Assembly: GCA_024330925.1 (NCBI GenBank)
Contig: JANDJK010000003.1
Coordinates: 2,075-66,074 of the forward strand
Reading direction: 5' to 3'
DNA: 64,000 nt
Origin: Nitrospira sp.
GTDB taxonomy: Bacteria; Nitrospirota; Nitrospiria; Nitrospirales; Nitrospiraceae
Shown: positions 1 to 64,000 of the stretch, in pieces
Layout of the letters: every line of letters begins with the position of its first letter
Position numbering within the stretch: position 1 is the first letter of the stretch
Translations under genes and position numbers: made by a program
Notes under the pieces: model-generated
What the model saw: the letters and a program-made list of their open reading frames with translations, nothing else
The model's database searches: none
What the model was told of the DNA's origin: nothing

Positions 1-332
1 TCGCCCGTCAAACACAGCACATTTCGAATTCCCAGCATATGGGCGCCCAACAGATCTGATTGCATTGCGATACGATTTCGATCCCGGCAGGTAAGCTGCA
101 TCACCGGGTCATGTCCCAGCTCATACAGCAGGCGACAGACGGGAAGCGATCCGGCTCGCACAACGGCGGCCGTGTTATCCGTCACATTGACCCCATGGAC
201 CCGCCCCAGCAACTGCTTGGCACTGTCCAGAATGGCCGAGATGTTGGTTCCTTTGGGAGGATTGTACTCGACCGTGACCGCAAACTGTCCTTGTTCCAAT
301 ACCTCTATGAGCCTTCTGGGTTCCCGTGTCAT
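1..332 (-). CDS. metF: Methylenetetrahydrofolate reductase, N-terminal part (runs off window start)
   Basis: Hand translation from ATG at 332 gives MTREPRRLIEVLEQGQFAVTVEYNPPKG...VNVTDN...DPVMQLTCRDRNRIAMQSDLLGAHMLGIRNVLCLTGD. These are typical MTHFR motifs, and the gene lies downstream of folD. Not in the ORF track. Confidence 0.9.
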   Translation of the reverse strand, partial: MTREPRRLIEVLEQGQFAVTVEYNPPKGTNISAILDSAKQLLGRVHGVNVTDNTAAVVRAGSLPVCRLLYELGHDPVMQLTCRDRNRIAMQSDLLGAHMLGIRNVLCLTG

Positions 333-510
333 AACCTTTATCCTCGATTCCAACCTTGCGATCATTCCTCATGGGTCCATCGCAAAAGCCGCAGCCTCTC
401 TAGACAAGCTGCCATCTCCCCAATTCCGCTCACTCCCCTCGCCTTCCCCCTCGCTATGTGGCTCCAAACAAGCTCTTGGCAAGGTTCTTCCTTGCTCGAT
501 CACTGAGACC

Positions 511-1371
511 TTAGGCCAGCCCGGCACTCCGCTTAGCTGACTCCACCGTGTTCGCTAACAACATGGCGATCGTCATGGGACCAACGCCTCCTGGCACCGG
601 ACTGATCCAACTGGCCTTCTCACGAACTGCCTCAAAATCGACATCGCCGCATAACTTTCCGTCCGGCAACTTATTGGTGCCCACGTCAATGACGACCGCC
701 CCGTCTTTCACCATATCTGCCGTGACAAACTTGGCCTTTCCTATCGCCACCAGCAACAGGTCCGCTTCCCGACACACCACCGGCAGATCCTTCGTTTTGG
801 AGTGGCAAATGGTGACCGTCGCGTTGCGGTGCAGGAGCATCAGCGCCAGCGGTTTCCCCACAATGTTGCTCCGGCCAACGACCACCGCTCGTTTCCCTTC
901 GATCGTCACACCTGTCGATTCGATCATCTTAATGACCCCCTTCGGCGTGCAGGCTTCGAATACCGGGTTGCCCTCGACCAACCGGCCGAAGTTATAGGGG
1001 TGAAATCCATCAGCATCTTTGTTAGGCGACACAGCTTCGAGGATGACCCGGCTATCAATGTGTTTGGGCAAGGGCAGTTGGACCAAGATCCCGTGAATGG
1101 TGGGATCGGCGTTTTTCTTCTCGATCAACGCCAACAATTCGGCCTGTGTCGTCGAGGCCGGCAATTTATGATCGTCCACATAGATGCCAGCTAGTTCGCA
1201 AGCCTTCTGTTTGTTTTTGACATAAAGATGCGAAGCTGGATCATCACCGACCAAAATCGTCGCCAAGCCGGGTCTTATGCCGGTTTTCGCCAACACCGCC
1301 GCCGATTCGACAGCCAACTGTTCTCTCACCTGCTGAGCGAGCGCCTTTCCATCAATCAATTGTGCAGCCAC
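511..1371 (-). CDS. folD: Bifunctional methylene-THF dehydrogenase/cyclohydrolase
   Basis: LIDGKALA, GILVQLPLP, KDADGFHP, VVVGRSNIVGKP and PVPGGVGPMTIAML motifs. Confidence 0.98.
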   Translation of the reverse strand: MAAQLIDGKALAQQVREQLAVESAAVLAKTGIRPGLATILVGDDPASHLYVKNKQKACELAGIYVDDHKLPASTTQAELLALIEKKNADPTIHGILVQLPLPKHIDSRVILEAVSPNKDADGFHPYNFGRLVEGNPVFEACTPKGVIKMIESTGVTIEGKRAVVVGRSNIVGKPLALMLLHRNATVTICHSKTKDLPVVCREADLLLVAIGKAKFVTADMVKDGAVVIDVGTNKLPDGKLCGDVDFEAVREKASWISPVPGGVGPMTIAMLLANTVESAKRSAGLA

Positions 1372-1552
1372 GATCTCCCTCCAACCTATTGGCTATTGGC
1401 CCATACATAACGAGTGTTCCTTTAACGTGAACGCAGGCGCCGGCGCTTGTACTCGTTCCCCTCTGGCACCACACCGGCTCCTCGCGCAAGAAATGCGCCA
1501 ACTTAACAGGGCATTTTTGTCTAAGTCAACGACGGAGGCGCCGCTGGTTTTC

Positions 1553-1582
1553 TTGACACGCTCTTGGACCATTGGCTAGGAT
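1553..1582 (+). promoter_or_regulatory. Putative sigma70 promoter for the beta-propeller gene
   Basis: TTGACA (1553-1558), 18-nt spacer, TAGGAT (1577-1582). If real, the true start lies downstream of 1572. Confidence 0.4.
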
Positions 1583-2666
1583 GCCTTTTGCCCTGCTTAT
1601 GACTACGACAGGTAGAATCGGCAGTCCGCTCACTGCCAACCATGATGATATACTGAGGGTTCCCGTGTATCGTTGTATAAGCGCGGCGATCAGCGTCGCT
1701 GCCCTGGTGTTAAGTCTAGCCTCTCCCGTCATCGCAGCCCAGATCCTTGGTTTAGAATCACCCAACTGTTTCGTCGGTGATCAGTCCGGCGACTACTTCA
1801 TCTCCAACATCAACGGAGAACCGGAAGCCAGAGACAACAATGGATTCATCACCAAAGTAGACAGCCAGGGCAAGGTCACCCACTTAAAATTCATTCAAGG
1901 AGGGGTTGACAATGTGCACCTGCACGCCCCCAAAGGAATGGCTGTTGATGGGAAGATCCTGTACGTTGCGGATCTCGACCAGCTCAAGGGATTCGACAAA
2001 ACGACCGGGAAACCGCTCGTAACCATCTCGTTTCCCCCGCCCCCTTCTTCCCCCAACACTGTTTCCCTGACAGACGTGGCGGTCGGATCAAACGGGCTCT
2101 TATATGTGTCAGATCAAGGGGCCAACGCCATCTATCGCGTCGAGACTTTGGCGAATCACAGAGTGTCCCTTTTGATTCACGATGATCGGCTTGCTGGACC
2201 GACGGGAATTGCCGTTCATCCTCAGACCGGCCATGTGATCGCTGTCAGTTGGAATAAGGGGAAAATCTTTGATATTTCGCCCGATGGCCGCCTTACCGAA
2301 CTGGAATCCAATGGGTTCTTGACCGGGCGTTTTCAGAACTTAAGCGGTGTGGATTTCGACCGGTGGGGCAACATGTATGTATCCGACTTGACCAAAGGGA
2401 AAATCTGGCGTATGACGCGCGATGGCAAGTTTCATGTGATTGCCGAGTATTTACCTGCTCCCGCCCACATTGGTATCGATCGCACGAATAACATCATTCT
2501 GGTCCCCTATCAATATGACAACGCCGCCGAAATGAACGGCCTCGAAACACCGACGGTCAGCAAAGGCAAGAACGGTAAGCGAACCCTCGCAGACTACGGA
2601 TTCATCGCTTCTCCGCCTCAGACTCAAGCTGCCTCCCCACAGGCTGGAACGGCAGGAAACCAATGA
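1572..2666 (+). CDS. Secreted SMP-30/gluconolactonase-like (NHL-type) beta-propeller protein
   Basis: Signal-like segment AAISVAALVLSLASPVIAA. Repeated blade motifs: LESPNCF...YFISNING, LHAPKGMAV...LYVAD, LAGPTGIAV, LSGVDFDRWGNMYVSD. Start codon uncertain. Confidence 0.75.
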   Translation: MARMPFALLMTTTGRIGSPLTANHDDILRVPVYRCISAAISVAALVLSLASPVIAAQILGLESPNCFVGDQSGDYFISNINGEPEARDNNGFITKVDSQGKVTHLKFIQGGVDNVHLHAPKGMAVDGKILYVADLDQLKGFDKTTGKPLVTISFPPPPSSPNTVSLTDVAVGSNGLLYVSDQGANAIYRVETLANHRVSLLIHDDRLAGPTGIAVHPQTGHVIAVSWNKGKIFDISPDGRLTELESNGFLTGRFQNLSGVDFDRWGNMYVSDLTKGKIWRMTRDGKFHVIAEYLPAPAHIGIDRTNNIILVPYQYDNAAEMNGLETPTVSKGKNGKRTLADYGFIASPPQTQAASPQAGTAGNQ

Positions 2667-3358
2667 GCCTCTGCTCCTACTGCTCTCACCGCAAGGGCAA
2701 ACGTCCGTGCCCTGCACTTGGCGAATCCATCTGCAGTCCCTGTTGCGGCACACACCGCCTCGCTCGCATCACCTGTCCCACTCACTGCCACTATTTAGAT
2801 AGGGGAAGCAATTATCAAGAGAAACGGCTCGGCGAGCAATTGATGCCTCGGCGACGGGACTTTTATCACGAATTGGAGCACCTCGCTGGTCCCAAGGGAG
2901 TTGCACTATTTAACTTGATCGAGGTCGCAACCTATCGCTATTTTGAAGGGCGTCAGGACGGTCACGATGCCGAAGTGATTGCAGCGCTCCAATCATTACG
3001 TCGGGTGTTGAGCCCCTTGTACGTCCTGTCTTCACCACTACCCGTTTTTGCCGAATATCTCAAAAAGGAGTATGAAAACTTTTTGCAAGATCACCCGCAG
3101 GAGATCGCCGATCGGGACGAGGCTCCCCAAATTCTCGACTATGCCGTAGCCTTTGTCACTGCGTTCTCCGGAACTGATTTCCAATCCCGACGATTTCTCA
3201 ATGGCCTCCTCGGCTATGTCAACGCATACCACCCCAGCGTGGCGGAACAATTACGGGCCCAGCGAAACCGACGGTCCATCTTGTTACCTTCGACATCACT
3301 TTCTCCGATCACCTCCGTGCCCCCCATTCACAGACCAAACTGCGAACCTCCTCACTAG
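2663..3358 (+). CDS. Hypothetical protein with Cys-rich N-terminal putative zinc-binding domain
   Basis: CSYC..KGKRPCPALGESICSPCCGTHR...CPTHCHYL; ATGA overlap with the upstream gene. Confidence 0.75.
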   Translation: MSLCSYCSHRKGKRPCPALGESICSPCCGTHRLARITCPTHCHYLDRGSNYQEKRLGEQLMPRRRDFYHELEHLAGPKGVALFNLIEVATYRYFEGRQDGHDAEVIAALQSLRRVLSPLYVLSSPLPVFAEYLKKEYENFLQDHPQEIADRDEAPQILDYAVAFVTAFSGTDFQSRRFLNGLLGYVNAYHPSVAEQLRAQRNRRSILLPSTSLSPITSVPPIHRPNCEPPH

Positions 3359-3544
3359 CCCCACATGCCCCACCAATCGGCCATCGAAAAAACGGTTCTT
3401 GTTCGTCGCTCCACACAACGATCATAACGCTCGCGCATATTTCGATATGCCATCATTCGCCTCCGTGATCGACCGTGAATCAACGTGCTGAAGCACCCCT
3501 TGCCCGCGATCATCGCTTGTCCTTCTTTATCGTCGATGGAGTCC

Positions 3545-3569
3545 ACCATCACTAACCATCACTAACCAT
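3545..3569. repeat. Short tandem repeat (ACCATCACTA) x2.5
   Basis: Read directly; lies just downstream of the PilZ stop. Confidence 0.8.
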
Positions 3570-3575
3570 TCCACT

Positions 3576-3926
3576 TTAGCGGGAGACAACCGACAACTTA
3601 CTCCCCTCTTCTCGCAATCGGCTCTCGACATATCGCGCTAACCGCTGGTCCATTTCGTTTGAGAGCGAGACAATCTGAACACCACATTGCTTCCCATCGC
3701 TCCATCGAACGAGAGCCTGGTCAATTTCCACCACCTCATCATCCGGCAACCACAGGCGGACAGCAACCAGGATACCCCTCGGAGGGGGAAATGGAACGTC
3801 CATTCTTAAACCATTCAAAGACAGGTCGCGCACCACAATCCTCTGCACCGACCCGTGGACGGCGAGGACTCCTCCACCTTCCACCTCAATCCTGCGGTAC
3901 ATCCGTCGAGTGGAGACTGTACGCAT
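3576..3926 (-). CDS. Single-domain PilZ protein
   Basis: RRMYRR (RxxxR) and DLSLNG (D/NxSxxG) c-di-GMP-binding motifs, followed by ALVRW. Confidence 0.85.
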   Translation of the reverse strand: MRTVSTRRMYRRIEVEGGGVLAVHGSVQRIVVRDLSLNGLRMDVPFPPPRGILVAVRLWLPDDEVVEIDQALVRWSDGKQCGVQIVSLSNEMDQRLARYVESRLREEGSKLSVVSR

Positions 3927-4121
3927 AGACCAACTCCTGTGGCTAAGTCATGAGCTAATGGACTGACTGTTCGCCAAAGGATAGCGGCTCTGAAACAGCA
4001 GGACTATGCTACAAAAGGGGGCCCTCAAAAGTGGGAACTTCAAAACGAGGCCGAGAGCCCCCTGGACGGGGAAGACAAGTCGCCAGCGAGAGGGAAGGAT
4101 CTTCGACCATCGGCCAACTTC

Positions 4122-4775
4122 CTAGTCCACGATCGTGACCGTCATTTCAATCCGTTCCTTCGGGTTGTCCCGCTCATCGCGTGGCACATTCGCGATTTTG
4201 TCGGCAACACCGATCCCCTTCACCACTTTACCGAACACGGTATATCTGTTATCCAGAAACGGTGAGTCCTCCACGACGATAAAAAACTGCGAGCCTGCCG
4301 AATCGGGATCCTGGGCCCGAGCCATCGAGACGATCCCCCGTTTGTGGGAAATGTCATTGAACTCCGCCTTGAGTCGAATGGGGCGGCCATTCTCATCAGT
4401 TGGTCCTCCCATGCCATACAGGTCCTTCTTCAGCGAATCCTTAGTGTTGGGATCACCGCCTTGGATCATGAATCCGGGGATGACTCGATGAAAAATCGTC
4501 CCATTATAGAACCCTGACTTGGCCAGTTTGATAAAGTTTTCGACGTGCCTCGGTGCCACGTCGGGAAAGAACATGATCTCCATATCCCCGAATTTCGTCT
4601 TGATGATGGCCCGCGGCCCCTTGGAGGGAGCTTCTTGTTGATTCGATGGTTTGTCAGCAGCGACAATGGGGCTGGGAGTCGAAAGAGACCAGGCGCATCC
4701 TGTTAACAATGCCATACCGATCGTCACGCCCACTCGTCGTATCCACATACCCATCCTCCGTTCGTTGTGTCTCAT
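4122..4775 (-). CDS. Cyclophilin-type peptidyl-prolyl isomerase with signal peptide
   Basis: FYNGTIFHRVIPGFMIQGGDP, HKRGIVSMAR, DSAGSQFFIV, YTVFGKV. Confidence 0.95.
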   Translation of the reverse strand: MRHNERRMGMWIRRVGVTIGMALLTGCAWSLSTPSPIVAADKPSNQQEAPSKGPRAIIKTKFGDMEIMFFPDVAPRHVENFIKLAKSGFYNGTIFHRVIPGFMIQGGDPNTKDSLKKDLYGMGGPTDENGRPIRLKAEFNDISHKRGIVSMARAQDPDSAGSQFFIVVEDSPFLDNRYTVFGKVVKGIGVADKIANVPRDERDNPKERIEMTVTIVD

Positions 4776-5500
4776 TGTATCAACCGTTCCAAAGCTGACC
4801 GTGCCGCTTCCTGCTCGGCCTCTTTCTTGCTCAATCCCTGCCCCGTTCCGATCGTCATCCCCTCCATGATCACTTCCACTCCAAAGACTTTGCGATGATC
4901 AGGTCCTGTTTCTTGCACAGTCCTATAGAGCGGCAACGACTTACGATGTTTTTGGCACCACTCCTGCAGCCTTGTCTTATAATCATCGCCGCCGGGATTC
5001 GTCCGCATCAATTCCGTTTTTTGCAATTCTTCTCCTAACACATCGAGCACAAAGAGCCGGCTTGCTTCAAGCCCGCCATCAAGGTACACGGCAGCGATAA
5101 GGGCCTCCAGGGCATTGGCCAAGAGAGACGATTTTTCTCGTCCTCTCGATCGTTCTTCACCTCGTCCCAACCTGAGGCGAGGGCCAAGATTCAGCCGCCG
5201 AGCGGCGGCGGCCAGTGACACCTCACTTACCAAACCAGCCTTCAGTTTCGAAAGCATACCCTCCCTCATACTGGGATAGCGGATCGCGAGGTGCTCAGTA
5301 ATGATTAGCGACAGCACCGCATCTCCGAGAAACTCAAGCCGCTCATTGTGGCGAAGCGCCACGCTTTTGCTCTCGTTGACATAGGACTTATGGGTCAAAG
5401 CTTCATCGAGCAGCGAGGGGTCGCGAAAACGATAGGAAAGCCAACCGTGCTGAGTTTCGGCTCGGTCAGCTGATGTCATCGGCGCACTGGTACTAGGCAT
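4772..5500 (-). CDS. rnc: Ribonuclease III
   Basis: [19 protein letters not shown] signature, C-terminal dsRBD (DYKTRLQE...[10 protein letters not shown]). Confidence 0.98.
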
Positions 5501-6764
5501 CTACACGTTTGAAGATCAAGCAGGCGTTCACCCCCCCAAACCCGAAGGAATTCGACAAGGCTGCAGTAATGGGGACTGTTCGTGCCTTATGGGGTACGTA
5601 ATCCAAATCACACGCCGGGTCCGGGTTATCGAGATTGATGGTAGGCGGCACCACTCCGTGAAAGAGAGCCAGAATGCTGAAAATCGCTTCGACCCCTCCT
5701 GCTGCACCGAGCAGATGTCCCGTCATCGACTTGGTCGAGCTAATCGGAATGCTGTAGGCTCGTTCACCAAACACCGTTTTGATGGCCCGTGTCTCGATGG
5801 CGTCGGCCATTGTGGAAGTCCCGTGGGCATTGATATAGCCGATCTGCTCTTTACTGATACCTGCATCTTGAATCGCCAGTTCCATGCAACGGACCGCCCC
5901 TTCACCATCTTCAGGTGGCGCCGTGATGTGATAGGCGTCGCTGTTCATCCCATATCCGATAATTTCAGCATACATCTTCGCGCCGCGCCGGCGGGCGTGT
6001 TCCATCTCTTCGATGACGAGCACACCAGCCCCCTCCCCCAGCACAAACCCGTCCCGATCCCGATCAAACGGCCGGCTGGCCTTGGTCGGTTCGTCGTTTC
6101 GAAAGGACAACGCCTTGGCGGCAGCAAATCCTGCAACGCCCAATGGCGTCACTGCCGCTTCCGCGCCGCCTGCCACCATGACATCGGCACAACCGTATTG
6201 AATGAGGCGAAAGGCATCTCCGATACAATGGTTGCCCGTTGCACAGGCCGTCACAATGGAAGAATTGGGGCCCTTAGCGCCAATCCGAATCGCTACCTGC
6301 CCAGACGCGAGGTTGATGATGGTCATGGGGATAAAAAACGGTGAGACCCGCCCTGGTCCCTTTTCTTTAAGCACGTCGTGATACCGCTCGATCGACCCTA
6401 GTCCGCCAATACCAGAGCCGATGTACACCCCAACTCGGGTCGCCTCTTCTTCGGTAACTTTCAAACCCGCATCATCCACCGCCAATTGAGCGGCACCCAC
6501 GGCATAGTGGATAAAGGTGTCCATCTTTTTGATCTCTTTTTTCTCGATAAACTGGGCTGGGTCGAAATCCGTCACCTCGCCAGCAATCTGAGCATCGTAA
6601 CCGGTCGGATCAAATTTTGTGATCCGGCGGATGCCCGACTCTCCCGCACACAAGGCCTTCCAGGTCTTTTCAACCCCGGTCCCTAGCGGGGTGATCAGCC
6701 CCAACCCCGTAACGACGACCCGGCGGCTTGGCCGATCCGGTTGAGCGAACTGACGGGCTAGCAT
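5493..6764 (-). CDS. fabF: 3-oxoacyl-ACP synthase II
   Basis: [15 protein letters not shown] (catalytic Cys), [27 protein letters not shown]. Confidence 0.98.
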
Positions 6765-6991
6765 TTTCCCTTGATGTATTCCATCGCTTTACCAACTGTC
6801 AGAATCTTTTCTGCGTCTTCATCCGGAATTTCGATCGAAAACTCTTCCTCTAACGCCATCACCAATTCCACAGTATCGAGCGAATCGGCGCCGAGATCTT
6901 CGACAAAAGAGGCCTCGGGAGTCACTTCGTCCTCCTCCACGCCCAATTGTTCGGCAATGATCTTCCTCACCCGCTCTTCAACAGTTGCCAT
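6758..6991 (-). CDS. acpP: Acyl carrier protein
   Basis: [20 protein letters not shown]. Confidence 0.99.
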
Positions 6992-7081
6992 TGCTATACT
7001 TCCCTCCTTCCCTCATGAAAACCGCTTGCGTGCCGCAGTACGGAACCGTGACAGCCGACCTTGAGATCTCGATGATACATG

Positions 7082-7825
7082 CTATGCCATCAACATGCCA
7101 CCGTTCACATGCAGCACATGGCCGGTGATATAGGTCGCATCGTCCGACACGAGAAACCGTACCGCCGCCGCGACATCAGCCGGTGTGCCCAACCGGCCCA
7201 ACGGAATTTGCTTTTGCAGCGCCTCTTTAATGTCGGCTGGCAAACCGTGCGTCATGGCCGTATCGATGAAGCCGGGCGCCACTGCATTAACCGTGATATT
7301 GCGACTTGCGTATTCCCGCGCCACTGTTTTGGTAAAGCCGATCACCGCTGCCTTTGATGCCGCATAGTTGGCTTGCCCCACATTGCCCATGACGCCCACG
7401 ATCGAAGCAATATTAACGATACGACCATACCGCTGCTTGGTCATCGTCGGCAAGACAGCCTTCGTACAGTTGAACGTCCCGTTCAAATTAACCTGCAGCA
7501 CGAGATTCCAGTCCTCGTCTTTCATGCGGAGCAAGAGACCGTCGCGTGTAATGCCAGCGTTGTTCACCAATATATCGATTCGTCCCCACGCTTTCAGGAC
7601 CTCTGCAGCCATCACCTTGGTCTCACCCGCTTCGGCCACATTGACCTTGACGTTTAGCGCTCGCCTGCCCAACTTTTCAATAGCGTGCACCGTTTCACTG
7701 GAACGGGCCTGGTCCAAATCCGCGACGACGACATCGGCACCATCCTCCGCCAGCCGTTCGGCAATGGCCCGGCCGATCCCCTGAGCCGCGCCGGTCACAA
7801 TTGCAACTTTTCCCGCTAACTCCAT
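7082..7825 (-). CDS. fabG: 3-oxoacyl-ACP reductase
   Basis: TGAAQGIG, NNAGITRD, YAASK; located in the fab cluster. Confidence 0.97.
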   Translation of the reverse strand: MELAGKVAIVTGAAQGIGRAIAERLAEDGADVVVADLDQARSSETVHAIEKLGRRALNVKVNVAEAGETKVMAAEVLKAWGRIDILVNNAGITRDGLLLRMKDEDWNLVLQVNLNGTFNCTKAVLPTMTKQRYGRIVNIASIVGVMGNVGQANYAASKAAVIGFTKTVAREYASRNITVNAVAPGFIDTAMTHGLPADIKEALQKQIPLGRLGTPADVAAAVRFLVSDDATYITGHVLHVNGGMLMA

Positions 7826-7907
7826 CCGTCATCCCCCGTCTGATTCATCGATTCGCCCTCGCACCGGCAGCACGACTCACTTCGCTCACAGCCCAAGTTT
7901 CCGCCAC

Positions 7908-8864
7908 CTATCCTCTCAGCGCATTCGACGTCGCCAGGAGTGTGCCGGGATCTTGTACGTTGAAGAGCTTCGCTTCCGGCACAATACGCTTGATGAGTCC
8001 TGTCAACACGGTCCCCGGTCCCACCTCAACAAAGGTGGTGACACCCATTCTCACCATGGTTTGAATAGTATCGATCCATAACACAGGTGAGGGCAGTTGC
8101 CGAATCAACGACGATCGAACATCGCTTGCCTTAGTAATGGCCTTGGCTTCGACATTGTTGATCAACGGCACTTTCAAATCTGACCATCGGACGGAGGCGA
8201 CATCGGCTGCCAATCGATTAGCCGCCCCTTGCATCAATGGGGTATGGACTGGCACACTGACCGGCAGGGGTATCGCCCGTTTGCATCCCCTCGTCTTGGC
8301 CATCTCAATTGCCCGTTCGACCGCCGCTTTCTCTCCAGCAATAACGATCTGACCAGGCGAGTTATAATTCGCCGGAGCCACCACCCCCACTGAAGATGCC
8401 TGGCGACAGACATCCTCCACTACGTCAGCCGTCAAGCCAAGCAAAGCCGCCACGAGCCCAGATCCGGGTGCGACCGCCTCCGACATATAGCGCCCTCGTT
8501 TTTGAACCAGCGCAACCGCATCACTAAACGAGAGCCCTCCCGCCACCACCAATGCCGAATATTCTCCCAAGCTGTGGCCTGCTACAGCCACAGGCTTAAG
8601 GCTGACAACCATCTCCAACGCCTGCCACGCTGCAATGCTGCTGACCAACAAAGCAGGCTGCGTATATTCGGTCAAGTTCAGTCGCTCAGCCGGCCCTTCG
8701 AAACACAAGGTTGCACAGTCATACCCCAGCACCGCCGACGCCTCATCGTAGAGACGCTTGAGCTCCGGGTATGCCTCGTACAAGGCCCGGCCCATCCCAA
8801 CAGCTTGTGATCCCTGTCCTGGAAAGACCAGACCCAGGCTTTCTGCTCCTCCCTGTACCATCAA
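7908..8864 (-). CDS. fabD: Malonyl-CoA:ACP transacylase
   Basis: FPGQGSQ, TQPAL, AGHSLGEYSAL, FVEVGPG. Confidence 0.97.
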   Translation of the reverse strand: MMVQGGAESLGLVFPGQGSQAVGMGRALYEAYPELKRLYDEASAVLGYDCATLCFEGPAERLNLTEYTQPALLVSSIAAWQALEMVVSLKPVAVAGHSLGEYSALVVAGGLSFSDAVALVQKRGRYMSEAVAPGSGLVAALLGLTADVVEDVCRQASSVGVVAPANYNSPGQIVIAGEKAAVERAIEMAKTRGCKRAIPLPVSVPVHTPLMQGAANRLAADVASVRWSDLKVPLINNVEAKAITKASDVRSSLIRQLPSPVLWIDTIQTMVRMGVTTFVEVGPGTVLTGLIKRIVPEAKLFNVQDPGTLLATSNALRG

Positions 8865-9035
8865 TCGCTCAATATCGAACTGCTAGATATCGTAGAAACC
8901 CACGAGATTGTCAACGGGAAAAGTGCTTGGTGCCGACTACAACTCCTCTCCCCTGCGCTCGGCAACTGCTCACCGTCACTCCCCATGCCACCTCACCCTC
9001 CACCATACCATCACGCTTTGCCAGGCGATTCCGTC

Positions 9036-10025
9036 TTACCATCGAATCATCGCGGACGCCCAGGTCAGTCCCGCTCCAAATGCTCCAATCATAACCATCG
9101 ACCCTGCCTTGATCCGGCCAGCACGCACCGCTTCGTCCAGTGCAATAGGAATAGATGCTGCTGACGTATTGCCGTACCGGTCAAGATTGCACATCACTTT
9201 CTCTGGCGGCAACCCCAACCGCTCGATTACAGCCGCCAGGATCCTCTTATTGGCCTGATGGGGCACATAGAGATCCACATCGTCCACGCTCAACCCGTTG
9301 GCAGCCAACGTTTCACGGGCGATTTCCTCTAATGTCCGCACTGCCACCTTGAAAGTCTCATGCCCCTTCATCTTGATACACTGCAGCCGCTCAGCAATCG
9401 TTTTGTCCGACGACGGATTGCGCGATCCACCAGCTGGCACCGTAATCAGCTCGCTGAACTGGCCATCCGAACGAAGGTGGGTGGAGAGGATCCCCCGCCC
9501 ATCCATTCCTTCTCCGGCGCTCACAACCACTGCACCAGCTCCGTCACCAAAGAGGATGCACGTGGTGCGGTCCGTCCAATCCGTGAGAACCGACATGACT
9601 TCTGACCCAATCACAAGCACATGCCGCATGCCGGTTCTGATATAGGCATCGGCCACCGACAGGGCATAGACAAACCCGCAGCAGGCGGCGGAAAGATCAC
9701 ACGCTGCCGCCTTGGTTGCTCCGAGCCGATACTGGACCACACAAGCTGTCGCCGGAAGTGGATAGTCGCCGGTGCAGGTAGCAACCAACACCATGTCCAA
9801 ATCAGTCGCAGAAAGCCGTGCTGCTTCTAGGGCTCGCTGACCAGCCTGAACAGCCAGGTCAGAGCAGGCCTCTCCCCCTGCTGCAATACGGCGCTCACGA
9901 ATACCGGTTCGTTCCCGGATCCACTCATCCGACGTCGCGACCATCCGTTCTAGATCCGCATTGGTCAGCACCTTGGCCGGTGCATAGGAGCCTGTTCCAG
10001 AGATCCACGGTCTCATGGGTCTCAT
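9036..10025 (-). CDS. fabH: 3-oxoacyl-ACP synthase III
   Basis: TSDEWIRERTGI, AACCGF, FGDGAGA, PHQAN, GNTSAAS. Confidence 0.97.
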   Translation of the reverse strand: MRPMRPWISGTGSYAPAKVLTNADLERMVATSDEWIRERTGIRERRIAAGGEACSDLAVQAGQRALEAARLSATDLDMVLVATCTGDYPLPATACVVQYRLGATKAAACDLSAACCGFVYALSVADAYIRTGMRHVLVIGSEVMSVLTDWTDRTTCILFGDGAGAVVVSAGEGMDGRGILSTHLRSDGQFSELITVPAGGSRNPSSDKTIAERLQCIKMKGHETFKVAVRTLEEIARETLAANGLSVDDVDLYVPHQANKRILAAVIERLGLPPEKVMCNLDRYGNTSAASIPIALDEAVRAGRIKAGSMVMIGAFGAGLTWASAMIRW

Positions 10026-11050
10026 GTGCGCGCCTCCACAGATGAGCGGGCGAGACTTTCTTCAATATTGCGTTGGATCAGTTCGCGCACATGAGCATCG
10101 GCCATCCCCTTGGCTCGTCGAATCGCGTTTTTGATGGCCTTCGCCGACGAACGGCCATGACAGATGATGGTAATGCCATTGACTCCTAGCAGCGGCGCAC
10201 CGCCAAACTCCGCATAATCGATCCGCCGTTTTAATTTCCGCAACGGCCCTGCAATCAGCGGATAGGCCAACCGGCCAAGCCACGAACTAGACAACTCCTT
10301 CTCCAGCAACTTGCTGATCGTTTCGGCAACCCCTTCAGAGATCTTCAGCGCCACATTCCCGATAAAGCCGTCGCAGACAACCACGTCCGCGATCCCACTG
10401 TACACCTCGCGGCCCTCAACGTTGCCGATAAAATTCAACGGGCTGGCCTTTAATAGTTTAAAGGCTTCTTTGGTGACCTCATTGCCTTTACTGTCTTCTT
10501 CGCCAATGCTCAGCAAGCCGATGCGGGGGTTCGGTTTGCCAAAGAGATGTTTCCCATATTCATTACCCATCACAGCAAATTGATGGAGATCTTTGGCACT
10601 GCAATCGACATTGGCCCCCACATCCAAAATGATGGCCTCACCGGAGACTGTCGGTAGACTGGTCGCAATGGCCGGTCGCTCCACTCCCTTGGTCAATCCC
10701 AGCACGAAAAACGAAGCCACCATGCTGGCGCCGGTATTGCCCGGGCTGACCACAGCATCGGCCTCTCCGTTTTTGACCATCGTGGTGGCAACCCAAATCG
10801 AGGAATCCCGCTTTTTCCGAACCACCGTGGACGGCGATTCGTGCATCGACACCACCTGAGGCGCATGACGAATGGACAGTCGACTGTCATGACAACGCAA
10901 CCGCCGGCATTCCTCCTTGAGCAGAGCCTCATCCCCTACAAGGATGACCTCGACATCTGCTTCCCTGACGGCTTGGAGGGCACCTTCGATGCAAGGAGGA
11001 GGGCCATAATCTCCCCCTACGGCATCAAGGGCAATCTTCATGCGCGACAT
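10022..11050 (-). CDS. plsX: Phosphate acyltransferase
   Basis: IALDAVGGD, GNTGA, LDVGANVD, FIGNVEG, DVVVCDGFIGN, HGRS. Confidence 0.97.
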   Translation of the reverse strand: MSRMKIALDAVGGDYGPPPCIEGALQAVREADVEVILVGDEALLKEECRRLRCHDSRLSIRHAPQVVSMHESPSTVVRKKRDSSIWVATTMVKNGEADAVVSPGNTGASMVASFFVLGLTKGVERPAIATSLPTVSGEAIILDVGANVDCSAKDLHQFAVMGNEYGKHLFGKPNPRIGLLSIGEEDSKGNEVTKEAFKLLKASPLNFIGNVEGREVYSGIADVVVCDGFIGNVALKISEGVAETISKLLEKELSSSWLGRLAYPLIAGPLRKLKRRIDYAEFGGAPLLGVNGITIICHGRSSAKAIKNAIRRAKGMADAHVRELIQRNIEESLARSSVEART

Positions 11051-11311
11051 GCTGCTTACAATCAGGCTCGGGTTGGGAAACCGTCTCGTTCACGCGCGGC
11101 ATGCTGTTCGCTCTGAACATGGCAATCATCGGTCGCAGACCTGAGCGCCGCTGCGGCACCAATGCTCTTGCCTCGTGCCCCGTTCGGATGCTGGCTTGCC
11201 CCATCCGCTCGCAGCCCCGCGCTCCGTTAGAACGACGCCACGCGGGAAAGCGACGATCGGAAACCACGCCCTCCACGCCACACAATCGAGAGCAGAGCCA
11301 AGACCGACCCC

Positions 11312-11497
11312 TCAAGCCTCTTCGACCTGAATGACGGCCTTTCCTTTATAAGTCCCGCAGTTCAAGCAGGTGTAATGCGGCAGTTTCCATTCATGACACT
11401 GGGGACAGATAGACATCCCCGGCGGCGTCATGCGCAGCTTCTGGGTGCGACGCTGATCACGTCGTGCCCGCGAATGTTTGTGTTTTGGATTTGGCAT
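11312..11497 (-). CDS. rpmF: 50S ribosomal protein L32 (zinc-ribbon form)
   Basis: MPNPKHKHSRARRDQRR...CPQC...HYTCLNCGTYKG; start trimmed to ATG 11497. Confidence 0.96.
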   Translation of the reverse strand: MPNPKHKHSRARRDQRRTQKLRMTPPGMSICPQCHEWKLPHYTCLNCGTYKGKAVIQVEEA

Positions 11498-11529
11498 GTA
11501 GCTCCTTCGTTGTGCCAGCAGCGGCACGC

Positions 11530-12141
11530 TTATCGGTTTGCCGAATTTTGGGCTCTCCCTTGCCTGCCCAACAGAGACAGGAACGGACTGTCTGCCAATT
11601 CCCCCGTACACTGGCATGGGCCTTCATTCAAATCCTTCCCACACTGTGGGCAAAGACCCAAGCAATCCTCCTGGCAGAGAGGATGCATCGGCGAGGCCAG
11701 AATCAATTGCTCCCGCAGCATCGGAGCGAGCTCTAAATGATCACCGGAGTAGTAGTACAGGTTGTCGTCCGGCTCCTCTTCAGGATGAACCCGAACCACT
11801 ACACCCGATCGTTTCCGGGCCGTTTGCACCTGCTTCATAGGAAATGCCGGAGGCTTGCTCGCCCGCTCATACACCACATGAACGGCAAACGCGAGGGGAT
11901 CATCAAATTCTTTAAGACACCGAACGCACTGGCGGATAGCTGTTCCTTCGAGGACGCCGGTGACACAAATGGTTTTCCCTGCCACGCGAAAATCGAGTCC
12001 CACAGCCAATGTCCCCCGGAGTGTAAGATCGTCCCGTGTCAACCCCAAATCTTCCGCTGTCAGATCGCCGGACAGTGATTGGGCATGGGCGACAATATCC
12101 GCAACTTTTGGTGTCAAAAGATCCATATCTCCCTCTCCCAT
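11530..12141 (-). CDS. yceD: YceD/DUF177 family protein
   Basis: CVRCLKEF, LREQLILASPMHPLCQEDCLGLCPQCG; directly upstream of rpmF. Confidence 0.92.
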   Translation of the reverse strand: MGEGDMDLLTPKVADIVAHAQSLSGDLTAEDLGLTRDDLTLRGTLAVGLDFRVAGKTICVTGVLEGTAIRQCVRCLKEFDDPLAFAVHVVYERASKPPAFPMKQVQTARKRSGVVVRVHPEEEPDDNLYYYSGDHLELAPMLREQLILASPMHPLCQEDCLGLCPQCGKDLNEGPCQCTGELADSPFLSLLGRQGRAQNSANR

Positions 12142-12186
12142 TCCCCGTCATCTTCCTCTGTTGCGCAACCCACCCCTCGCTGACAC

Positions 12187-12447
12187 TCACGGCCGCTCTT
12201 CCGCAAAGCTCACGATTGCGATATGCCTCGCTCGTTTGATAGCAACTGTCAGCTCGCGCTGATGACGCAAACAATTGCCCGAAATCCGACGGGGGACAAT
12301 GCGTCCCCGTTCAGTCAAGAAATTTTTCAAGAGACCAGCATCTTTAAAGTCGATGGGTGTCTTGTCCACGCAGAAACGGCAGGGGCGCTTACGATGAAAC
12401 AGTTTCCCTCCCCCTCCGCTTCGCTCTCCCTCGCTACTCCGTTCCAT
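12187..12447 (-). CDS. rpsR: 30S ribosomal protein S18
   Basis: [36 protein letters not shown]. Confidence 0.97.
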
Positions 12448-12478
12448 CCCCTCCCCTCCTCTTACTCATTCTCCACAA

Positions 12479-12880
12479 CTAGATCGGCTCATCGAGGTCG
12501 TAGGCAAGATCCTCGTGATCCGACACCTCTACCGCTCCGGAAGCACCATCCTGTCGTTTCGGCAAAAAGGTGACACTCTGCGCCACGATCTCGTGTTTGC
12601 TTCGCTTCTGACCATCTTCAGTTTCCCATCGCCGCTGTTGAAGCCGCCCTTCGACGATGACACCATGGCCTTTGCTCAAGTACTGGCCACAGTGTTCTGC
12701 CTGTTTGCCGAACACGACAATGTCCACAAAACAGACTTCTTCTTTCAGTTCATCCCCCTGCTTGAAGCGGCGGCTCACCGCCAGGCCGAAACTAGCCACT
12801 GGCGTCCCATTCGGGGTGTACCGCAATTCCGGATTTCTAGTCAGATTGCCTAACAGAATAACCTTGTTAAACCCTGCCAC
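12479..12880 (-). CDS. ssb: Single-stranded DNA-binding protein
   Basis: NKVILLGNLTRNPELRYT, VEGRLQQRRWE, acidic tail ending EPI; in rpsF-ssb-rpsR order. Confidence 0.97.
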   Translation of the reverse strand: MAGFNKVILLGNLTRNPELRYTPNGTPVASFGLAVSRRFKQGDELKEEVCFVDIVVFGKQAEHCGQYLSKGHGVIVEGRLQQRRWETEDGQKRSKHEIVAQSVTFLPKRQDGASGAVEVSDHEDLAYDLDEPI

Positions 12881-13223
12881 TCTCGGCTCCTACAGACTCT
12901 TGAACTGCTGGCTCCATCACCTGGCGAAGCGGCAATTCCTTTTCGTGCTGCACAGTGAGGAATTTGATGATATGGTCCTCCAACCGATAGGCTCGTTCCA
13001 ACTCACCCACCGTCTGACTCGGAGCCTTAAAATAGAAGTAGGCATAGGTGCCTCTTCGTTCGCGACGCACCTCATACGCCAGTTTTCTCTTACCCAGGTT
13101 TTCAATCTTCATGAACTGGGCGCCGGCCCTCTCGGCTACGTTTTTCATTTTCTCAATCAGCGCATTCGTCTCATCATCGGAAAGAGACGGACGAATAATG
13201 AACAAGGACTCGTAGATCCTCAT
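12867..13223 (-). CDS. rpsF: 30S ribosomal protein S6
   Basis: MRIYESLFIIRP, LGKRKLAYEV, IIKFL; SD GGAGG before ATG 13223. Confidence 0.97.
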   Translation of the reverse strand: MRIYESLFIIRPSLSDDETNALIEKMKNVAERAGAQFMKIENLGKRKLAYEVRRERRGTYAYFYFKAPSQTVGELERAYRLEDHIIKFLTVQHEKELPLRQVMEPAVQESVGAESGRV

Positions 13224-13296
13224 GCGGCAATCCTCCTGGACAAAGGCCCCCGAACCAGTCGGGAGCGAGGGATAGGGCGCCTGTTGGCGCAATCGG
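13224..13296 (-). promoter_or_regulatory. Structured rpsF leader, possible S6:S18 autoregulatory element
   Basis: Two short hairpins in the leader (13277-13290 and 13249-13263). S6:S18 feedback RNAs are widespread upstream of rpsF. No covariance model was run. Confidence 0.3.
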
Positions 13297-13302
13297 AAAG
13301 CG

Positions 13303-13332
13303 ACCGTAGCACAAGATCGAAACACCTGTCAA
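13303..13332 (-). promoter_or_regulatory. Putative sigma70 promoter of rpsF-ssb-rpsR
   Basis: TTGACA, 18 nt, extended -10 TG-c-TACGGT. Confidence 0.55.
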
Positions 13333-13407
13333 TAAAGGCACCTCCTGCAAGGGTCGTGGAAGCCCATGAGGCGTCAGCCCCTCGTTAGCTGCGCTAGACT
13401 CGTACGG

Positions 13408-13859
13408 ATGTCAGCAGCCTTCGATGATCTTTTTTACATTTCACATCCTCAACGAACTCCCCTTCCCTGCTGCGTGAGGGGAATGCCGGCTTGGGGAACA
13501 TGGGGCACTTCACAAGTAACGCACGACCTCGATGCCCCAATCGCCATTGGTCACGCTGACCGGCCTCAACTCTTGCAAGCCCTGGAAGAGTGCCAATTTG
13601 TAGCTGGTGCCAAGGGACGGAACCCAGCCCAATGACCAGGAATTCCCTCATTCGATTACGACGTGGAGCCATCTCCGTCGATCCCATGCTCCCAAAGGAC
13701 GACTACGATCGGACCAGTCTCAGCCACCGTCAGGACTACGTATTCGGCAACCGGTCCCTGTGCATCATTTCCCCGGAAGACTTGGTGATTCGCAAATATT
13801 ATCGACTGGGTAAAGAAGCTTGGAATCTGGGAAGAACAGCGGTAGTAGACCCAGGCTGA
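13408..13859 (+). pseudogene. Frameshifted, truncated nucleotidyltransferase (DUF6036/MNT-like)
   Basis: Fragments in different frames: HILNEL, WGTWGT..THDLD (Pol-beta-like DxD), and ISVDPMLPKDDYDRTSL...IISPEDLVIRK. At least two frameshifts; C-terminus lost. Confidence 0.6.
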
Positions 13860-14228
13860 TACCTCAAGACCTCAACTTATTGAGCAGCAGAACAATCCCG
13901 AACGCCCGATGCTCATGCTCGGCATTCGCTCACTCTGACGAGTGCTACGGGAAGCACACAGGTGGGACACCCAACCCCCATCGATGTCCCCCTGATGGAA
14001 CAACCAGGCACTGGCCTGTTCGTTACTTGTTCTCCCCCACCGGGCGTTGGGAATAATGGCGCTCAGCCCGCTCCCAATCGCTCCTTCATACCAGAACCGC
14101 TCTCCGTGCACTCGGCCGGGATCACCAAGCCAAGTGCCAGAAGAACGGCCCCCTTCAAAACAGACTGAAACTGCTCTCCAATACTCAGTTCACGGGCAGA
14201 GGTTCTCTCCCTATGCTTGCCATCTGTC

Positions 14229-14932
14229 TCAGCCTTGGCACCGGGCAAAGTCAACTAGATAGATGACCCTACCGCCGAAGAGCCGCGCCGCCGCACCAGC
14301 ACCGTGGCCGGCTTTTCCTATCACGCGAAGATGTTCCGGCCGTTCGAACAGACGCACGGTATGGCCCTGAACCTCGATGAGATCGTGGAGGCCTCGTTCC
14401 TCCATGAGGGGGAGCACGTCAACCCGCTCGTTGCGGCGTTCAAGAAAGTCAATGAACCCTTTGGGCGAGGCATTTTGCCGGAGAAATTCTTCCAACCTGC
14501 GCCAGAGTTTTGGCCAGATGGGTGGAATGGCGGCCAGATCTTTGTAGCCGGTGACCGTGCCCCCGGTAAGGGCGCGATCGAGCGGCCAATACCCCACCTT
14601 GTTCTTTCTGGCGTAGGCCACGGCCTCAGTACTCTCTTCTCGGAGCGTCGCGAAGAGCGTGTTGTAGTACAGCGGATAGGCAAAGCCAGCCTTGACCTGC
14701 TTGATGTTAACCGATTGTCGTAATAAGGCACGGTTCAGAAGCACCGCAGCCCCATCCTTCCTGGACGTGGCTCCGGCAAACGCAAAGGCAATCGGGCGCC
14801 CCGACCGATTGCCGGCGGCTTGCCTTCTACTTGTCTCCACAGCTTTGGATTATCCGCCAGGAAGCGAACCGAGTCCTCATCGGGAATACCAGCCAGCAGC
14901 TTGAATCGGCCCTTGATGAGGGTAAACGGCAT
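14229..14932 (-). pseudogene. Internally deleted, frameshifted thermonuclease (SNase)-like nuclease
   Basis: N-terminus MPFTLIKGRFK..GIPDEDSVRFLADNPKLW in one frame. C-terminal part GRPIAFAFAG...SVN...GFAYPLYYNTLF...ARKNKVGYW..D in another frame. The expected central IDAxE segment is absent. Confidence 0.6.
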
Positions 14933-15060
14933 GGGAGGGCTCCTTTCGTTGGCGCAATGCAACGAAGCCGGATGCTCTCGCCACAGCTACTCGGCGAACA
15001 CCGCCATGTTTTTCAGTCGTCGCGGTGGTTGAATGCCGCTGGTCGGAGCAGACTGCTTTT

Positions 15061-15497
15061 CTACGACACCAGGTATCCCCCACACTGACCTTTCTCTTCA
15101 TCAGCGCTCGGCTATACCCAAACACCGAGACGAACGGTCCCATCACCGGAAACCGGGCTACGTAGCTGCTGATGTGATAGGGACTACCATGCCAACTCCC
15201 TCGCCCCGAGACTTCGATGAAAGTGGTGCTCTGGGGGCCGCTCAAGTTTTCCTCCAGATTGACATAGCGGCGGGCGCCCATCGTCCCTTTCGCGTCGAAG
15301 GCGAAGATTACGCCCAAATCGACCGGCGGCTCATCCGCCGCCGTCTGACTAAATCGCACAAACATGTTGATATGCCGGTACCCATCAATCCCTGTGTAGG
15401 GCGGGAGGCTGATCCCAACACTGGGCGGTACGTCGTGATCGGTCATGAACTTGATGATCTTGGTGCAGGCCGGCTGACAGGGACCTTGCTGTGGCAT
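15061..15497 (-). pseudogene. Beta-rich hypothetical protein with a probable 3' frameshift (ORF track extends it to 14877)
   Basis: Strong SD AAAGGAGG before ATG 15497. Protein-like sequence up to KRKVSV. Adding one base in the GTGGGGGA tract gives ...VSVxGYLVS-stop at 15061. Confidence 0.5.
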
Positions 15498-15919
15498 GGG
15501 AACCTCCTTTCTGTTTCAGAAAAATGTTCGAGATACCACTCCGTTTATTTCTCTCCCGTTGCTTGTGCTCAATTGCAGACCTCACGTGCGCGACCACGAC
15601 GTGTATGCCCCTCGTGGCACAAGGCGAACCCGACCGCCCGCTCATGGGCTTCTTCACATGGCCAATTCCAACTTGCACTCCACCCACCCGAACGGGGACA
15701 GTGTGATCCGATCCCCTCCACCTGCCAATGACCATTTACGGAGAACTACTTGATCCTCATCGCTATTCACTCACCGCCGCGCGCAACTCGCGTTTCCGAT
15801 TCCAGCGAGCCGAGCCGCAGAGCCCCACCGGCTCCCGCTTACAGTCCATCACGAGAGCCATACGCACTCCTGCAACAATGGTTCGCAATCCGCTTACGTG
15901 GTGGACGGTGGGAGAGGCG

Positions 15920-17011
15920 TCAGACGTTGAACCGAAAATAGACGATGTCGCCTTCCTGGATCACGTAATCTTTCCCTTCAAGGCGGAAGAGGCCCTTCTC
16001 CTTCACCTTGGCCTCGGAGCCGCAGGCGATCAAATCATCATAATGATAGACCTCGGCACGGATGAACCCGCGCTCCATATCCGAGTGAATTTTCCCCGCC
16101 GCTTGCGGGGCCTTGGTGCCACGCGGAATGGGCCAGGCCCGCGATTCGGTTTCTCCGGCGGTGAAAAAGGTGACGAGGTTGAGCAGTCCGTACGCTTCGC
16201 GCGTGAGCCGGACAAGACCTGATTCGGCCAACCCCAGTTCCTTGAGAAAGGCCGCCCGTTCGGCCTCCGGCAACGAGGCCACCTCCGCCTCAAGCTGGCC
16301 GCAGAGGACCACCACCCCGGCGCCGCGCTTTGCGGCGAACTCGCGCACGGCCTGCACCATCGCGTCCTCAGTCGTCGTGCTCTCCGAGACATTGGCCACA
16401 AATAGAACCGGCTTGGCGGTGAGCAATTGACACTCATTGAGAATCAGTCGCTCGTCGGGCGTGTAAGTCCGATTGCCGAGCCACTGCCCGTTATCAAGTT
16501 GATTCATCAACCGTCCAAGAAACTCGACCTCGAAGGCGGCCTTCTTGTCACCTGCCCGGACCTTCTTTTCCGTTTTTTGTTTGCGACGTTCAAGCGTCTC
16601 CAGATCGGCCAGCATCAATTCGGTTTCGATGACCCCGATGTCGCGAAGGGGGTCGACGGTTCCACTCACGTGCACCACGTCGGTTCCCTGAAAACAACGC
16701 ACGACGTGCAACAGCGCGTCCACCTCGCGGATATGGCCCAAAAACTGATTGCCCAGCCCTTCGCCCTTGCTGGCCCCTTCGACCAACCCGGCGATGTCCC
16801 GCACTTCGAGCGTGCTGTAGGTGGTTTTTCTTGACTTGAAGATAGCAGTGAGGACGCTCAATCGTGGATCAGGAACCAGGGCAATACCGATGTTGGGATC
16901 GACGGTTGCAAACGGGTAATTGGCCGCCAAGGCCCCGCCGCCGGTCAGGGCATTGAAGACCGTCGTTTTGCCGACGTTCGGGAGCCCGATCATGCCGCAA
17001 CAAAGTCCCAT
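15920..17011 (-). CDS. ychF: Redox-regulated ATPase YchF (Obg-like)
   Basis: GMIGLPNVGKTTVFNALT, ANYPFATVDPN, DIAGLVEGASKGEGLGNQFL, IHSDMERGFIRAEV. Confidence 0.98.
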   Translation of the reverse strand: MGLCCGMIGLPNVGKTTVFNALTGGGALAANYPFATVDPNIGIALVPDPRLSVLTAIFKSRKTTYSTLEVRDIAGLVEGASKGEGLGNQFLGHIREVDALLHVVRCFQGTDVVHVSGTVDPLRDIGVIETELMLADLETLERRKQKTEKKVRAGDKKAAFEVEFLGRLMNQLDNGQWLGNRTYTPDERLILNECQLLTAKPVLFVANVSESTTTEDAMVQAVREFAAKRGAGVVVLCGQLEAEVASLPEAERAAFLKELGLAESGLVRLTREAYGLLNLVTFFTAGETESRAWPIPRGTKAPQAAGKIHSDMERGFIRAEVYHYDDLIACGSEAKVKEKGLFRLEGKDYVIQEGDIVYFRFNV

Positions 17012-17076
17012 GATGTGAAATTCGACAGTTCGGGAGTGTCCTTCGTCACGCGTGAACACTCAACAGCAGGCATCTT

Positions 17077-17661
17077 TCACAACTCGCCGCCTGCTTTTCT
17101 GTCTCGCACGTTGAACCGGTTCATCGCCGCCATGACCCCCTGCTGGATCACCCACTCCAAGGCATCCACCGCCCGCTCAAGACAGGGATCGAACAGGCAC
17201 ATCTCCTCCGCGGTAACCGGCTCCAACACATAGTCGGCGGGGTTTTGACCGGGCGCCGGACGGCCGATCCCGATTTTGACCCGCACGAACCGAGACGTGC
17301 CGAGCGCCTCGATCACGGATCGCACACCGTTGTGCCCACCGTGCCCCCCGTCGGATTTGACGCGGAGTCGCCCGGGCTCCAGGTCGAGATCGTCGTGGAT
17401 GAGAATGAGATCGTCGGGTGTCAGATTGAGCTCTCGCAGGAGACTTTTGATGGGAGGGCCCGTGATATTCATCCAATCGAGCAAGCCGGCCAACGTGACC
17501 GGCTCCGATCCGAGCCGTCCGGTTCCAATTCGAGCGGTCCGACGCGATTGGAGAGAGATCGTCCATCGAGCGGCAGCCCGCTCGATCACCCACATCCCGA
17601 CGTTGTGACGGGTCCGAACGTAGGCTGGTCCGGGATTGCCCAATCCGACAAGAAGGCGCAA
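17077..17661 (-). CDS. pth: Peptidyl-tRNA hydrolase
   Basis: LVGLGNPG, TRHNVG, HDDLDL, GGHGGHNG, RVKIGIGRP. Confidence 0.98.
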   Translation of the reverse strand: MRLLVGLGNPGPAYVRTRHNVGMWVIERAAARWTISLQSRRTARIGTGRLGSEPVTLAGLLDWMNITGPPIKSLLRELNLTPDDLILIHDDLDLEPGRLRVKSDGGHGGHNGVRSVIEALGTSRFVRVKIGIGRPAPGQNPADYVLEPVTAEEMCLFDPCLERAVDALEWVIQQGVMAAMNRFNVRDRKAGGEL

Positions 17662-17663
17662 CG

Positions 17664-18431
17664 TTATTTCTTCTTTTCAGCCTCTTTCTTTTCCGCCTTG
17701 GGCGCCGCTTCCTTCTTTTCAGCGGCCTTTCCTTCGCCGGCCGCCCCTCCAGCCTTGGCCACCTCGGCGCCAGCGCCTTCACCCGCTGCCTCTTTGCCCT
17801 TGGCAATGACTTCTGGCTCCGCTCCCGCCGCAGCGCCGCTAGTCAGAAGAGCTTCGAGCTTGGCATCGGAAAGCGGCGCTGCCACGCTTACCACCATTTG
17901 ATCGGGATCATCCAACAACCGAATCCCCTCGCCCACCGTGAGTTCCTTGACATGGATGCCGCTACCAATGGTCAACGCTGACGCATCGACCTCAATATGA
18001 TCGGGCAACACCGTTGGCAGACATTCGATGAACAATTCCCGCAGGTTGTGATGCAACACGCCTCCTTCCTTGACGCCGACAGGAGTCCCACCGACGACCT
18101 GAATCGGCACCTTGACCCGAATCGGCTTGCTCATCGACACCTCAAAGAGGTCGGCGTGCAACACAGTCCCCTTTACAGGATCAAGTTGATAGTCGCGCAG
18201 CAGCGCCGTCCGCTGAGGATTAGACTTGGCTCCCTCAATGGTCAGCGTAATCAACGCTGCACTGCCTGCGGGCGATTTCAAAATCTTCATCAACGAAGTC
18301 GGACTCACGGATAACAACATGCACTCGCCTTGCCCATACAACACCGCCGGAATTTTTCCCGCCCGACGCATGGCCCTGGCCGCTCCCTTCCCTGCTCGCT
18401 CTCGCACCGTCGCCACCAGCTCAAACCTCAT
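17664..18431 (-). CDS. rplY: 50S ribosomal protein L25/general stress protein Ctc (long form)
   Basis: AARAMRRAGKIPAVLYG, HADLFEV, GTPVGVKEGG, Ala/Glu/Lys-rich tail. Confidence 0.96.
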   Translation of the reverse strand: MRFELVATVRERAGKGAARAMRRAGKIPAVLYGQGECMLLSVSPTSLMKILKSPAGSAALITLTIEGAKSNPQRTALLRDYQLDPVKGTVLHADLFEVSMSKPIRVKVPIQVVGGTPVGVKEGGVLHHNLRELFIECLPTVLPDHIEVDASALTIGSGIHVKELTVGEGIRLLDDPDQMVVSVAAPLSDAKLEALLTSGAAAGAEPEVIAKGKEAAGEGAGAEVAKAGGAAGEGKAAEKKEAAPKAEKKEAEKKK

Positions 18432-18495
18432 GGTAATGCTCCTTTTACTCTCTTTCGCCGCTGAACACAGACCACCCCACTCTCAACATCCAGAC

Positions 18496-19446
18496 TTATG
18501 CAAAGAGTGAACTGACCGATTCGTCTTCATGGATGCGCCGAATCGCTTCCCCCAAGAGAGGAGCGACCGATAATTGGTGCAACTTAGGACACACCCGCTC
18601 TTTCCCCCGTAAGGGAATGGTGTTGGTCGTCACAACGTGCGTGACACACGAATTCTGCAGTCGTTCTAACGCCGGACCAGACAACACAGCATGTGTGCAG
18701 GCGGCCCAAACTTCGCGGGCCCCTTGATCTGCACAGGCCTGTGCCCCCTGCACGATTGTGCCAGCAGTATCAATCATATCATCAAGCAAAAGGACGCTTT
18801 TGCCTTTTACGTCACCGATGATGTTCATCACCTGAGCTTGATTCGGTCCTTCTCGCCGCTTATCGATGATTGCGAGCGTCGCCTGAACCCGCTTCGCAAA
18901 TGCTCGGGCCCGCTCCACACCACCAGCATCGGGGGAGACCAACACCAGATCATCGACTTTCCGCTTTTGAATGTATTCCAGTAAGACCGGCATGGCGTAG
19001 AGATGGTCCACTGGCACATTAAAGAATCCTTGGATCTGCCCCGCATGCAGATCCATCGTCAGCACCCGATTGGCCCCCGCCGTTGTGATCAGATCGGCAA
19101 CCAGCTTGGCCGTGATCGGCACGCGCGGCTGATCCTTGCGATCCTGACGGGCATATCCGAAATAGGGAATGACCGCGGTGATGCGATTCGCCGATGACCG
19201 TTTGAGGGCGTCAATGATGATCAACAGCTCCATCAACGAATCATTGACGGGATGGCAGCAGGACTGCACGACAAAGACGTCCGCCCCCCGTACGTTTTCT
19301 TCAATCTTGACCCGAATTTCTCCATCACTAAACGAGGAGACGGTCGCTTCTCCAAGGTTTTGCCCCAAATACGCACAGATTTCCTGCGCCAGGGCAAGGT
19401 TAGCATTGCCAGAAAAGATTTTGAGTTCTTTGTTCATGGAACACAC
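18496..19446 (-). CDS. prs: Ribose-phosphate pyrophosphokinase
   Basis: [44 protein letters not shown]. Confidence 0.98.
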
Positions 19447-19659
19447 ATTCAGCCATCGTCCGCTTGGAGACTGCTTAGATTAGAAATGAGACGTACCTGT
19501 GACTTTTCTTCGTTCTCTCCGTTCGGAGAGCGATGGGATCATGTCACGTGCTGTCGAGGGCCCCCTTGTGCGACTTCAATGAAGCGCCTGCCGACTCTAT
19601 CGAAAATGTCTGGCAACTGTCAACCAACCTTGATGAGCCTCCCCTTGGGTTGCTCGTAT

Positions 19660-20586
19660 TTACGACAAGCACTCTAACGGGCCGCTTCTGGTTGAAACGA
19701 CAACGATCCGTTCCTTCCCATCAGTCGGATACTCGCTCGCGGCTCGCCGGGCTTGTTGCTCATTGCGAAAGATACCGAACATGGTAGCGCCGCTGCCGGA
19801 CAAGAGAGCCACTTCCGCTCCCAGCGTCAACAACCGGTCCTTGATGGTCTGTAAGACAGGATAGGTTGCAAACACGGGAGCTTCAAAATCGTTCTCGGCT
19901 CTCGCCAGAACTGACTCCCACGACAGCCGCTGTTCTCTCACTAAATTTGCATGGGCTTCGGCAAGCGGCCGCACCTGAGTGCGGGACGCAGAAAGGGTGT
20001 GATAGGCCCATTTCGTTTCGACTGAAAATCCAGGATTCACCAGGACAAGCCAGCGAGCTCCACTCAGGCAAACAGGCATGACCTCTTCCCCTCGTCCCGT
20101 GACAACCGCCGTCGGAGCGAAAAAAAAGAACGGCACGTCGCTTCCCACCACTTGGCCAACCTGCACCATCTCCGCTACCGACCATCGTAAATCGAGCAAT
20201 CGATTCAGGCCAATGATCGTGGCCGCCGCATCGCTACTTCCTCCCCCCAACCCCGCTCCCATCGGAATGCGCTTGATGAGCGAGATGTCTAGTCCGATGT
20301 TCTGTCGGCAACGACGCAACACTGTCTCAGCAGCCCGATAAACCAAATTCGTCCGATCGGTGGTCAAGGAGGGATCATTGCAGTACAGCCGAATGCCGTC
20401 AATGTCTCCGCCCACCCGAATAGAGACCTCATCCTCCAACCCGACAGTCTGCATCACCGACCAGAGGTTGTGAAAGCCATCGGGGCGACGATCGAGCACG
20501 CGCAGCACCAGATTCACTTTGGCGGGAGCACGTACCGTGACGCGATGGGAAGCAGACGGCGACCGTCCTGAGGATACGTTAGTCAC
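19660..20586 (-). CDS. ispE: 4-diphosphocytidyl-2-C-methyl-D-erythritol kinase
   Basis: APAKVNL, KRIPMGAGLGGGSSDAA, GSDVPFF, LSGSG. Confidence 0.97.
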   Translation of the reverse strand: MTNVSSGRSPSASHRVTVRAPAKVNLVLRVLDRRPDGFHNLWSVMQTVGLEDEVSIRVGGDIDGIRLYCNDPSLTTDRTNLVYRAAETVLRRCRQNIGLDISLIKRIPMGAGLGGGSSDAAATIIGLNRLLDLRWSVAEMVQVGQVVGSDVPFFFFAPTAVVTGRGEEVMPVCLSGARWLVLVNPGFSVETKWAYHTLSASRTQVRPLAEAHANLVREQRLSWESVLARAENDFEAPVFATYPVLQTIKDRLLTLGAEVALLSGSGATMFGIFRNEQQARRAASEYPTDGKERIVVVSTRSGPLECLS

Positions 20587-21964
20587 GACCCCCTTTTATA
20601 GCATACTTCTCCAAGCGATAGCGGAAGGACCGAGTGTTGAGCCGGAGCAGGCGAGCAGCGTTCTTTTTGACCCACTTCGACCGTTCGAGGGCTTGAAGCA
20701 ACAGATCTTTTTCGATCCGACTGATGAGGGATTCGAGATCCACGCCGTCATCCGTCAATTCAAGCGGCAGGATCGACTTGGATGTCGGCGACACTGGCCG
20801 GTGCAACCATGTCCGCATCTCTTCCTCAGTCACTATTCCACCGGTTGAAAACGCCACCACCCGCTCGATCAAATTCTCCAGTTCTCGCACATTCCCCCTC
20901 CATTCCTGCTCCAGCAGAACACGCATGGCCTCCTGGCTCAACGTTGGAGCTGGTTTTCCGCTTTCCTTCGCAAACCGCTCCAGAAAATGGTTGACCAGCA
21001 GCGGGATGTCTCCCACCCGCATCCGCAACGGAGGAAGGTGAATGGGGATGACATCCAGCCGATAATAGAGATCCCGTCGAAATGATCCCTCGGCAACCGC
21101 CCGTTCGAGATCTTTGTTGGTCGCGGCAACGATCCGCACATCCACCTTGATGTCCTGACTCCCGCCAATACGCCTAAATTCCCGCTCTTGGATGACGCGC
21201 AAGAGCTTGGCTTGAATTGCTGGCGGAGTGTCACCAACTTCGTCGAGAAAAATCGTTCCGCCGTTGGCCACTTCGAACAGCCCCACTTTATTCGACATCG
21301 CGCCGGTGAACGACCCCTTCATATGACCAAACAACTCACTCTCCAACAGCGTTTCCGGCACAGCGCTGCAATTGACGGCGACAAACGGCATGGCGCTTCT
21401 CGCGCTGTTGTAGTGAATCGCCCGCGCCACCAACTCTTTGCCGGTTCCGCTTTCACCACAAATCAAGACGTTGCTTTTTGAATTGGCCACGCGGCGCACT
21501 AAATCGAACACTTTTTGCATCGCTTCACTTTGCCCCACCAGTTGCGAAAAAGAAAACTGGCCGGCGATTTCGCGTTTGAGCAGCCTATTCTCTGTTGTCA
21601 GGCGCCGTTTTTCGAGCGCGTTGCGGATGATCAGTTGCACTTCATCGATCTGAAACGGCTTGGTCAGGTAATCGTAGGCGCCCTGCTTCATGGCCTCGAC
21701 TGCCGATTCTGCTGACGCAAATGCCGTAATCACCAACACGACCGTCTCAGGCGAAGCTGACTTGGCCGCTTTCAGCACCTCGATACCGTCCACCCCCGGC
21801 ATCCGCAGATCAGTAATGACCAGATCAAAAATTTCTTTGTTCAAACGTTCTAAGGCTTCTTCGCCGCTGGCCACACTGCTAACGGCATAGCCGGTTCGCT
21901 CGAGCATGATACTCAGGACCTCGCGCATGCTCTCTTCATCATCGACCACTAGAATTTTTTCCAC
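20579..21964 (-). CDS. pilR: Sigma54-dependent response regulator, PilR-like
   Basis: Receiver domain (DDE, DLRMP), AAA+ domain (GESGTGKE, ESELFGH, GSFTGA, WRGNVRELEN), Fis-type HTH; follows pilC-pilS. Confidence 0.85.
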   Translation of the reverse strand: MEKILVVDDEESMREVLSIMLERTGYAVSSVASGEEALERLNKEIFDLVITDLRMPGVDGIEVLKAAKSASPETVVLVITAFASAESAVEAMKQGAYDYLTKPFQIDEVQLIIRNALEKRRLTTENRLLKREIAGQFSFSQLVGQSEAMQKVFDLVRRVANSKSNVLICGESGTGKELVARAIHYNSARSAMPFVAVNCSAVPETLLESELFGHMKGSFTGAMSNKVGLFEVANGGTIFLDEVGDTPPAIQAKLLRVIQEREFRRIGGSQDIKVDVRIVAATNKDLERAVAEGSFRRDLYYRLDVIPIHLPPLRMRVGDIPLLVNHFLERFAKESGKPAPTLSQEAMRVLLEQEWRGNVRELENLIERVVAFSTGGIVTEEEMRTWLHRPVSPTSKSILPLELTDDGVDLESLISRIEKDLLLQALERSKWVKKNAARLLRLNTRSFRYRLEKYAIKGGRD

Positions 21965-23643
21965 GGTTCCCGCCTCTCATACCAAAATCGCACACCAGCA
22001 TCCGCCGGCTGCGGTAAACACACGACAATGCTGGTTCCTTCCTGTTCTCGGCTGTCCACCTTGATCCACCCCCCGTGCAGATCGATGATGCGATGGACAG
22101 AGGCCAGCCCCAATCCCGACCCGTGCTGTTTTGTCGTAAAGAACGGCAGAAAAATCTTCTCCAGATGCTCCTTGGGAATCCCTACACCGGAATCATGGAA
22201 GGCAATTTCCACGATATCTGCCTGACGGTTGCCGAGCTCCATCTGGCGTCGCCCCGCCGTAATGGTGAGTCGCCCCCCCTGGGGCATGGCATCAAAGGCA
22301 TTGACGGCGAGGTTCCAACACACTTGCTTCATTTGATCGGGATCGACGCGGACTGTCAGAGGCTCATCGCTCAACACTGTCGCAACGGCGATTCCCTTCC
22401 TCGCGTGCGCTTCATGGGTAATCAAATCAACGATCTCAGCCAACAGTGTGTTGATATCGACCGTTTGCAACTGAAGCGCCGGCGGACGCGCATATTGCAG
22501 GAACGCCGTGACGATAGCATCAAGCCTGGACGCTTCCCGTACGGCAATGTCCATCAGCCGCCGGCTGGTCGCATCAGTTGGTATGTCTTGCCTCAACATT
22601 TGCATGGCGCCAGCAAGCGCTCCGAGCGGATTGCGGATTTCGTGCGCCATTCCCGCCGACATTTCACCCAACGTCGCGAGCCATTCCTTGCGGCGCATCT
22701 CCTCCTCTAACTCACGAATTTGGGTTAGGTCCTTAAATACTCCTACTAGTCCTGTCTGTTTCCCCTGTTCCTGGAGCGGCGCAAGAGTCATGCCCAACAC
22801 CAGTCTAGTGCCATCTGCCCGTTTGCATTCCACTTCAAATCGCTCATGCGCTGGTACACCAGAATCGACTTCCGCCTCTGGCCGCACGGGATGCCAATTG
22901 AACACCTCCGTCCACGGTCGGCCGCGAACCTGTTCGAAACTGTAGCCGGTCACTTCCTGCGCCGCTGGATTAAACGAGGTGATCCGTCCCTCGCCATCAG
23001 TCGTAAACACCCCACTGCTGATGCTGTTGACAATGGATTCGTGAAACGCTCTCAACCGGTTCAAACCGCACGCCTGCTCGCGCAGCACAGAATCTGCCTG
23101 TTGGAGTTGCCTCACCAACGCACCGCTCAACAACCCCACCACCAGAAACACCAGACTGTACACTCCGAACGTCTGGAGCGACTCAGCAGCACTTAACCGT
23201 CCTTGCGGCAACCACCCCCAAGACTCGGCAAGACCATAGAGCTGCACATTCGTCAACGCGCCAAATAAAGTGACGCACCCGCCAGCCGTTAACAGCGCCG
23301 CATGCTGCCGTGGAACAAGACCAGCTACCGCCACACTCATCACGTACAACACTGCGAACGGACTCTCGACCCCTCCCGTCCGTCCGATTAAAATCGTTTC
23401 CAGTAGCAGATCAACGACAATTTGAGCCCACGCGAGCCGGGCTATCGCTTCCGGAGTTGTGAGTTTCTGAAGCACAACCACATAGACGATAGTGGCCGCA
23501 TAGGTAACAATGATCAATGCGTAGAACGTTTTCGCCTGTTCGCCCCTCGTGACATGAAAGATCAGCGATAGTCCGAGGAGCAAAGTGACCAACACCAGGC
23601 GCAATCCCATCAACCAATGGATTCTTGCTCTGATGTCTGTCAT
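21949..23643 (-). CDS. pilS: PAS-domain sensor histidine kinase, PilS-like
   Basis: Multi-TM N-terminus (GGVESPFAVLY), PAS domain, AHEIRNPL H-box, QVCWNLAVNA, GSGLGL. Confidence 0.85.
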   Translation of the reverse strand: MTDIRARIHWLMGLRLVLVTLLLGLSLIFHVTRGEQAKTFYALIIVTYAATIVYVVVLQKLTTPEAIARLAWAQIVVDLLLETILIGRTGGVESPFAVLYVMSVAVAGLVPRQHAALLTAGGCVTLFGALTNVQLYGLAESWGWLPQGRLSAAESLQTFGVYSLVFLVVGLLSGALVRQLQQADSVLREQACGLNRLRAFHESIVNSISSGVFTTDGEGRITSFNPAAQEVTGYSFEQVRGRPWTEVFNWHPVRPEAEVDSGVPAHERFEVECKRADGTRLVLGMTLAPLQEQGKQTGLVGVFKDLTQIRELEEEMRRKEWLATLGEMSAGMAHEIRNPLGALAGAMQMLRQDIPTDATSRRLMDIAVREASRLDAIVTAFLQYARPPALQLQTVDINTLLAEIVDLITHEAHARKGIAVATVLSDEPLTVRVDPDQMKQVCWNLAVNAFDAMPQGGRLTITAGRRQMELGNRQADIVEIAFHDSGVGIPKEHLEKIFLPFFTTKQHGSGLGLASVHRIIDLHGGWIKVDSREQEGTSIVVCLPQPADAGVRFWYERREPWKKF

Positions 23644-23848
23644 GACGCCGATTGTGATGTGACGCATCGACCTCCTGCACCAACCGGCCGGTGCGCATCA
23701 TCGCCCTCCTTGCGAGAAGAGAAGAGAGCATGGACGGCGAGGAGACAACTCACGGCCCCTTTGCCCGCAAGCCCCCCATGATCAGAACGGCGACCTGAAC
23801 TGGTTCCCGGCAAGAAGAACCACTAGCTTACGTGTTCAGCTCAGTCAC

Positions 23849-25063
23849 CTAGCCGATGGCAGACGCCATGGTGAAGATTGGCAAGTACATAGCCACCACG
23901 ATAAATCCTACCGTCACGCCGAGAAATACCATCATCATCGGCTCGAGCAACGCTGTCAGGTTGGCCACAGCTTCATCTACCTCTTCTTCGTAAAAGTCGG
24001 CGATTTTCCCCAACATGTTGTCCAGAGCCCCCGTCGATTCACCGACCGCAATCATGTGCGTCACCATCTTGGGAAACGTCCCGCTCTTAGCCAGCGGGTC
24101 AGCAATAGTTTTTCCGCCACTGATACTGACCCTGGCTTCCAGGATAGTGCCCTCAATCACTTTGTTCCCGGCGGTCTTGGCACAGATCGTAAGCGCCTCC
24201 AGCAGGGGCACACCGCTGGACAATAACGTTCCCAGCGTACGCGCGAACTTTGCCACCGAAGCTTTGAGGATCAGGCTGCCGAAGAGGGGAAGCTTTAACA
24301 ATGATTTATCAATGACCAATCGCCCCTGCGTGGTCGCATAATATTTTTTCACCACAACAATGAGCCCCATGATGGCAGCCAGGATCACATACCAACTCTC
24401 CTGGACAACATTGCTCATGTCGATGACCAGTTGTGTCGGACCAGGAAGCGACATCGTGCCGCCGGACATTTCTTTGAACATTTTCTCAAAGACGGGAATC
24501 ACCCAAATCATGAGGACGGTAATGACGATGATAGCGATGCCGATGATGGCCGAGGGATACACGAGAGCACTTTTGATCTGCCCCTTTAACTTCATCGCTT
24601 TCTCAATGTGTTTGGAGAGGCGGCTCATGATCGTATCCAACAATCCCCCGACTTCACCAGCATGCACCATGTTAATGTACAGATCATCGAAGATTTTGGG
24701 GTGTTTGCGGAGCGCGTCCGAAAACGTCGAGCCGGATTCAACGTCGGTTTTGACCTCCGCAATCGCCTTCTTGAGCGTGGCGTTCTCGGACTGGGTTGCC
24801 AGAATATCCAGACATTGCACCAACGGCAGACCGGCATTGATCATGGTGCCAAACTGACGGGTAAAGACGGCCAGGTCTTTCTGGCGGACCCCACTTCCGA
24901 AGCTGAACGCGAATCCCGACCTCGCCGCTTTCTCCTGCAAACTCGTCACCACGACGTTTTGTTTGCGGAGCATCTCAACGGCTTCCTCGCGGGTTTTTGC
25001 GACCAACTCTCCTTTCTTGACCGCTCCAGATTTCGTACGTCCAACGTATGCAAAAGTAGCCAT
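23849..25063 (-). CDS. pilC: Type IV pilus platform protein (T2SS F family)
   Basis: MATFAY, FTRQFGTMINAGLPL, GEVGGLLD, IKSALVYP, LGTLLSSGVP, GESTGALD. Confidence 0.95.
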   Translation of the reverse strand: MATFAYVGRTKSGAVKKGELVAKTREEAVEMLRKQNVVVTSLQEKAARSGFAFSFGSGVRQKDLAVFTRQFGTMINAGLPLVQCLDILATQSENATLKKAIAEVKTDVESGSTFSDALRKHPKIFDDLYINMVHAGEVGGLLDTIMSRLSKHIEKAMKLKGQIKSALVYPSAIIGIAIIVITVLMIWVIPVFEKMFKEMSGGTMSLPGPTQLVIDMSNVVQESWYVILAAIMGLIVVVKKYYATTQGRLVIDKSLLKLPLFGSLILKASVAKFARTLGTLLSSGVPLLEALTICAKTAGNKVIEGTILEARVSISGGKTIADPLAKSGTFPKMVTHMIAVGESTGALDNMLGKIADFYEEEVDEAVANLTALLEPMMMVFLGVTVGFIVVAMYLPIFTMASAIG

Positions 25064-25135
25064 GGGTTCGCTCGTCTTTCGTCCTGTAACCGCAAAGAGT
25101 CAACGGTGGCGCGCAGAATGACGCCTCTTGCAGGA

Positions 25136-25164
25136 AGTCTACTGGGGTCCCCCCAACCTGTCAA
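25136..25164 (-). promoter_or_regulatory. Putative sigma70 promoter of pilC
   Basis: TTGACA-17-TAGACT. Confidence 0.6.
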
Positions 25165-25174
25165 AACAATTACA

Positions 25175-25720
25175 TTATTTGCCTGAGGGCCCCGGCAAGA
25201 TGCTGTTTCGATAACCCCGTTGCAGGTACTGAAAGCCGGAGATGAGCGTGAATCCAACCATCACCACCACAAGAGGCGTCAGAATGGACACGCTCTTACC
25301 AAGCCACGTGAGAAGGACTGCCAGAAAGAGATACGCCAACTGCAGCGCTGTCGTTCCCTTACCCCATATCGTCGGGGTCACATCGAGCCGGCTGGCCGTC
25401 AGATGGGCAACAGCCGTGCCCAACAAAAGAATCACGTCGCGACTGACTACCAAGATGACCAGCCACGATGGCACAAGGTGCAACGAGGCGAGCGAGAGGA
25501 ATCCCGATGTCAACAACAATTTATCCGCCAGGGGATCGAGAAACATCCCCAGTTTAGTCTGCTGATTCAACCGACGGGCAATCAGGCCGTCAACGGCATC
25601 TGTCAAACCAGCACACAGGAGCACCGCCAGAGCCAGCCCATATTCCCCGTATGTCATGCATCCGATCAAGACAGGGATGAGCAGGATGCGGAGGATCGTC
25701 AGGCTATTGGGAATGTTCAT
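25175..25720 (-). CDS. CDP-alcohol phosphatidyltransferase (PgsA/cardiolipin synthase-like)
   Basis: NIPNSLTILR; signature DAVDGLIAR-x8-G-x3-D-x3-D. Confidence 0.92.
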   Translation of the reverse strand: MNIPNSLTILRILLIPVLIGCMTYGEYGLALAVLLCAGLTDAVDGLIARRLNQQTKLGMFLDPLADKLLLTSGFLSLASLHLVPSWLVILVVSRDVILLLGTAVAHLTASRLDVTPTIWGKGTTALQLAYLFLAVLLTWLGKSVSILTPLVVVMVGFTLISGFQYLQRGYRNSILPGPSGK

Positions 25721-25738
25721 GGAAATGATCGCAAGGCC

Positions 25739-25767
25739 ATCTTAGTAACGGCCACCTGGCTTGTCAA
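25739..25767 (-). promoter_or_regulatory. Putative sigma70 promoter of the pgsA-like gene
   Basis: TTGACA-17-TAAGAT. Confidence 0.6.
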
Positions 25768-25772
25768 CGAAG

Positions 25773-25801
25773 TTGCAGTCGGTACGAAGCGTTTCTATAA
25801 T
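25773..25801 (+). promoter_or_regulatory. Putative sigma70 promoter of the divergent hypothetical gene
   Basis: TTGCAG-17-TATAAT. Confidence 0.6.
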
Positions 25802-25837
25802 GGAAAATCAAAACTGAAGAGCCTCAGGGGAGGGGCC

Positions 25838-26176
25838 ATGAGCACATTGCCGTTAACGTTTAAAAAAGAAGGGCTCGTCGAAAAACACCAGCTCGAAGGA
25901 GTGGACCCCAGCGACCGCTACTTCAATCGCGCCATCCTGGTGCACCGCTCGTCTGCCGGCTATACCGCCAAAGTCTCTTATGAAGCACTGACCGTTGAAA
26001 GCGGATCCCACACCACCATTACTGGCGCAATCAAGGAAATTGTCCACAAGCTCCAGGAGCTGGGTTTCTCACGGATGCGAACCAGAGTAAATTTTCGAGG
26101 AACGCGCTATCTTGCCGAAAAAGAAACATGGATCGACTATCCTGACAAACCGCCCCTCCCTTCCACCCGCTCCTGA
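25838..26176 (+). CDS. Hypothetical protein, 112 aa
   Basis: C-terminal part of track ORF 25220..26176 (MSTLPLTFKKEGLVEKH...WIDYPD). SD GGAGGGG and a promoter lie upstream. Confidence 0.75.
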   Translation: MSTLPLTFKKEGLVEKHQLEGVDPSDRYFNRAILVHRSSAGYTAKVSYEALTVESGSHTTITGAIKEIVHKLQELGFSRMRTRVNFRGTRYLAEKETWIDYPDKPPLPSTRS

Positions 26177-27324
26177 TATACCAGATCGTGAATGAAAGGT
26201 CGAAACGACCGAATTTTGTTGTTGTGTCTCGTCGGGTGCACACGATTCGATAACAAGACCACCTCTAGCTCACTGACCGGATCAATCCACACGGAAGTTC
26301 CCGTATATCCCAGGTGTCCAAACGATTGGGAGGAGAAATAGCGACCGGACGAAGAAGGGACCGAGGGAGTATCCCAGCCCAAAGCCCAGCTTGACGCAGT
26401 GGCTGTACGGAATGGGCGCACAAATTCCCGCACGACGTCTCGGTCGAGCAGCGACGGTTTTCCGTGATATGCAGCCAGCCAGGTCCCCGACAAGGCCAAC
26501 ACCGCTTCCGCCGTGCCAAAAAGACCAGCATGGCCTGCAACACCACCCAACGCAGCGGCGTTTTCGTCATGGACCTCACCCACAAGCAACCGTTGCCGCC
26601 AGTCGTCCCACTCAGTGGGAGCGATGGAATCCTTCAACCAAGACAGGCGCATCGCTCCTTCCTGGTCCGTCGGCAGATAGCACAAGGGATCAGCCCCTGT
26701 CGGGTCGGCGACATAGCGTTGAACATAACAATCCAGTGACATCCCAACTTTTCGTTCAATGGCCATGCCCAGCAACATGAACCCGAGGTCACTATAAAGA
26801 CTGCGGCTTCCTCTCGCATAGAGAAGCGGTTCCCGTCCGATGAGGTGGAGCATCCGAGCCGCTACCGCGGTTCGTTCTTGCCTTGATGAAGGAAGGACCG
26901 CATGGGGACTCACTTGCTCGTAGAACCCTCGCCAGGCAGGCAGACCAGAACTGTGGGCTAAGAGGTGCCGCACCGTTGCCGAACCGACGGCCGTCCCTCC
27001 CAGCTCTGGCAACCATGCTTCGATAGCATCTTCGAGGAAACCACGCCCTTCTTGAACCAGCAACACCAGTGCCGTAACAGTCACCAAGGGTTTTGTGAGA
27101 GAAGCTAAATCGTAGAGGACCGAGGAGGTGACAGCTCGACTGGAAGGCTGCCACGAAAGACGGCCGACTGCCACGAGCCAAGTCTCCGCGAGGTGGCGGC
27201 GAACCGCTAGCACCGCTCCAGGGAAAATACCGTCGGCCACCGCCTGCTCCAGCGCCATACGAACCGACGGAGGAGCTGGTACGATCGCACGTTGATCGGG
27301 CCGCCAATGGCCAACCGTACTCAC
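26137..27324 (-). CDS. Beta-lactamase-family serine hydrolase
   Basis: YDLASLTK (SxxK), LLAHSSGLP, YSDLGF, GEVHDENA, GHAGLFGT, FGHLGYTGT. Confidence 0.92.
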   Translation of the reverse strand: MSTVGHWRPDQRAIVPAPPSVRMALEQAVADGIFPGAVLAVRRHLAETWLVAVGRLSWQPSSRAVTSSVLYDLASLTKPLVTVTALVLLVQEGRGFLEDAIEAWLPELGGTAVGSATVRHLLAHSSGLPAWRGFYEQVSPHAVLPSSRQERTAVAARMLHLIGREPLLYARGSRSLYSDLGFMLLGMAIERKVGMSLDCYVQRYVADPTGADPLCYLPTDQEGAMRLSWLKDSIAPTEWDDWRQRLLVGEVHDENAAALGGVAGHAGLFGTAEAVLALSGTWLAAYHGKPSLLDRDVVREFVRPFRTATASSWALGWDTPSVPSSSGRYFSSQSFGHLGYTGTSVWIDPVSELEVVLLSNRVHPTRHNNKIRSFRPFIHDLVYQERVEGRGGLSG

Positions 27325-27336
27325 CCCATGCTCTTC

Positions 27337-27849
27337 TTATCGAGCCGGACTTGTGTCACCGTGCCCCTTGAGCTCGGACACCATCTCATGCTCGTGGTAA
27401 ACCTCGCCGGTCTCAACTTCTAACATCCGTTCAAAGGTTTGAAGCGTGGCGCGGATGCGTTCTACCAGCAACACCCGCTGCTTCTGCAGGAGGGACACCT
27501 CTCGCTGCGTCTCAGCCAAGTCCATCCGCGCCTGCCGAAACAATTCTTCTGCTTTCAGCTCTGCTTCCTTGACAATCAACTCAGCATCGCGCTGCGCATT
27601 CTTCTTAATGTCGTCAGCCAGAGATTGCGCCGACATCAGCGTGTTCGACAACGTGACCTCTGTCCGTTTCAACTCTGCGATTTGCTGCTCCAAAGCCGCG
27701 GCGCGCTCGCGTAAACTGGTGTTCTCACGCTTCAAGGATTCGACGGTTTGTGCTACCTCTTCTAGAAATCGGTTGACCTCATTCCGGTCATAGCCGCGGA
27801 ACGTCGTGCGAAAGGTCATCTGCTGGATATCAAGCGGTGTGAGGTTCAT
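27337..27849 (-). CDS. divIVA: DivIVA domain protein
   Basis: LTPLDIQQMTFRTTFRGYDRNEVNRFL followed by coiled coil. Confidence 0.93.
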   Translation of the reverse strand: MNLTPLDIQQMTFRTTFRGYDRNEVNRFLEEVAQTVESLKRENTSLRERAAALEQQIAELKRTEVTLSNTLMSAQSLADDIKKNAQRDAELIVKEAELKAEELFRQARMDLAETQREVSLLQKQRVLLVERIRATLQTFERMLEVETGEVYHEHEMVSELKGHGDTSPAR

Positions 27850-27872
27850 GACATCCCCCCTTGATGGACGAT

Positions 27873-28169
27873 TCAGTTCATTCGCAGCGCCAAATCCTTA
27901 AGCGACTGCACCAGCGCAAACTGCAAAAATGTAATTGCTAAAATAGCCACCAGCGGAGAAAGATCCACCCCCATTCGCCACCCGATCCGACGGCGAATCG
28001 GTGACAGCACCGGCTCTGTTACCCGATCGAGGAACTGCACAATCGGATTCCAAGGATCCGGATTCACCCACGAGATGAGGGCACGTGCGATGATAACCCA
28101 CATGTACAACCACAGAACGTAGTCAAGCACCGTGGCAAGACCCAATAGAATGTTGCCTACAACAAACAT
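27873..28169 (-). CDS. yggT: YggT family membrane protein
   Basis: IARALISWVNPDPWNP...TEPVLSPIRR...DLSP. Confidence 0.95.
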   Translation of the reverse strand: MFVVGNILLGLATVLDYVLWLYMWVIIARALISWVNPDPWNPIVQFLDRVTEPVLSPIRRRIGWRMGVDLSPLVAILAITFLQFALVQSLKDLALRMN

Positions 28170-28984
28170 CAGTGCCCCAACTCCTGCGACCGTTTTGTAG
28201 CAGCCTCGACAGCTTCGATCAGCGCAGCCCGTATGCCAGCCCGTTCGAGACAGTGCAAGCCGGCGATCGTTGTGCCGCCGGGCGACACCACCCGATCCCG
28301 TAAACGGGCGGGGTGCTCGCCGGTCTCCAACACCATACGCGCGGCTCCCAGAACCGTTTGCGCAGCTAACAGAGCTGCCACCTCTCGTGGCAACCCCATT
28401 TTCACCCCTCCATCCGTTAAGGCCTCAATAGCAAGAAACAGATAGGCTGGTCCGCTGCCACTCAGGCCGGTCACTGCATCCATCAACCGCTCTTCAACCG
28501 AGACAACCTTCCCCACTGCCTCGAAAAGGCGACGGACCAGTGCCGCCTCATCTTCCCGCACACCCTCTCCATAGGAGAGAGCCGTCATCCCCTCTTTAAC
28601 CAGGGTGGGGGTATTAGGCATAGCCCGAATCACGCGACAAGAGGCTGCTCCCACAAGATCCATAATCCGACTGATCGACCAACCGGCCACCACCGATACC
28701 ACAAGCTTACCGGCTAGGTGACCATTCAACTCGCGGAGCACCTGTTCGGTCGCCTGGGGCTTAATCGCCAAAACAACGACCGCGCCCCAGTCAGCTACCT
28801 CCTGATTGGAGGAGTGGACAAGAATACCGAATTGTTGTTGCAGGCTACTACGGCGGTCGCCATCGGGATCGGCAGCCCGAATTTGATCAGGACGGTAGAG
28901 CTTGGCAGACAACAGTCCCCCGATTAATGCCTCGGCCATCCTGCCGCCACCGATAAACGCAACATTGGTATCGAGACTACCCAT
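28169..28984 (-). CDS. proC: Pyrroline-5-carboxylate reductase
   Basis: FIGGGRMA, RAMPNTP, TGLSGSGPAY, VVSPGGTT; start trimmed to 28984. Confidence 0.97.
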   Translation of the reverse strand: MGSLDTNVAFIGGGRMAEALIGGLLSAKLYRPDQIRAADPDGDRRSSLQQQFGILVHSSNQEVADWGAVVVLAIKPQATEQVLRELNGHLAGKLVVSVVAGWSISRIMDLVGAASCRVIRAMPNTPTLVKEGMTALSYGEGVREDEAALVRRLFEAVGKVVSVEERLMDAVTGLSGSGPAYLFLAIEALTDGGVKMGLPREVAALLAAQTVLGAARMVLETGEHPARLRDRVVSPGGTTIAGLHCLERAGIRAALIEAVEAATKRSQELGH

Positions 28985-29687
28985 GACGGGCCCCAAAAAT
29001 AGCGGAACCGACTCGCACCAACGTTGCGCCTTCTTCAATGGCGACACGATAATCGTTCGACATGCCCATGGAGAGCTCCTGCATGACAACACCGGAAACA
29101 CAACGCGCAGCAATGGTGTCCCGCAAGGATCGCAGTTTCTGAAAATAGATTCTGGCATCTTCTGCCCGGGGAGTTGGAGGGGGGATCGTCATGAGCCCCT
29201 TGATACGCAGATGCGGCAACTGTGCCATCACGGGAACCATTGCCTCCAGAGCATCAGGATGAAACCCTGCCTTCGTGGCTTCTCCTCCCACGTTGACTTC
29301 CAGCAGCACCTCCTGCACCAGACCGGCCTCTGCGGCCCGCCGATCGATTTCTTGCGCGAGCTCCAGACTGTCAACCGAATGAATCAACTCGAACAATCCT
29401 ATAATCGAGCGGACTTTCCGTCGCTGGAGCTGGCCGATGAAATGCCATCGAACCGGCGCACCCTCGAACACTCTGATCTTGGGAATCGCCTCTTGCACTC
29501 TATTTTCTCCTAGGATCGAGAGCCCCGCATCGAGCCCCTGGCGAATACGTTCAACGGTCACCGTTTTGGTGGCAGCAACCAGCCTGATCGTCTCGGCAGG
29601 TCGTCCCGCTTTCTCCGCTGCCTGGCGGATCGCTGACAAGACCGCTTGGACTCGACAGGCGATCGTTTCGGAGTCAGGTCCTTCCAT
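28977..29687 (-). CDS. yggS: PLP homeostasis protein
   Basis: LVAATKT, GENRVQE, WHFIGQLQ, GLMTIPP, LSMGMSNDY, VRVGSAIFG. Confidence 0.97.
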   Translation of the reverse strand: MEGPDSETIACRVQAVLSAIRQAAEKAGRPAETIRLVAATKTVTVERIRQGLDAGLSILGENRVQEAIPKIRVFEGAPVRWHFIGQLQRRKVRSIIGLFELIHSVDSLELAQEIDRRAAEAGLVQEVLLEVNVGGEATKAGFHPDALEAMVPVMAQLPHLRIKGLMTIPPPTPRAEDARIYFQKLRSLRDTIAARCVSGVVMQELSMGMSNDYRVAIEEGATLVRVGSAIFGARHG

Positions 29688-29752
29688 TGCCGACCTCTTA
29701 CCCTCCAGACCGATGGACGTCCATCATGGGACAGGTATTGTAATGAAAGCCT

Positions 29753-30535
29753 TCAGCAATTGGCAGCGCTTCCCGTCTGATGACACGTTTCTTGTCTGGG
29801 TAGAAGGCCAATGGCGCTCACCATGGTTCCCACCACACGCCCTTCCCGCCGATAAGAAAAAAAGAGGGCCTCGTGACAGATCGTGCATAGGTCCACAGAG
29901 AAGACAGCCTCTGGTCTGACCCCGATCGTGAGCGCCTGTTGCCTGATGAGCTGTTTCAAATCGAGATACCCTTTGGACCCCCGTCGATTACGCACCACTT
30001 GGGCGGCGCAGGCATACAGATGATCGACGGCGTCCAGCACAGGGCTATCAACCTCATAGCAACACCCCCCCGCCGATGGGCCGATGCCAATCCGCAGATG
30101 CTCCGGTCTGGTTCCAAACCTTGTCCCCATGGTGACGATGGTTTTCTCTACAATACCGGCCACCGTGCCGCGCCAACCAGCATGCACGGCCGCCACAACA
30201 TTCCCTTGGGGATCGTGCATCAGAACGGGCACGCAATCAGCCGTCCTGACTGCCACCATAATGCCGGGCTGATTTGTCACCAATGCATCCCAGCCAGCAG
30301 AAAACCGATCATCCACCGTCACTGGTCGATCCACAATCAATGCATCAGTTCCATGAACTTGTTTCACCGACAGAAGCCACAAGGAAGGTGCTCGGTCATC
30401 AACCTGCGGCACCAGCGAGGGCACTCCCACCTCTAGACGCAGATCCTCCGACAAGCGGCGAGTCCCGAAGAAATGCCGCATGTTGCCCCCTCGCGGCGCA
30501 AAAGCCGGAATCGTTATTATCTTGTCAGCGATCAT
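29753..30535 (-). CDS. pgeF: Peptidoglycan editing factor / purine nucleoside phosphorylase YfiH
   Basis: QVHGT, RTADCVP, HAGWRG, CTIC...FFSYRR. Confidence 0.95.
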   Translation of the reverse strand: MIADKIITIPAFAPRGGNMRHFFGTRRLSEDLRLEVGVPSLVPQVDDRAPSLWLLSVKQVHGTDALIVDRPVTVDDRFSAGWDALVTNQPGIMVAVRTADCVPVLMHDPQGNVVAAVHAGWRGTVAGIVEKTIVTMGTRFGTRPEHLRIGIGPSAGGCCYEVDSPVLDAVDHLYACAAQVVRNRRGSKGYLDLKQLIRQQALTIGVRPEAVFSVDLCTICHEALFFSYRREGRVVGTMVSAIGLLPRQETCHQTGSAANC

Positions 30536-30572
30536 CGATCCTCGTGCAGAAAACGACTTCATCCAGGTTTCC

Positions 30573-31814
30573 TCAATCAGCCTGTTTTCGGAGAAAGGTC
30601 GGCACGTCCCATTCGTCCTCCGTGTTCAAAGTCGCTCGCTCGATCGACTCGCGCACATCATGCATCCGTCGCAAGAATGTTGGCCGGTCGAGGTTGACCG
30701 TCGTTCGCTCAGGCGTTGTTGCCGTCCCGACGCTGGTCAAAATTGGCGAAGTCGGCTTGGCAATGGGGCGAACAGGACGGCCATCGATCCCTCTACCAAT
30801 TCCCCCCCCGCCGGTGCTCACCACTCCGGTCCCGCTGGCCAAGACGGAGGGTTCCGCTTCCGCTTCAAAACCAGTAGCAATGACGGTCACGATCAAATCC
30901 TCGCCGCTCTCAGGATTGATCACCTGACCTACGATGATGTTGGCTTCCGGATCAGCCGCCTGTTGAATGATAGACGCTGCTTCCTCCACCTCATGAAGCG
31001 ACATGTTGGGCCCGCCCGTGATGTTGAGGAGCACCCCCCGCGCACCTTCGATACTGCCTTCTTCGAGCAGTGGACTACAAATGGCTTTTTGCGCTGCCTC
31101 AATGGCTCGGTTGGGACCACGCGCGACCCCCATGCCCATCACAGCTCGCCCTGTATGAGACATCACGGTCCGGACATCCGCAAAATCGACATTCACCAGC
31201 CCCGTCGTGGTGATCACATCAGCAATCCCTTGGATAGCCTGTCGCAACACATCGTCGGCTACCTTAAAGGCATCGAGCAGGGGAGTCGATTTATCAACGA
31301 TCCCTAATAACCGTTGATTGGGAATGACGAGCAACGTATCGACATGCCGCCGAAGATCACGGATCCCCTCTTCAGCATGTTTCTGCCGCCGTTGTCCTTC
31401 ATAATGAAAGGGCTTCGTCACGACGCCAACCGTCAGGATACCCATCTCACGGGCGATGCTGGCTACAATTGGCGCGGCTCCTGTGCCGGTTCCACCACCC
31501 ATACCCGCTGTCACAAACACCATATCCGCCCCTTCCAGACATTCACGAATCTGTTCCCGGCTCTCCAGCGCTGCCTCTTTGCCAATCTCCGGCCTCGCTC
31601 CTGCACCCAATCCACGGGTCCGCTCAGGCCCAAGCTGAATCTTATACGGCGCCAACGATCGTTCCAGCGCTTGGAGATCGGTGTTGCTCGCAATGAAATC
31701 CACTCGGGACAAGCCAGCCGCAATCATTGTATTGACCGCATTACAGCCAGCACCGCCGATACCGATCACCTTGATGCGAACCGGCGAGAGCACGCATTCT
31801 TGCAGCGAAAACAT
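30573..31814 (-). CDS. ftsZ: Cell division protein FtsZ
   Basis: [31 protein letters not shown]-terminal DVPTFLRK. Confidence 0.99.
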
Positions 31815-31868
31815 CTTGCACCTCCTCACCTTGCCCTCTCTGGCGCATGTCGCGCCCAAAGGGCGGGG

Positions 31869-33110
31869 TTAAAAGACTTCCAACATTCGCCTTGTCCATC
31901 CGACCATTTTGGACCATGCCCCTCCGTTGCGGAGCCCCGCTGACTCCAAATCCTCGGCATATCGCCTGGCGTGCAGCAACAAGCCCACCCCTGTTGCATA
32001 AGCAGGGTGACTGACAATGTCGCGAAGTCCTCCCACACCAGAGGGGCCACCGCGGCGGGCAGGCAATTTCAGCACCTTTTCCGCTGCCTCCGGCATCCCC
32101 TCTAGCAAAGAAGTGCCACCCGTCAGCACCACACCAGCTCCTAACATGCCTTCATAGCCGGCACGGGCGATTTCTCTCCGCACTAGTTCGAACATCTCCT
32201 CGACCCGTGGCTCGATGATCTCAGCTACGTCCTTTCTTGAGAACAGACGGGGCGGGCGATCCCCCATCGACGGCACCTCGACCGTTTGATTTCCGGCTAC
32301 CAATTCGACTCTGGCCAAGCCGTGATGCACCTTAATTTTTTCTGCCTCGGTCTGCGACGTCATCAAGCCAATTGCCAAGTCCTTGGTCAAATTCTGTCCC
32401 CCAATGGGCAACACAGCAGAATGTCTGATGCTGCCATCGAGAAAAATCGCCACATCCGTTGTGCCACCGCCCAAGTCCACCATGGCAACGCCCAACTCCC
32501 GTTCCTCCTGGCTCAACACTGCCTCACTGGACGCCAGCGGCTGCAGAATGATGTCCACCACATCCAGGCCAGCCCGATTGACGCTCTTGATAATATTTTG
32601 TGCAGACGTGACGGCACCGGTAATCACATGGACATTGACCTCGAGCCGATTGCCCGACAGTCCCAACGGCTCGCGAACTCCCTCCTGACCATCCACCGCA
32701 AATTCACGAGGCAGCACGTGAAGAATCCGACGATCCGGTGGAACAATGGCCAACGTGCGGGCGCTTTCGATTGCTCGTTGAATGTCATCTCTTGTTACCT
32801 CTCCACGCTTGAGCGCCACCACTCCCTTGCAGTTTTCCGCCGCAATATGGGTCCCCGCAATGCCGGTATAGACAGAATTGATCTGCACTGCCGCCATCAA
32901 TTCTGCTTCTTCGACCGCCTTTTTGATCGATTCGACCGTGCTTTCAATATCGACCACCACCCCCTTGCGTAACCCCCTGGACTGGCTTGAGCCGATGCCG
33001 ATTACATTTAACATTCCGCTATCGGTCACTTCCGCCACCACGGCACAGATTTTGGTGGTTCCGATATCAAGCCCGACAAGGATTTGATCCCGTTTCGGCA
33101 CCGCGATCAC
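31869..33110 (-). CDS. ftsA: Cell division protein FtsA
   Basis: GLDIGTTK, GLRKGVV, DLGGGTT, GVVLTGG. Confidence 0.98.
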   Translation of the reverse strand: MIAVPKRDQILVGLDIGTTKICAVVAEVTDSGMLNVIGIGSSQSRGLRKGVVVDIESTVESIKKAVEEAELMAAVQINSVYTGIAGTHIAAENCKGVVALKRGEVTRDDIQRAIESARTLAIVPPDRRILHVLPREFAVDGQEGVREPLGLSGNRLEVNVHVITGAVTSAQNIIKSVNRAGLDVVDIILQPLASSEAVLSQEERELGVAMVDLGGGTTDVAIFLDGSIRHSAVLPIGGQNLTKDLAIGLMTSQTEAEKIKVHHGLARVELVAGNQTVEVPSMGDRPPRLFSRKDVAEIIEPRVEEMFELVRREIARAGYEGMLGAGVVLTGGTSLLEGMPEAAEKVLKLPARRGGPSGVGGLRDIVSHPAYATGVGLLLHARRYAEDLESAGLRNGGAWSKMVGWTRRMLEVF

Positions 33111-33988
33111 CCCCTTTCTCGGACAACTACTCGGTTCTCGTACCGCAGATCCACATCGCTGACCTCACCAGCTCCCACCACTTCCAATTCCCGTACCACT
33201 TGCTTGACTTGCTGAAACCGCTTCCACTGTTCGTCTCGTCCTTCTTCCCCAAAATGAAACCGTGTGCCGCCGACCGATACGATCAAATTGGTCGGATCCG
33301 CCACGTTCACATACAACGGCCCCGAGTACGTTTGCCGCACATGATCGGCCACCTCAATACCAGCAACGATGGCAAGACGGACAGCCTCAGTTCCCTCAAG
33401 CAATCCCTTGCGATCAACTCCCGATACCACCGGCAACAGTTCTTCCGACAATGACTCGCCCTCCAAGGGATGCCACGGGGTAAGTACCTGCCCGTCTTGA
33501 TCAACGAGAAAGATTTCGTGCCCAACCTGCACCCACGCGCCCGGAATCCGTTCCACTACCGAGATGCGAAGCTCATGAAAGGGAAGGAGGGCGACCGTTG
33601 CCTGTTTAATCCACGGATGAGTCTCCACGCGCTCTTGGATGTCAACCGCTGACACACGGTAGAGCGGCGTCCGAGGGGCAAGCTGTACCAGATCGATAAT
33701 GTCCTGCTGATTGAGTCGATGAAGACCATCAACCGTCACAACCCTGATTTCAAACAGCCGCTCCAGAAAGGGGCCAACGTTGGACACGCCCAAGGTGATC
33801 ACCCACAAGGTCGCCGCCACACCCATCATCGCAGCCGTCCATCTGAGGACCCCTCTCCCTTTCCGCCTGAGGACATTCCACCAAGCCACCGCATCCCGAT
33901 TTGAGGGCGCCCCCACCCGTGGACATTTCCATTGATTTTTTCTTGGTCGGTGGAAAGAGGGCCGCCAACGTTTTCGAACAAGCATCAT
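33107..33988 (-). CDS. ftsQ: Cell division protein FtsQ/DivIB
   Basis: Single TM, POTRA-like segment (HPWIKQATV), VDLRYENRVVV; position between ddl and ftsA. Confidence 0.9.
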   Translation of the reverse strand: MMLVRKRWRPSFHRPRKNQWKCPRVGAPSNRDAVAWWNVLRRKGRGVLRWTAAMMGVAATLWVITLGVSNVGPFLERLFEIRVVTVDGLHRLNQQDIIDLVQLAPRTPLYRVSAVDIQERVETHPWIKQATVALLPFHELRISVVERIPGAWVQVGHEIFLVDQDGQVLTPWHPLEGESLSEELLPVVSGVDRKGLLEGTEAVRLAIVAGIEVADHVRQTYSGPLYVNVADPTNLIVSVGGTRFHFGEEGRDEQWKRFQQVKQVVRELEVVGAGEVSDVDLRYENRVVVRERG

Positions 33989-33999
33989 CCGTCCACCAC

Positions 34000-35001
34000 T
34001 TAGCTTCTTATCCTGGTCACACCGAATCGGCGGGCCCGATCAAGCGCCGACCGCAAAATCCATTCGACTAACTGTTCATAATTGATACCCGCCTTCGCCG
34101 CTGCCATCGGCAGCAGACTCGTTTCCGTCATGCCGGGAACCGTATTGATCTCCAAGACATAGGGACGACCCTCCGGCGTCACCCGAAAGTCCACACGCGC
34201 CGCCCCCTCACACCCTAAAGCACTGAAAGCTCGGCGGCTCAGATCCTCCAGAGTTCTTACGATTCTCGCCGGCAAAGGAGCCGGGCAGAGGTAGGTTGTG
34301 TTCCCCTTTTGATACTTCGCCGCAAAATCGTAAAATCCACCGGGTGCCACAATTTCGACAGCCGGCAGCACTTTGAGCGTACCCGCTGTTCCTCGCAACA
34401 CCGCGACGGTCACTTCACGGCCGGGAATGAATGCTTCCACCACTGCTTCCTCGTCATAACGATGGGCTGTCGCCAACGCCTGCTCCCATTCCGCAGTACG
34501 GCGCACAATGGTCACGCCGATCGTGGAACCTTGCGAAGCCGGCTTGACAACAATGGGCAATCGGAGTTGCGCCTTCCTCAGGATGGTAGGAAGGGAAACG
34601 GCTACCCCCCGCGTGACGACCGACCCAGGCGGAACCGGGATCCCGGATGAGGCCAAGACCGTTTTAGTCACAATCTTGTTCATCCCCAAGGCACTTGCCA
34701 GAACCCCCGAGCCTGTGTATGGGATCCCGACCGTTTCGAGAAACCCCTGCATGGTCCCGTCCTCACCTCCGGCTCCATGCAAGGCCAAGAACACAACTTC
34801 TATCTTGTGGTGGTTCAAGTCGTCGAACAGCCGGTCACCGACCTCGATCGGCACAGCGTCATAGCCACGGCGCACCAGCGCCTGATAGACAGCACGGCCG
34901 GTTTTAAGCGAGATGTCCCGCTCAGATGACCATCCACCCATCAACACTCCGATACGCGCCTCCGTTAATCGGCCTGTTCGTTTCATCGCCGGCGTCCCCA
35001 C
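34000..35001 (-). CDS. ddl: D-Ala-D-Ala ligase
   Basis: GGWSSERDIS, LHGAGGEDG, VKPASQGS, YDFAAKY, EINTVPGMT. Confidence 0.97.
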   Translation of the reverse strand: MGTPAMKRTGRLTEARIGVLMGGWSSERDISLKTGRAVYQALVRRGYDAVPIEVGDRLFDDLNHHKIEVVFLALHGAGGEDGTMQGFLETVGIPYTGSGVLASALGMNKIVTKTVLASSGIPVPPGSVVTRGVAVSLPTILRKAQLRLPIVVKPASQGSTIGVTIVRRTAEWEQALATAHRYDEEAVVEAFIPGREVTVAVLRGTAGTLKVLPAVEIVAPGGFYDFAAKYQKGNTTYLCPAPLPARIVRTLEDLSRRAFSALGCEGAARVDFRVTPEGRPYVLEINTVPGMTETSLLPMAAAKAGINYEQLVEWILRSALDRARRFGVTRIRS

Positions 35002-35073
35002 GGCCGCTTCTCACGGCCAGCCCTGCCGTATCGGCACTGCCCGGGCTTCTCGTTGTTTCGGTACTTCGCTTCT

Positions 35074-36027
35074 CTATGCTTGGCCCACCAACTGGAGCTC
35101 TAATTCCAATTTCACACCGGTCTTTTGGAACACCTCGTGCCTGACTTTTCGAATCAATGCCAACACATCCTGCGCAGTAGCATGGCCTCGATTGACGATG
35201 AAGTTCGCGTGTTTGATCGACACTTCAGCATCACCTACGCGAGCCCCTTTGAGTCCAGCCGCCTCTACAACTCGACCAGCCAAATCGTGGGGCGGATTCT
35301 TAAACACACAGCCGGCGCTCGGCAGCGTCAACGGCTGCGTCTGCCGGCGATAACGCAGATAGTCTTTGACCGTCTTCTCCAACTCACGCCGCACACCTGG
35401 TGCCAATTGAAGCCATACGCCAGCCACCACTCCGGGCGGGAGCTTCGCCCGACGATACTCAAAGGTAATCGATCGCCCATCGTACTCTTTCACGGCACCG
35501 GTCGGCGTCACCATTCGAACTGCCTTGACCACATCTTTCATCTCGCCCAGTTTCGTACCGGCATTCATGACCACACAGCCCCCCACCGTCCCCGGAATAC
35601 CTGCCGCCCATTCCAATCCCTTCAGTGACCGACGGATGGCATACCCCATGAGGGTTGGCATACCCACACCAGCCTCAGCATAGAGCACCGACTCCGCTTC
35701 TTCTTTAATGGCCCGCAACCTCGCAAGGCGAATCACAATCCCCCTGATCCCCTTGTCCCGAACAAGAAGATTGGTCCCTCCGAGCACAAAAATTCGTACT
35801 TTCTGTTCAGCGGCCTGCTTCACTACACGCACTAGATCGTTCAGATCGGCCGGCTCGACCAACACATCAGCAGGCCCCCCAACCCGAAACGATGTGTACG
35901 TCCGCAATGGCACATCAAACTGTACCCTGCCCCTGAGACCGACAACCGCTTTTTCCAATCGCCACCGCGGCACCTTGCCGTCTTGCCTCCCCACCGTTGC
36001 CCGCTTGCAATCAGCCATGAAAAACAC
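35074..36027 (-). CDS. murB: UDP-N-acetylenolpyruvoylglucosamine reductase
   Basis: TSFRVGG, GIPGTVGG, MNAG, SAGCVFKNP, HANFIVN; start uncertain. Confidence 0.96.
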   Translation of the reverse strand: MFFMADCKRATVGRQDGKVPRWRLEKAVVGLRGRVQFDVPLRTYTSFRVGGPADVLVEPADLNDLVRVVKQAAEQKVRIFVLGGTNLLVRDKGIRGIVIRLARLRAIKEEAESVLYAEAGVGMPTLMGYAIRRSLKGLEWAAGIPGTVGGCVVMNAGTKLGEMKDVVKAVRMVTPTGAVKEYDGRSITFEYRRAKLPPGVVAGVWLQLAPGVRRELEKTVKDYLRYRRQTQPLTLPSAGCVFKNPPHDLAGRVVEAAGLKGARVGDAEVSIKHANFIVNRGHATAQDVLALIRKVRHEVFQKTGVKLELELQLVGQA

Positions 36028-36036
36028 ACCACGGGG

Positions 36037-37431
36037 TCATGCTACCGCCGTCAACCGAGCCAGAATCTCGGGACCGGTTTTCCAAATATCGCCCGCCCCC
36101 AGCGTCAGCACCAGATCGCCAGGTTGGAGCCGAGGCATGACCTGCTCCGCCAAGGCCTCCTTGCGTTCAATAAAGGTGACCGATGGATGACCAGCAGCCG
36201 CAATAGCCTCGGCCAATTTCTGCCCGGACACTCCCGCAATTGCCTGCTCACCCGCCCCATAAATCTCAGTCACAAACAAGAGATCAGCTCGATCAAACGC
36301 ATGAAGAAAGTCCTCAAAACAGTCTCGCGTACGAGTGTACCGGTGAGGCTGAAAAAGCACCACCAACCGCCGATCCCCTCCCTGTTTCGCCGTCGCCAGT
36401 GTCGCTCGTATTTCAGTAGGATGATGCCCGTAATCATCGATCACGGTCACTCCTGCAGCCTCACCACGAAGATGAAACCGTCGTTCCACCCCACTAAACG
36501 CTGCAAGTCCCTTCCGAATGAGATCAACGGGCACCTCCAATTCCATTCCAATGGCAATCGCAGCCAGAGCATTCGCAACATTGTGAATGCCCGGCACAGC
36601 CAGCCGAAACGGACCGAGATGAGTACCCCGAAACGACGCTCGGAACTCCGAGCCCCATTGTTTAAGCAGAATATCCGTGGCCTTGAAATCCGGCTTCACC
36701 CCCTCATACTCCGTAAGACCGTAGGTGTAACACCGTTTGACGATGCGGGGCAGGAGCGAACGAAGCCGCTCGTCGTCGGCGCACAATACGGCTAATCCGT
36801 AAAACGGCACCTTGTTGATGAATTCCACGAAGCTGTCAGCCAAACGTTCCATCGAGCCGTAGTGATCAAGGTGTTCGCGATCAAGATTCGTGACCGCAAC
36901 GATGGTGGGCGACAAACGAAGAAACGAGCCGTCGCTTTCGTCCGCCTCTGCTACCAGCAACTCACTGCGACCCAATCGCGCATGGCTACCCAACGCATTC
37001 ACCTTGCCGCCGATCACCATGGTTGGATCCAGTCCTCCTTGAGCCAGCACATTGCCGACCATCGAGGTTGTAGTCGTTTTTCCGTGAGCGCCGGCAATCG
37101 CAATGCCAAATTTCAGGCGCATCAGCTCCGCAAGCATCTCGGCACGGGGGATGACCGGAATTTTCCTGCGCTTTGCCTCCTGGATTTCCGGATTAGTTGG
37201 TGCGACAGCGGAGGACACCACCACGACCTGCGCTGCCCCCACATGCGACTCATGGTGTCCAATGAAAATATTCCCCCCAAGTGCTTCCAGCCGTTTTGTC
37301 GTCTCGGACCCCTGCAAATCAGAGCCGCTAACAGCATAGCCCATGGTCAGGAGAACCTCAGCAATCCCGCTCATGCCAGCGCCGCCGATGCCAACAAAAT
37401 GGATATGCTGAATCTTGCGAAACCGTGCCAT
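36037..37431 (-). CDS. murC: UDP-MurNAc-L-Ala ligase
   Basis: HFVGIGGAGMSG, GAHGKTTT, EADESD, DDYGHHPTE, FQPHRY. Confidence 0.98.
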   Translation of the reverse strand: MARFRKIQHIHFVGIGGAGMSGIAEVLLTMGYAVSGSDLQGSETTKRLEALGGNIFIGHHESHVGAAQVVVVSSAVAPTNPEIQEAKRRKIPVIPRAEMLAELMRLKFGIAIAGAHGKTTTTSMVGNVLAQGGLDPTMVIGGKVNALGSHARLGRSELLVAEADESDGSFLRLSPTIVAVTNLDREHLDHYGSMERLADSFVEFINKVPFYGLAVLCADDERLRSLLPRIVKRCYTYGLTEYEGVKPDFKATDILLKQWGSEFRASFRGTHLGPFRLAVPGIHNVANALAAIAIGMELEVPVDLIRKGLAAFSGVERRFHLRGEAAGVTVIDDYGHHPTEIRATLATAKQGGDRRLVVLFQPHRYTRTRDCFEDFLHAFDRADLLFVTEIYGAGEQAIAGVSGQKLAEAIAAAGHPSVTFIERKEALAEQVMPRLQPGDLVLTLGAGDIWKTGPEILARLTAVA

Positions 37432-37507
37432 GCTCCTCACCCCCTGCAAGCGGCCTGTGCCAGCCCACGCCCCCCTGCCAGATCCCGCCATGCCGGTCTC
37501 CTGTCGT

Positions 37508-38617
37508 TCATAACGCCCTATAGCCATGAGATGCCTCTTTCATCAACTTGTAGCACTCGCGTACAATCGCCTCTCCCGCATCGATTCGCCGCATAGCTCG
37601 GCTCTTGACTCCCATAACCCGGAGCTGTTCCGGGTTCGACAACAGACGGACAATCAACTCACTCAATCGAAAACCGGTCAGTTCAGCTTGCGGTAGCACC
37701 ACGGCTCCTCCGCCTGCCTCCAGGGCCTGTGCGTTCTTCATCTGATGGTCATAGATTGCAGTAGGGAGTGGGATCAGGATCGCGGGTTTGCCACAAGCCA
37801 TCAGCTCCGCGATCGTCATCGCTCCAGCCCTCGCGACCACCAAATCAGCTCTTTGCAGAATCATTGGCATCTCGTACAAAAACGGAGCGACCTCGGCGCG
37901 CACCCCCATCTGGTCATAAGCTGCCTTCACCCGCTGATAATCCAGCTCACCCGTTTGATGCGTGATCTCCACGTCAGGTATCTGCTTGATCAGAAATGGC
38001 ATTCCCTCCAGCACTGCATCGTTGATCGCTTTGGCGCCTTGGCTCCCTCCAACGATCAGCAACCGACGGCGCGAATGGAGCACTCTGGTCTCTCGCCCGT
38101 CTTCCTGCGCTACAAACTCCCGGCGAATCGGCGTGCCGGTCACTATGATCTTGTGACGATCGAAGCTCTGGGCTGCCGAATCAAACGCCAAAAAAATTCG
38201 CTGGGCCAAGGGAGCGACCACCTTATTAGCCATCCCCGGATAGGCATTCGGTTCCACGATTACCCGTGGAATCTTTCGCAAGGCGGCTGCCATCAGTACT
38301 GCGGGACTGGTATACCCTCCGACCCCAATCACGAGATTCACGCCAACTCGACGGAACAGTGCCAGGGACTGCCATATACCGATCGGGAGCGAGGCTACCC
38401 CTTTCAACATAGCCAGCGGGCCCTTCCCCATCACCGGATGAGCCGTGATGAGCGACAACTCGAACCCCTCATGGGCTAACACCTTGGCCTCGATCCCCCG
38501 TGTCGTGCCGATGAACAAAATTCTGGCCAAGGAGTCATGCCGCAGAAATTCTCTGGCCAGCGCCACAGCCGGATAGAGGTGCCCGCCCGTTCCTCCCGCA
38601 GCAATCACCACCGTCAT
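37508..38617 (-). CDS. murG: Undecaprenyl-PP-MurNAc-pentapeptide GlcNAc transferase
   Basis: AGGTGGHLYP, GGSQGA, RAGAMT, HQMKNA; real start ATG 38617 lies inside the long track ORF. Confidence 0.97.
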   Translation of the reverse strand: MTVVIAAGGTGGHLYPAVALAREFLRHDSLARILFIGTTRGIEAKVLAHEGFELSLITAHPVMGKGPLAMLKGVASLPIGIWQSLALFRRVGVNLVIGVGGYTSPAVLMAAALRKIPRVIVEPNAYPGMANKVVAPLAQRIFLAFDSAAQSFDRHKIIVTGTPIRREFVAQEDGRETRVLHSRRRLLIVGGSQGAKAINDAVLEGMPFLIKQIPDVEITHQTGELDYQRVKAAYDQMGVRAEVAPFLYEMPMILQRADLVVARAGAMTIAELMACGKPAILIPLPTAIYDHQMKNAQALEAGGGAVVLPQAELTGFRLSELIVRLLSNPEQLRVMGVKSRAMRRIDAGEAIVRECYKLMKEASHGYRAL

Positions 38618-39810
38618 CGGCGCTCTCTCCTGCCCTTGCGTCCTAACTCTTCCAGTCCGTTTCGGCGGTCCCGTGAAATACTGAGCAGGATACCGACACC
38701 GGTCATGCACGTTACCAGGGACGAGCCACCATAACTGACAAATGGCAGCGTGAGTCCCTTGGTTGGCACCAATCCTGTCACGACAGAAGCATTGATCAGG
38801 GCTTGGACCCCAATAAGCAGGGTAATCCCCATACCCAGATAGCGGCCAAACGGCATCCTGGCCCGCGCCGCGATGTGAAATCCGCGAACCACGAAGAGTG
38901 CAAAGAGAAGAATAATGCTGGCCGTGCCAACCAACCCGAGCTCCTCTCCTACCAAGGCCAATACAAAATCGGTATGGGCCTCGGGCAGGAAAAACAATTT
39001 CTGTCTGCCCTCGCCCAACCCCACCCCGAACAACCCACCATGCCCAAAAGCCAGAAACGATTGGGTGATCTGAAAGCCCGCGTTGGTCGGATCTTTCCAG
39101 GGCGCCAAGAAGACCATCACCCGTTGAAGACGAAAACTCGATCCCAGCACCAACACCGTCACGACCGCCAGTCCGGCCAAACCCAGCCAGATCAGATGTG
39201 ACAGCCGGGCTCCCCCCAAAAACAAGAGCCCCATTACTGTCACCCCCATGACCACAACTGTTCCCAAGTCTCGCTCGAGCAACACCAAGCCCCCCACCAC
39301 GCCAAACACCACCATCGGAGGCAAAAGCCCTCGCCCAAAACGGGTGATTGTGTCTTCCCGTTTGGCCAAGTACGCGGCCACATACATCAGGAGCACCAGT
39401 TTTGCCAGTTCGGCCGGCTGCACAAGGACCGGCCCAGCGTGCAGCCAGCGCCTTCCTCCCTTCGCAGCAACCCCAATCGACGGTACCAGCACCAACACCA
39501 GCAACAGGACAGTCACCCCCAAAAAAGGAATCGCCAGTCTCTTCCACCAGACATAGTCGATGCGAGACATCCCCTGCATCAGCAGAAGTCCGACCATCAG
39601 CCACACAACTTGTCGTTTGAGAAAATACCCTGGGTCGTGAAACCGGCTTCCTGCCATGACCGCGCTCGCGCTGAACACCATCACCAGCCCAATGAGCGCC
39701 AACACCATCGTCACCATCAGCAGGACGTGATCCATCGACACCCGTTTCGAGGGACGGGGGCGAGACAAACGCCAGGACCCTGCAGGCGTCTCCGAAGGTT
39801 TGTACGACAT
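38614..39810 (-). CDS. ftsW: SEDS peptidoglycan glycosyltransferase FtsW
   Basis: MVFSAS, QPAELAK, FLPEAHTDF, LPFVSYGGSS. Confidence 0.97.
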   Translation of the reverse strand: MSYKPSETPAGSWRLSRPRPSKRVSMDHVLLMVTMVLALIGLVMVFSASAVMAGSRFHDPGYFLKRQVVWLMVGLLLMQGMSRIDYVWWKRLAIPFLGVTVLLLVLVLVPSIGVAAKGGRRWLHAGPVLVQPAELAKLVLLMYVAAYLAKREDTITRFGRGLLPPMVVFGVVGGLVLLERDLGTVVVMGVTVMGLLFLGGARLSHLIWLGLAGLAVVTVLVLGSSFRLQRVMVFLAPWKDPTNAGFQITQSFLAFGHGGLFGVGLGEGRQKLFFLPEAHTDFVLALVGEELGLVGTASIILLFALFVVRGFHIAARARMPFGRYLGMGITLLIGVQALINASVVTGLVPTKGLTLPFVSYGGSSLVTCMTGVGILLSISRDRRNGLEELGRKGRRERR

Positions 39811-39913
39811 GAGGCAGTGTCAACTTTCTTGCAACCTATCGTTCCTTGTTCGCATAAGCCTCTGTCTTTCACGAGGCTTCATCTTGACTCTCCACATCGG
39901 CTGTTTACCCCGA

Positions 39914-41323
39914 CTAATCGGGCAAGGCCTGCACGAACGTTTTGAATTGGCGTCCACGGTCCTGATAATCGGCAAACATGTCAAAACTCGCGCATGCTGG
40001 CGACAGCAATACCACGTCGCCGGGCGTTGCGCCGGCGGCAGCAATCTCCACCGCTTCGCGAAGCGATCCAGCTCGATCGATGGCATCATACCCGTCCATG
40101 GCCGCAGCAATGAGCGGCGCCGCCTCCCCGATCACGATCAACCGCTTGACCCGTTGACGGACGAGGGGAGCCAAGCGAGCAAAATCTCCGCCCTTATCTC
40201 GTCCTCCCGCAATCATCCATATCGGCCGGTCGATACTTTCCAGCGCCTTGAGCGTAGCGTCCACATTGGTTCCCTTCGAGTCGTTGACAAATCGGACTCC
40301 CCGCCGCTCACGCACAGTCTCCAGTGCATGTTCCAGTCCCGGAAATTCCCGCAACACCCGTCGAATCACTTCAGAATCTCCCCCCTGGAGCCGCGCAACG
40401 ACGGAGGCGGCCATGGCATTTTCGACATTGTGCTGGCCGATGATCCTGATCTCATCGCGCCGACAAACCTCCTCCACCTGACCATTGATGGCCACCATCA
40501 CGCGCTCACCATCCAGATAGGCTCCACCCACAACATCCGCTGGCAAGGACGACCCTTTCGTAAATCCCAGTACGCAACTCTCCACCTGCTGCCGTACCGA
40601 CGCAACCAGCGGGGCATCGAGATTGAAGACCGCATAGTCAGCAGGACCTTGGTTCTCGAACAGCCGGGTCTTGGCCGCAAGATAGTCGTCGAACGACTCG
40701 TACCGGTCCTGGTGATCAACTGTGATGTTGAGGAAAGCAGCAATCCGGGGATGAAATCGCTCCACTGTCTCCAATTGAAAGCTGGACACCTCTACCACCA
40801 ACACCTCAAACGGTTCCGGCCTGCCAGCGCGGGCAGCCAGGACAGCAGAACGAGCCGCCTCGCTGAGAGGCACACCCAGATTCCCTCCCACAAACACCCG
40901 CCTGCCTGCCTCCTCCAACATCTTGCCGATCAGTGTCACAGTGGTACTTTTGCCGTTGGTACCAGTAACAGCCAGGATTGGCGCCCTCACAAAACGAGAC
41001 GCGATTTCAAGTTCCCCCAGTACCTTCACGCCCCGCCGGCGTGCCCGTTCCAACAATTCCAGGCGAGAGGGAACGCCGGGACTAATGACCACCAGATCGG
41101 CCCAATCAATCGCCGATTCATACTCCTGGCCCACCCTGACCGTCACCGAGACTCCGTCTAGCTCCTGCAGTCTTTGCCGCAGTTCTGTTTGATCCTTTCT
41201 GTCCGCCACCGTCACGAAGGCGCCGACCTCCGCAAGCAATCGAGCAACGGCTACACCGCTCCTGGCCGCTCCCACAACCGTGACCTTGGCGCCGGCAAAG
41301 TTCAGTTCCTCACCTGCCACCAC
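39914..41323 (-). CDS. murD: UDP-MurNAc-Ala-D-Glu ligase
   Basis: [38 protein letters not shown]. Confidence 0.98.
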
Positions 41324-41355
41324 TTTGGCTCTCCTTCGATCTTCTTGATCTCTTC

Positions 41356-42432
41356 TCAGCGCAGCTTCAACGTACTAAGACTCAACAGAGCCAGGAGAAT
41401 CGCGATAATCCACAACCGAACCACCACCTTGGGTTCCTCCCATCCCTTCATTTCAAAATGGTGGTGAATGGGAGCCATGAGAAAAATGCGCTTGCCCCTC
41501 GACTTGTAGGAAAGCACTTGAAAAATAACCGACACCGCCTCGATCACAAAAACACCGCCGACCATGAGCAGCAATAATTCGTGTTTGGTGAGAACCGCCA
41601 CAGTTCCCAAAGCAGCTCCTAAGGGAAGGGATCCGACATCCCCCATGAAGACCGAAGCTGGATAGGCGTTGTACCAGAGGAATCCTAGACTTGCCCCCAG
41701 AATCGAGGCGGTAAAGACAGCCAATTCGCCAGCTCCCTCGATGTGAGGAATCAAGAGGTATTCGGACATCAACCGGTGGCCAGTAACATAGGCCACCACA
41801 GTATAGGCTAGAGCCGCAATCATGATGGGCCCTATCGCAAGTCCATCCAACCCATCAGTCAGGTTGACGGCATTGGAGGTCCCGACAATCACCAAAATCG
41901 CAAACACGATGTAAAACCATCCGAGATCCGGCGTAAAGTTCTTGAAAAACGGCACACTGAGCTTGGTGCTGTAACTGGGGAGGCAATACAGTGCCAGCGC
42001 GACACCCAACGAGACACAGACTTGAGCGGTGAACTTCTGCGACGCCGACAGCCCCTTAGAGCGCGCCTTGGTAAATTTGAGGTAGTCGTCGGCAAAACCG
42101 ATAAGAAAAAACCCCACAGTCGATGCCAAGACCAACCAAATTATCGGTCGCGCGATGTCAGCCCAGAGCACAGTGGAAACGATGACGGCAAAGATAATCA
42201 AGATCCCCCCCATCGTCGGTGTCCCGCTCTTCGCCAAATGCCGCTTAGGACCATCGTCGCGAACCTGTTGGCCCAGCTTGATCTCTTGCAACTTACGAAT
42301 CAGGGAGGGAGCCAAGGCAAATGCGATCAAAAATGCCGTCACCGCGGCATAGATGATGCGGAAACTCTGGTACCGAAAGACATTCAGAAACGAAAATTCC
42401 GTATGGAGCGGATAGAGCCAGTTGTACAACAT
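41356..42432 (-). CDS. mraY: Phospho-MurNAc-pentapeptide transferase
   Basis: [40 protein letters not shown]. Confidence 0.98.
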
Positions 42433-42487
42433 GATTCGATACAGCCCGCGATACAAAACAGCGCCACCGTTTCTGCACAGGCCTACA

Positions 42488-43939
42488 TCATGAAGCGGTT
42501 TTGACCGCTCGTCCTGTTTCTTGCCTTTGCAGAATCTCGACAGCTTGTTCCAACTTCATGCCTCGCGATCCCTTGACCAGAACTACATCGCCCGATCGCG
42601 CAAGAGCCTTGACCACTTCTCCGGCACGTGCTGCATCAGGAACGAGTACAATCCGGGATCGATCAAGCCCTCCCCGCTCCGCTCCCGCCGCGACATGTCG
42701 CCCCCACGATCCACACACCACCAGTTGACTGATCCCCTGCTCCGCCACAAATACCCCCACCTCTTCGTGCATCGAAGCAGCCGCAGATCCCAACTCCAAC
42801 ATATCTCCCAGGAGCGCAATGGTCTTTCTCCCTTGCCCACGCTGCGCCAACAGTCGAATAGCTGCCTTCATCGAAGCCGGGTTCGCGTTGTAACAATCAT
42901 TGATAATCGTAATACCGCAGCTCATGAAGACTTGCGATCGCATCGCCACCGGCCTGAAGCAGGACAATCCTTCTACAATGGACATTGGGGGCACCCCCAA
43001 GAGGTTACCAACCGCCGCAGCGGCCAGCGCATTAGCTACATTGTGTTCTCCCTGTACACGCAGCCGCACAGCAACCGGACGGACCTTGCCAGGTAACCAC
43101 AACCGAAAAAAAGTTCCTCGATTCTCCACCCTGATCTGAGTCGCACGAACATCCGCTTTGTGTGTAAAGCCAAATGACACCACACGGCAGCGACTCCTCG
43201 ACGCCAAGTGTTCGAAATAGGGGTCGTCCGCATTCAACACAGCCGCCCCGTCCTCTGGCAGCCACGCAAGCAACTCGGCCTTGGCCCGCATCGACCCCTC
43301 CATCCCACCGAAAAACTCTAGGTGATCGGGACCAATGTTGGTGATGAGGCCGACGGTGGGTCTTGCAATTTCACAGAGCCTTGTTGTTTGGCCGACGCGA
43401 TCGACACCCATCTCGATCACAGCCGCCTCGTGTCGGCCATCCAGACGGAGCAACGTTTGGGGCACGCCGATCCGATTGTTGAGATTGCCTTCGGTTTTTA
43501 GCACCTTCCAGCGCTGAGCTAAAACACTGGCCACCATCTCTTTGGTCGTGGTTTTGCCATTGCTGCCAGTCACCGCCACCACAGGGATATCGAACCGACT
43601 TCGGTGATGGGAGGCAAGCTGTTGGTAGGCCAACAAGGGATCACGGACCCCTAAGAGAAGCGGCAGTCGTTCATTGCCTCCTCGCCTGTTCACCAATGCC
43701 GCTGCATGAAAGGTGTCCTGCACAATGGCTCCCATCGCTCCCCCCTCAATCGCCGCTCCAACAAAATCGTGGCCATCGAATCGGTCTCCCACAATCGCCA
43801 CAAAGAGGTCACCACGGCGGATCGACCGACTATCCAGATGGATCCGTCGAATAGGCAGTTTGAGCCACCCGGGACACTCACCGGCTAGAACCTTGGTGCT
43901 GATGACTTCTCTCAGTTCTTCAACAGTAAACAGCGGCAT
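42488..43939 (-). CDS. murF: UDP-MurNAc-tripeptide D-Ala-D-Ala ligase
   Basis: GSNGKTTTK, NNRIGVP, EMG, DCYNANP, LGDMLELG, KGSRGM. Confidence 0.97.
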   Translation of the reverse strand: MPLFTVEELREVISTKVLAGECPGWLKLPIRRIHLDSRSIRRGDLFVAIVGDRFDGHDFVGAAIEGGAMGAIVQDTFHAAALVNRRGGNERLPLLLGVRDPLLAYQQLASHHRSRFDIPVVAVTGSNGKTTTKEMVASVLAQRWKVLKTEGNLNNRIGVPQTLLRLDGRHEAAVIEMGVDRVGQTTRLCEIARPTVGLITNIGPDHLEFFGGMEGSMRAKAELLAWLPEDGAAVLNADDPYFEHLASRSRCRVVSFGFTHKADVRATQIRVENRGTFFRLWLPGKVRPVAVRLRVQGEHNVANALAAAAVGNLLGVPPMSIVEGLSCFRPVAMRSQVFMSCGITIINDCYNANPASMKAAIRLLAQRGQGRKTIALLGDMLELGSAAASMHEEVGVFVAEQGISQLVVCGSWGRHVAAGAERGGLDRSRIVLVPDAARAGEVVKALARSGDVVLVKGSRGMKLEQAVEILQRQETGRAVKTAS

Positions 43940-43982
43940 GGCGATGGTCTTCCTCTTCACCACTGATTCAACGATGCACATC

Positions 43983-45494
43983 TCAGACGCAGGATTTGAG
44001 CCGGTCAATAGCCTCCCGCGCTACCTCTCGATCGTCAAAATGAAACTTTTGGGTCCCGACAACCTGATAATCTTCATGTCCCTTGCCGGCAATCACCACC
44101 ATGTCATTCGGACGAGCCAGACGGATGGCCGTCTCAATCGCTTCACGCCGGTCAGCTATCTTTTGATAGTGGACCTGAGGCCGTTCTGTCATAGCCTCAC
44201 GGATGCCTACCTCGACGTCCTCAAGAATCGATAACGGATCTTCGGTCCTCGGATTATCCGAGGTCAAAATCACCACATCGCTGAAGCGCACAGCCGCTTT
44301 TCCCATCTTGGGTCTCTTTCCACGATCACGATCTCCGCCACATCCAAAAACCGTGATGATGCGACCAGTCCTCACAGTCTGTACCGCCATCAACAAACGG
44401 ATTAAAGCGTCTTCCGTATGCGCGTAATCGACGACCACCGTAAACGGCTGGCCCGCTAGCACTCGTTCAAACCTCCCCGGCACATTCGTCACGCGCGCCA
44501 CCGCCTCTTGGATCTGAGCCGGCGTCGCTCCCTCATGCAAGGCAACCCCAATCGAGGCCAGTAGGTTATAGACGTTGTGTTCTCCAACGAGATGGCTGTG
44601 GACTGAAAAGGACCCGGCTGGCGTCCGGACGGTGAACATCGTGCCGTCGATCGACAAGTGAACCTGGTCAGCCTGCAGATCAGCCTTGGCTCTGATGCCG
44701 TAGGTCCAAACCGGGGCAGGACACAGCCGCGCGATCCGCTCACCAGCAGGATCATCAATATTAACGATGGCCCGCTTGTTTGGCTTGGCCGTGCCGGTGA
44801 GGCCGGTAAACAGCCGCAGCTTCGCCTGGAAATACGCCTCCATGGTCTTATGAAAATCGAGATGATCCTGCGTCAGATTGGTAAACACCGCCACATCATA
44901 TTCGCAGCCAGCCGTACGATCTTGTGCCAACGCATGGGACGACACCTCCATCACAACCGTCGTGCAGCGATCCTTGACCATCTTGGCCAACAACTGCTGC
45001 AGCTCTAACGCACCAGGTGTGGTCTGAGAAGCGGGGAGCGCCTCCGCACCAATCTGATAGGACACGGTGCCAAGCAACCCAACGCGGGCCCCTGCTGTTT
45101 CCAAGATGGTCTTGCATAGGTAAGTGGTCGTTGTCTTGCCGTTCGTGCCCGTAACACCGATCATTCGCATTTGGGAGGATGGATCACCGTAGAAACGGCT
45201 TGCAAGAAACCCCAGCGCCTTCCTTGAGTCCGCTACACGCACGCAAGGCATCGAACCATCCGCAATTGGCATCATTGCCTGCTCCACTACGAGCGCAACC
45301 GCCCCTGCTGTTAGCGCGTTGGGAATGAAGTGGTGGCCATCCTTCTGCTCCCCCTTGACAGCTACAAACAGACTGCCCGGCTGAACGGATCGCGAATCAT
45401 TGGTGATGGCCTTGAGGGAGACGGTGAGGTCCCCCTGGGTGTCGATCACCCTGACTTGCCCCTCCAGTGCTCGAAGCAACTCAGCAACGGTCAT
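43983..45494 (-). CDS. murE: UDP-MurNAc-Ala-Glu meso-DAP ligase
   Basis: TGTNGKTT, MEVSSH, DYAHT, GDRDRGKR, SDNPR (DAP-type motif), AGKGHE. Confidence 0.98.
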   Translation of the reverse strand: MTVAELLRALEGQVRVIDTQGDLTVSLKAITNDSRSVQPGSLFVAVKGEQKDGHHFIPNALTAGAVALVVEQAMMPIADGSMPCVRVADSRKALGFLASRFYGDPSSQMRMIGVTGTNGKTTTTYLCKTILETAGARVGLLGTVSYQIGAEALPASQTTPGALELQQLLAKMVKDRCTTVVMEVSSHALAQDRTAGCEYDVAVFTNLTQDHLDFHKTMEAYFQAKLRLFTGLTGTAKPNKRAIVNIDDPAGERIARLCPAPVWTYGIRAKADLQADQVHLSIDGTMFTVRTPAGSFSVHSHLVGEHNVYNLLASIGVALHEGATPAQIQEAVARVTNVPGRFERVLAGQPFTVVVDYAHTEDALIRLLMAVQTVRTGRIITVFGCGGDRDRGKRPKMGKAAVRFSDVVILTSDNPRTEDPLSILEDVEVGIREAMTERPQVHYQKIADRREAIETAIRLARPNDMVVIAGKGHEDYQVVGTQKFHFDDREVAREAIDRLKSCV

Positions 45495-45496
45495 TC

Positions 45497-45525
45497 TCAA
45501 TTCCTCGATATTCAATTCCTCGATA
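45497..45525. repeat. Tandem duplication TCAATTCCTCGATA-T-TCAATTCCTCGATA
   Basis: Read directly; immediately upstream of the murE start. Confidence 0.8.
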
Positions 45526-45543
45526 CGCCAGGTTCCATTCTCA

Positions 45544-47265
45544 TCATTCCCTGATTGCCATGGCCATCTGGACCGGCTCATGCGATGGGACGCCCCAATA
45601 CTTGAGGACCTGCTCCCCCACCCGGCGAAACACCGGAGCAGCCACGACTCCCCCCCATGTCTCACCGGTTGGTTCATCAATCACCACAATCATGGCGAGC
45701 TTGGGGTCCTCGGCCGGCACGTACCCCACAAATGAACTGACGAACTTGCTGGTCGAATAGGTGCGCGTGCGAGGATCGATTTTCTGCGCTGTCCCCGTTT
45801 TTCCCGCCACGCGAAATCCGTTGATGGCCGCTTTGCTTCCTGTGCCATCCGTCACCACCCCTTCGAGGATTGCAGTAACGGTGCGCGCCGTTTCTGGAGC
45901 AATCACCCGCCGCTTGGCAGTCGGCAGCATGCGCTTGAGAATCCGGCCTTGGCCATCGCGGATTTCGGAGACCACATAGGGCTTCATTAACATTCCGCCG
46001 TTCGCAATGGCCGCCACCGCCGACACCATCTGAATCGCCGTGACACCGATTTCCTGCCCCATCGCAAGTGAAGCGATTGTCCGTTTTCCCCAGTCACGCG
46101 GCGGCTTGAACAATCCCGCTGTTTCACCCGGCAGATCGATTTCTGTCCGCTCTCCAAAACCAAAGGCTCGGAGGTAACGGTACAGCCGCTCCTCCCCCAA
46201 CGCCATCCCAACCTTGGCCGCTCCAACATTGCTCGACTTCCAAATCACCTGCGCGAACGACATCCAGCCGAACCGCTCATGATCATGAATCACGGTGTTG
46301 GCCACCGTCATGCGACCCTGTTCGCCATAGATCAACGTCTGCGGCGTCATGACCCCCTCTTCAATTGCCGCGGCTGCGATGATTGCCTTCATAGTTGAAC
46401 CAGGCTCGTAGGCATCCGTGACTGCTCGGTTACGCCACTGCTCCGGCTTAAAACCGGCACGGGAATTAGGATTGAACCGCGGGCTGACCGCCAGAGCCAA
46501 CACCGCTCCCGTCGAAGGATCCAGCATAATAGCGGTCCCAGACTTGGCTCGCGTCCGCATGACGGCTTCATCCAATTCTTTCTCCACGATATATTGGATG
46601 ACTTCGTCCACCGTCAGGACCAACTGATGACCAGGGGCAGCAACGGTTTCCTCCCACAATCCCTTGGGAAATACTGTACGGCCCTTGGCGTCTTGCTGAA
46701 GAACAATTGTCCGTTTTTCGCCCCGTAGTTCCTCATCATATCGGCGCTCGATGCCTTCTAACCCCTCTCCATCCAACCCCGCAAAACCCAGAACGTGTGA
46801 CAAGAGCGGCCCCTTCGGATAAAACCGTCGGCCTTCCATTTTGATGCCGATCCCCTCCATCGAAGCCAGGCGCTCAACCTGTCGCCCCGTTTCAGGGTCC
46901 AATTTCCGCGCAAGCCATACAAACGCCCGCGGTTGGCTCAGCTTTCGTTCCAGCTCCTCGCTACGCACATGCAAAATGGGAGCAAGGGCCCGCGCCACCC
47001 GGGCCGGACTGTCCAGCGCCGTTGGCACCCCATATACCGATGGCACCTCCACGTTCATGGCCAACATTGTCCCGTGACGATCGAGGATGGCCCCCCGCAT
47101 TCCCTCCAACGAGACAATTCTTTGATGTTGACGATCCGCCTTAACCGTTAATTCCGCAGCCTGCAAAACCTGCAACATCACTAATCTAGACAGTACTACG
47201 CCGAACCCGCTTAAAAGCAACAAGATCGTAAAGTATCGACGTCTGTGGGAGCGGAGGGTCGTCAC
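45544..47265 (-). CDS. ftsI: Division transpeptidase PBP3
   Basis: RGAILDR, EPGSTMK (SxxK), SSN (SxN), GKTGTAQ (KTG). Confidence 0.96.
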   Translation of the reverse strand: MTTLRSHRRRYFTILLLLSGFGVVLSRLVMLQVLQAAELTVKADRQHQRIVSLEGMRGAILDRHGTMLAMNVEVPSVYGVPTALDSPARVARALAPILHVRSEELERKLSQPRAFVWLARKLDPETGRQVERLASMEGIGIKMEGRRFYPKGPLLSHVLGFAGLDGEGLEGIERRYDEELRGEKRTIVLQQDAKGRTVFPKGLWEETVAAPGHQLVLTVDEVIQYIVEKELDEAVMRTRAKSGTAIMLDPSTGAVLALAVSPRFNPNSRAGFKPEQWRNRAVTDAYEPGSTMKAIIAAAAIEEGVMTPQTLIYGEQGRMTVANTVIHDHERFGWMSFAQVIWKSSNVGAAKVGMALGEERLYRYLRAFGFGERTEIDLPGETAGLFKPPRDWGKRTIASLAMGQEIGVTAIQMVSAVAAIANGGMLMKPYVVSEIRDGQGRILKRMLPTAKRRVIAPETARTVTAILEGVVTDGTGSKAAINGFRVAGKTGTAQKIDPRTRTYSTSKFVSSFVGYVPAEDPKLAMIVVIDEPTGETWGGVVAAPVFRRVGEQVLKYWGVPSHEPVQMAMAIRE

Positions 47266-47600
47266 TCGTGCTTTCCCTCCGCATCATTGACATCGTGACG
47301 CGCAATGCGGATTTCGCCTGGCAGTGTTCGATGAGCAGGGGCGCTAGCTGGTCTGACTTCGACCATGACGACCTGTCCTGCACGAGGCACCACCATTCCC
47401 AGTTGCTCGGTCGCCACCTTCGCAATACGATCCGGTGCGGTGAGGGCAGACACTTGCATACGGAGGTGGTCACGATCCCGTTCAAGACGAGCTTTTTCGG
47501 TCTTTAGTCGTTCGATGTGATAGCCGAGCCGCACGATATCCACCCGCTCCCACACAAAGACCAACGCAAGGCACAAGCCGAAAACCACCAACACTCTCAT
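47262..47600 (-). CDS. ftsL: Cell division protein FtsL
   Basis: Single TM plus coiled coil (...ALTAPDRIAKVATEQLGM); position between rsmH and ftsI. Confidence 0.88.
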   Translation of the reverse strand: MRVLVVFGLCLALVFVWERVDIVRLGYHIERLKTEKARLERDRDHLRMQVSALTAPDRIAKVATEQLGMVVPRAGQVVMVEVRPASAPAHRTLPGEIRIARHDVNDAEGKHE

Positions 47601-48523
47601 GATGTCGTCCTTTCTCTCTTCCGTTCGACGACTCGCAGCTTAGCGCTTCGAGCCCGTGGGTTCGCCTGACATTCTCCTGCTAGAGGAATGATAGGCTTGG
47701 GAGTTAGCACGGACAGACAGGCACCTGGCCCTTGCGCTAAGGAACGAAACGTCCGTTTGACGATACGATCCTCGATTGAATGAAAGGAGATAACGCCCAT
47801 TCTCCCCCCCAACGCCAATACATCGACGGCGTCGTGCAATACGGCATCCAAGCCCTCCAATTCTCGGTTCACAGCGATGCGAAGAGCTTGAAATGTGCGG
47901 GTTGCGCAGTGAATCCGTCCGTGCCGATAGACGGAGGGCACCGCTCGTACAATGATGGAGGCCAGTTCGCTGGTCGTTTGAATCGTCTTTCGCTCTCTCG
48001 CCCGAACGATCGCGCGAGCAATTCGTCGGGCGTACCGTTCTTCTCCGTACTGGTAAATGATGTCCGCCAACACCGATTCCGACTCCTCATTGACTACTGC
48101 CGCTGCTGTTCTTCCTGTCGTCTGGTCCATACGCATATCGAGAGGGCCATCAGCTCGAAAACTAAACCCGCGCCGGGGATCATCAAGTTGCGGAGACGAC
48201 ACTCCCAAATCAAACAGCACTCCTCCTACCCTTGAGACATTCATCTCAGCGAGGTGCCGCTTGAGATCGCGATAATCACCCCACTTCAATACCACTCGGT
48301 CTCCAAATTCAGCCAACCGCTCTTTCGCATACCTAATGGCTTGGAGATCCCGATCCAGCCCCACCAGTCTCATGGTGGGGGGTGAACATCTCAGCAAGGC
48401 CTCAGCATGTCCACCATATCCCACCGTGCAGTCCACAATCAGAGAAGGATTGGCTTGTAAAAGCCAGAAAACTATCTCTTCCACCAGGACAGGAACATGA
48501 CAAAAACTTCTGCTCTCTTTCAA
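47597..48523 (-). CDS. rsmH: 16S rRNA m4C1402 methyltransferase
   Basis: HVPVL, DCTVGYGGH, DLGVSSPQLD, PLDMRM, FQALRIAVN, SFHSIED, NPRARSAKLR. TTG at 48523 with GGAG 8 nt upstream gives a normal-length 308-aa protein. Confidence 0.95.
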   Translation of the reverse strand: MKESRSFCHVPVLVEEIVFWLLQANPSLIVDCTVGYGGHAEALLRCSPPTMRLVGLDRDLQAIRYAKERLAEFGDRVVLKWGDYRDLKRHLAEMNVSRVGGVLFDLGVSSPQLDDPRRGFSFRADGPLDMRMDQTTGRTAAAVVNEESESVLADIIYQYGEERYARRIARAIVRARERKTIQTTSELASIIVRAVPSVYRHGRIHCATRTFQALRIAVNRELEGLDAVLHDAVDVLALGGRMGVISFHSIEDRIVKRTFRSLAQGPGACLSVLTPKPIIPLAGECQANPRARSAKLRVVERKRERTTS

Positions 48524-48547
48524 CCACTCTTCTCCACTTTCTACCAC
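48524..48547 (-). promoter_or_regulatory. Three 10-bp-phased GTGG boxes (MraZ-binding-repeat-like)
   Basis: Minus strand reads GTGGtagaaa GTGGagaaga GTGG, directly downstream of the dcw promoter. Confidence 0.65.
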
Positions 48548-48557
48548 ATCGTGAGGG

Positions 48558-48585
48558 AGTATACTCCCCTCGCTCTTGTTGTCAA
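48558..48585 (-). promoter_or_regulatory. Putative sigma70 promoter of the dcw cluster
   Basis: TTGACA-16-TATACT. Confidence 0.6.
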
Positions 48586-48706
48586 TGGGAATCTGAGATT
48601 CTAACCCTTTCATATTGCACATCTTCTTCCCCTGCCTCCTCTTTGTTGCCTTGCCTATCGTTCGGCTTTCCCATCCCGTCAAATAGCGGTGGTTGATTCT
48701 TAGCGT

Positions 48707-49828
48707 TTGATTGACAGCTCAAAACCATCGAGGAGACAATGGTGCATGATTGTTCATCGGGACCGTCACCCCTTTCTCCTCCCTGCCCTCATCCTTGCCT
48801 TGGCCTGGAACGCTTGGCCAACCTCTCGATGCGAGGCCCAACATTTTCAGCCGGACAATCCCCGCAATCCCCCAGCGCCGGTCTATTGGTGCCCCCACAC
48901 AACACCGGCTCAACAAATCACAGTGAAACCCCTTGCCGGCTGCCGCCCTCTCTACGACAAGCAGGAAGACGAGTCCTTACAGGAAGAAGCAACAAGGCTG
49001 GGTATCGATCTCCCTGAACGGATACCTCTTAAGATGGTGGACATCCAGCCTGCAGCCACCAAGTTTTCCGATCGCTACCGGCACTTCCTTGACTGTTGTG
49101 TGATCGACAAGGAATCGCCGCGAGTGGTCATGAGGCTGATTGATGAAGCCAACCACATCCTCCATGCTATTCAGCACCACGGCATCTTCTATGCGGCTGG
49201 CTTTAGAGTTGACTCAGGGCGCAGTGGGCTGGGGGGAGGGCCGGAACAGGCACCAACGGTGGGAACCATTGCACGGCACTTTACCTTCAATGAGATCGTC
49301 GGTCCAGTCGCCCATGCGCGCGAAGACTTGCTACGCCTTTGGCAACACTTAAAACGCGTGGAGGGCTTGCAACAAAACTTGGCGGACTTGGCGGAGCAAG
49401 ACAATGAAACAACCGGACACATCCGACAGCTTCTTCTCGAAGAAGCAGAAGCCATGCGACAAGAGTTCCGCGCCCACCACCTTCCCTCATCGGCCCCAAC
49501 CGGCATGGACATCGAAGACACAACCTTGCTTACCAGAATCGGCAGCGACATCGAAGACACTGCTCTCAACGCTCATGTCGGTACCGATATCGGCGCAGCC
49601 GTCTCTCCCTCCAGCAACATCTATGAATCGATCAGGCCACGACAAGGCGAAGCTGTGCACGACAGTCTGTTGCCCTATCGGTCCGGTCTAGCTGTAGGGG
49701 ATACCGTTCTTCCTAACAGCACGGCGTTCGACATTGATGCGGTGCAAAACCGAGAAGGGTCTTCAACTCTTCCCTTACGTCGCGTGGGACCTTCCATTGG
49801 CGATTCAGACTTAAACCGCCGCCGATAA
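48707..49828 (+). CDS. Secreted hypothetical protein with C-terminal ~13-aa repeats
   Basis: Signal-like LLPALILALAWNA, Cys-containing N-domain, helical middle, repeats of type GxDIEDTxL; start probably 48746. Confidence 0.7.
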   Translation: MIDSSKPSRRQWCMIVHRDRHPFLLPALILALAWNAWPTSRCEAQHFQPDNPRNPPAPVYWCPHTTPAQQITVKPLAGCRPLYDKQEDESLQEEATRLGIDLPERIPLKMVDIQPAATKFSDRYRHFLDCCVIDKESPRVVMRLIDEANHILHAIQHHGIFYAAGFRVDSGRSGLGGGPEQAPTVGTIARHFTFNEIVGPVAHAREDLLRLWQHLKRVEGLQQNLADLAEQDNETTGHIRQLLLEEAEAMRQEFRAHHLPSSAPTGMDIEDTTLLTRIGSDIEDTALNAHVGTDIGAAVSPSSNIYESIRPRQGEAVHDSLLPYRSGLAVGDTVLPNSTAFDIDAVQNREGSSTLPLRRVGPSIGDSDLNRRR

Positions 49829-49833
49829 CCCGA

Positions 49834-50943
49834 TCACTGCTGGCTCACCACCGGTGGCATGGCTTCCCACGTCTCGCCAGCATCGAGGCTACGGTACAGC
49901 CCACTGCCATTAGTGCCAGCATAGAACAGCCGTGGATTGATCATGCTTTGCACCAGTGCTCGCACATTCGTCGTAACCAACCCCTGATTGATCGTTGTCC
50001 AAGTCATGCCACCATCTTCGCTTCGGTGGATGCCATCACGTCCAGCCAGATACACCACACCTTTTCGCGCTCGATCCAACACCATCGCCACGATCATCTG
50101 ATCAGCCAAGGATTCGCCAATTCTCTTCCACGACATCCCACCGTCCATGGTTTTGTAGAGCCCAGCAAGGGTTGCGGCATAGACCGTATCAGGCTCATAA
50201 GGGTCGACTTGGACGGACGTCACGTTCAGGGCGCGAGATGTCTTCGGCAGAGTGGCCGGTACCAGGCCGTGATTCACCGCCTCCCAATGCTCAGCCAAAT
50301 CAACTGTCTTATAGACACCGCCGCTCGTGCCAGCATACAACACAGTGCGTCTGGTGGGGTCTAGAGCCAGCGCGGTCACCATTAGCACCTCCTTCATGCC
50401 CTCCATTTTTTTGACCCAATGTTCTCCACCGTTTTTGGTCTCAAACACCCCCATCGTTGTGGCAGCAAAGACATGCTGACTGTCCGCCGGATCGATGAGC
50501 AATTGATTCACAACCGATGTGATGGTGGCATCGTCTAGCCCCTTTCTCATGGAAACCCACCGCTGCCCTCCATCATGACTTTTATAAACGGCATCTCCCT
50601 TGGTGCCAGCATACACGGTCGCCGGATACCACGGATCGATCGCTAAGGAAATCACACGGGAGTGACTCATGCCCTTAGACAGGTTACTCCACGTACGCCC
50701 CCCGTCTCGGGTCTTGTAGATGTAATCGTTGGTCGCCACATAGAGGATGTCAGGATTGGTAGGATGAGGCTCGATCACAACAATGGCATCGCTGCGATTG
50801 CAGCCAACCATTAACCCGGCCACCATCCCGCCAGCCAACACTGGTGCATATCTCAACAGTCGACAGAGAGTGCCTGTATGACCTCTTGCCATGGAGGAAG
50901 GAAGCAAAGGGCTGAGGGCGAGGATTGTGATTCCTTGCCGCAC
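49834..50943 (-). CDS. BNR/Asp-box (YCF48-like) beta-propeller lipoprotein
   Basis: Lipobox-like LMVGC; six or more SxDGGxxW repeats; YAGT motifs. Confidence 0.85.
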   Translation of the reverse strand: MRQGITILALSPLLPSSMARGHTGTLCRLLRYAPVLAGGMVAGLMVGCNRSDAIVVIEPHPTNPDILYVATNDYIYKTRDGGRTWSNLSKGMSHSRVISLAIDPWYPATVYAGTKGDAVYKSHDGGQRWVSMRKGLDDATITSVVNQLLIDPADSQHVFAATTMGVFETKNGGEHWVKKMEGMKEVLMVTALALDPTRRTVLYAGTSGGVYKTVDLAEHWEAVNHGLVPATLPKTSRALNVTSVQVDPYEPDTVYAATLAGLYKTMDGGMSWKRIGESLADQMIVAMVLDRARKGVVYLAGRDGIHRSEDGGMTWTTINQGLVTTNVRALVQSMINPRLFYAGTNGSGLYRSLDAGETWEAMPPVVSQQ

Positions 50944-51440
50944 TACCGATAGTTCGTAAATTGCAAATCGATCCCAAAATCCTTGCTCTTGAGCAAGGCA
51001 ATCGTTGCCTGCAATGCGTCTTTGCTTCTGCTGGAAACACGTACATGGTTCCCCTGGATCTGCGCTTGAACCTTCAACTTTGCCTCCTTGATTGTCTTGA
51101 CAATCTCTTTGGCGTGCTCAGCTCCCAAGCCACTTTGGATGGTTGCGATTTGTCGGACCGTTCCACCTAGTGCTGGCTCGACGGTGCCATAGTTGAACGC
51201 TTTAAGCGACACCCCTCGTTTCACACATTTAGCCCGAATAATGTCCTGCACCGCCTTGAGCTTGTAGTCGTCATCCGACACGACGACTAGCTGCTTGTCT
51301 TTTTCCTTTAACGTGATTTCCGTCTTCGTATCCTTGAAATCAAACCGTTGCTTGATCTCCTTGTTGGCCTGATCCAGGGCATTTTTGAGTTCCTGCATGC
51401 TCACTTCCGACACCACATCGAATGAGTACTCCTCCGCCAC
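50943..51440 (-). CDS. yajQ: YajQ family nucleotide-binding protein
   Basis: SFDVVSEV, RFDFKD, VQAQIQG..VRVS..SKDALQ, LQFTNYR; SD GGAGGAG before GTG 51440. Confidence 0.96.
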   Translation of the reverse strand: MAEEYSFDVVSEVSMQELKNALDQANKEIKQRFDFKDTKTEITLKEKDKQLVVVSDDDYKLKAVQDIIRAKCVKRGVSLKAFNYGTVEPALGGTVRQIATIQSGLGAEHAKEIVKTIKEAKLKVQAQIQGNHVRVSSRSKDALQATIALLKSKDFGIDLQFTNYR

Positions 51441-51551
51441 ACGCTCCTCCTTTGCCATTTGGGCTCTAGACACACGACCTGCCGAGACTGCGTCTTCCGC
51501 ATCTCAGCCGCGGTGTGACCCCCAACCAGCACAGTGCGCTCCTGCATTTCT

Positions 51552-53594
51552 TTAACAACAACCAGTCCCGGACGGCAGCTTCAATTTCCATCCGGTATCA
51601 TGCTCATCATCAGCACTCACCACAATCTCCCTGCGTCCTCTTGAGCTGCTTCCAGCAGTCACGATCACCTCACTCGATACAAACGGCCTTTTAAGGATCA
51701 CGTAGCCATACCACTGTTTGACACTATCGCTCAGGACAATGATCCCCAACAGCGCCACCACCGCCACCAGAATGGCATCAAGATACAACGCCAGTGCCTG
51801 CCCTGCCCCGGCCATCGATGCTTGGTCAAGAAACATGCCAAACATCTTGTAAGAACTGCTCAACGTAATCGTTGCAACGAGCAGCATGGGTAGCGCCGTC
51901 ACCCATACATAGGGCGATTTGCGCATTTTGATCAAAACAGTGGTTCCCACACACAGCGCTAACATGCCCAATAATTGATTAGCCGCTCCAAACATCGGCC
52001 AAATCGTCGTAATACTACCCGTGCCGATCAGATAACCCCACGCTCCCACCACCACACCGCTGCTGATCCATACCCCTGGCCACCAATTGATTTGCCGAAA
52101 GAAAGCAATATGGCGTCCGATCATCTCCTGAACGAGATACCGAGCAACCCGAGTGCCCGTATCAATTGTGGTCAAAATGAATAACGCCTCAAAGACCAGG
52201 GCGAATTGATACCAATAGGCCATCCATCCAGTCATGCCCGGCAACGCCGTGAAGATCGAGGCCATCCCCACAGCCAGCGATACCGCCCCACCTGGTCGGC
52301 CCGACACATCAACCTCAACCAATTGCGACAACTCAGTAAGACGAGCAGGGGCGAAGCCCATGGCAGCTAAGGTGTCGTGGCTCAACGTCGTGTTAATAGC
52401 CAGATAGTCTCCGGGGATCAACACCGAGGCTGCGATCAACGCCATCACACCGACGAAACTCTCCAGGAGCATCGCCGCGTAGCCTACTACCGCCTGTGAT
52501 TCCAGCTCGATCATCTTGGGTGTTGTCCCCGACGACACCAACGAATGGAACCCTGAAATTGCCCCACATGCGATCGTGATAAACAAAAAGGGAAAGAGGG
52601 TACCGGGGATAATCGGACCGCCACCGGCCGCAAACTGTGTCACCCGCGGCATTTCAATAGTTGGAGCCATGACGATGACTCCTACACCAAGCAACACCAC
52701 CACCCCCAATTTCATGAAGGTCGAGAGGTACCCTCGCGGAACCAACAACATCCAGCCCGGCAGCACCGACGCCAGAAAACCGTAACCAGCCAACAACCAC
52801 ACCAGCGTCGGCCGGTCGAATTCAAACAACCAGGCGTACGAGGACTGGGCAACCACTCGACCGAACAAGACTGCCGTGATCAGCAACAGCACGCCAATCG
52901 CCGAGACTTCTCCCACCGCACCAGGGCGAACCCGTTGCAGATAAAAGCCCATCGTCACGCCGATAGGAATCGTCATCGCAATGGTGAAGGTGCCCCAAGC
53001 ATTGTGATAGAGCGCATTCACCACGGCAAAGCCCAGTCCCGCCAGTGCCACCACCACAATAAACAACACCGCCACGGCCGTCGCCGTCCCCGTGATCGAG
53101 CCGAGCTCGTCGTGGGCAATTTCCGGCAGTGAGCGCCCATTGCGCCTCATGGACGCGACCAGGATGATAAAGTCCTGAACCGCACCAGCTATCACTGCAC
53201 CAATGACAAGCCACAGAAACCCCGGCAGAAATCCGAATTGTGCTGCCAGCACAGGACCAAGCAACGGCCCAGCTCCGGCAATCGCCGCGAAGTGGTGACC
53301 AAACAGCACTACCCGGTTGGTGGGATGAAAATTGACGCCGTCGTTGAGCCGCACTGCCGGCGTGATGTGCCGATTGTTCAACTCCACAACCCGGCGCGCC
53401 AACCAGCGACCATAAAATCGATACGCGAGCACGTAGATACAAGCTGCGGCCACAACCAGCCAGAGGCCATTGACTTTTTCATCGCGGTTGACGGCTCCCG
53501 TCACAAAGGCTAAGGCCACAGCCCCGAGAACCGCCACCCCTACCCACAGTCCATGCCACACCACAGTCATGCGCGACATCCTATCATAAGTCAT
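51552..53594 (-). CDS. cstA: Carbon starvation protein A (peptide/pyruvate transporter family)
   Basis: TPAVRLNDGVNF, FGHHFAAIAGAGPLLGP, ACGAISGFHS, WPMFGAANQLL. Confidence 0.96.
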   Translation of the reverse strand: MTYDRMSRMTVVWHGLWVGVAVLGAVALAFVTGAVNRDEKVNGLWLVVAAACIYVLAYRFYGRWLARRVVELNNRHITPAVRLNDGVNFHPTNRVVLFGHHFAAIAGAGPLLGPVLAAQFGFLPGFLWLVIGAVIAGAVQDFIILVASMRRNGRSLPEIAHDELGSITGTATAVAVLFIVVVALAGLGFAVVNALYHNAWGTFTIAMTIPIGVTMGFYLQRVRPGAVGEVSAIGVLLLITAVLFGRVVAQSSYAWLFEFDRPTLVWLLAGYGFLASVLPGWMLLVPRGYLSTFMKLGVVVLLGVGVIVMAPTIEMPRVTQFAAGGGPIIPGTLFPFLFITIACGAISGFHSLVSSGTTPKMIELESQAVVGYAAMLLESFVGVMALIAASVLIPGDYLAINTTLSHDTLAAMGFAPARLTELSQLVEVDVSGRPGGAVSLAVGMASIFTALPGMTGWMAYWYQFALVFEALFILTTIDTGTRVARYLVQEMIGRHIAFFRQINWWPGVWISSGVVVGAWGYLIGTGSITTIWPMFGAANQLLGMLALCVGTTVLIKMRKSPYVWVTALPMLLVATITLSSSYKMFGMFLDQASMAGAGQALALYLDAILVAVVALLGIIVLSDSVKQWYGYVILKRPFVSSEVIVTAGSSSRGRREIVVSADDEHDTGWKLKLPSGTGCC

Positions 53595-53687
53595 AAGCTA
53601 GGTCAGACACCGGCTGGTGCAGGAAAGACGACGCGGGGAGGGGTCAATCCTCTCCCCGTGCATTGATTGACTGGTGACACGTGAGAT

Positions 53688-53852
53688 TCATGCAGCGTTG
53701 GGAAGCGACTCAATGTCCATTTGATGCACTTGCTGAGGCGATTGGATCTGAGCCGGCGACTCGGAGACGGACAAGGTCGAGAGTCCCATCGCGAGCACCG
53801 CGATCACTCCCGTGACCACCAGTCCGGCATCAATAACCGAGCTCCAATCCAT
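53688..53852 (-). CDS. Small single-TM protein, 54 aa (below the ORF-track length cut-off)
   Basis: MDWSSVIDAGLVVTGVIAVLAMGLSTLSVSESPAQIQSPQQVHQMDIESLPNAA; SD AAAGGAGGTGAT at 53861-53872. Confidence 0.7.
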   Translation of the reverse strand: MDWSSVIDAGLVVTGVIAVLAMGLSTLSVSESPAQIQSPQQVHQMDIESLPNAA

Positions 53853-53905
53853 CTTGTCTGATCACCTCCTTTCTCCATTAAATAAAGAGAGGTCGATGTA
53901 CCGAC

Positions 53906-54115
53906 CTAAAACAAGCCGAGCGACAGCGAAGACGAATCGTTTTTCATCGCACACTCTGCGGTGGACGGCCGGTGACGTTCACTCCCGTTCCGCCACAGAC
54001 TGCCGACTCTGCTCCACAGGCTGGAACCTCGTCGCCCGCCGGTCTCTCCTGATTGTTCCGATTCGTTGTCGCCGTTCTCTTTTCGCCATCGCCGCCACAA
54101 TGCGTCGTATCTCAT
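53906..54115 (-). CDS. Possible small hypothetical protein, 69 aa
   Basis: SD AAAAGGAGG precedes ATG 54115. The sequence is low-complexity and unrecognised. Confidence 0.35.
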   Translation of the reverse strand: MRYDALWRRWRKENGDNESEQSGETGGRRGSSLWSRVGSLWRNGSERHRPSTAECAMKNDSSSLSLGLF

Positions 54116-54243
54116 CCGTGCCCTCCTTTTCTTGCTAGTTCTTGCTGGGCTGATGCTAATTCGCCTCCTCCTTTCATGGGTCTAGGAGACGAGCGGGGCG
54201 CGGAAAAACCGCCCCCGGTCCGCCCCTGGCGCTCTCAGCCCCC

Positions 54244-54681
54244 TTATGAGCTCTGAATCGCAATTTGCCGTGGTTTCGCTTCCTCTTTCTTCGGAAACAT
54301 GACGGTCAACAGCCCCTGCTTCTGCGTGGCAGAAACCTTGTCCTCATCGACAAAATCCGGTACACGGAAGAATCGCGCAAACCGTCCCTCCGAAATCTCA
54401 TGCAGATGGTACCGCCGCTCATCGGACGGTTGAGCACTTCGTTCGCCCTTAATGGTTAGCACGTGATCGTTCATTTCCAACACAATGTCCGTTGGTTCCC
54501 ACCCCGGCACTGCCATTTGGATATAGAACCCGTTGTCGTCTTCCCAGACATTACAGGCGGGAGTCCACATGCTCTCGGACACGCTAAAGGCTCGCAACGC
54601 CTCGCCAAACAACTGATCAATTTGTCGCTCAAAGTCATCGGTTCGAACAGAAGCAATCACGCTTGGAACATAGGTGGTCAT
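54244..54681 (-). CDS. Small heat-shock protein (Hsp20/alpha-crystallin)
   Basis: PACNVWE, VPGWEPTDI, LTIKGER, FARFFRVP, GLLTVMFPK, IAI C-terminal motif; SD AAAGGAGG. Confidence 0.95.
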   Translation of the reverse strand: MTTYVPSVIASVRTDDFERQIDQLFGEALRAFSVSESMWTPACNVWEDDNGFYIQMAVPGWEPTDIVLEMNDHVLTIKGERSAQPSDERRYHLHEISEGRFARFFRVPDFVDEDKVSATQKQGLLTVMFPKKEEAKPRQIAIQSS

Positions 54682-54895
54682 TGCAATCCCTCCTTTCACA
54701 GCATGTTGGTAAGGATGTCGTCCAGAGGAAGGGAGATCAACTCAAACGGAAGGAACTGTTGCCGCCGCTACTCCGCCAGAGTTGGAATCGTTCCCTATCC
54801 ACCTGGTTAAGTATCAGCAACGGCATTCAGATAAATGCAGCAGCGGAAAAGTCAAGAGGAGGAGAGAAGGGCGATCCCTGCCATCATGACCATCG

Positions 54896-55927
54896 CTACC
54901 CGCGGAAACTTCTTTCGTTTAGCTCCCGCTGGATGTTCCTCTTGTCTAGCAGCACGAGACACAGAAGACCGATACCAATCCACACCAACTCGCGAAAGCG
55001 CCGCAGCAGAGCAAACGTCAAGCCGGTGACCTCGCTGTAGCCAAATGTTTTCAACAGAAGCACGTTGCCTCCATCCTGCGCACCGAGGCTGCCAGGAATG
55101 AAAAACGAACCGCCCTTGATGAACACAGCGAGCGCCCCAATGGAAAACGCCGACAAGACAGTTGTTGGTCCCCCCAGGTAATGGAGAATCACAAAGACCT
55201 CCAACGCTTCTGCCATCCACCCGAGAAAATAGATACCGATCGAAGCATAAAACGCCCCTTGGCGGTGATGGTAAAATTGGAGAATCGTTCGGTCAATGGC
55301 TCGCAGATCCTCTTCCCGCGATTCCAGAAACGCCACGCGCAAACGAAGCGCCTTGGCCACAGCCAACATCGAGGCAAATAGCCCTCGGCGCTGCACAAAC
55401 ACGAACGCCCCAATGGAGCAGACTAAGAGTCCCACACTAAGCACCGCTGCTGTCACCGTGGATCCCCCCGAGCTGCCCGCACCGAGCAAAATGAATCCGA
55501 GAGCCATTCCCAGCAGGATGTAACCAACCTCAGCAATAGTCATGGTGGTCTTCGCAATCACCACCGAGGCGCCTCCCTCTTCAACCGGCACGCGATATTG
55601 TTTAAGAAGATAAGCTTTAAGCGGCTCGCCGCCCAAATAGGCCGTGGGGGTCGTCATATTCACAACCTCGCCAGCCATTCGAATGGTCAGAAGCCGCCAG
55701 AATGGTACCCCTCGTCCAGCGGGCCCCAGCACCACACGCCACCCATATGCTTCAACGACATACATCAGAACAGAAGGACACAACATCACAACGAGAGCGC
55801 CCGGCCCTAACCGAGCAGTGGTCTCGTAGATGTTCGTAGGACCGATGTGCCAAATAAGAAGACCGAGAACAGCAAGACCAAACGCCAGGAGGAAATAACG
55901 GACCACGTGAGATTCACACAGGACCAT
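54896..55927 (-). CDS. Lysylphosphatidylglycerol-synthase TM / UPF0104 flippase-like membrane protein
   Basis: About 8 TM segments; NMTTPTAYLGGEP, FFIPGSLGAQDGG, LLRRFRE; start may be GTG 55906. Confidence 0.85.
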   Translation of the reverse strand: MVLCESHVVRYFLLAFGLAVLGLLIWHIGPTNIYETTARLGPGALVVMLCPSVLMYVVEAYGWRVVLGPAGRGVPFWRLLTIRMAGEVVNMTTPTAYLGGEPLKAYLLKQYRVPVEEGGASVVIAKTTMTIAEVGYILLGMALGFILLGAGSSGGSTVTAAVLSVGLLVCSIGAFVFVQRRGLFASMLAVAKALRLRVAFLESREEDLRAIDRTILQFYHHRQGAFYASIGIYFLGWMAEALEVFVILHYLGGPTTVLSAFSIGALAVFIKGGSFFIPGSLGAQDGGNVLLLKTFGYSEVTGLTFALLRRFRELVWIGIGLLCLVLLDKRNIQRELNERSFRG

Positions 55928-57371
55928 TGGGCGGTGTCACGGCGGAGGGGCGAATCACCCATGCCATGACCGCGGCAAAGAGAAGGGACCCCACTGCCGC
56001 ACAGCTAAGAAACCAGTCCAGTTTGGCCAATATCGCAAACAACAGCAGCATTAGGGAGAAATCACGGCTAGCGACATTCTTGAGCATGAAATCCGCCCAT
56101 GCCGCGCCGGCCGCTGTTTTCCACCGATTTGCCGCCTTGATTTTTCGCGCCTGCTCCACCAGGAGAAACGATAACCCATTACCCAAGACGGTCACCCCTC
56201 CTAGCGCCAACCAGCCCCAGGCACCCGGTTCCCCCATTCGCACCGTATACAGGCCGATGGCAATGCCCGTAAAAATAGCCATATGCACCAGATTGTCGAG
56301 AAAAAGATCGAGCCAGGCGCCAAACGGCGATTCCGCGAATGTCAACCGCGCTACCTCCCCATCGCAACAATCGATCACGGCCGCCAATTGAAACAGCAAG
56401 GCCGCGACAACCCCGGCTGCATAGGTTCCTATTGAAAATCCCACTGCAGCCGTGAAGCCGATCAAGGAGGCAACCACCGTAATCACATTGGGGGACCATC
56501 CGGCCCTGAGAAAAAGCCGTGTGAACCATCGAGAGAGCTTCCGGTTGAAGTATCGATCCACAAATCCTTCAGCATCTGCCCTCAAAGAGTGGAACAGTTT
56601 GCGCTCAGCGAGCGGCAGATCAGATGGAACTGTGACCTCTTGGTACCATAACCCTTGTTTGTCGGTCGCCTCGACGACCCGAACGTTGCCGTCGCCCCCC
56701 ACCAGTTCCAGCCAACGACGGATCGGAAGCCGCCCTAGTTCCATGCCGCCATCTCTCGAAGCACTCGTCAACAGAGCTGCTGGTAACACCACCATAGCAG
56801 CCGCTAGGGGCGCGGTATGATCGCCAGGCGGGGGTGCCCAGGCGGTCAACCGCTTACCACAGACTTGCAACCGGACTCCACTTTTGACTGATCCCCGGTT
56901 CCCCATCGTCGACGATCGAGACAACGGCCGCGCCACAACAATCGCCTTGCCATGCCGAGATTCCCGCCTGAGGTGCTCGATCAGATGAGGCGAGAAAATG
57001 GCATTCGCGCTCAACAGCAGGACGCAATCGCCAACCTCGGCGCCCAAAAATTCCCATGTTCTCGGATCATCGAGGGGAAATTCTCGGATCGGCATCCATC
57101 GGACAGGAATCGACACACGCGGGCCGCTGCTTAAGGCCTGCTTCAAATGCTCCTCTTCGGGACCGGTCAACACAATCAGTTGGCGAATACCACCCCGCTG
57201 CAACGTCAGAACCGCTCGCTGAAACAGACTGATGCCCACCACCGACGCCAGAGGGTCAACCTCTCCCGGCCGAACAGTGATGGAATCACCCAGCAAATCA
57301 ACCGACGGAAAAAGCACAGCCGTTACCAAGCCCCGAATACCAATCCGTTTTTGCACCAGACTCTCGTTCAT
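55914..57371 (-). CDS. NTP-transferase-like domain fused to CDP-alcohol phosphotransferase
   Basis: C-terminal signature DCCDGEVAR-x8-G-x3-D-x3-D. DRYFNRKLS...SPNVIT as in DIPP-synthase-like enzymes. Degenerate N-terminal GT-A/NTP-transferase fold (VVGISLFQRAVLTLQRGGIRQLIV). Confidence 0.85.
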   Translation of the reverse strand: MNESLVQKRIGIRGLVTAVLFPSVDLLGDSITVRPGEVDPLASVVGISLFQRAVLTLQRGGIRQLIVLTGPEEEHLKQALSSGPRVSIPVRWMPIREFPLDDPRTWEFLGAEVGDCVLLLSANAIFSPHLIEHLRRESRHGKAIVVARPLSRSSTMGNRGSVKSGVRLQVCGKRLTAWAPPPGDHTAPLAAAMVVLPAALLTSASRDGGMELGRLPIRRWLELVGGDGNVRVVEATDKQGLWYQEVTVPSDLPLAERKLFHSLRADAEGFVDRYFNRKLSRWFTRLFLRAGWSPNVITVVASLIGFTAAVGFSIGTYAAGVVAALLFQLAAVIDCCDGEVARLTFAESPFGAWLDLFLDNLVHMAIFTGIAIGLYTVRMGEPGAWGWLALGGVTVLGNGLSFLLVEQARKIKAANRWKTAAGAAWADFMLKNVASRDFSLMLLLFAILAKLDWFLSCAAVGSLLFAAVMAWVIRPSAVTPPNGPV

Positions 57372-57423
57372 TGAATCACCAGGCCAGTCGGTCGTACTCT
57401 TGCAAGGTGATGGCCTTTCCCCT

Positions 57424-58143
57424 TCATAATTTGGGCAATACGTCGCGTTCGGCCTTTTTCACATCCTCCGGAAAATCGATCTCCGTCCAGGGCAACCCAC
57501 CGATCCGTTCATAGCCAACACGGACAGTTTGAAAAAAGGGGTGCAAGGCATCCTCGTATTCCATGCCCCAAGCCCCTTGATCAACAAACGACTGCAGGGC
57601 AGCAATCATATGAGGGGTATCGGCCCGGCGCACACGAAGAAACCCCACACCTTCCCCGGCTACATCGTACCGTTCGGGCAAACGTTTCGATAGAGCAATC
57701 ACTCGCTCACCCGCCACGGCTACCATACATTCTTCACCTGTCTGCACCACCGTTTCATCCATCAAGAGCGCGTTGGGATGAGACGATTCAACCAACCGCT
57801 TAAGAATCAGCCGGTGAAACAAGACATCGGCATCCATCACAATTACATCGTCATCCAGTGCCTCGCGGGCAACCCACAGCGAAGAGATACTGCCGCGATG
57901 GAACCCCTCGTTCACCAGAAAATTCACTGCGACGCCACAGTGATGCTGCCGAACCGCCTCACGGATCATCTCCTGCTTATATCCCACCACGATGTCGGCT
58001 CGCCTAATTCCGAGCCAGGCCAACGTCTCCAAAGAGCGATGCAGGAGCGAACGTCCCCCAAATTCGATTAAGCATTTGGGACGGTGTTGCGTGATGGGCC
58101 ACAACCGTTTGCCGACACCGGCCGCAAGGATGACGGCTTTCAT
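57424..58143 (-). CDS. Phosphocholine/phosphonate cytidylyltransferase (LicC/PntC family)
   Basis: MKAVILAAGVGKRL, RPKCL, MDADV, WTEIDFPED; ATGA-coupled to the transaminase. Confidence 0.9.
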   Translation of the reverse strand: MKAVILAAGVGKRLWPITQHRPKCLIEFGGRSLLHRSLETLAWLGIRRADIVVGYKQEMIREAVRQHHCGVAVNFLVNEGFHRGSISSLWVAREALDDDVIVMDADVLFHRLILKRLVESSHPNALLMDETVVQTGEECMVAVAGERVIALSKRLPERYDVAGEGVGFLRVRRADTPHMIAALQSFVDQGAWGMEYEDALHPFFQTVRVGYERIGGLPWTEIDFPEDVKKAERDVLPKL

Positions 58144-59222
58144 GCGCCTCCACACACGTGCTCGAAGGCATCAAGAAATCCGGTCACCTGTGTTTCGGTC
58201 AGCACGCCCATGTTCGCCACACGGAAAATCCGGTTCTCCAGGTTGCCCTGCCCAGCATAGATCACATACCCTTCAGCCTTCAGCCGATCATGCAGGGTCT
58301 GATAGGAGAGGCCTTCTGGAAGATAGTACGCCGTGATCGTGTTCGACCGATGGTCCGGCGGGAGCACTGGCTTGACACCCAGCTTGGCCATGCGTTCGCG
58401 AATCAGAGCTGCCATTCGCTTATAACGCCGAATCCGGTTGGCCACCCCCTCTTCCAACAGTTCACTTAACGCCTCATCGAAGGCATAATACACCTGAACC
58501 GCGGGTGTAAACGGGATCGTTCCCCTCCCTTCCTCGTCAATGTAGTGGGTCAGATGAAGATACCACGAACGTTTGGGATACGACCTCATTCGCTCGACGA
58601 ACCCTTTGCGCACCAGCACAAACGACACACCAGGAAACCCCTGAATACACTTTCCCGCCGTGCCTGCCACCATGTAAATATGAGACCCGGCGATATCGAG
58701 GTCTTCACCAGCCAGGGCACTGACGGCGTCAAGGACAAAGACGCGGTTTTGATCGTCAACCACCTTAGCGATCTCCCGAACGGGATTGATCAACCCCGTC
58801 GTCGTTTCATGATGAACCATAGCAACGGCGTGCACCTCCTGGTGTTGCCGTAGTGCCAGCAACAGTTTGTCGGGGTCTGGTCGTTCTGTCCATCCATACT
58901 TCAACTCACTTACGCCTAACCGGTGGAGTCCCACAATCTGAGACATCCGTGCTCCATAGACACCATTGTTGATGATGAGCGCACGGCGGCCATGCGGCAG
59001 CGACGACATGAGAGCAGCCTCGACAGCGGCTGTTCCCGACCCCGTGATAACGACCGCAACATAGTCTGATTCCGCTCCCGGCACGAACGCCGCCAGCAGC
59101 TTGCGCTGAATACGGTGCAATAACTCCGTAAATTCCGATTCGCGATGACAGATATCAGGGCGCAACAGAGCCTGTCGCACCCGCTCGCTCACATTGACCG
59201 GCCCTGGATTGAGAAGAATCAT
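58140..59222 (-). CDS. 2-aminoethylphosphonate aminotransferase (PhnW/AepZ-like, class V PLP)
   Basis: LLNPGP, GSGTAAVE, NGVYGAR, HHETTTG..NP, TAGKCIQGFPG (PLP Lys), FTPAVQ, YVIYAGQ..FRVANMG. Confidence 0.9.
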   Translation of the reverse strand: MILLNPGPVNVSERVRQALLRPDICHRESEFTELLHRIQRKLLAAFVPGAESDYVAVVITGSGTAAVEAALMSSLPHGRRALIINNGVYGARMSQIVGLHRLGVSELKYGWTERPDPDKLLLALRQHQEVHAVAMVHHETTTGLINPVREIAKVVDDQNRVFVLDAVSALAGEDLDIAGSHIYMVAGTAGKCIQGFPGVSFVLVRKGFVERMRSYPKRSWYLHLTHYIDEEGRGTIPFTPAVQVYYAFDEALSELLEEGVANRIRRYKRMAALIRERMAKLGVKPVLPPDHRSNTITAYYLPEGLSYQTLHDRLKAEGYVIYAGQGNLENRIFRVANMGVLTETQVTGFLDAFEHVCGGA

Positions 59223-59318
59223 CCTCCTCCGTCGGCTTGCCCAGCTCGCGCAATTCACAGAGCGTCCGCCCCAGCCGCTTTCCTCCTCGTCAGGTGAGGC
59301 TCCCGCTCTTGCGATTCC

Positions 59319-59897
59319 TCATGCAATAGCGTGCATGAACCGTTTCGTCAGCTCCGGCGGATCAAGAGCTATCCGCTCCGCCTCTTCCTGAAACTCGTTG
59401 ACCTTGACCAATAACATGCTGGGACCGTTCTTGTTGAGCAGCTCTCGGAATTCGTAGACCATATCGTCTCGATCGAGCACCCGCACCGTATTGACGTAAC
59501 CCGCCGCCCTCGCCACTTGCTCCAGGGGAACCACATTGGAGATTGTCGGTTGATTGCCAGTGGAGCCATACACTTCATTATCAAAGACAACATGAATGAA
59601 ATTGCTGGGTTTCAACGCCCCCACCGTCGCCAACGTCCCCATCCCCATTAAGACATTGCCATCCCCATCAAACGTCACAACCTGTTTGTGCGGCTTGGCC
59701 AACGCCACTCCCAACGCAATGGCCGACGCATTACCCATGGACCCTATCATGTAAAAATGTGTGGGGCGATCAGCAATTTTCTGCACCTCACGTGCTGGAA
59801 AACCGTTGCAGACGATGAGGGGCTGATCCGTCAACAGCTCTAGCAACGCTTCGATAGCCTGCGCCCGGCTGACTAAGGTACCTTCCTCTGGCCTCAT
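59319..59897 (-). CDS. Phosphonopyruvate decarboxylase, beta (TPP-binding) subunit
   Basis: FYMIGSMG, DGDGNVLMGMG (GDG motif), DNEVYGSTGNQPT. Confidence 0.85.
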   Translation of the reverse strand: MRPEEGTLVSRAQAIEALLELLTDQPLIVCNGFPAREVQKIADRPTHFYMIGSMGNASAIALGVALAKPHKQVVTFDGDGNVLMGMGTLATVGALKPSNFIHVVFDNEVYGSTGNQPTISNVVPLEQVARAAGYVNTVRVLDRDDMVYEFRELLNKNGPSMLLVKVNEFQEEAERIALDPPELTKRFMHAIA

Positions 59898-60004
59898 GGC
59901 AACTTACCTCGTCCCTTCATCCCTACTGGACTGCTCTGCTTTACTGTTATTCGGCAATTGATGTGGTCCACGAGCATCTCCTCGGCTGAAAGGACCATCT
60001 TGCG

Positions 60005-60502
60005 TTACGGATGCAAGCCTTTGACCACACCCTTCGTAATGAGAAGAGCCACTGGTGTCAGTCTTGTCCGATAGGTGTCGGTCACCCACGCCAAGTCTTC
60101 CCGCATCGTGGCCTCTGTGAGCAAGCGGTGCGGAATGTTCACCGTATCCAGAAGACGGGGGAGCACTTCTCCCATGATGAGATGCTCCGGCGCATCTTTG
60201 CCCTCATACCCTCGCCATGACACAATTAAAATACAGGGCTGACGGTAAATCATGTTTAGTGACAACAGGGTATTAAGCGACGTTCCCAATCCCGAATTCT
60301 GCATGAGGACCGCCGGCATCTTTCCCCCCATATAGGCTCCGGCTGCCATTGCCACCGCCTCGTCCTCCCGCACGGCAGGAACGTACAGGCGCCGATTCAT
60401 TAATTCAGCAATGATGCCCCCGAGTATAGAATCGGGCACGCCCGTGAAAAAATTCACCCCTCTCTCTTGAAGCGACTGGACAAACACGTCGCTCTCGATC
60501 AT
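60005..60502 (-). CDS. Phosphonopyruvate decarboxylase, alpha subunit
   Basis: FFTGVPDS, REDEAVAMAAG, MQNSGLG, SWRGYEGKDAPEH..MG. Confidence 0.85.
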   Translation of the reverse strand: MIESDVFVQSLQERGVNFFTGVPDSILGGIIAELMNRRLYVPAVREDEAVAMAAGAYMGGKMPAVLMQNSGLGTSLNTLLSLNMIYRQPCILIVSWRGYEGKDAPEHLIMGEVLPRLLDTVNIPHRLLTEATMREDLAWVTDTYRTRLTPVALLITKGVVKGLHP

Positions 60503-60567
60503 CTCCCCTCCTCCATACTGGCCGTGGGCTCTGCCCCGTTCTCACATTCCGCAAGGACAAATGGCGC

Positions 60568-60596
60568 ATTATAGGCCAGCGCACCACCATTCTCAA
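60568..60596 (-). promoter_or_regulatory. Putative sigma70 promoter of the phosphonate operon
   Basis: TTGAGA-17-TATAAT; SD GGAGGAGG before ATG 60502. Confidence 0.65.
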
Positions 60597-60675
60597 GAAA
60601 CCGTCCCCGCCAAGGACCCCATTGCACCAACCCAGTGCCCGTGATAGGGTTTGCCCCCTGTCATAGGAGGGTAGC

Positions 60676-61251
60676 GTGCTGTTTTTCGTGGCGACTATGA
60701 GACAGGGATTTTCACATCGGCGAGAGAAGCCCCCCTTTTCGCTCGTGGTGGTTGGATGGGTCACCGCCTGGATCGCCTGGCTCACCGTTCTTGAACCTCT
60801 GGCAGCCGTTTCCATGCTCAATGACCCCGGTGGCTTCCACGGTATTCGCTGGGGGAGTCCGCTTTCATCCAGGAATGACCTCGAGTTACTGCGAGCTAGC
60901 AGTCACATCACGGAATATCGTTCCAAAACGGGCGACACCACGTTTGCTGGAGCCGAAATGACCAGCATTTCGTTCGTGGCATTGAACGATCAGTTCGCCC
61001 GGGTGACCATTCGATACGAAGGAGAGGCGATCCACAAGCAAGTGTTGAATTTCCTTGAATCCCATTATGGGGCTCTCCAGAGAATTCCAGGACAGATGAC
61101 GCGAGGGCTGAACCAGCAATACACTTGGCGTGGGCCAGACACTGAAATCTCGCTGACCTACCAAGCCAACACACAACGGGGATTCATCTTTATCGACAGT
61201 CGGACCCTGGCACCCCGGTTCAACGATGACTTAACCGATTCGGCCGAATGA
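60676..61251 (+). CDS. Exported hypothetical protein
   Basis: SD AGGAGG before GTG; hydrophobic N-terminal segment; FHGIRWG...YTWRGPDTEI. Confidence 0.75.
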   Translation: MLFFVATMRQGFSHRREKPPFSLVVVGWVTAWIAWLTVLEPLAAVSMLNDPGGFHGIRWGSPLSSRNDLELLRASSHITEYRSKTGDTTFAGAEMTSISFVALNDQFARVTIRYEGEAIHKQVLNFLESHYGALQRIPGQMTRGLNQQYTWRGPDTEISLTYQANTQRGFIFIDSRTLAPRFNDDLTDSAE

Positions 61252-61356
61252 CGTGCGACTCTTCCTTTCTTCCTTCCCCCTGTTCCTCAACCAAAGGGCA
61301 TGACAATGGCCAATCAACCGACCTCTCGATGACGCAGCCCGTGCGCAAACTTTTGA

Positions 61357-61386
61357 TTGACATCTCGCCCATGGCTTTCGCATCAT
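61357..61386 (+). promoter_or_regulatory. Possible promoter giving a leaderless pepM transcript
   Basis: TTGACA-18-CATCAT; predicted start site coincides with ATG 61394; no SD present. Confidence 0.3.
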
Positions 61387-63070
61387 GGCGGCCATGACCA
61401 ATGCTCAGAAACTTCGAGCCGCCCTCAAACGACCTGGCGCCTTGAAAATCGTGGGTGCCCACGACGCGCTCAGTGCCCGCCTCATCGAGCAAGCCGGCTT
61501 CGACGGCATTTGGGTCAGTGGGTTCGCTGTCTCGGCGGCGCTGAAATGTGTCCCCGACGCCAGTTTCATCGACTCCAGTGAACAACTCGCCGTCGAACGG
61601 AACATCGTCGAAGCGGTCAACATTCCCGTCATCTCTGACTGCGACACTGGCTACGGCAACGCCTTGAACGTGATGCGCACCGTCAACGACCGCGAGCGCG
61701 CTGGTGTTGCCGGTATCTGCCTCGAAGACAATGTGTACCCAAAACGATGCAGCTTCTACGCCGGTGTACGCCGAGAATTGATTCCCATTAACGAGCACTG
61801 CGGCAAGATCAGAGCGGCCAAGGCTGCCCAGATGTCTCCCGATTTTCTGATCATTGCAAGGACCGAGGCCTTGATTGCGGGGTGGGGACAAGAAGAAGCA
61901 CTGAAACGAGCGGAGGCCTATGCCGAAGCAGGTGCTGATGCGGTGCTGATCCATTCAAAGTCCAAAAACTTCGACGAGCTACGGGCTGTCTATCGAGCGT
62001 GGTCTGGTCGGGTTCCACTCGTTGTCGTACCTACAATTTTCGATCAAACCACAGCAGCGGAGATGGAAGAGGCCGGTGCCAAGATCATCATCTACGCCAA
62101 CCAACCGGTGCGGGCAGCGATCCGCGCCATGCGGGAGGCGCTTCGTCGCATCAAAGAAGACACGCGCCCTGGAGCCGCCAATGATTTAATTGTCCCACTT
62201 CAGGATGTCTATGACCTAGTCGGCGTTTCAGAGATGGAACGTCATGAACGGGAATTCCTCCCCGTGGGTGGAGAAAAGATCACCGCCGTGATTGCCGCAG
62301 CGGGATTTGAAAAACAGTTGCTGCCCCTCATCGAAGATAAACCCAAGTGCCTGCTCGACATCAAGGGCAAAACCATTCTTGACCGACAGGTAGCGGCACT
62401 GAATGCCTGCAACATCAAGGACATCGCCCTGATACGGGGATATAAGAAAGAAGCCATTACCCTCCCCCATATCCGCTACTATGACAACGACTGCTACGAA
62501 ACCACAGGCGAGCTCTTTTCCCTGTTCTGTGCCGAAAATGAATTGAACGGACGAATCATTGTCCTCTATGGCGATATCATCTTTGACACTGCCATCCTGG
62601 AGAAGCTGCTCAAGAGCCCAGCCGACATTGCCATCGTCGTGGATCTAGCCTGGTTTGACCAGAGCCAACACCATGCGCCAGTACCCCATCTGAATCCTGA
62701 TTTAGTCTCCCTTGCCGAGCTGCCAGACCGAAGCTATCTGTCACGGTTCATGGTCTCCGAGGGAGACCACCGCGTTGTCAAGATCGGCCGACACATCCCC
62801 CCCAGCAACGCCCACGGTGAATTCATCGGCATGGCCATGTTCTCCGAAAAGGGCACCCAAGCACTGCGCGACTGTTACCGGGCAGCCCAGGCACGACCTC
62901 TCCCTCACGGCTTCCACGAGGCGCCGAGCCTTGCGACCGCCTCTCTGACCGATATGATTCAAGAACTGATCGATCAAGGCCATCAAGTTCACGCCGTCCC
63001 AATCTTCAAAGGATGGATGGAGGTCGATTCGTTCGAAGAATACCAGAAAGCCTGGGCCAAGATTCGATAG
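61385..63070 (+). CDS. PEP mutase-family domain fused to C-terminal cytidylyltransferase-like domain
   Basis: GAHDALSA, WVSG, D58, D85xD87 (SDCDTGYG), E114, K120, R159 (IART), H190 (LIHS). C-terminal KPKCLLDIKG...YGDIIF...WMEVD. Located in an AEP gene context. Confidence 0.85.
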   Translation: MAAMTNAQKLRAALKRPGALKIVGAHDALSARLIEQAGFDGIWVSGFAVSAALKCVPDASFIDSSEQLAVERNIVEAVNIPVISDCDTGYGNALNVMRTVNDRERAGVAGICLEDNVYPKRCSFYAGVRRELIPINEHCGKIRAAKAAQMSPDFLIIARTEALIAGWGQEEALKRAEAYAEAGADAVLIHSKSKNFDELRAVYRAWSGRVPLVVVPTIFDQTTAAEMEEAGAKIIIYANQPVRAAIRAMREALRRIKEDTRPGAANDLIVPLQDVYDLVGVSEMERHEREFLPVGGEKITAVIAAAGFEKQLLPLIEDKPKCLLDIKGKTILDRQVAALNACNIKDIALIRGYKKEAITLPHIRYYDNDCYETTGELFSLFCAENELNGRIIVLYGDIIFDTAILEKLLKSPADIAIVVDLAWFDQSQHHAPVPHLNPDLVSLAELPDRSYLSRFMVSEGDHRVVKIGRHIPPSNAHGEFIGMAMFSEKGTQALRDCYRAAQARPLPHGFHEAPSLATASLTDMIQELIDQGHQVHAVPIFKGWMEVDSFEEYQKAWAKIR

Positions 63071-63230
63071 TCACACCCGCACACCACGCCACACCTCGCG
63101 CTGCTCCCAAGCAACCACCAGAAAGGACGTCCCGTCGCTTTCCAGCAAGACCTGCTGCAGAAAATCGTATTTTTCTTACCACAATGACGCACAGAAGCTA
63201 AAAAGGTGTCACACCCTATTTTCGTTTCAG

Positions 63231-63638
63231 ATGAGGCAATCCCTGAACAGCCGGGCGCTCAAACCCTCCATGCGAAAAGACAAACGGCTTGCGGAGCGGA
63301 TCACCTACACCTGCGCCGTCTCCTTCACTGGAGAGATTCCTTCTCAACCCCATCAAGGGACAGGACTAACCCAGAACATCTCCATCACCGGACTGAAAAT
63401 CATAAGTCATTCTCCAGTCACCCGCGGCACGCTTCTGACGATTTCGCTAGCTCTGCCAGATGGTCAACCGCCGCTGACGATCTATTCAGCCCATGTTGTG
63501 TGGGTCTCCGGCGCCCATTTCTCCGTGCGCTTCCTACGCCTGCACCGAGATCAGCGGAAGCGGATCCTGTCTTTTGTGTTGAAGCACATCGGTAAAGCAG
63601 CAATGAACGATTCCTGGTCTCGCTTCACACTCATGTAA
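63231..63638 (+). CDS. Single-domain PilZ protein
   Basis: RLAER (RxxxR), NISITG (NxSxxG), AHVVWV...VRF. Confidence 0.8.
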   Translation: MRQSLNSRALKPSMRKDKRLAERITYTCAVSFTGEIPSQPHQGTGLTQNISITGLKIISHSPVTRGTLLTISLALPDGQPPLTIYSAHVVWVSGAHFSVRFLRLHRDQRKRILSFVLKHIGKAAMNDSWSRFTLM

Positions 63639-63934
63639 GCGATGCATCGTGATTTTCCTTTTAGTTTGGTGCGCACCGACTGTCATACGCAACATCCTTT
63701 CTTGATCCTGTGTTCCTCGAAAACCTTGTTCTCTCCGAAGCGACCATGGTAGGGTACAGCTCGCAGGTGGGCTGTTGTTCCTCCATGTGCACCGTCGTTC
63801 CCCTCTCCAACACTGTTTTCCTGTCTCTTCTGCAGTGCCCTCTCGACAAATGTGGTGAGAGATGGAGCGTCTCCTCTCTTGCGCCCCCCCACCGAACGTG
63901 GCCCGCTTGCAGTTAACAGAGAGGGGCATTCTTT

Positions 63935-64000
63935 ATGCGTCGTCTTGTGCGTCATCCCTTCATCTTGCTGGGGATCATGGGGTTCATCACCCTCATGGGC
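63935..64000 (+). CDS. Start of a membrane or secreted protein (runs off window end)
   Basis: MRRLVRHPFILLGIMGFITLMG..., with GAGGGG upstream. Confidence 0.5.
   Translation, partial: MRRLVRHPFILLGIMGFITLMG

What the first reader, a model, noticed from the sequence alone, without database searches (positions are those of the whole stretch)
54896..63070. Complete AEP synthesis, CMP-activation, transfer and flipping cluster: candidate bacterial phosphonolipid pathway
Seen: PEP-mutase fusion, split decarboxylase, class V transaminase, LicC/PntC-type cytidylyltransferase, CDP-alcohol phosphotransferase fusion and an LPG-synthase-TM/UPF0104 membrane protein, with a near-consensus promoter and closely packed genes. 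Known: PepM, Ppd and AEP transaminase make AEP from PEP, and PntC-type enzymes make CMP-AEP. Inference: CMP-AEP is transferred to a lipid or polyol alcohol and the product is translocated. That would give a C-P head-group membrane lipid in a Nitrospira-like nitrifier. I see no glycosyltransferase or NRPS genes, which argues against a phosphonoglycan or antibiotic within this window.
Basis: partly seen in the sequence, partly recalled or inferred. Interest (0 to 1): 0.78.

Follow-up and report, generated by a model that had tools for sequence, protein, structure and literature searches.

The report
Aminoethylphosphonate lipid head-group operon, Nitrospira
A hot-spring Nitrospira carries a gene set, shared by most of its family, that should make the carbon-phosphorus compound 2-aminoethylphosphonate, activate it with CMP and attach it to a membrane lipid. 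This cluster type has been predicted before, but its product has never been seen, and here its first enzyme lacks the motif normally used to recognise it.

Summary
In detail: all seven genes are present as described.
- PepM is divergently transcribed.
- A conserved gene lies in the 880-bp gap.
- The CDP-alcohol transferase has an IPCT/DIPPS-type fold with a degenerate nucleotidyltransferase domain.
- The PepM loop reads EDNVYPKRCS, not EDKx5NS.

The six-gene operon keeps its order across Nitrospiraceae. The transferase was found in 104 of 121 genomes and in other Nitrospirales.

Genomes that lack the variant PepM carry a canonical PepM elsewhere; only one has both. The variant loop occurs in at least five other phyla, usually directly beside Ppd, so it most likely is a working mutase that motif filters miss.

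Module by module (30-42% identity), the locus matches the published but uncharacterised 'Group 1 phosphonolipid / Burkholderiales_CDP-OH' cluster. There the flippase-like gene is HpnL, and in Mycetohabitans and Roseomonas the module lies beside or within hopanoid genes.

An inositol-phosphate acceptor is unlikely, because MIPS was found in only 2 of 61 genomes.

The product is probably an AEP-headed membrane lipid. Diacylglycerol is slightly favoured over a hopanoid polyol as acceptor, because 0 of 163 Nitrospirales loci are hopanoid-linked.

The scan has met this cluster type before on other DNA (16 notes, at least 15 genomes). I class it as a new variant of a known kind, of moderate interest.

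The parts
61385..63070 (+). PEP mutase-type domain (residues 1-295) fused to an NTP_transf_3 nucleotidyltransferase-like domain (about 299-561) with a divergent signature (GFEKQ...PK). Divergently transcribed from the operon.
   Evidence: Pfam PEP_mutase E 2e-59 and NTP_transf_3 E 3e-9. TIGR02320 scores 275 bits, under its 319.55 cut-off. Best solved relatives are PepM 5UNC (E 8e-82), PPH 2DUA and PepM 1M1B. PepM-only residues are kept. Signature.
61724..61753 (+). Gating loop E114-D-N-V-Y-P-K-R-C122-S, in place of the canonical EDKx5NS.
   Evidence: Conserved in family orthologues, while the 35%-identical paralogue has EDKLFPKTNS. The same loop gives at least 120 hits in the GTDB species genomes across several phyla.
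60676..61251 (+). Conserved gene of unknown function upstream of PepM: an N-terminal hydrophobic segment followed by about 140 aa, with no Pfam match. Whether it belongs to the pathway is unknown.
   Evidence: tblastx 71-91% identity to the same position in L020 and L024; duplicated in L021 and L022. Translation. No Pfam match.
60568..60596 (-). Sigma-70-like promoter TTGAGA-17-TATAAT upstream of Ppd alpha.
   Evidence: 11 of 12 matches. This is a consensus match only, not tested.
60005..60502 (-). Phosphonopyruvate decarboxylase, alpha (N-terminal TPP) subunit.
   Evidence: TPP_enzyme_N. TIGR03297 positions 1-156, 128 bits; sulfopyruvate decarboxylase alpha 113 bits.
59319..59897 (-). Phosphonopyruvate decarboxylase, beta (C-terminal TPP) subunit.
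   Evidence: TPP_enzyme_C. TIGR03297 positions 169-358, 176 bits; sulfopyruvate decarboxylase beta 189 bits.
58140..59258 (-). 2-aminoethylphosphonate:pyruvate transaminase (AepZ/PhnW type).
   Evidence: TIGR03301 342.5 bits, full length, cut-off 360.8. 40-42% identical to the Burkholderiales cluster AEPT.
57424..58155 (-). PntC-like AEP cytidylyltransferase. It is the only NTase domain in the locus with an intact GxGxR-x8-PK signature, and it overlaps the transaminase gene by 16 nt.
   Evidence: Best solved relative is T. denticola PntC-AEPT 6PD1 (E 7e-17 over residues 6-242), then LicC at 3e-11. Signature.
55914..57371 (-). IPCT/DIPPS-type two-domain membrane enzyme: a degenerate NTase-like domain (about 1-250) plus a CDP-alcohol phosphotransferase with six transmembrane helices.
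   Evidence: PF01066 E 3e-10; intact catalytic motif. AlphaFold2 model pLDDT 79.8; the top Foldseek hit is 4MND (E 4e-17, TM 0.74). N-domain conserved but without the signature.
54896..55927 (-). HpnL-like LPG_synthase_TM (flippase-like) membrane protein, overlapping the transferase gene by 14 nt.
   Evidence: PF03706 E 5e-35. TIGR03476 HpnL 156.7 bits (cut-off 195.65) against 62 bits for the generic TIGR00374. It is the best HpnL-like gene in the genome.

Best explanation
The locus makes a membrane lipid with a 2-aminoethylphosphonate (AEP) head group.

Steps:
1. The PepM-type enzyme, with its non-canonical loop, converts PEP to phosphonopyruvate.
2. The split Ppd pulls that unfavourable reaction forward by decarboxylating phosphonopyruvate to phosphonoacetaldehyde.
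3. The class-V transaminase makes AEP.
4. The PntC-like nucleotidyltransferase makes CMP-AEP from CTP.
5. The IPCT/DIPPS-type CDP-alcohol phosphotransferase moves the aminoethylphosphonyl group from CMP-AEP to the free hydroxyl of a membrane lipid and releases CMP.
6. The HpnL-like LPG_synthase_TM protein moves the product to the outer leaflet.

Basis: steps 1-4 rest on homology and conserved synteny. Steps 5 and 6 are inferred.

The acceptor is not determined. My ranking for Nitrospira is diacylglycerol about 0.4 (a phosphono analogue of phosphatidylethanolamine, which is the published prediction), a C35 hopanoid polyol about 0.3, and something else about 0.3.

The two NTase-like domains with divergent signatures, fused to PepM and to the transferase, are probably nucleotide-binding or docking modules. 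Their role is unknown.
For: Domain assignments.

Conservation:
- Gene order PpdA-PpdB-AEPT-NTase-transferase-HpnL-like is kept in all six family loci examined and in other Nitrospirales.
- The transferase was found in 104 of 121 family genomes.

PepM function:
- 70 of 121 genomes have the variant next to the operon, 34 have a canonical PepM elsewhere, and only G044 has both.
- The five genomes with the operon but no PepM found are all at most 81% complete. Thirteen genomes lack both.
- The variant shares PepM-only residues H26, W43, E161, H190, V215-P-T and A238-N, and all the metal and substrate ligands.
- The same loop in Planctomycetota, Myxococcota, Binatota, Acidobacteriota and Actinomycetota lies directly beside PpdA-PpdB in 26 of 48 loci outside Nitrospirota.

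Lipid product:
- Relatives include CDP-OH + LPG_synthase_TM fusion proteins (P0268; an Atlas cluster of 76 members).
- The transferase and HpnL-like genes overlap by 14 nt.

Not inositol: MIPS was not found in this genome and was found in 2 of 61 family genomes at least 95% complete. In both it lies beside a separate IPCT/DIPPS-like gene.

Same module elsewhere:
- The Mycetohabitans/Burkholderia 'Group 1' cluster has the same domains at 30-42% identity.
- Its CDP-OH, HpnL and PntC proteins hit only the operon genes in this genome.
Against: - No product of this cluster type has been identified in any organism (PMC8942020).
- PepM fails the EDKx5NS motif and the TIGR02320 cut-off. In canonical PepM the residue at position 122 is Asn, which I recall (my own knowledge of mutagenesis work on Mytilus PepM) to matter for catalysis.
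- The transferase's nearest named families (DIPPS, AIPS, PIPS) all use a soluble polyol phosphate as acceptor, not a lipid.
- HMM scores cannot separate Ppd from sulfopyruvate decarboxylase.
- No RNA or protein evidence could be obtained for this MAG.
- The genome already has psd, pssA and pgsA, so the lipid would be an accessory one.
Confidence: 0.62

Rival explanations
1. This is a refinement of the best explanation rather than a true rival. The acceptor is a C35 bacteriohopanepolyol, so the product is an AEP-hopanoid that the HpnL-like protein flips.
For: - In Mycetohabitans the cluster's LPG-synthase protein is HpnL proper (TIGR03476, 329.8 bits against a 195.65 cut-off). It lies beside HpnN, dxs and ispH, and shc is 13 kb away.
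- In Roseomonas marmotae the module sits between a polyprenyl synthetase and ispH-hpnH-hpnG-shc-hpnE.
- Published speculation covers Roseomonas (PMC8776678) and Nitrosococcus (PMC7285500, PMC8942020).
- HpnL is hopanoid-associated and its function is unknown (PMC12324291, PMC12583986).
- This genome has shc, HpnH and an HpnG-like gene. shc was found in 115 of 121 family genomes.
- The operon's gene is the best HpnL-like protein in the genome.
Against: - None of 163 Nitrospirales operon loci (flanks of up to 9-10 kb, less at contig ends) carries shc, hpnH, hpnG or hpnN. Only a polyprenyl synthetase is nearby, in 28 of them.
- The Nitrospira protein scores below the HpnL cut-off.
- Of five non-Nitrospira genomes with a PepM + CDP-OH cluster, only two have a real shc. 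One of the three without a real shc has a 3-Mb contig, which I read as near complete.
- No phosphonate-bearing hopanoid has been reported in the papers I read.
Confidence: 0.28
2. The product is a small soluble phosphonate ester, analogous to di-myo-inositol phosphate. CMP-AEP is joined to a soluble polyol or polyol phosphate, and the LPG_synthase_TM protein exports it or is unrelated.
For: - The fold and the nearest named families are IPCT/DIPPS, AIPS and PIPS.
- The window comes from a hot spring, and DIP-type solutes are typical of thermophiles (my own knowledge).
Against: - MIPS was found in only 2 of 61 complete family genomes.
- The operon was found in most Nitrospiraceae sampled (104 of 121 genomes) and in other Nitrospirales, a group that is mostly not thermophilic by my own knowledge.
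- The tightly coupled flippase-like gene, and its fusion to CDP-OH domains in relatives, point to a lipid.
Confidence: 0.1
3. AEP ends up on a glycan, lipopolysaccharide or protein rather than as a bulk-lipid head group. It gets there either directly or through a lipid-linked intermediate that donates AEP in the periplasm.
For: - Most characterised bacterial AEP is on glycans (PMC6697681).
- In family genomes with the canonical PepM, that gene sits with Ppd beside polysaccharide-export genes.
Against: - No glycosyltransferase or LicD-type gene lies in or beside the operon in the window, and none stood out in the other family loci I looked at.
- I know of no CDP-OH family enzyme that decorates glycans (my own knowledge).
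Confidence: 0.1
4. The PepM-like protein is not a mutase, so the operon does not make a phosphonate. The decarboxylase and transaminase would then act on another 2-oxo acid, for example sulfopyruvate, giving a taurine-like amine.
For: - The loop keeps the K-R-C of the lyase branch of the superfamily.
- The protein scores below the TIGR02320 cut-off.
- The decarboxylase subunits score about equally on the sulfopyruvate decarboxylase models.
Against: - Outside the loop, every PepM-specific residue is kept and the lyase-specific ones are not.
- There is near-perfect mutual exclusion with canonical PepM in a family that keeps the rest of the operon.
- The transaminase and NTase match AEP-specific enzymes best.
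- The operon holds no gene that would make sulfopyruvate.
Confidence: 0.07

Closest known systems
'Group 1 phosphonolipid' cluster (Yu et al. 2013), also called the 'Burkholderiales_CDP-OH' gene-cluster family (Li & Horsman 2022, PMC8942020). The same cluster is drawn for lichen Nostoc and Burkholderia with an 'hpnL' gene in PMC5987646.
   Same: The gene content is the same: PepM fused to an NTase domain, Ppd, AEP transaminase, a second PntC-type NTase, a CDP-alcohol phosphotransferase and an LPG-synthase/HpnL membrane protein. Every domain matches at 30-42% identity, and the proteobacterial proteins hit only the operon genes in this genome. The product is uncharacterised in both.
   Different: - There is no 2OG-Fe(II) oxygenase here, so the head group should be AEP rather than 1-hydroxy-AEP.
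- Ppd is split in two.
- The transferase carries an extra 250-aa NTase-like domain (485 aa against 231 aa).
- The PepM loop is EDNVYPKRCS instead of EDKQFPKTNS.
- PepM is divergently transcribed.
- The flippase-like protein scores below the HpnL cut-off.
Phosphonyl-tailoring (Pnt) pathway of Treponema denticola, Atopobium rimae and Olsenella uli (Rice et al. 2019, PMC6697681; PntC-AEPT structure 6PD1)
   Same: The route is Ppm, Ppd, AEPT and a LicC-like cytidylyltransferase that makes CMP-AEP. The stand-alone NTase aligns with Tde-PntC over its whole length and keeps the Arg and Lys of GxG(T/S)R-x4-8-PK. NTase and transaminase are translationally coupled here and fused in T. denticola.
   Different: In those organisms the downstream partners are LicD-type or glycosyltransferases, so the target is a glycan. 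Here they are a CDP-alcohol phosphotransferase and a flippase-like protein.
Archaeoglobus fulgidus IPCT/DIPPS (4MND) and AF2299 (4O6M)
   Same: The two-domain architecture is the same: a cytoplasmic NTase-fold domain sitting on a six-helix CDP-alcohol phosphotransferase. It is the best fold match (E 4e-17, TM 0.74). The catalytic Asp motif is intact.
   Different: - The N-domain lacks the GxGxR...PK signature.
- The protein scores 87 bits against a cut-off of 580 on NF041135.
- The genome has no inositol-1-phosphate synthase.
- The active NTase is a separate, PntC-like protein.
Hopanoid-phosphonate hybrid loci of Roseomonas (PMC8776678) and Nitrosococcus (PMC7285500)
   Same: The phosphonate module is the same: PntC, aepX, aepY, an LPG-synthase-domain protein, AEPT and CDP-OH.
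   Different: There the module lies inside the hpn/shc locus. In Nitrospirales it is never next to hopanoid genes (0 of 163 loci).
Eukaryotic Kennedy-type ethanolamine/choline phosphotransferases, which accept CMP-AEP to make phosphonolipids in ciliates (my own knowledge, not tested here)
   Same: They belong to the same enzyme superfamily, and the proposed chemistry is the same: CMP-AEP + diacylglycerol gives a phosphonolipid + CMP.
   Different: They are only distantly related, have no NTase-like domain and have no flippase partner.

Membership tests
Group 1 phosphonolipid / Burkholderiales_CDP-OH gene cluster family | Ppm fused to an NTase domain, plus Ppd, plus AEP transaminase | tested here: met
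   The parts are 34-42% identical to those in Mycetohabitans and B. cenocepacia. Ppd is split here.
Group 1 phosphonolipid / Burkholderiales_CDP-OH gene cluster family | A second, stand-alone PntC-type cytidylyltransferase | tested here: met
   P0003 is 33% identical to the cluster PntC, and that PntC's best hit in this genome is P0003's gene, far ahead of one weak second hit.
Group 1 phosphonolipid / Burkholderiales_CDP-OH gene cluster family | Two 'phospholipid' genes: a CDP-alcohol phosphatidyltransferase and an LPG-synthase-domain (HpnL) protein | tested here: met
   Both are present. They are 31% and 30% identical to the Mycetohabitans proteins, which hit only these genes in the genome. 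The transferase has an extra N-terminal domain.
Group 1 phosphonolipid / Burkholderiales_CDP-OH gene cluster family | A 2-oxoglutarate/Fe(II) oxygenase in the seven-gene core | tested here: not met
   No such ORF lies between 54896 and 63638, and none was seen in the six family loci.
PEP mutase (Ppm/PepM) | The EDKX5NS motif, as used by Yu 2013, Rice 2019, Li & Horsman 2022 and PMC12723261 | tested here: not met
   The loop is EDNVYPKRCS, and it is conserved across the clade.
PEP mutase (Ppm/PepM) | NCBIfam TIGR02320 equivalog cut-off of 319.55 bits | tested here: not met
   275.1 bits. It is still the best-scoring model, ahead of PPH at 263 bits and MICL at 201 bits.
PEP mutase (Ppm/PepM) | Active-site residues D58, D85, D87, E114, K120, R159 and H190, plus the residues that separate PepM from the lyases | tested here: met
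   Alignment to 1M1B and 5UNC and the site table. Only positions 47, 116, 121, 122 and 125 differ.
PEP mutase (Ppm/PepM) | Genomic coupling to phosphonopyruvate decarboxylase | tested here: met
   It is adjacent to Ppd in the window and in 26 of 48 loci outside Nitrospirota that have the same loop. It is mutually exclusive with canonical PepM within the family.
PEP mutase (Ppm/PepM) | Catalysis of PEP <-> phosphonopyruvate | not testable with these tools
   This needs an enzyme assay.
PntC (phosphonate-specific cytidylyltransferase) | The GXG(T/S)R-X4-8-PK signature, with the Arg and Lys shown to be essential in Tde-PntC | tested here: met
   P0003 reads G-V-G-K-R-x8-P-K, with the W-x-E-I-D metal region aligned. 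The third signature position is K rather than T/S.
PntC (phosphonate-specific cytidylyltransferase) | Preference for AEP over phosphocholine | not testable with these tools
   There is only context (it overlaps the AEP transaminase gene) and a best PDB hit to 6PD1.
IPCT/DIPPS (NF041135) | Two-domain NTase + CDP-OH fold with an intact CDP-OH Asp motif | tested here: met
   Foldseek hit to 4MND at E 4e-17. Motif.
IPCT/DIPPS (NF041135) | A catalytic NTase signature in the N-domain, and the equivalog score cut-off of 580 bits | tested here: not met
   No GxGxR...PK signature. 87.1 bits.
IPCT/DIPPS (NF041135) | A supply of inositol-1-phosphate (MIPS) in the genome | tested here: not met
   PF01658 was not found in this genome, which is 90.6% complete. 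It was found in 2 of 61 family genomes.
HpnL (TIGR03476) | Subfamily score cut-off of 195.65 bits | tested here: not met
   156.7 bits. The Mycetohabitans cluster protein scores 329.8 bits.
HpnL (TIGR03476) | Location in or beside the hopanoid (shc/hpn) locus | tested here: not met
   shc lies on another contig. None of 163 Nitrospirales operon loci has an hpn gene within the flanks held (up to 9-10 kb).
Phosphonopyruvate decarboxylase (TIGR03297) | Equivalog cut-off of 312.5 bits, and distinction from sulfopyruvate decarboxylase | tested here: inconclusive
   The two halves score 128.1 + 176 bits. The ComD/ComE models score 113 and 189 bits, also under their cut-offs.

The most novel reading that the evidence does not exclude
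The product is a lipid class never observed: a bacteriohopanepolyol esterified with 2-aminoethylphosphonate. The IPCT/DIPPS-type transferase would make it and the HpnL-like protein would flip it. That would give HpnL, a long-orphan hopanoid gene, a function. It would also give the main nitrite oxidisers a diagnostic phosphorus-bearing hopanoid.
Probability: 0.28. Interest if true: 0.85.

Novelty: new variant of a known kind. Interest (0 to 1): 0.52.

Why it matters
Nitrospira are the dominant nitrite oxidisers in soils, fresh water and wastewater plants, and their polar lipids are barely described in the papers I could read.

- A near-universal operon for a C-P lipid head group would add an unrecognised phosphonate source in nitrifying systems.
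- It would also be a possible biomarker, and a membrane trait resistant to phospholipases and phosphatases.
- Because cultured Nitrospira exist, the never-identified product of the 'Group 1' cluster type becomes directly testable.
- The PepM here fails the EDKx5NS filter that censuses of phosphonate biosynthesis still used in 2025. The same loop occurs in at least five further phyla next to Ppd, so those censuses probably undercount producers.

Tried and rejected
- Inositol-phosphate (DIP-type) chemistry: rejected, because MIPS is missing.
- Searching P0001 against plasmids: only weak Streptomyces and Nonomuraea hits.
- Context look-ups of distant IPCT/DIPPS-like representatives (P0156, P0157, P0177, P0184): no phosphonate genes, so these are a different subfamily.
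- The listing of cluster members: returned no organism names.
- The search for homologous proteins with the canonical PepM: returned only Nitrospira and so was useless for the tree. Canonical sequences were taken from plasmid records instead.
- Co-occurrence of the operon with shc within the family: uninformative, because shc is nearly universal there.
- RNA evidence: only DNA runs from the hot-spring metagenome hold the sequence.
- Yu et al. 2013 could not be read.
- Whether the variant loop is ancestral to canonical PepM: unresolved. The deep nodes are weak (87/35 to 92/91) and the tree tool flagged long branches.
- The roles of the two NTase-like domains with divergent signatures remain unexplained.

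Full report
**Anatomy**

A minus-strand operon runs from 60502 down to 54896:
- Ppd alpha, 60005-60502
- Ppd beta, 59319-59897
- an AepZ/PhnW-type transaminase, 58140-59258 (TIGR03301, 342.5 bits, just under the 360.8 cut-off)
- a 243-aa nucleotidyltransferase, 57424-58155
- a 485-aa CDP-OH_P_transf protein, 55914-57371
- an LPG_synthase_TM protein, 54896-55927

The last two pairs of genes overlap by 16 and 14 nt. A TTGAGA-17-TATAAT site precedes Ppd alpha.

The PEP_mutase + NTP_transf_3 fusion (61385-63070) lies on the other strand. The 880-bp gap between the two units is not empty. ORF 60676-61251 (+) is conserved at 71-91% by tblastx in relatives and is duplicated in some. It has a hydrophobic N-terminus and no Pfam match.

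The flanks are CstA, Hsp20, DUF520, a BNR protein and a PilZ protein. The cluster is therefore compact and has no glycosyltransferase next to it.

**Organism and conservation**

Homologues of the 485-aa protein are nearly all labelled Nitrospira or Nitrospiraceae. The source is a hot-spring metagenome.

The six-gene order is kept in all six family loci I fetched. The transferase matched in 106 of 121 family genomes; two of those matches are too weak to be the orthologue, which leaves 104. The same operon is present in other Nitrospirales with genomes of 2.1-4.7 Mb.

**The first enzyme**

The PepM domain is closest to solved PEP mutases: 5UNC at E 8e-82 and 1M1B at 3e-63. PPH follows at 3e-70, and methylisocitrate lyases are far behind at about 1e-35. 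Its gating loop, however, is EDNVYPKRCS rather than EDKx5NS. This is not an error, because family orthologues at 74-88% identity carry the same loop.

Within the family there are two PepM types.
- The variant sits next to the operon in 70 genomes.
- A 35-37% identical canonical PepM-NTase fusion (EDKLFPKTNS) lies elsewhere in 34 genomes.
- Only one genome has both.

My tally:

| Operon | PepM (either type) | Genomes | Note |
|---|---|---|---|
| found | found | 99 | |
| found | not found | 5 | all at most 81% complete |
| not found | found | 4 | fragmented genomes |
| not found | not found | 13 | includes 100%-complete genomes |

In a Nitrospira defluvii-like genome, the canonical gene sits with a single-chain Ppd beside polysaccharide-export genes.

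By my own estimate, less than one match is expected by chance. Forty-eight of the 80 loci returned lie outside Nitrospirota: Planctomycetota, Sorangium/Byssovorax/Minicystis, Binatia, Acidobacteriota, Frankiales and Acidimicrobiales. In 26 of those 48, PpdA-PpdB follow directly, often with AEPT and an NTase.

A site table shows that the variant keeps every residue separating PepM from the lyase branch (H26, W43, E161, H190, V215-P-T, A238-N). It differs only at positions 47, 116, 121, 122 and 125.

In a 52-row ML tree, canonical PepMs form one clade (100/100). The variant rows fill the rest of the PepM-type radiation. Deep nodes are weak, so which loop came first is open.

The field still defines PepM by a perfect EDKx5NS match (PMC6697681, PMC8942020, PMC12723261). 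I conclude, at about 0.8, that this is a working PEP mutase of a type that those filters miss.

**Activation**

Only the stand-alone NTase has the GxGxR-x8-PK signature. Its best solved relative is T. denticola PntC-AEPT over its full length (E 7e-17), followed by LicC.

The NTase domain fused to PepM reads GFEKQ...PK. The one in the canonical paralogue reads SRGQE...PK, and the one in Mycetohabitans (the Burkholderiales example) reads SRGRG...PK. This divergence is therefore a property of the fused domains in general. Their role is unknown.

**Transfer**

The 485-aa protein keeps the complete CDP-alcohol phosphotransferase motif. An AlphaFold2 model (pLDDT 79.8) matches the A. fulgidus IPCT/DIPPS structure best (E 4e-17, TM 0.74), and AF2299 next. 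Its N-domain is conserved but lacks the NTase signature.

It is not a DIP synthase, for three reasons:
- It scores 87 bits against a cut-off of 580.
- MIPS was not found in this genome.
- MIPS was found in only 2 of 61 family genomes at least 95% complete, and in those two it lies beside a separate IPCT/DIPPS-like gene.

A lipid product is favoured by the translationally coupled LPG_synthase_TM gene. It is also favoured by relatives in which CDP-OH and LPG_synthase_TM are fused into one protein (P0268; an Atlas cluster of 76).

**Comparison with the known cluster type**

Li & Horsman describe a seven-gene 'Burkholderiales_CDP-OH' core, which is Yu's Group 1 phosphonolipids. Its product has never been characterised. 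PMC5987646 draws the same cluster for Nostoc and Burkholderia, including an 'hpnL' gene.

I fetched the cluster from Mycetohabitans rhizoxinica and B. cenocepacia. Every window domain has a counterpart at 30-42% identity. The proteobacterial CDP-OH and HpnL proteins hit only the operon genes in this genome, and the PntC proteins hit the operon's NTase gene far above one weak second match.

Differences here:
- no oxygenase
- a split Ppd
- the extra N-domain on the transferase
- the variant PepM loop

**The hopanoid question**

The Mycetohabitans LPG-synthase protein is HpnL proper (329.8 bits). It lies beside HpnN, dxs and ispH, with shc 13 kb away. In Roseomonas marmotae the module sits inside the hpn/shc locus, a link others have noted in passing (PMC8776678, PMC7285500). 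HpnL's function is unknown (PMC12324291, PMC12583986).

This genome has shc, HpnH and an HpnG-like gene, and the operon's gene is its best HpnL-like protein.

Against a hopanoid acceptor in Nitrospira:
- None of 163 Nitrospirales operon loci has an hpn gene within the flanks held, which reach up to 9-10 kb.
- Only 2 of 5 other genomes with a PepM + CDP-OH cluster have a real shc.

I therefore rank diacylglycerol slightly above a hopanoid polyol as acceptor.

**Earlier notes of this scan**

Sixteen notes in at least 15 genomes describe the same cluster type, often inside hopanoid loci and sometimes with an atypical PepM. I read them only after my own analysis, and they agree with it.

**Verdict**

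The reading is right in its logic, but this is not a new kind of system. It is a Nitrospirales-wide variant of a known, uncharacterised cluster type.

Noticed in passing
window 61724-61753; loci L187-L266: PepM-type proteins with the loop EDN[VI][YF]PKRC[ST] are widespread. They occur in Planctomycetota, Myxococcota (including Sorangium cellulosum So ce56), Binatota, Acidobacteriota and Actinomycetota, usually directly followed by Ppd. All published censuses I read filter on EDKx5NS and would drop them.
   Followed up: partly
window 60676-61251 (+): A conserved gene of unknown function lies between the divergent promoters. It has a hydrophobic N-terminus and no Pfam match, and it is tandemly duplicated in some family genomes (L021, L022).
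   Followed up: partly
window 63231-63638 (+); L015, L016, L019:5303-5755: PilZ-domain genes recur beside the phosphonate genes. One lies downstream of PepM here, several paralogues lie upstream of the operon in relatives, and one lies next to the canonical PepM-Ppd pair in L019.
   Followed up: no
L019:3862-9705: In Nitrospira that lack the variant PepM, the canonical PepM-NTase fusion sits with a single-chain Ppd next to two polysaccharide-export (Poly_export/SLBB) genes. This may be a second, glycan-directed phosphonate pathway.
   Followed up: partly
G027:C37:13436-15273; G117:C118:4069-5918: Two family genomes carry an additional IPCT/DIPPS-like gene next to inositol-1-phosphate synthase. 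This is probably a genuine inositol-phosphate pathway, separate from the phosphonate operon.
   Followed up: no
P0002:299-330; L019; L307:9971-11665: The NTP_transf_3 domain fused to PepM lacks the canonical GxGxR in the variant, in canonical Nitrospira and in the Mycetohabitans protein (GFEKQ, SRGQE, SRGRG), while keeping the PK. Its activity has never been tested in the papers I read.
   Followed up: partly
L190, L203, L207, L221, L225, L266: Myxococcota loci with the variant PepM show PepM-NTase, PpdA, PpdB and an NTase in the stretch held, but no AEP transaminase there. This suggests a different phosphonate head group.
   Followed up: no
L107-L138 (28 of 163 operon loci): In the small-genome Nitrospirales clade, a polyprenyl synthetase gene lies convergently about 1.3 kb downstream of the HpnL-like gene. 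Roseomonas also has a polyprenyl synthetase beside its module.
   Followed up: partly
P0268; Atlas cluster: Single proteins that fuse a CDP-alcohol phosphotransferase to an LPG_synthase_TM domain exist, commonest in Acidobacteriota. I did not examine their genomic context.
   Followed up: no

What the first reader, a model, noticed from the sequence alone, without database searches (positions are those of the whole stretch)
61724..61753. Non-canonical PEP mutase loop EDNVYPKRCS: Cys at the conserved Asn position
Seen: E114-D-N-V-Y-P-K120-R-C122-S, with D58, D85, D87, R159 and the PepM/PPH-type LIHS H190 retained. Known: PEP mutases are usually identified by EDK-x5-NS, whereas 2-methylisocitrate and isocitrate lyases carry K(R/K)CGH with a catalytic Cys at this position. 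Inference: this is a hybrid loop in a clear phosphonate gene context. It could mark a PepM clade missed by motif-filtered phosphonate surveys, or an enzyme with altered chemistry or redox control.
Basis: partly seen in the sequence, partly recalled or inferred. Interest (0 to 1): 0.8.

Follow-up and report, generated by a model that had tools for sequence, protein, structure and literature searches.

The report
PEP mutase with a cysteine lid
This Nitrospira gene very probably encodes a working carbon-phosphorus bond-forming enzyme (PEP mutase) whose active-site lid reads EDN...KRCS instead of the "diagnostic" EDK...NS, so published counts of phosphonate producers miss this widespread group.

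Summary
Window 61724-61753 encodes E-D-N-V-Y-P-K-R-C-S. It aligns without gaps to EDKxFPKxNS of solved PEP mutases and EDKTFPKDTS of phosphonopyruvate hydrolase. There are two deviations, K116N and N122C; every other catalytic residue is kept.

This is a conserved signature. It occurs in 80 of 80 Nitrospirales species loci and in Bacillus thuringiensis, Acidobacteriota, Binatia, Rokubacteria and Aspergillus homologues.

The strongest evidence is a natural gene swap. Of 401 sampled Nitrospirota genomes, 117 Nitrospirales carry the same split-ppd gene, and its AEP cluster was mapped in about 60 loci. Ninety-one genomes have only a canonical EDKLFPKTNSF mutase fusion and 26 have only the Cys-lid fusion. 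None has both. In one complete genome the canonical gene is an orphan among housekeeping genes. Another canonical-type genome keeps a frameshifted stump of the Cys-lid gene at the cluster.

The Cys-lid enzyme is therefore almost certainly the phosphonopyruvate supplier. The lid matches methylisocitrate/isocitrate lyases at five positions, which suggests a retained ancestral state, but tree tests could not settle this. I found no evidence for altered chemistry or redox control. No published characterisation was found. The scan had already reached the same reading on other DNA.

The parts
61385..63070 (+). Gene for the Cys-lid PEP mutase fused to a C-terminal MobA-like nucleotidyltransferase (561 aa as ORF; likely true start ATG 61394, 558 aa)
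   Evidence: ORF and translation. PF13714 at residues 11-256, E 2e-59; PF12804 at residues 319-420. Best PDB hits are PEP mutases 5unc (E 3e-82) and 1m1b, and PPH 2dua. Homologue N-termini support the later start.
61724..61753 (+). Lid (gating-loop) motif E114-D-N116-V-Y-P-K120-R121-C122-S123
61556..61954 (+). Span holding the retained catalytic residues D58, D85, D87 and E114 (Mg2+/water ligands) and R159 and H190 (phosphoryl pocket)
   Evidence: Read from the sequence. Alignments. Residue roles from PMC7916636.
62282..63070 (+). Fused nucleotidyltransferase domain (residues 300-561); its N-terminal loop reads AAAGFEKQL, not the usual AAGxGxRL
61357..61386 (+). Promoter-like site TTGACA-18-CATCAT ending just before ATG 61394 (possibly a leaderless transcript)
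   Evidence: This is a consensus match only.
60676..61251 (+). Conserved hypothetical 191-aa protein with an N-terminal hydrophobic segment, directly upstream of the mutase
   Evidence: tblastn hits in 77 of 88 loci at 33-86% identity, far stronger than the opposite frame. Nitrospirota-only Atlas clusters, one of them auto-named 'lipoprotein family'. No Pfam or NCBIfam match.
60005..60502 (-). Phosphonopyruvate decarboxylase alpha subunit (split Ppd)
   Evidence: PF02776; TIGR03297 positions 1-156, E 4e-37.
59319..59897 (-). Phosphonopyruvate decarboxylase beta subunit
   Evidence: PF02775; TIGR03297 positions 169-358, E 1e-51; TIGR03846 E 6.5e-56. Found in all 117 Nitrospirales genomes sampled.
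58140..59258 (-). 2-aminoethylphosphonate (AEP) transaminase
   Evidence: TIGR03301 PhnW-AepZ, 342.5 bits, E 3e-102.
57424..58155 (-). Stand-alone PntC/LicC-like nucleotidyltransferase with an intact AAGVGKRL loop
   Evidence: PF00483 and PF12804; sequence.
55914..57371 (-). CDP-alcohol phosphotransferase with an N-terminal extension (IPCT/DIPPS-like layout)
   Evidence: PF01066 at residues 294-445; NF041135.
54896..55927 (-). Flippase-like membrane protein (LPG_synthase_TM / HpnL-like)
   Evidence: PF03706, E 5e-35; TIGR03476.
63231..63638 (+). PilZ-domain protein; a syntenic flank marker downstream of the mutase
   Evidence: PF07238. Syntenic in relatives with and without the Cys-lid gene.

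Best explanation
The gene encodes a functional PEP mutase (PEP to phosphonopyruvate) of a widespread 'Cys-lid' type, fused to a nucleotidyltransferase domain. Shown from sequence: the Mg2+ site (D58, D85, D87, E114), lid Lys120 and phosphoryl pocket (S123, R159, H190) are those of PepM. Inferred: Cys122, with F124, replaces Asn122/Leu124 as the lid residues that enclose the migrating phosphoryl group and keep water out. The lost Lys116 charge may be offset by the conserved Arg121 and Arg130. Because the lyase His of K(K/R)CGH is absent (the motif here is C-S-F), the Cys is unlikely to act as a lyase-type acid/base. The phosphonopyruvate is pulled forward by the divergently transcribed split Ppd, aminated to AEP, CMP-activated and transferred by the CDP-alcohol transferase to a membrane acceptor.
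For: 1. The domain is closest to solved PEP mutases (5unc E 3e-82; 1m1b E 6e-64), with all catalytic residues except K116 and N122.
2. It is the only strong PF13714 gene in its own genome and in five further Nitrospirales genomes, four of them single-contig assemblies, that each carry one split ppd.
3. Natural swap. Among 401 Nitrospirota genomes, orthologous PpdB is in 117 of 117 Nitrospirales. Ninety-one genomes have only a canonical fused PepM (380-400 bits to TIGR02320; EDKLFPKTNSF in 34 of the 35 loci read, the other EDKKGLKRNSL; 38-40% identical to ours). Twenty-six have only the Cys-lid type (267-290 bits). None has both, and three genera hold both types.
4. Five canonical-type genomes keep the orthologous ppd cluster (PpdB 81-83% identical in the four Nitrospiraceae, 65% in G093), unlinked to their PepM, and have no Cys-lid gene. 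In complete genome G194 the canonical PepM is an orphan between truA/amidase and cysE/ispF. Its ppd cluster has the same PilZ flank but no mutase.
5. Canonical-type genome G302 retains a frameshifted stump, 26 of 30 residues identical to the last 30 codons of the Cys-lid fusion, at the syntenic place.
6. Outside Nitrospirales, Cys-lid genes also sit next to Ppd-like TPP enzymes: L093, L094, L095 (B. thuringiensis) and L097. So do 32 of 80 metagenome loci.
7. Cys122 is invariant across the group, which indicates selection.
Against: No enzyme of this type has been assayed. The two substituted positions are part of the motif held to define PepM, and position 122 is the one usually blamed for the mutase/hydrolase difference (PMC7916636). 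The protein scores below NCBIfam's PepM cut-off (275 against 319.55 bits). Three Nitrospiraceae genomes (G070, G290, G314) have ppdAB and the AEP transaminase but no detectable PepM of either type, so a ppd gene does not strictly prove that a mutase is present. In distant Nitrospirales the gene is not linked to ppd. The 26 Cys-lid genomes in the 401-genome sample were classed by bit score; the motif itself was read in the separate set of 80 species loci.
Confidence: 0.85

Rival explanations
1. It is a working mutase, but the lid Cys adds something canonical enzymes lack: a redox or thiol switch that locks the lid under oxidising conditions, or a different partition between transfer and hydrolysis.
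For: Cys122 is strictly invariant rather than drifting to Ser, Ala or Asn. Cys never co-occurs with Lys116 among the 150 representatives. The lid differs from canonical PepM at several coordinated positions.
Against: Nothing in the sequence or context points to redox control, and no partner Cys is conserved in the lid. The same state is shared with the lyase outgroup, so simple retention of an ancestral residue explains it. Free exchange with canonical PepM in sister species argues that the two forms are equivalent in vivo.
Confidence: 0.08
2. It has changed chemistry: a phosphonopyruvate hydrolase-like enzyme or a lyase acting on a phosphonate or carboxylate substrate, not a mutase.
For: Position 122 is Thr in PPH and is thought to decide mutase versus hydrolase. 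K-R-C is the lyase signature. The NCBIfam scores for PepM (275) and PPH (263) are close and both fall below their cut-offs.
Against: In 26 Nitrospirales genomes, and in the further genomes checked, it is the only candidate source of phosphonopyruvate for a conserved Ppd/AEP pathway. It is mutually exclusive with a bona fide PepM. A hydrolase would destroy the pathway's substrate. The lyase G-H after the Cys is replaced by S-F, and PepM/PPH-specific H190 is present where lyases have Ile/Glu. No phosphonoalanine/PalB-type catabolic genes are nearby.
Confidence: 0.04
3. The mutase domain is catalytically dead and serves only as a scaffold or regulator for the fused nucleotidyltransferase.
For: It fails the motif and the trusted cut-off. 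The fused NTP domain is itself atypical.
Against: All metal and phosphoryl ligands are invariant across 80 species and across phyla. Stand-alone, unfused Cys-lid proteins exist next to Ppd. The genomes would have no C-P bond-forming enzyme.
Confidence: 0.03

Closest known systems
Canonical PEP mutase (PepM/Ppm/AepX, EC 5.4.2.9; TIGR02320; Mytilus edulis 1M1B/1PYM, Streptomyces 5UNC), including the common Ppm-NTP_transf_3 fusions of Rice et al. 2019
   Same: Same fold and domain architecture (C-terminal PF12804 fusion). Same Mg2+ ligands, lid Lys120, S123, R159 and H190. Same genomic partners (Ppd, AEP transaminase, PntC-like enzyme). Interchangeable with it in Nitrospirales genomes.
   Different: N116 for K116 and C122 for N122. 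Also F47, R121, Y125 and R130, where canonical enzymes have L, variable, variable and Q. Scores 275 bits against a 319.55 cut-off. About 40% identical to the canonical Nitrospira enzyme.
Phosphonopyruvate hydrolase (PPH/PalA, TIGR02321; Variovorax 2DUA)
   Same: Close homologue (E 6e-71). Same metal and phosphoryl residues. Also departs from Asn at position 122.
   Different: PPH keeps K116 and has Thr122 (EDKTFPKDTS). In my trees PPH-like proteins nest inside the canonical EDK crown, not with the Cys-lid group. PPH is catabolic, whereas this gene sits in a biosynthetic cluster.
2-methylisocitrate lyase / isocitrate lyase (K(K/R)CGH lid)
   Same: Shares K120-R121-C122, plus F47, Y125 and R130.
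   Different: Lacks the Gly-His that follows the catalytic Cys. Has Asn, not Gln, at 116. Has PepM-type S123 and H190. Only 33-36% identical to the lyase-like genes of Nitrospirales genomes.
'Group 1 phosphonolipid' / 'Burkholderiales_CDP-OH' ppm neighbourhoods
   Same: The same gene set: ppm, ppd, AEP transaminase, nucleotidyltransferase and CDP-alcohol transferase.
   Different: I did not verify those cluster names in the papers. Here the ppm lacks the motif those inventories required, so this version would not have been counted.

Membership tests
PEP mutase (PepM/Ppm) | PEP mutase/ICL fold, with PepM as the nearest characterised relatives | tested here: met
   PF13714 E 2e-59; PDB 5unc E 3e-82 and 1m1b E 6e-64.
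PEP mutase (PepM/Ppm) | Mg2+/water ligands D58, D85, D87, E114 and lid Lys120 | tested here: met
   present in 80 of 80 loci.
PEP mutase (PepM/Ppm) | Phosphoryl pocket R159, H190, S123 | tested here: met
   Lyases have Ile/Glu at 190 and Gly at 123.
PEP mutase (PepM/Ppm) | Diagnostic motif EDKX5NS (K116 and N122) | tested here: not met
   The motif reads EDNVYPKRCS.
PEP mutase (PepM/Ppm) | NCBIfam TIGR02320 equivalog trusted cut-off (319.55 bits) | tested here: not met
   275.1 bits; 277.6 bits in the genome search.
PEP mutase (PepM/Ppm) | Genomic coupling to a phosphonopyruvate-consuming enzyme (Ppd) | tested here: met
   Divergent split ppd about 0.9 kb away. Found in 58-60 of 80 species loci. 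Also seen outside Nitrospirales.
PEP mutase (PepM/Ppm) | Sole possible source of phosphonopyruvate; substitutes for canonical PepM | tested here: met
PEP mutase (PepM/Ppm) | Catalysis of PEP <-> phosphonopyruvate | not testable with these tools
   Needs an enzyme assay.
Phosphonopyruvate hydrolase (PPH) | EDK...K-D-T-S lid (Thr at position 122) and the TIGR02321 cut-off (374.4 bits) | tested here: not met
   Cys at 122 and Asn at 116; 263 bits.
Phosphonopyruvate hydrolase (PPH) | Catabolic context (phosphonoalanine transaminase, transport genes) | tested here: not met
   The neighbours are biosynthetic: Ppd, NTP transferases and a CDP-alcohol transferase.
Methylisocitrate/isocitrate lyase | Full K(K/R)CGH motif, with the His that partners the Cys | tested here: not met
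   K-R-C-S-F here; lyase-like relatives read KRCGH or KKCGH.
Methylisocitrate/isocitrate lyase | NCBIfam prpB cut-off (354.4 bits) | tested here: not met
   201 bits.

The most novel reading that the evidence does not exclude
The Cys-lid proteins preserve the ancestral form of the C-P bond-forming enzyme. The mutase arose on a lyase-type lid (F47, R121, C122, Y125, R130). EDKX5NS is then a later invention of one crown clade, from which PPH also arose. If so, Asn122 is not what makes a mutase a mutase, and the 'diagnostic' motif defines a subclade, not the activity.
Probability: 0.35. Interest if true: 0.7.

Novelty: new variant of a known kind. Interest (0 to 1): 0.6.

Why it matters
Every survey read here accepts a PepM only with a perfect EDKX5NS motif: Rice 2019, Li & Horsman 2022, Acker 2022 and a 2025 actinomycete mining study. 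Yu 2013 is the source these papers cite for the motif; I did not read it. NCBI's PepM model also rejects these proteins.

In the Nitrospirota sample, that rule would miss 26 of 117 PepM-bearing genomes. These include many nitrite-oxidising Nitrospira, which are key players in the nitrogen cycle and in wastewater treatment. Homologues with the same lid occur in Bacillus thuringiensis, Acidobacteriota, Binatia, Rokubacteria and Aspergillus. Estimates of who makes phosphonates, and genome mining for phosphonate natural products, are therefore biased low.

For enzymology, a natural Asn122-to-Cys lid gives a direct test of how PEP mutase suppresses hydrolysis. It also offers a plausible intermediate between the lyases and the mutases of the superfamily.

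Tried and rejected
- **Literature.** Searches for the motif, for Asn122, for fungal PepM and for Nitrospira plus pepM or phosphonate found no characterised EDN...CS enzyme and no mention of the variant. The fosfonochlorin paper (DOI tried) is not held, so fungal PepMs could not be checked.
- **Tree topology.** Two ML trees put the lyase root among the Cys-lid lineages. AU tests reject neither Cys-lid monophyly (p 0.45) nor a root between the EDK crown and the rest (p 0.18). I therefore do not claim a paraphyletic grade.
- **Sulfopyruvate reading of the split decarboxylase.** TIGR03846 scores slightly higher than TIGR03297 for the beta subunit. I rejected this reading because the same cluster is paired with a bona fide canonical PepM in 91 genomes and the transaminase is AEP-type.
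- **Expression.** Only DNA runs from hot-spring metagenomes hold the sequence, so I did not lay reads.
- **Rfam scan of 54-64 kb.** Nothing was found.
- **Aspergillus niger neighbourhood.** No Ppd nearby, so it is uninformative.
- **P0123 contig.** No DNA was available.
- **Structure prediction.** Not run. The gap-free alignment at roughly 50% identity to 5UNC already fixes the position of Cys122, and the tools return no coordinates.
Full report
**Observation**

The ORF at window 61385-63070 (+) encodes 561 aa. It has an N-terminal PEP_mutase domain (PF13714, E 2e-59) and a C-terminal MobA-like nucleotidyltransferase domain (PF12804). Codons 61724-61753 read E-D-N-V-Y-P-K-R-C-S.

Gap-free HMMER alignments to solved structures place this stretch opposite three known lids:
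- EDKRFPKVNS of Streptomyces PEP mutase 5UNC (E 3e-82)
- EDKLFPKTNS of Mytilus PEP mutase 1M1B (E 6e-64)
- EDKTFPKDTS of phosphonopyruvate hydrolase 2DUA (E 6e-71)

The protein therefore departs from the published motif EDKX5NS at two places, K116N and N122C. It keeps D58, D85, D87, E114, K120, S123, R159 and H190.

NCBIfam scores are below every equivalog cut-off: PepM 275 against 319.55, PPH 263 against 374.4, PrpB 201 against 354.4.

Homologues mostly start MTNA.../MHNA.... The true start is therefore probably ATG 61394, which lies just after a promoter-like TTGACA-18-CATCAT.

**Context**

A divergent operon is transcribed from about 0.9 kb upstream. It encodes:
- a split phosphonopyruvate decarboxylase (60005-60502 and 59319-59897)
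- an AEP transaminase (TIGR03301, 342 bits)
- a stand-alone PntC/LicC-like nucleotidyltransferase
- a CDP-alcohol phosphotransferase fusion
- a flippase-like membrane protein

This is an AEP synthesis, CMP-activation and transfer cluster. The mutase gene is the only strong PF13714 hit in its own 2.44-Mb, 90.6%-complete assembly.

**How widespread the signature is**

The organism is a Nitrospira from a hot-spring metagenome.
- 119 of the 121 listed proteins (the query plus its 120 closest homologues) carry EDN[VM]YPKRCSF; my pattern failed to read the other two.
- All 80 GTDB species loci recovered, all Nitrospirales, have D,D,D,E,K,C,S,R,H at the nine key positions.
- Among the 150 best 50%-identity representatives of the whole library, the nine nearest representatives (50-62% identical) and 11 of the 13 nearest are EDN...K(R/K)CS, both fused and stand-alone. 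Lys116 never co-occurs with Cys122.
- Among the 118 nearest relatives of a stand-alone member, 100 are N...CS. Named sources include Bacillus thuringiensis, Acidobacteriota, Binatia, Omnitrophica, Rokubacteria and two Aspergillus species.

**Is it a mutase? The natural swap**

I searched 401 Nitrospirota genomes with TIGR02320.
- 91 have a match above the cut-off (380-400 bits).
- 26 have a match of 267-290 bits, like the window gene.
- No genome has both.
- Three genera contain both kinds.

Of the 35 high-scoring loci read, 34 have the motif EDKLFPKTNSF (one, L098, reads EDKKGLKRNSL). All but L098 are fused to an NTP transferase and are only 37-40% identical to the window domain.

An orthologue of the window's PpdB (62-100% identical) is present in all 117 Nitrospirales genomes sampled. 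Five canonical-type genomes have the orthologous ppd cluster (PpdB 81-83% identical in the four Nitrospiraceae, 65% in G093), unlinked to their PepM, and have no Cys-lid gene.

In the complete genome G194 the canonical PepM fusion is an orphan. It sits between truA/amidase and cysE/ispF, with no phosphonate gene nearby. The ppd cluster there has the same PilZ flank as the window, with 1.4 kb where the Cys-lid gene would be.

In G302, also canonical-type, the syntenic gap still holds a frameshifted stump. It matches 26 of the last 30 residues of the Cys-lid fusion, stop codon included, just upstream of PilZ. The close relatives G109 (Cys-lid, PpdB 90%) and G173 (canonical, PpdB 88%) differ only in which mutase they have.

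The simplest reading is that the two enzymes are interchangeable suppliers of phosphonopyruvate for one conserved pathway. At least one lineage deleted the Cys-lid gene and now carries only a canonical one.

Five further Nitrospirales genomes with the Cys-lid gene, four of them single-contig assemblies, each have one strong PF13714 gene and one split ppd, sometimes far apart.

**Outside Nitrospirales**

The association with Ppd persists.
- A fused member is followed by split TPP-enzyme genes (L093).
- A stand-alone member lies next to a 382-aa TPP enzyme (L094).
- The B. thuringiensis gene faces two aminotransferases, a split TPP enzyme, an Fe-ADH and a glycerate kinase (L095).
- A MAG has the fusion followed by a TPP_enzyme_C (Ppd beta-like) gene, a PF12804 enzyme, a CDP-alcohol transferase and a methyltransferase (L097).
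- Of 80 metagenome loci, 32 have Ppd nearby, in all but one within about 2.6 kb. Seventeen of the 29 loci with at least 3 kb on both sides do.

**Anatomy of the difference**

I compared 113 Cys-lid sequences with 85 canonical ones. Four positions met my conservation filter (47, 116, 122, 130); positions 121 and 125 are conserved only in the Cys-lid group:

| Position | Cys-lid | Canonical |
|---|---|---|
| 47 | F | L |
| 116 | N | K |
| 121 | R | variable |
| 122 | C | N |
| 125 | Y | variable |
| 130 | R | Q |

At five of these (47, 121, 122, 125, 130) the lyase outgroup shares the Cys-lid state. At S123 and H190 the Cys-lid group shares the PepM/PPH state. The lid is a true mosaic.

Established knowledge (review PMC7916636, citing Liu 2002/2004 and Chen 2006) gives the residue roles:
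- R159 and H190, and probably N122 and S123, hold the migrating phosphoryl group.
- The lid excludes water.
- N122T is the change usually blamed for hydrolysis in PPH.

From my own recollection of Liu et al. 2004, Asn122 and Leu124 surround the phosphoryl group. Here they are Cys and Phe. Since the His of the lyase C-G-H is missing, a lyase-type acid/base role for the Cys is unlikely. This mechanistic step is inference.

**Evolution**

A quick tree of 135 rows and a careful tree of 78 rows were both rooted on lyase-like sequences. Both put the root among Cys-lid lineages and recover the EDK...NS proteins as a well-supported crown (96* and 100/96*), with PPH-like proteins nested inside.

AU tests do not reject a single Cys-lid clade (p 0.45). 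They also do not reject a root between the crown and everything else (p 0.18). The topology is therefore open. Under either topology, outgroup comparison favours the Cys-lid states as ancestral.

**Caveats**

- Nothing has been assayed.
- Three Nitrospiraceae genomes (G070, G290, G314; each about 100% complete by marker genes) have ppdAB and the AEP transaminase but no mutase of either type. G402 has the full cluster without one.
- The 26 Cys-lid genomes of the sample were classed by score, not by reading each motif.

**Literature and the scan**

The four surveys I could read require EDKX5NS. Rice et al. 2019 discarded 22 fused proteins that lacked it. I found no paper describing the variant.

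Earlier agents of this scan reached the same 'Cys-lid PEP mutase' reading on other genomes. I saw those notes only after forming mine. The swap statistics, the orphan canonical gene and the deletion stump were worked out here.

**Verdict**

This is a real, conserved variant of a known enzyme, very probably a functional PEP mutase (0.85). It is undescribed in the literature I could search. It matters for phosphonate censuses and for understanding the lid.

Noticed in passing
window 60676-61251 (+): A conserved 191-aa hypothetical protein with an N-terminal hydrophobic segment lies between ppdA and the mutase. It is found in 77 of 88 related loci. It stays next to ppdA in genomes that lost the Cys-lid gene, and next to the mutase where the mutase is unlinked to ppd. 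It is Nitrospirota-only and has no Pfam family.
   Followed up: partly
L224:12243-12333 (genome G302): A frameshifted remnant of the last 30 codons of the Cys-lid mutase fusion (26 of 30 identical, with the stop codon) sits upstream of PilZ in a genome whose only mutase is canonical. It is a deletion scar.
   Followed up: yes
L138 (G070), L141 (G290), and G314: Three Nitrospiraceae genomes scored about 100% complete have ppdAB plus the AEP-type transaminase, but no NTP transferase or CDP-alcohol transferase beside them in the two loci read (G070, G290; G314's locus was not fetched). No PEP mutase of either kind was detected in any of the three. What feeds this decarboxylase there is unexplained.
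   Followed up: partly
window 62282-62420; L129 (G194) canonical fusion: The mutase-fused nucleotidyltransferase domains lack the AAGxGxRL loop in both the Cys-lid form (AAAGFEKQL) and the canonical form (LAASRGEEL). The stand-alone enzyme at 57424-58155 has AAGVGKRL. The fused domains may not be ordinary cytidylyltransferases.
   Followed up: no
L095 (Bacillus thuringiensis), L096 (metagenome), alignment A2: Stand-alone Cys-lid proteins of the B. thuringiensis type also have Asn for the Mg2+-site Asp87 (DCNAGFGN). They sit beside a roughly 315-aa prenyltransferase/squalene-cyclase-like protein, once next to an NRPS. This may be an unexplored phosphonate natural-product cluster type.
   Followed up: no
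window 61357-61394: A promoter-like TTGACA-18-CATCAT ends about 7 nt before ATG 61394, the start used by most homologues. The mutase mRNA may be leaderless, and the annotated ATG 61385 may be wrong.
   Followed up: partly
L142 (Aspergillus niger), P0378, P0381: Aspergillus species encode stand-alone EDNIFPKRCSF proteins about 50% identical to the bacterial ones, with no Ppd within 10 kb.
   Followed up: partly
L002 (G000:C86:1175-1489, just upstream of the window): A weak PF13714 match (27.6 bits, 297-aa frame). Similar hits of about 30 bits occur once per Nitrospirales genome. It is probably a distant superfamily member such as ketopantoate hydroxymethyltransferase.
   Followed up: no
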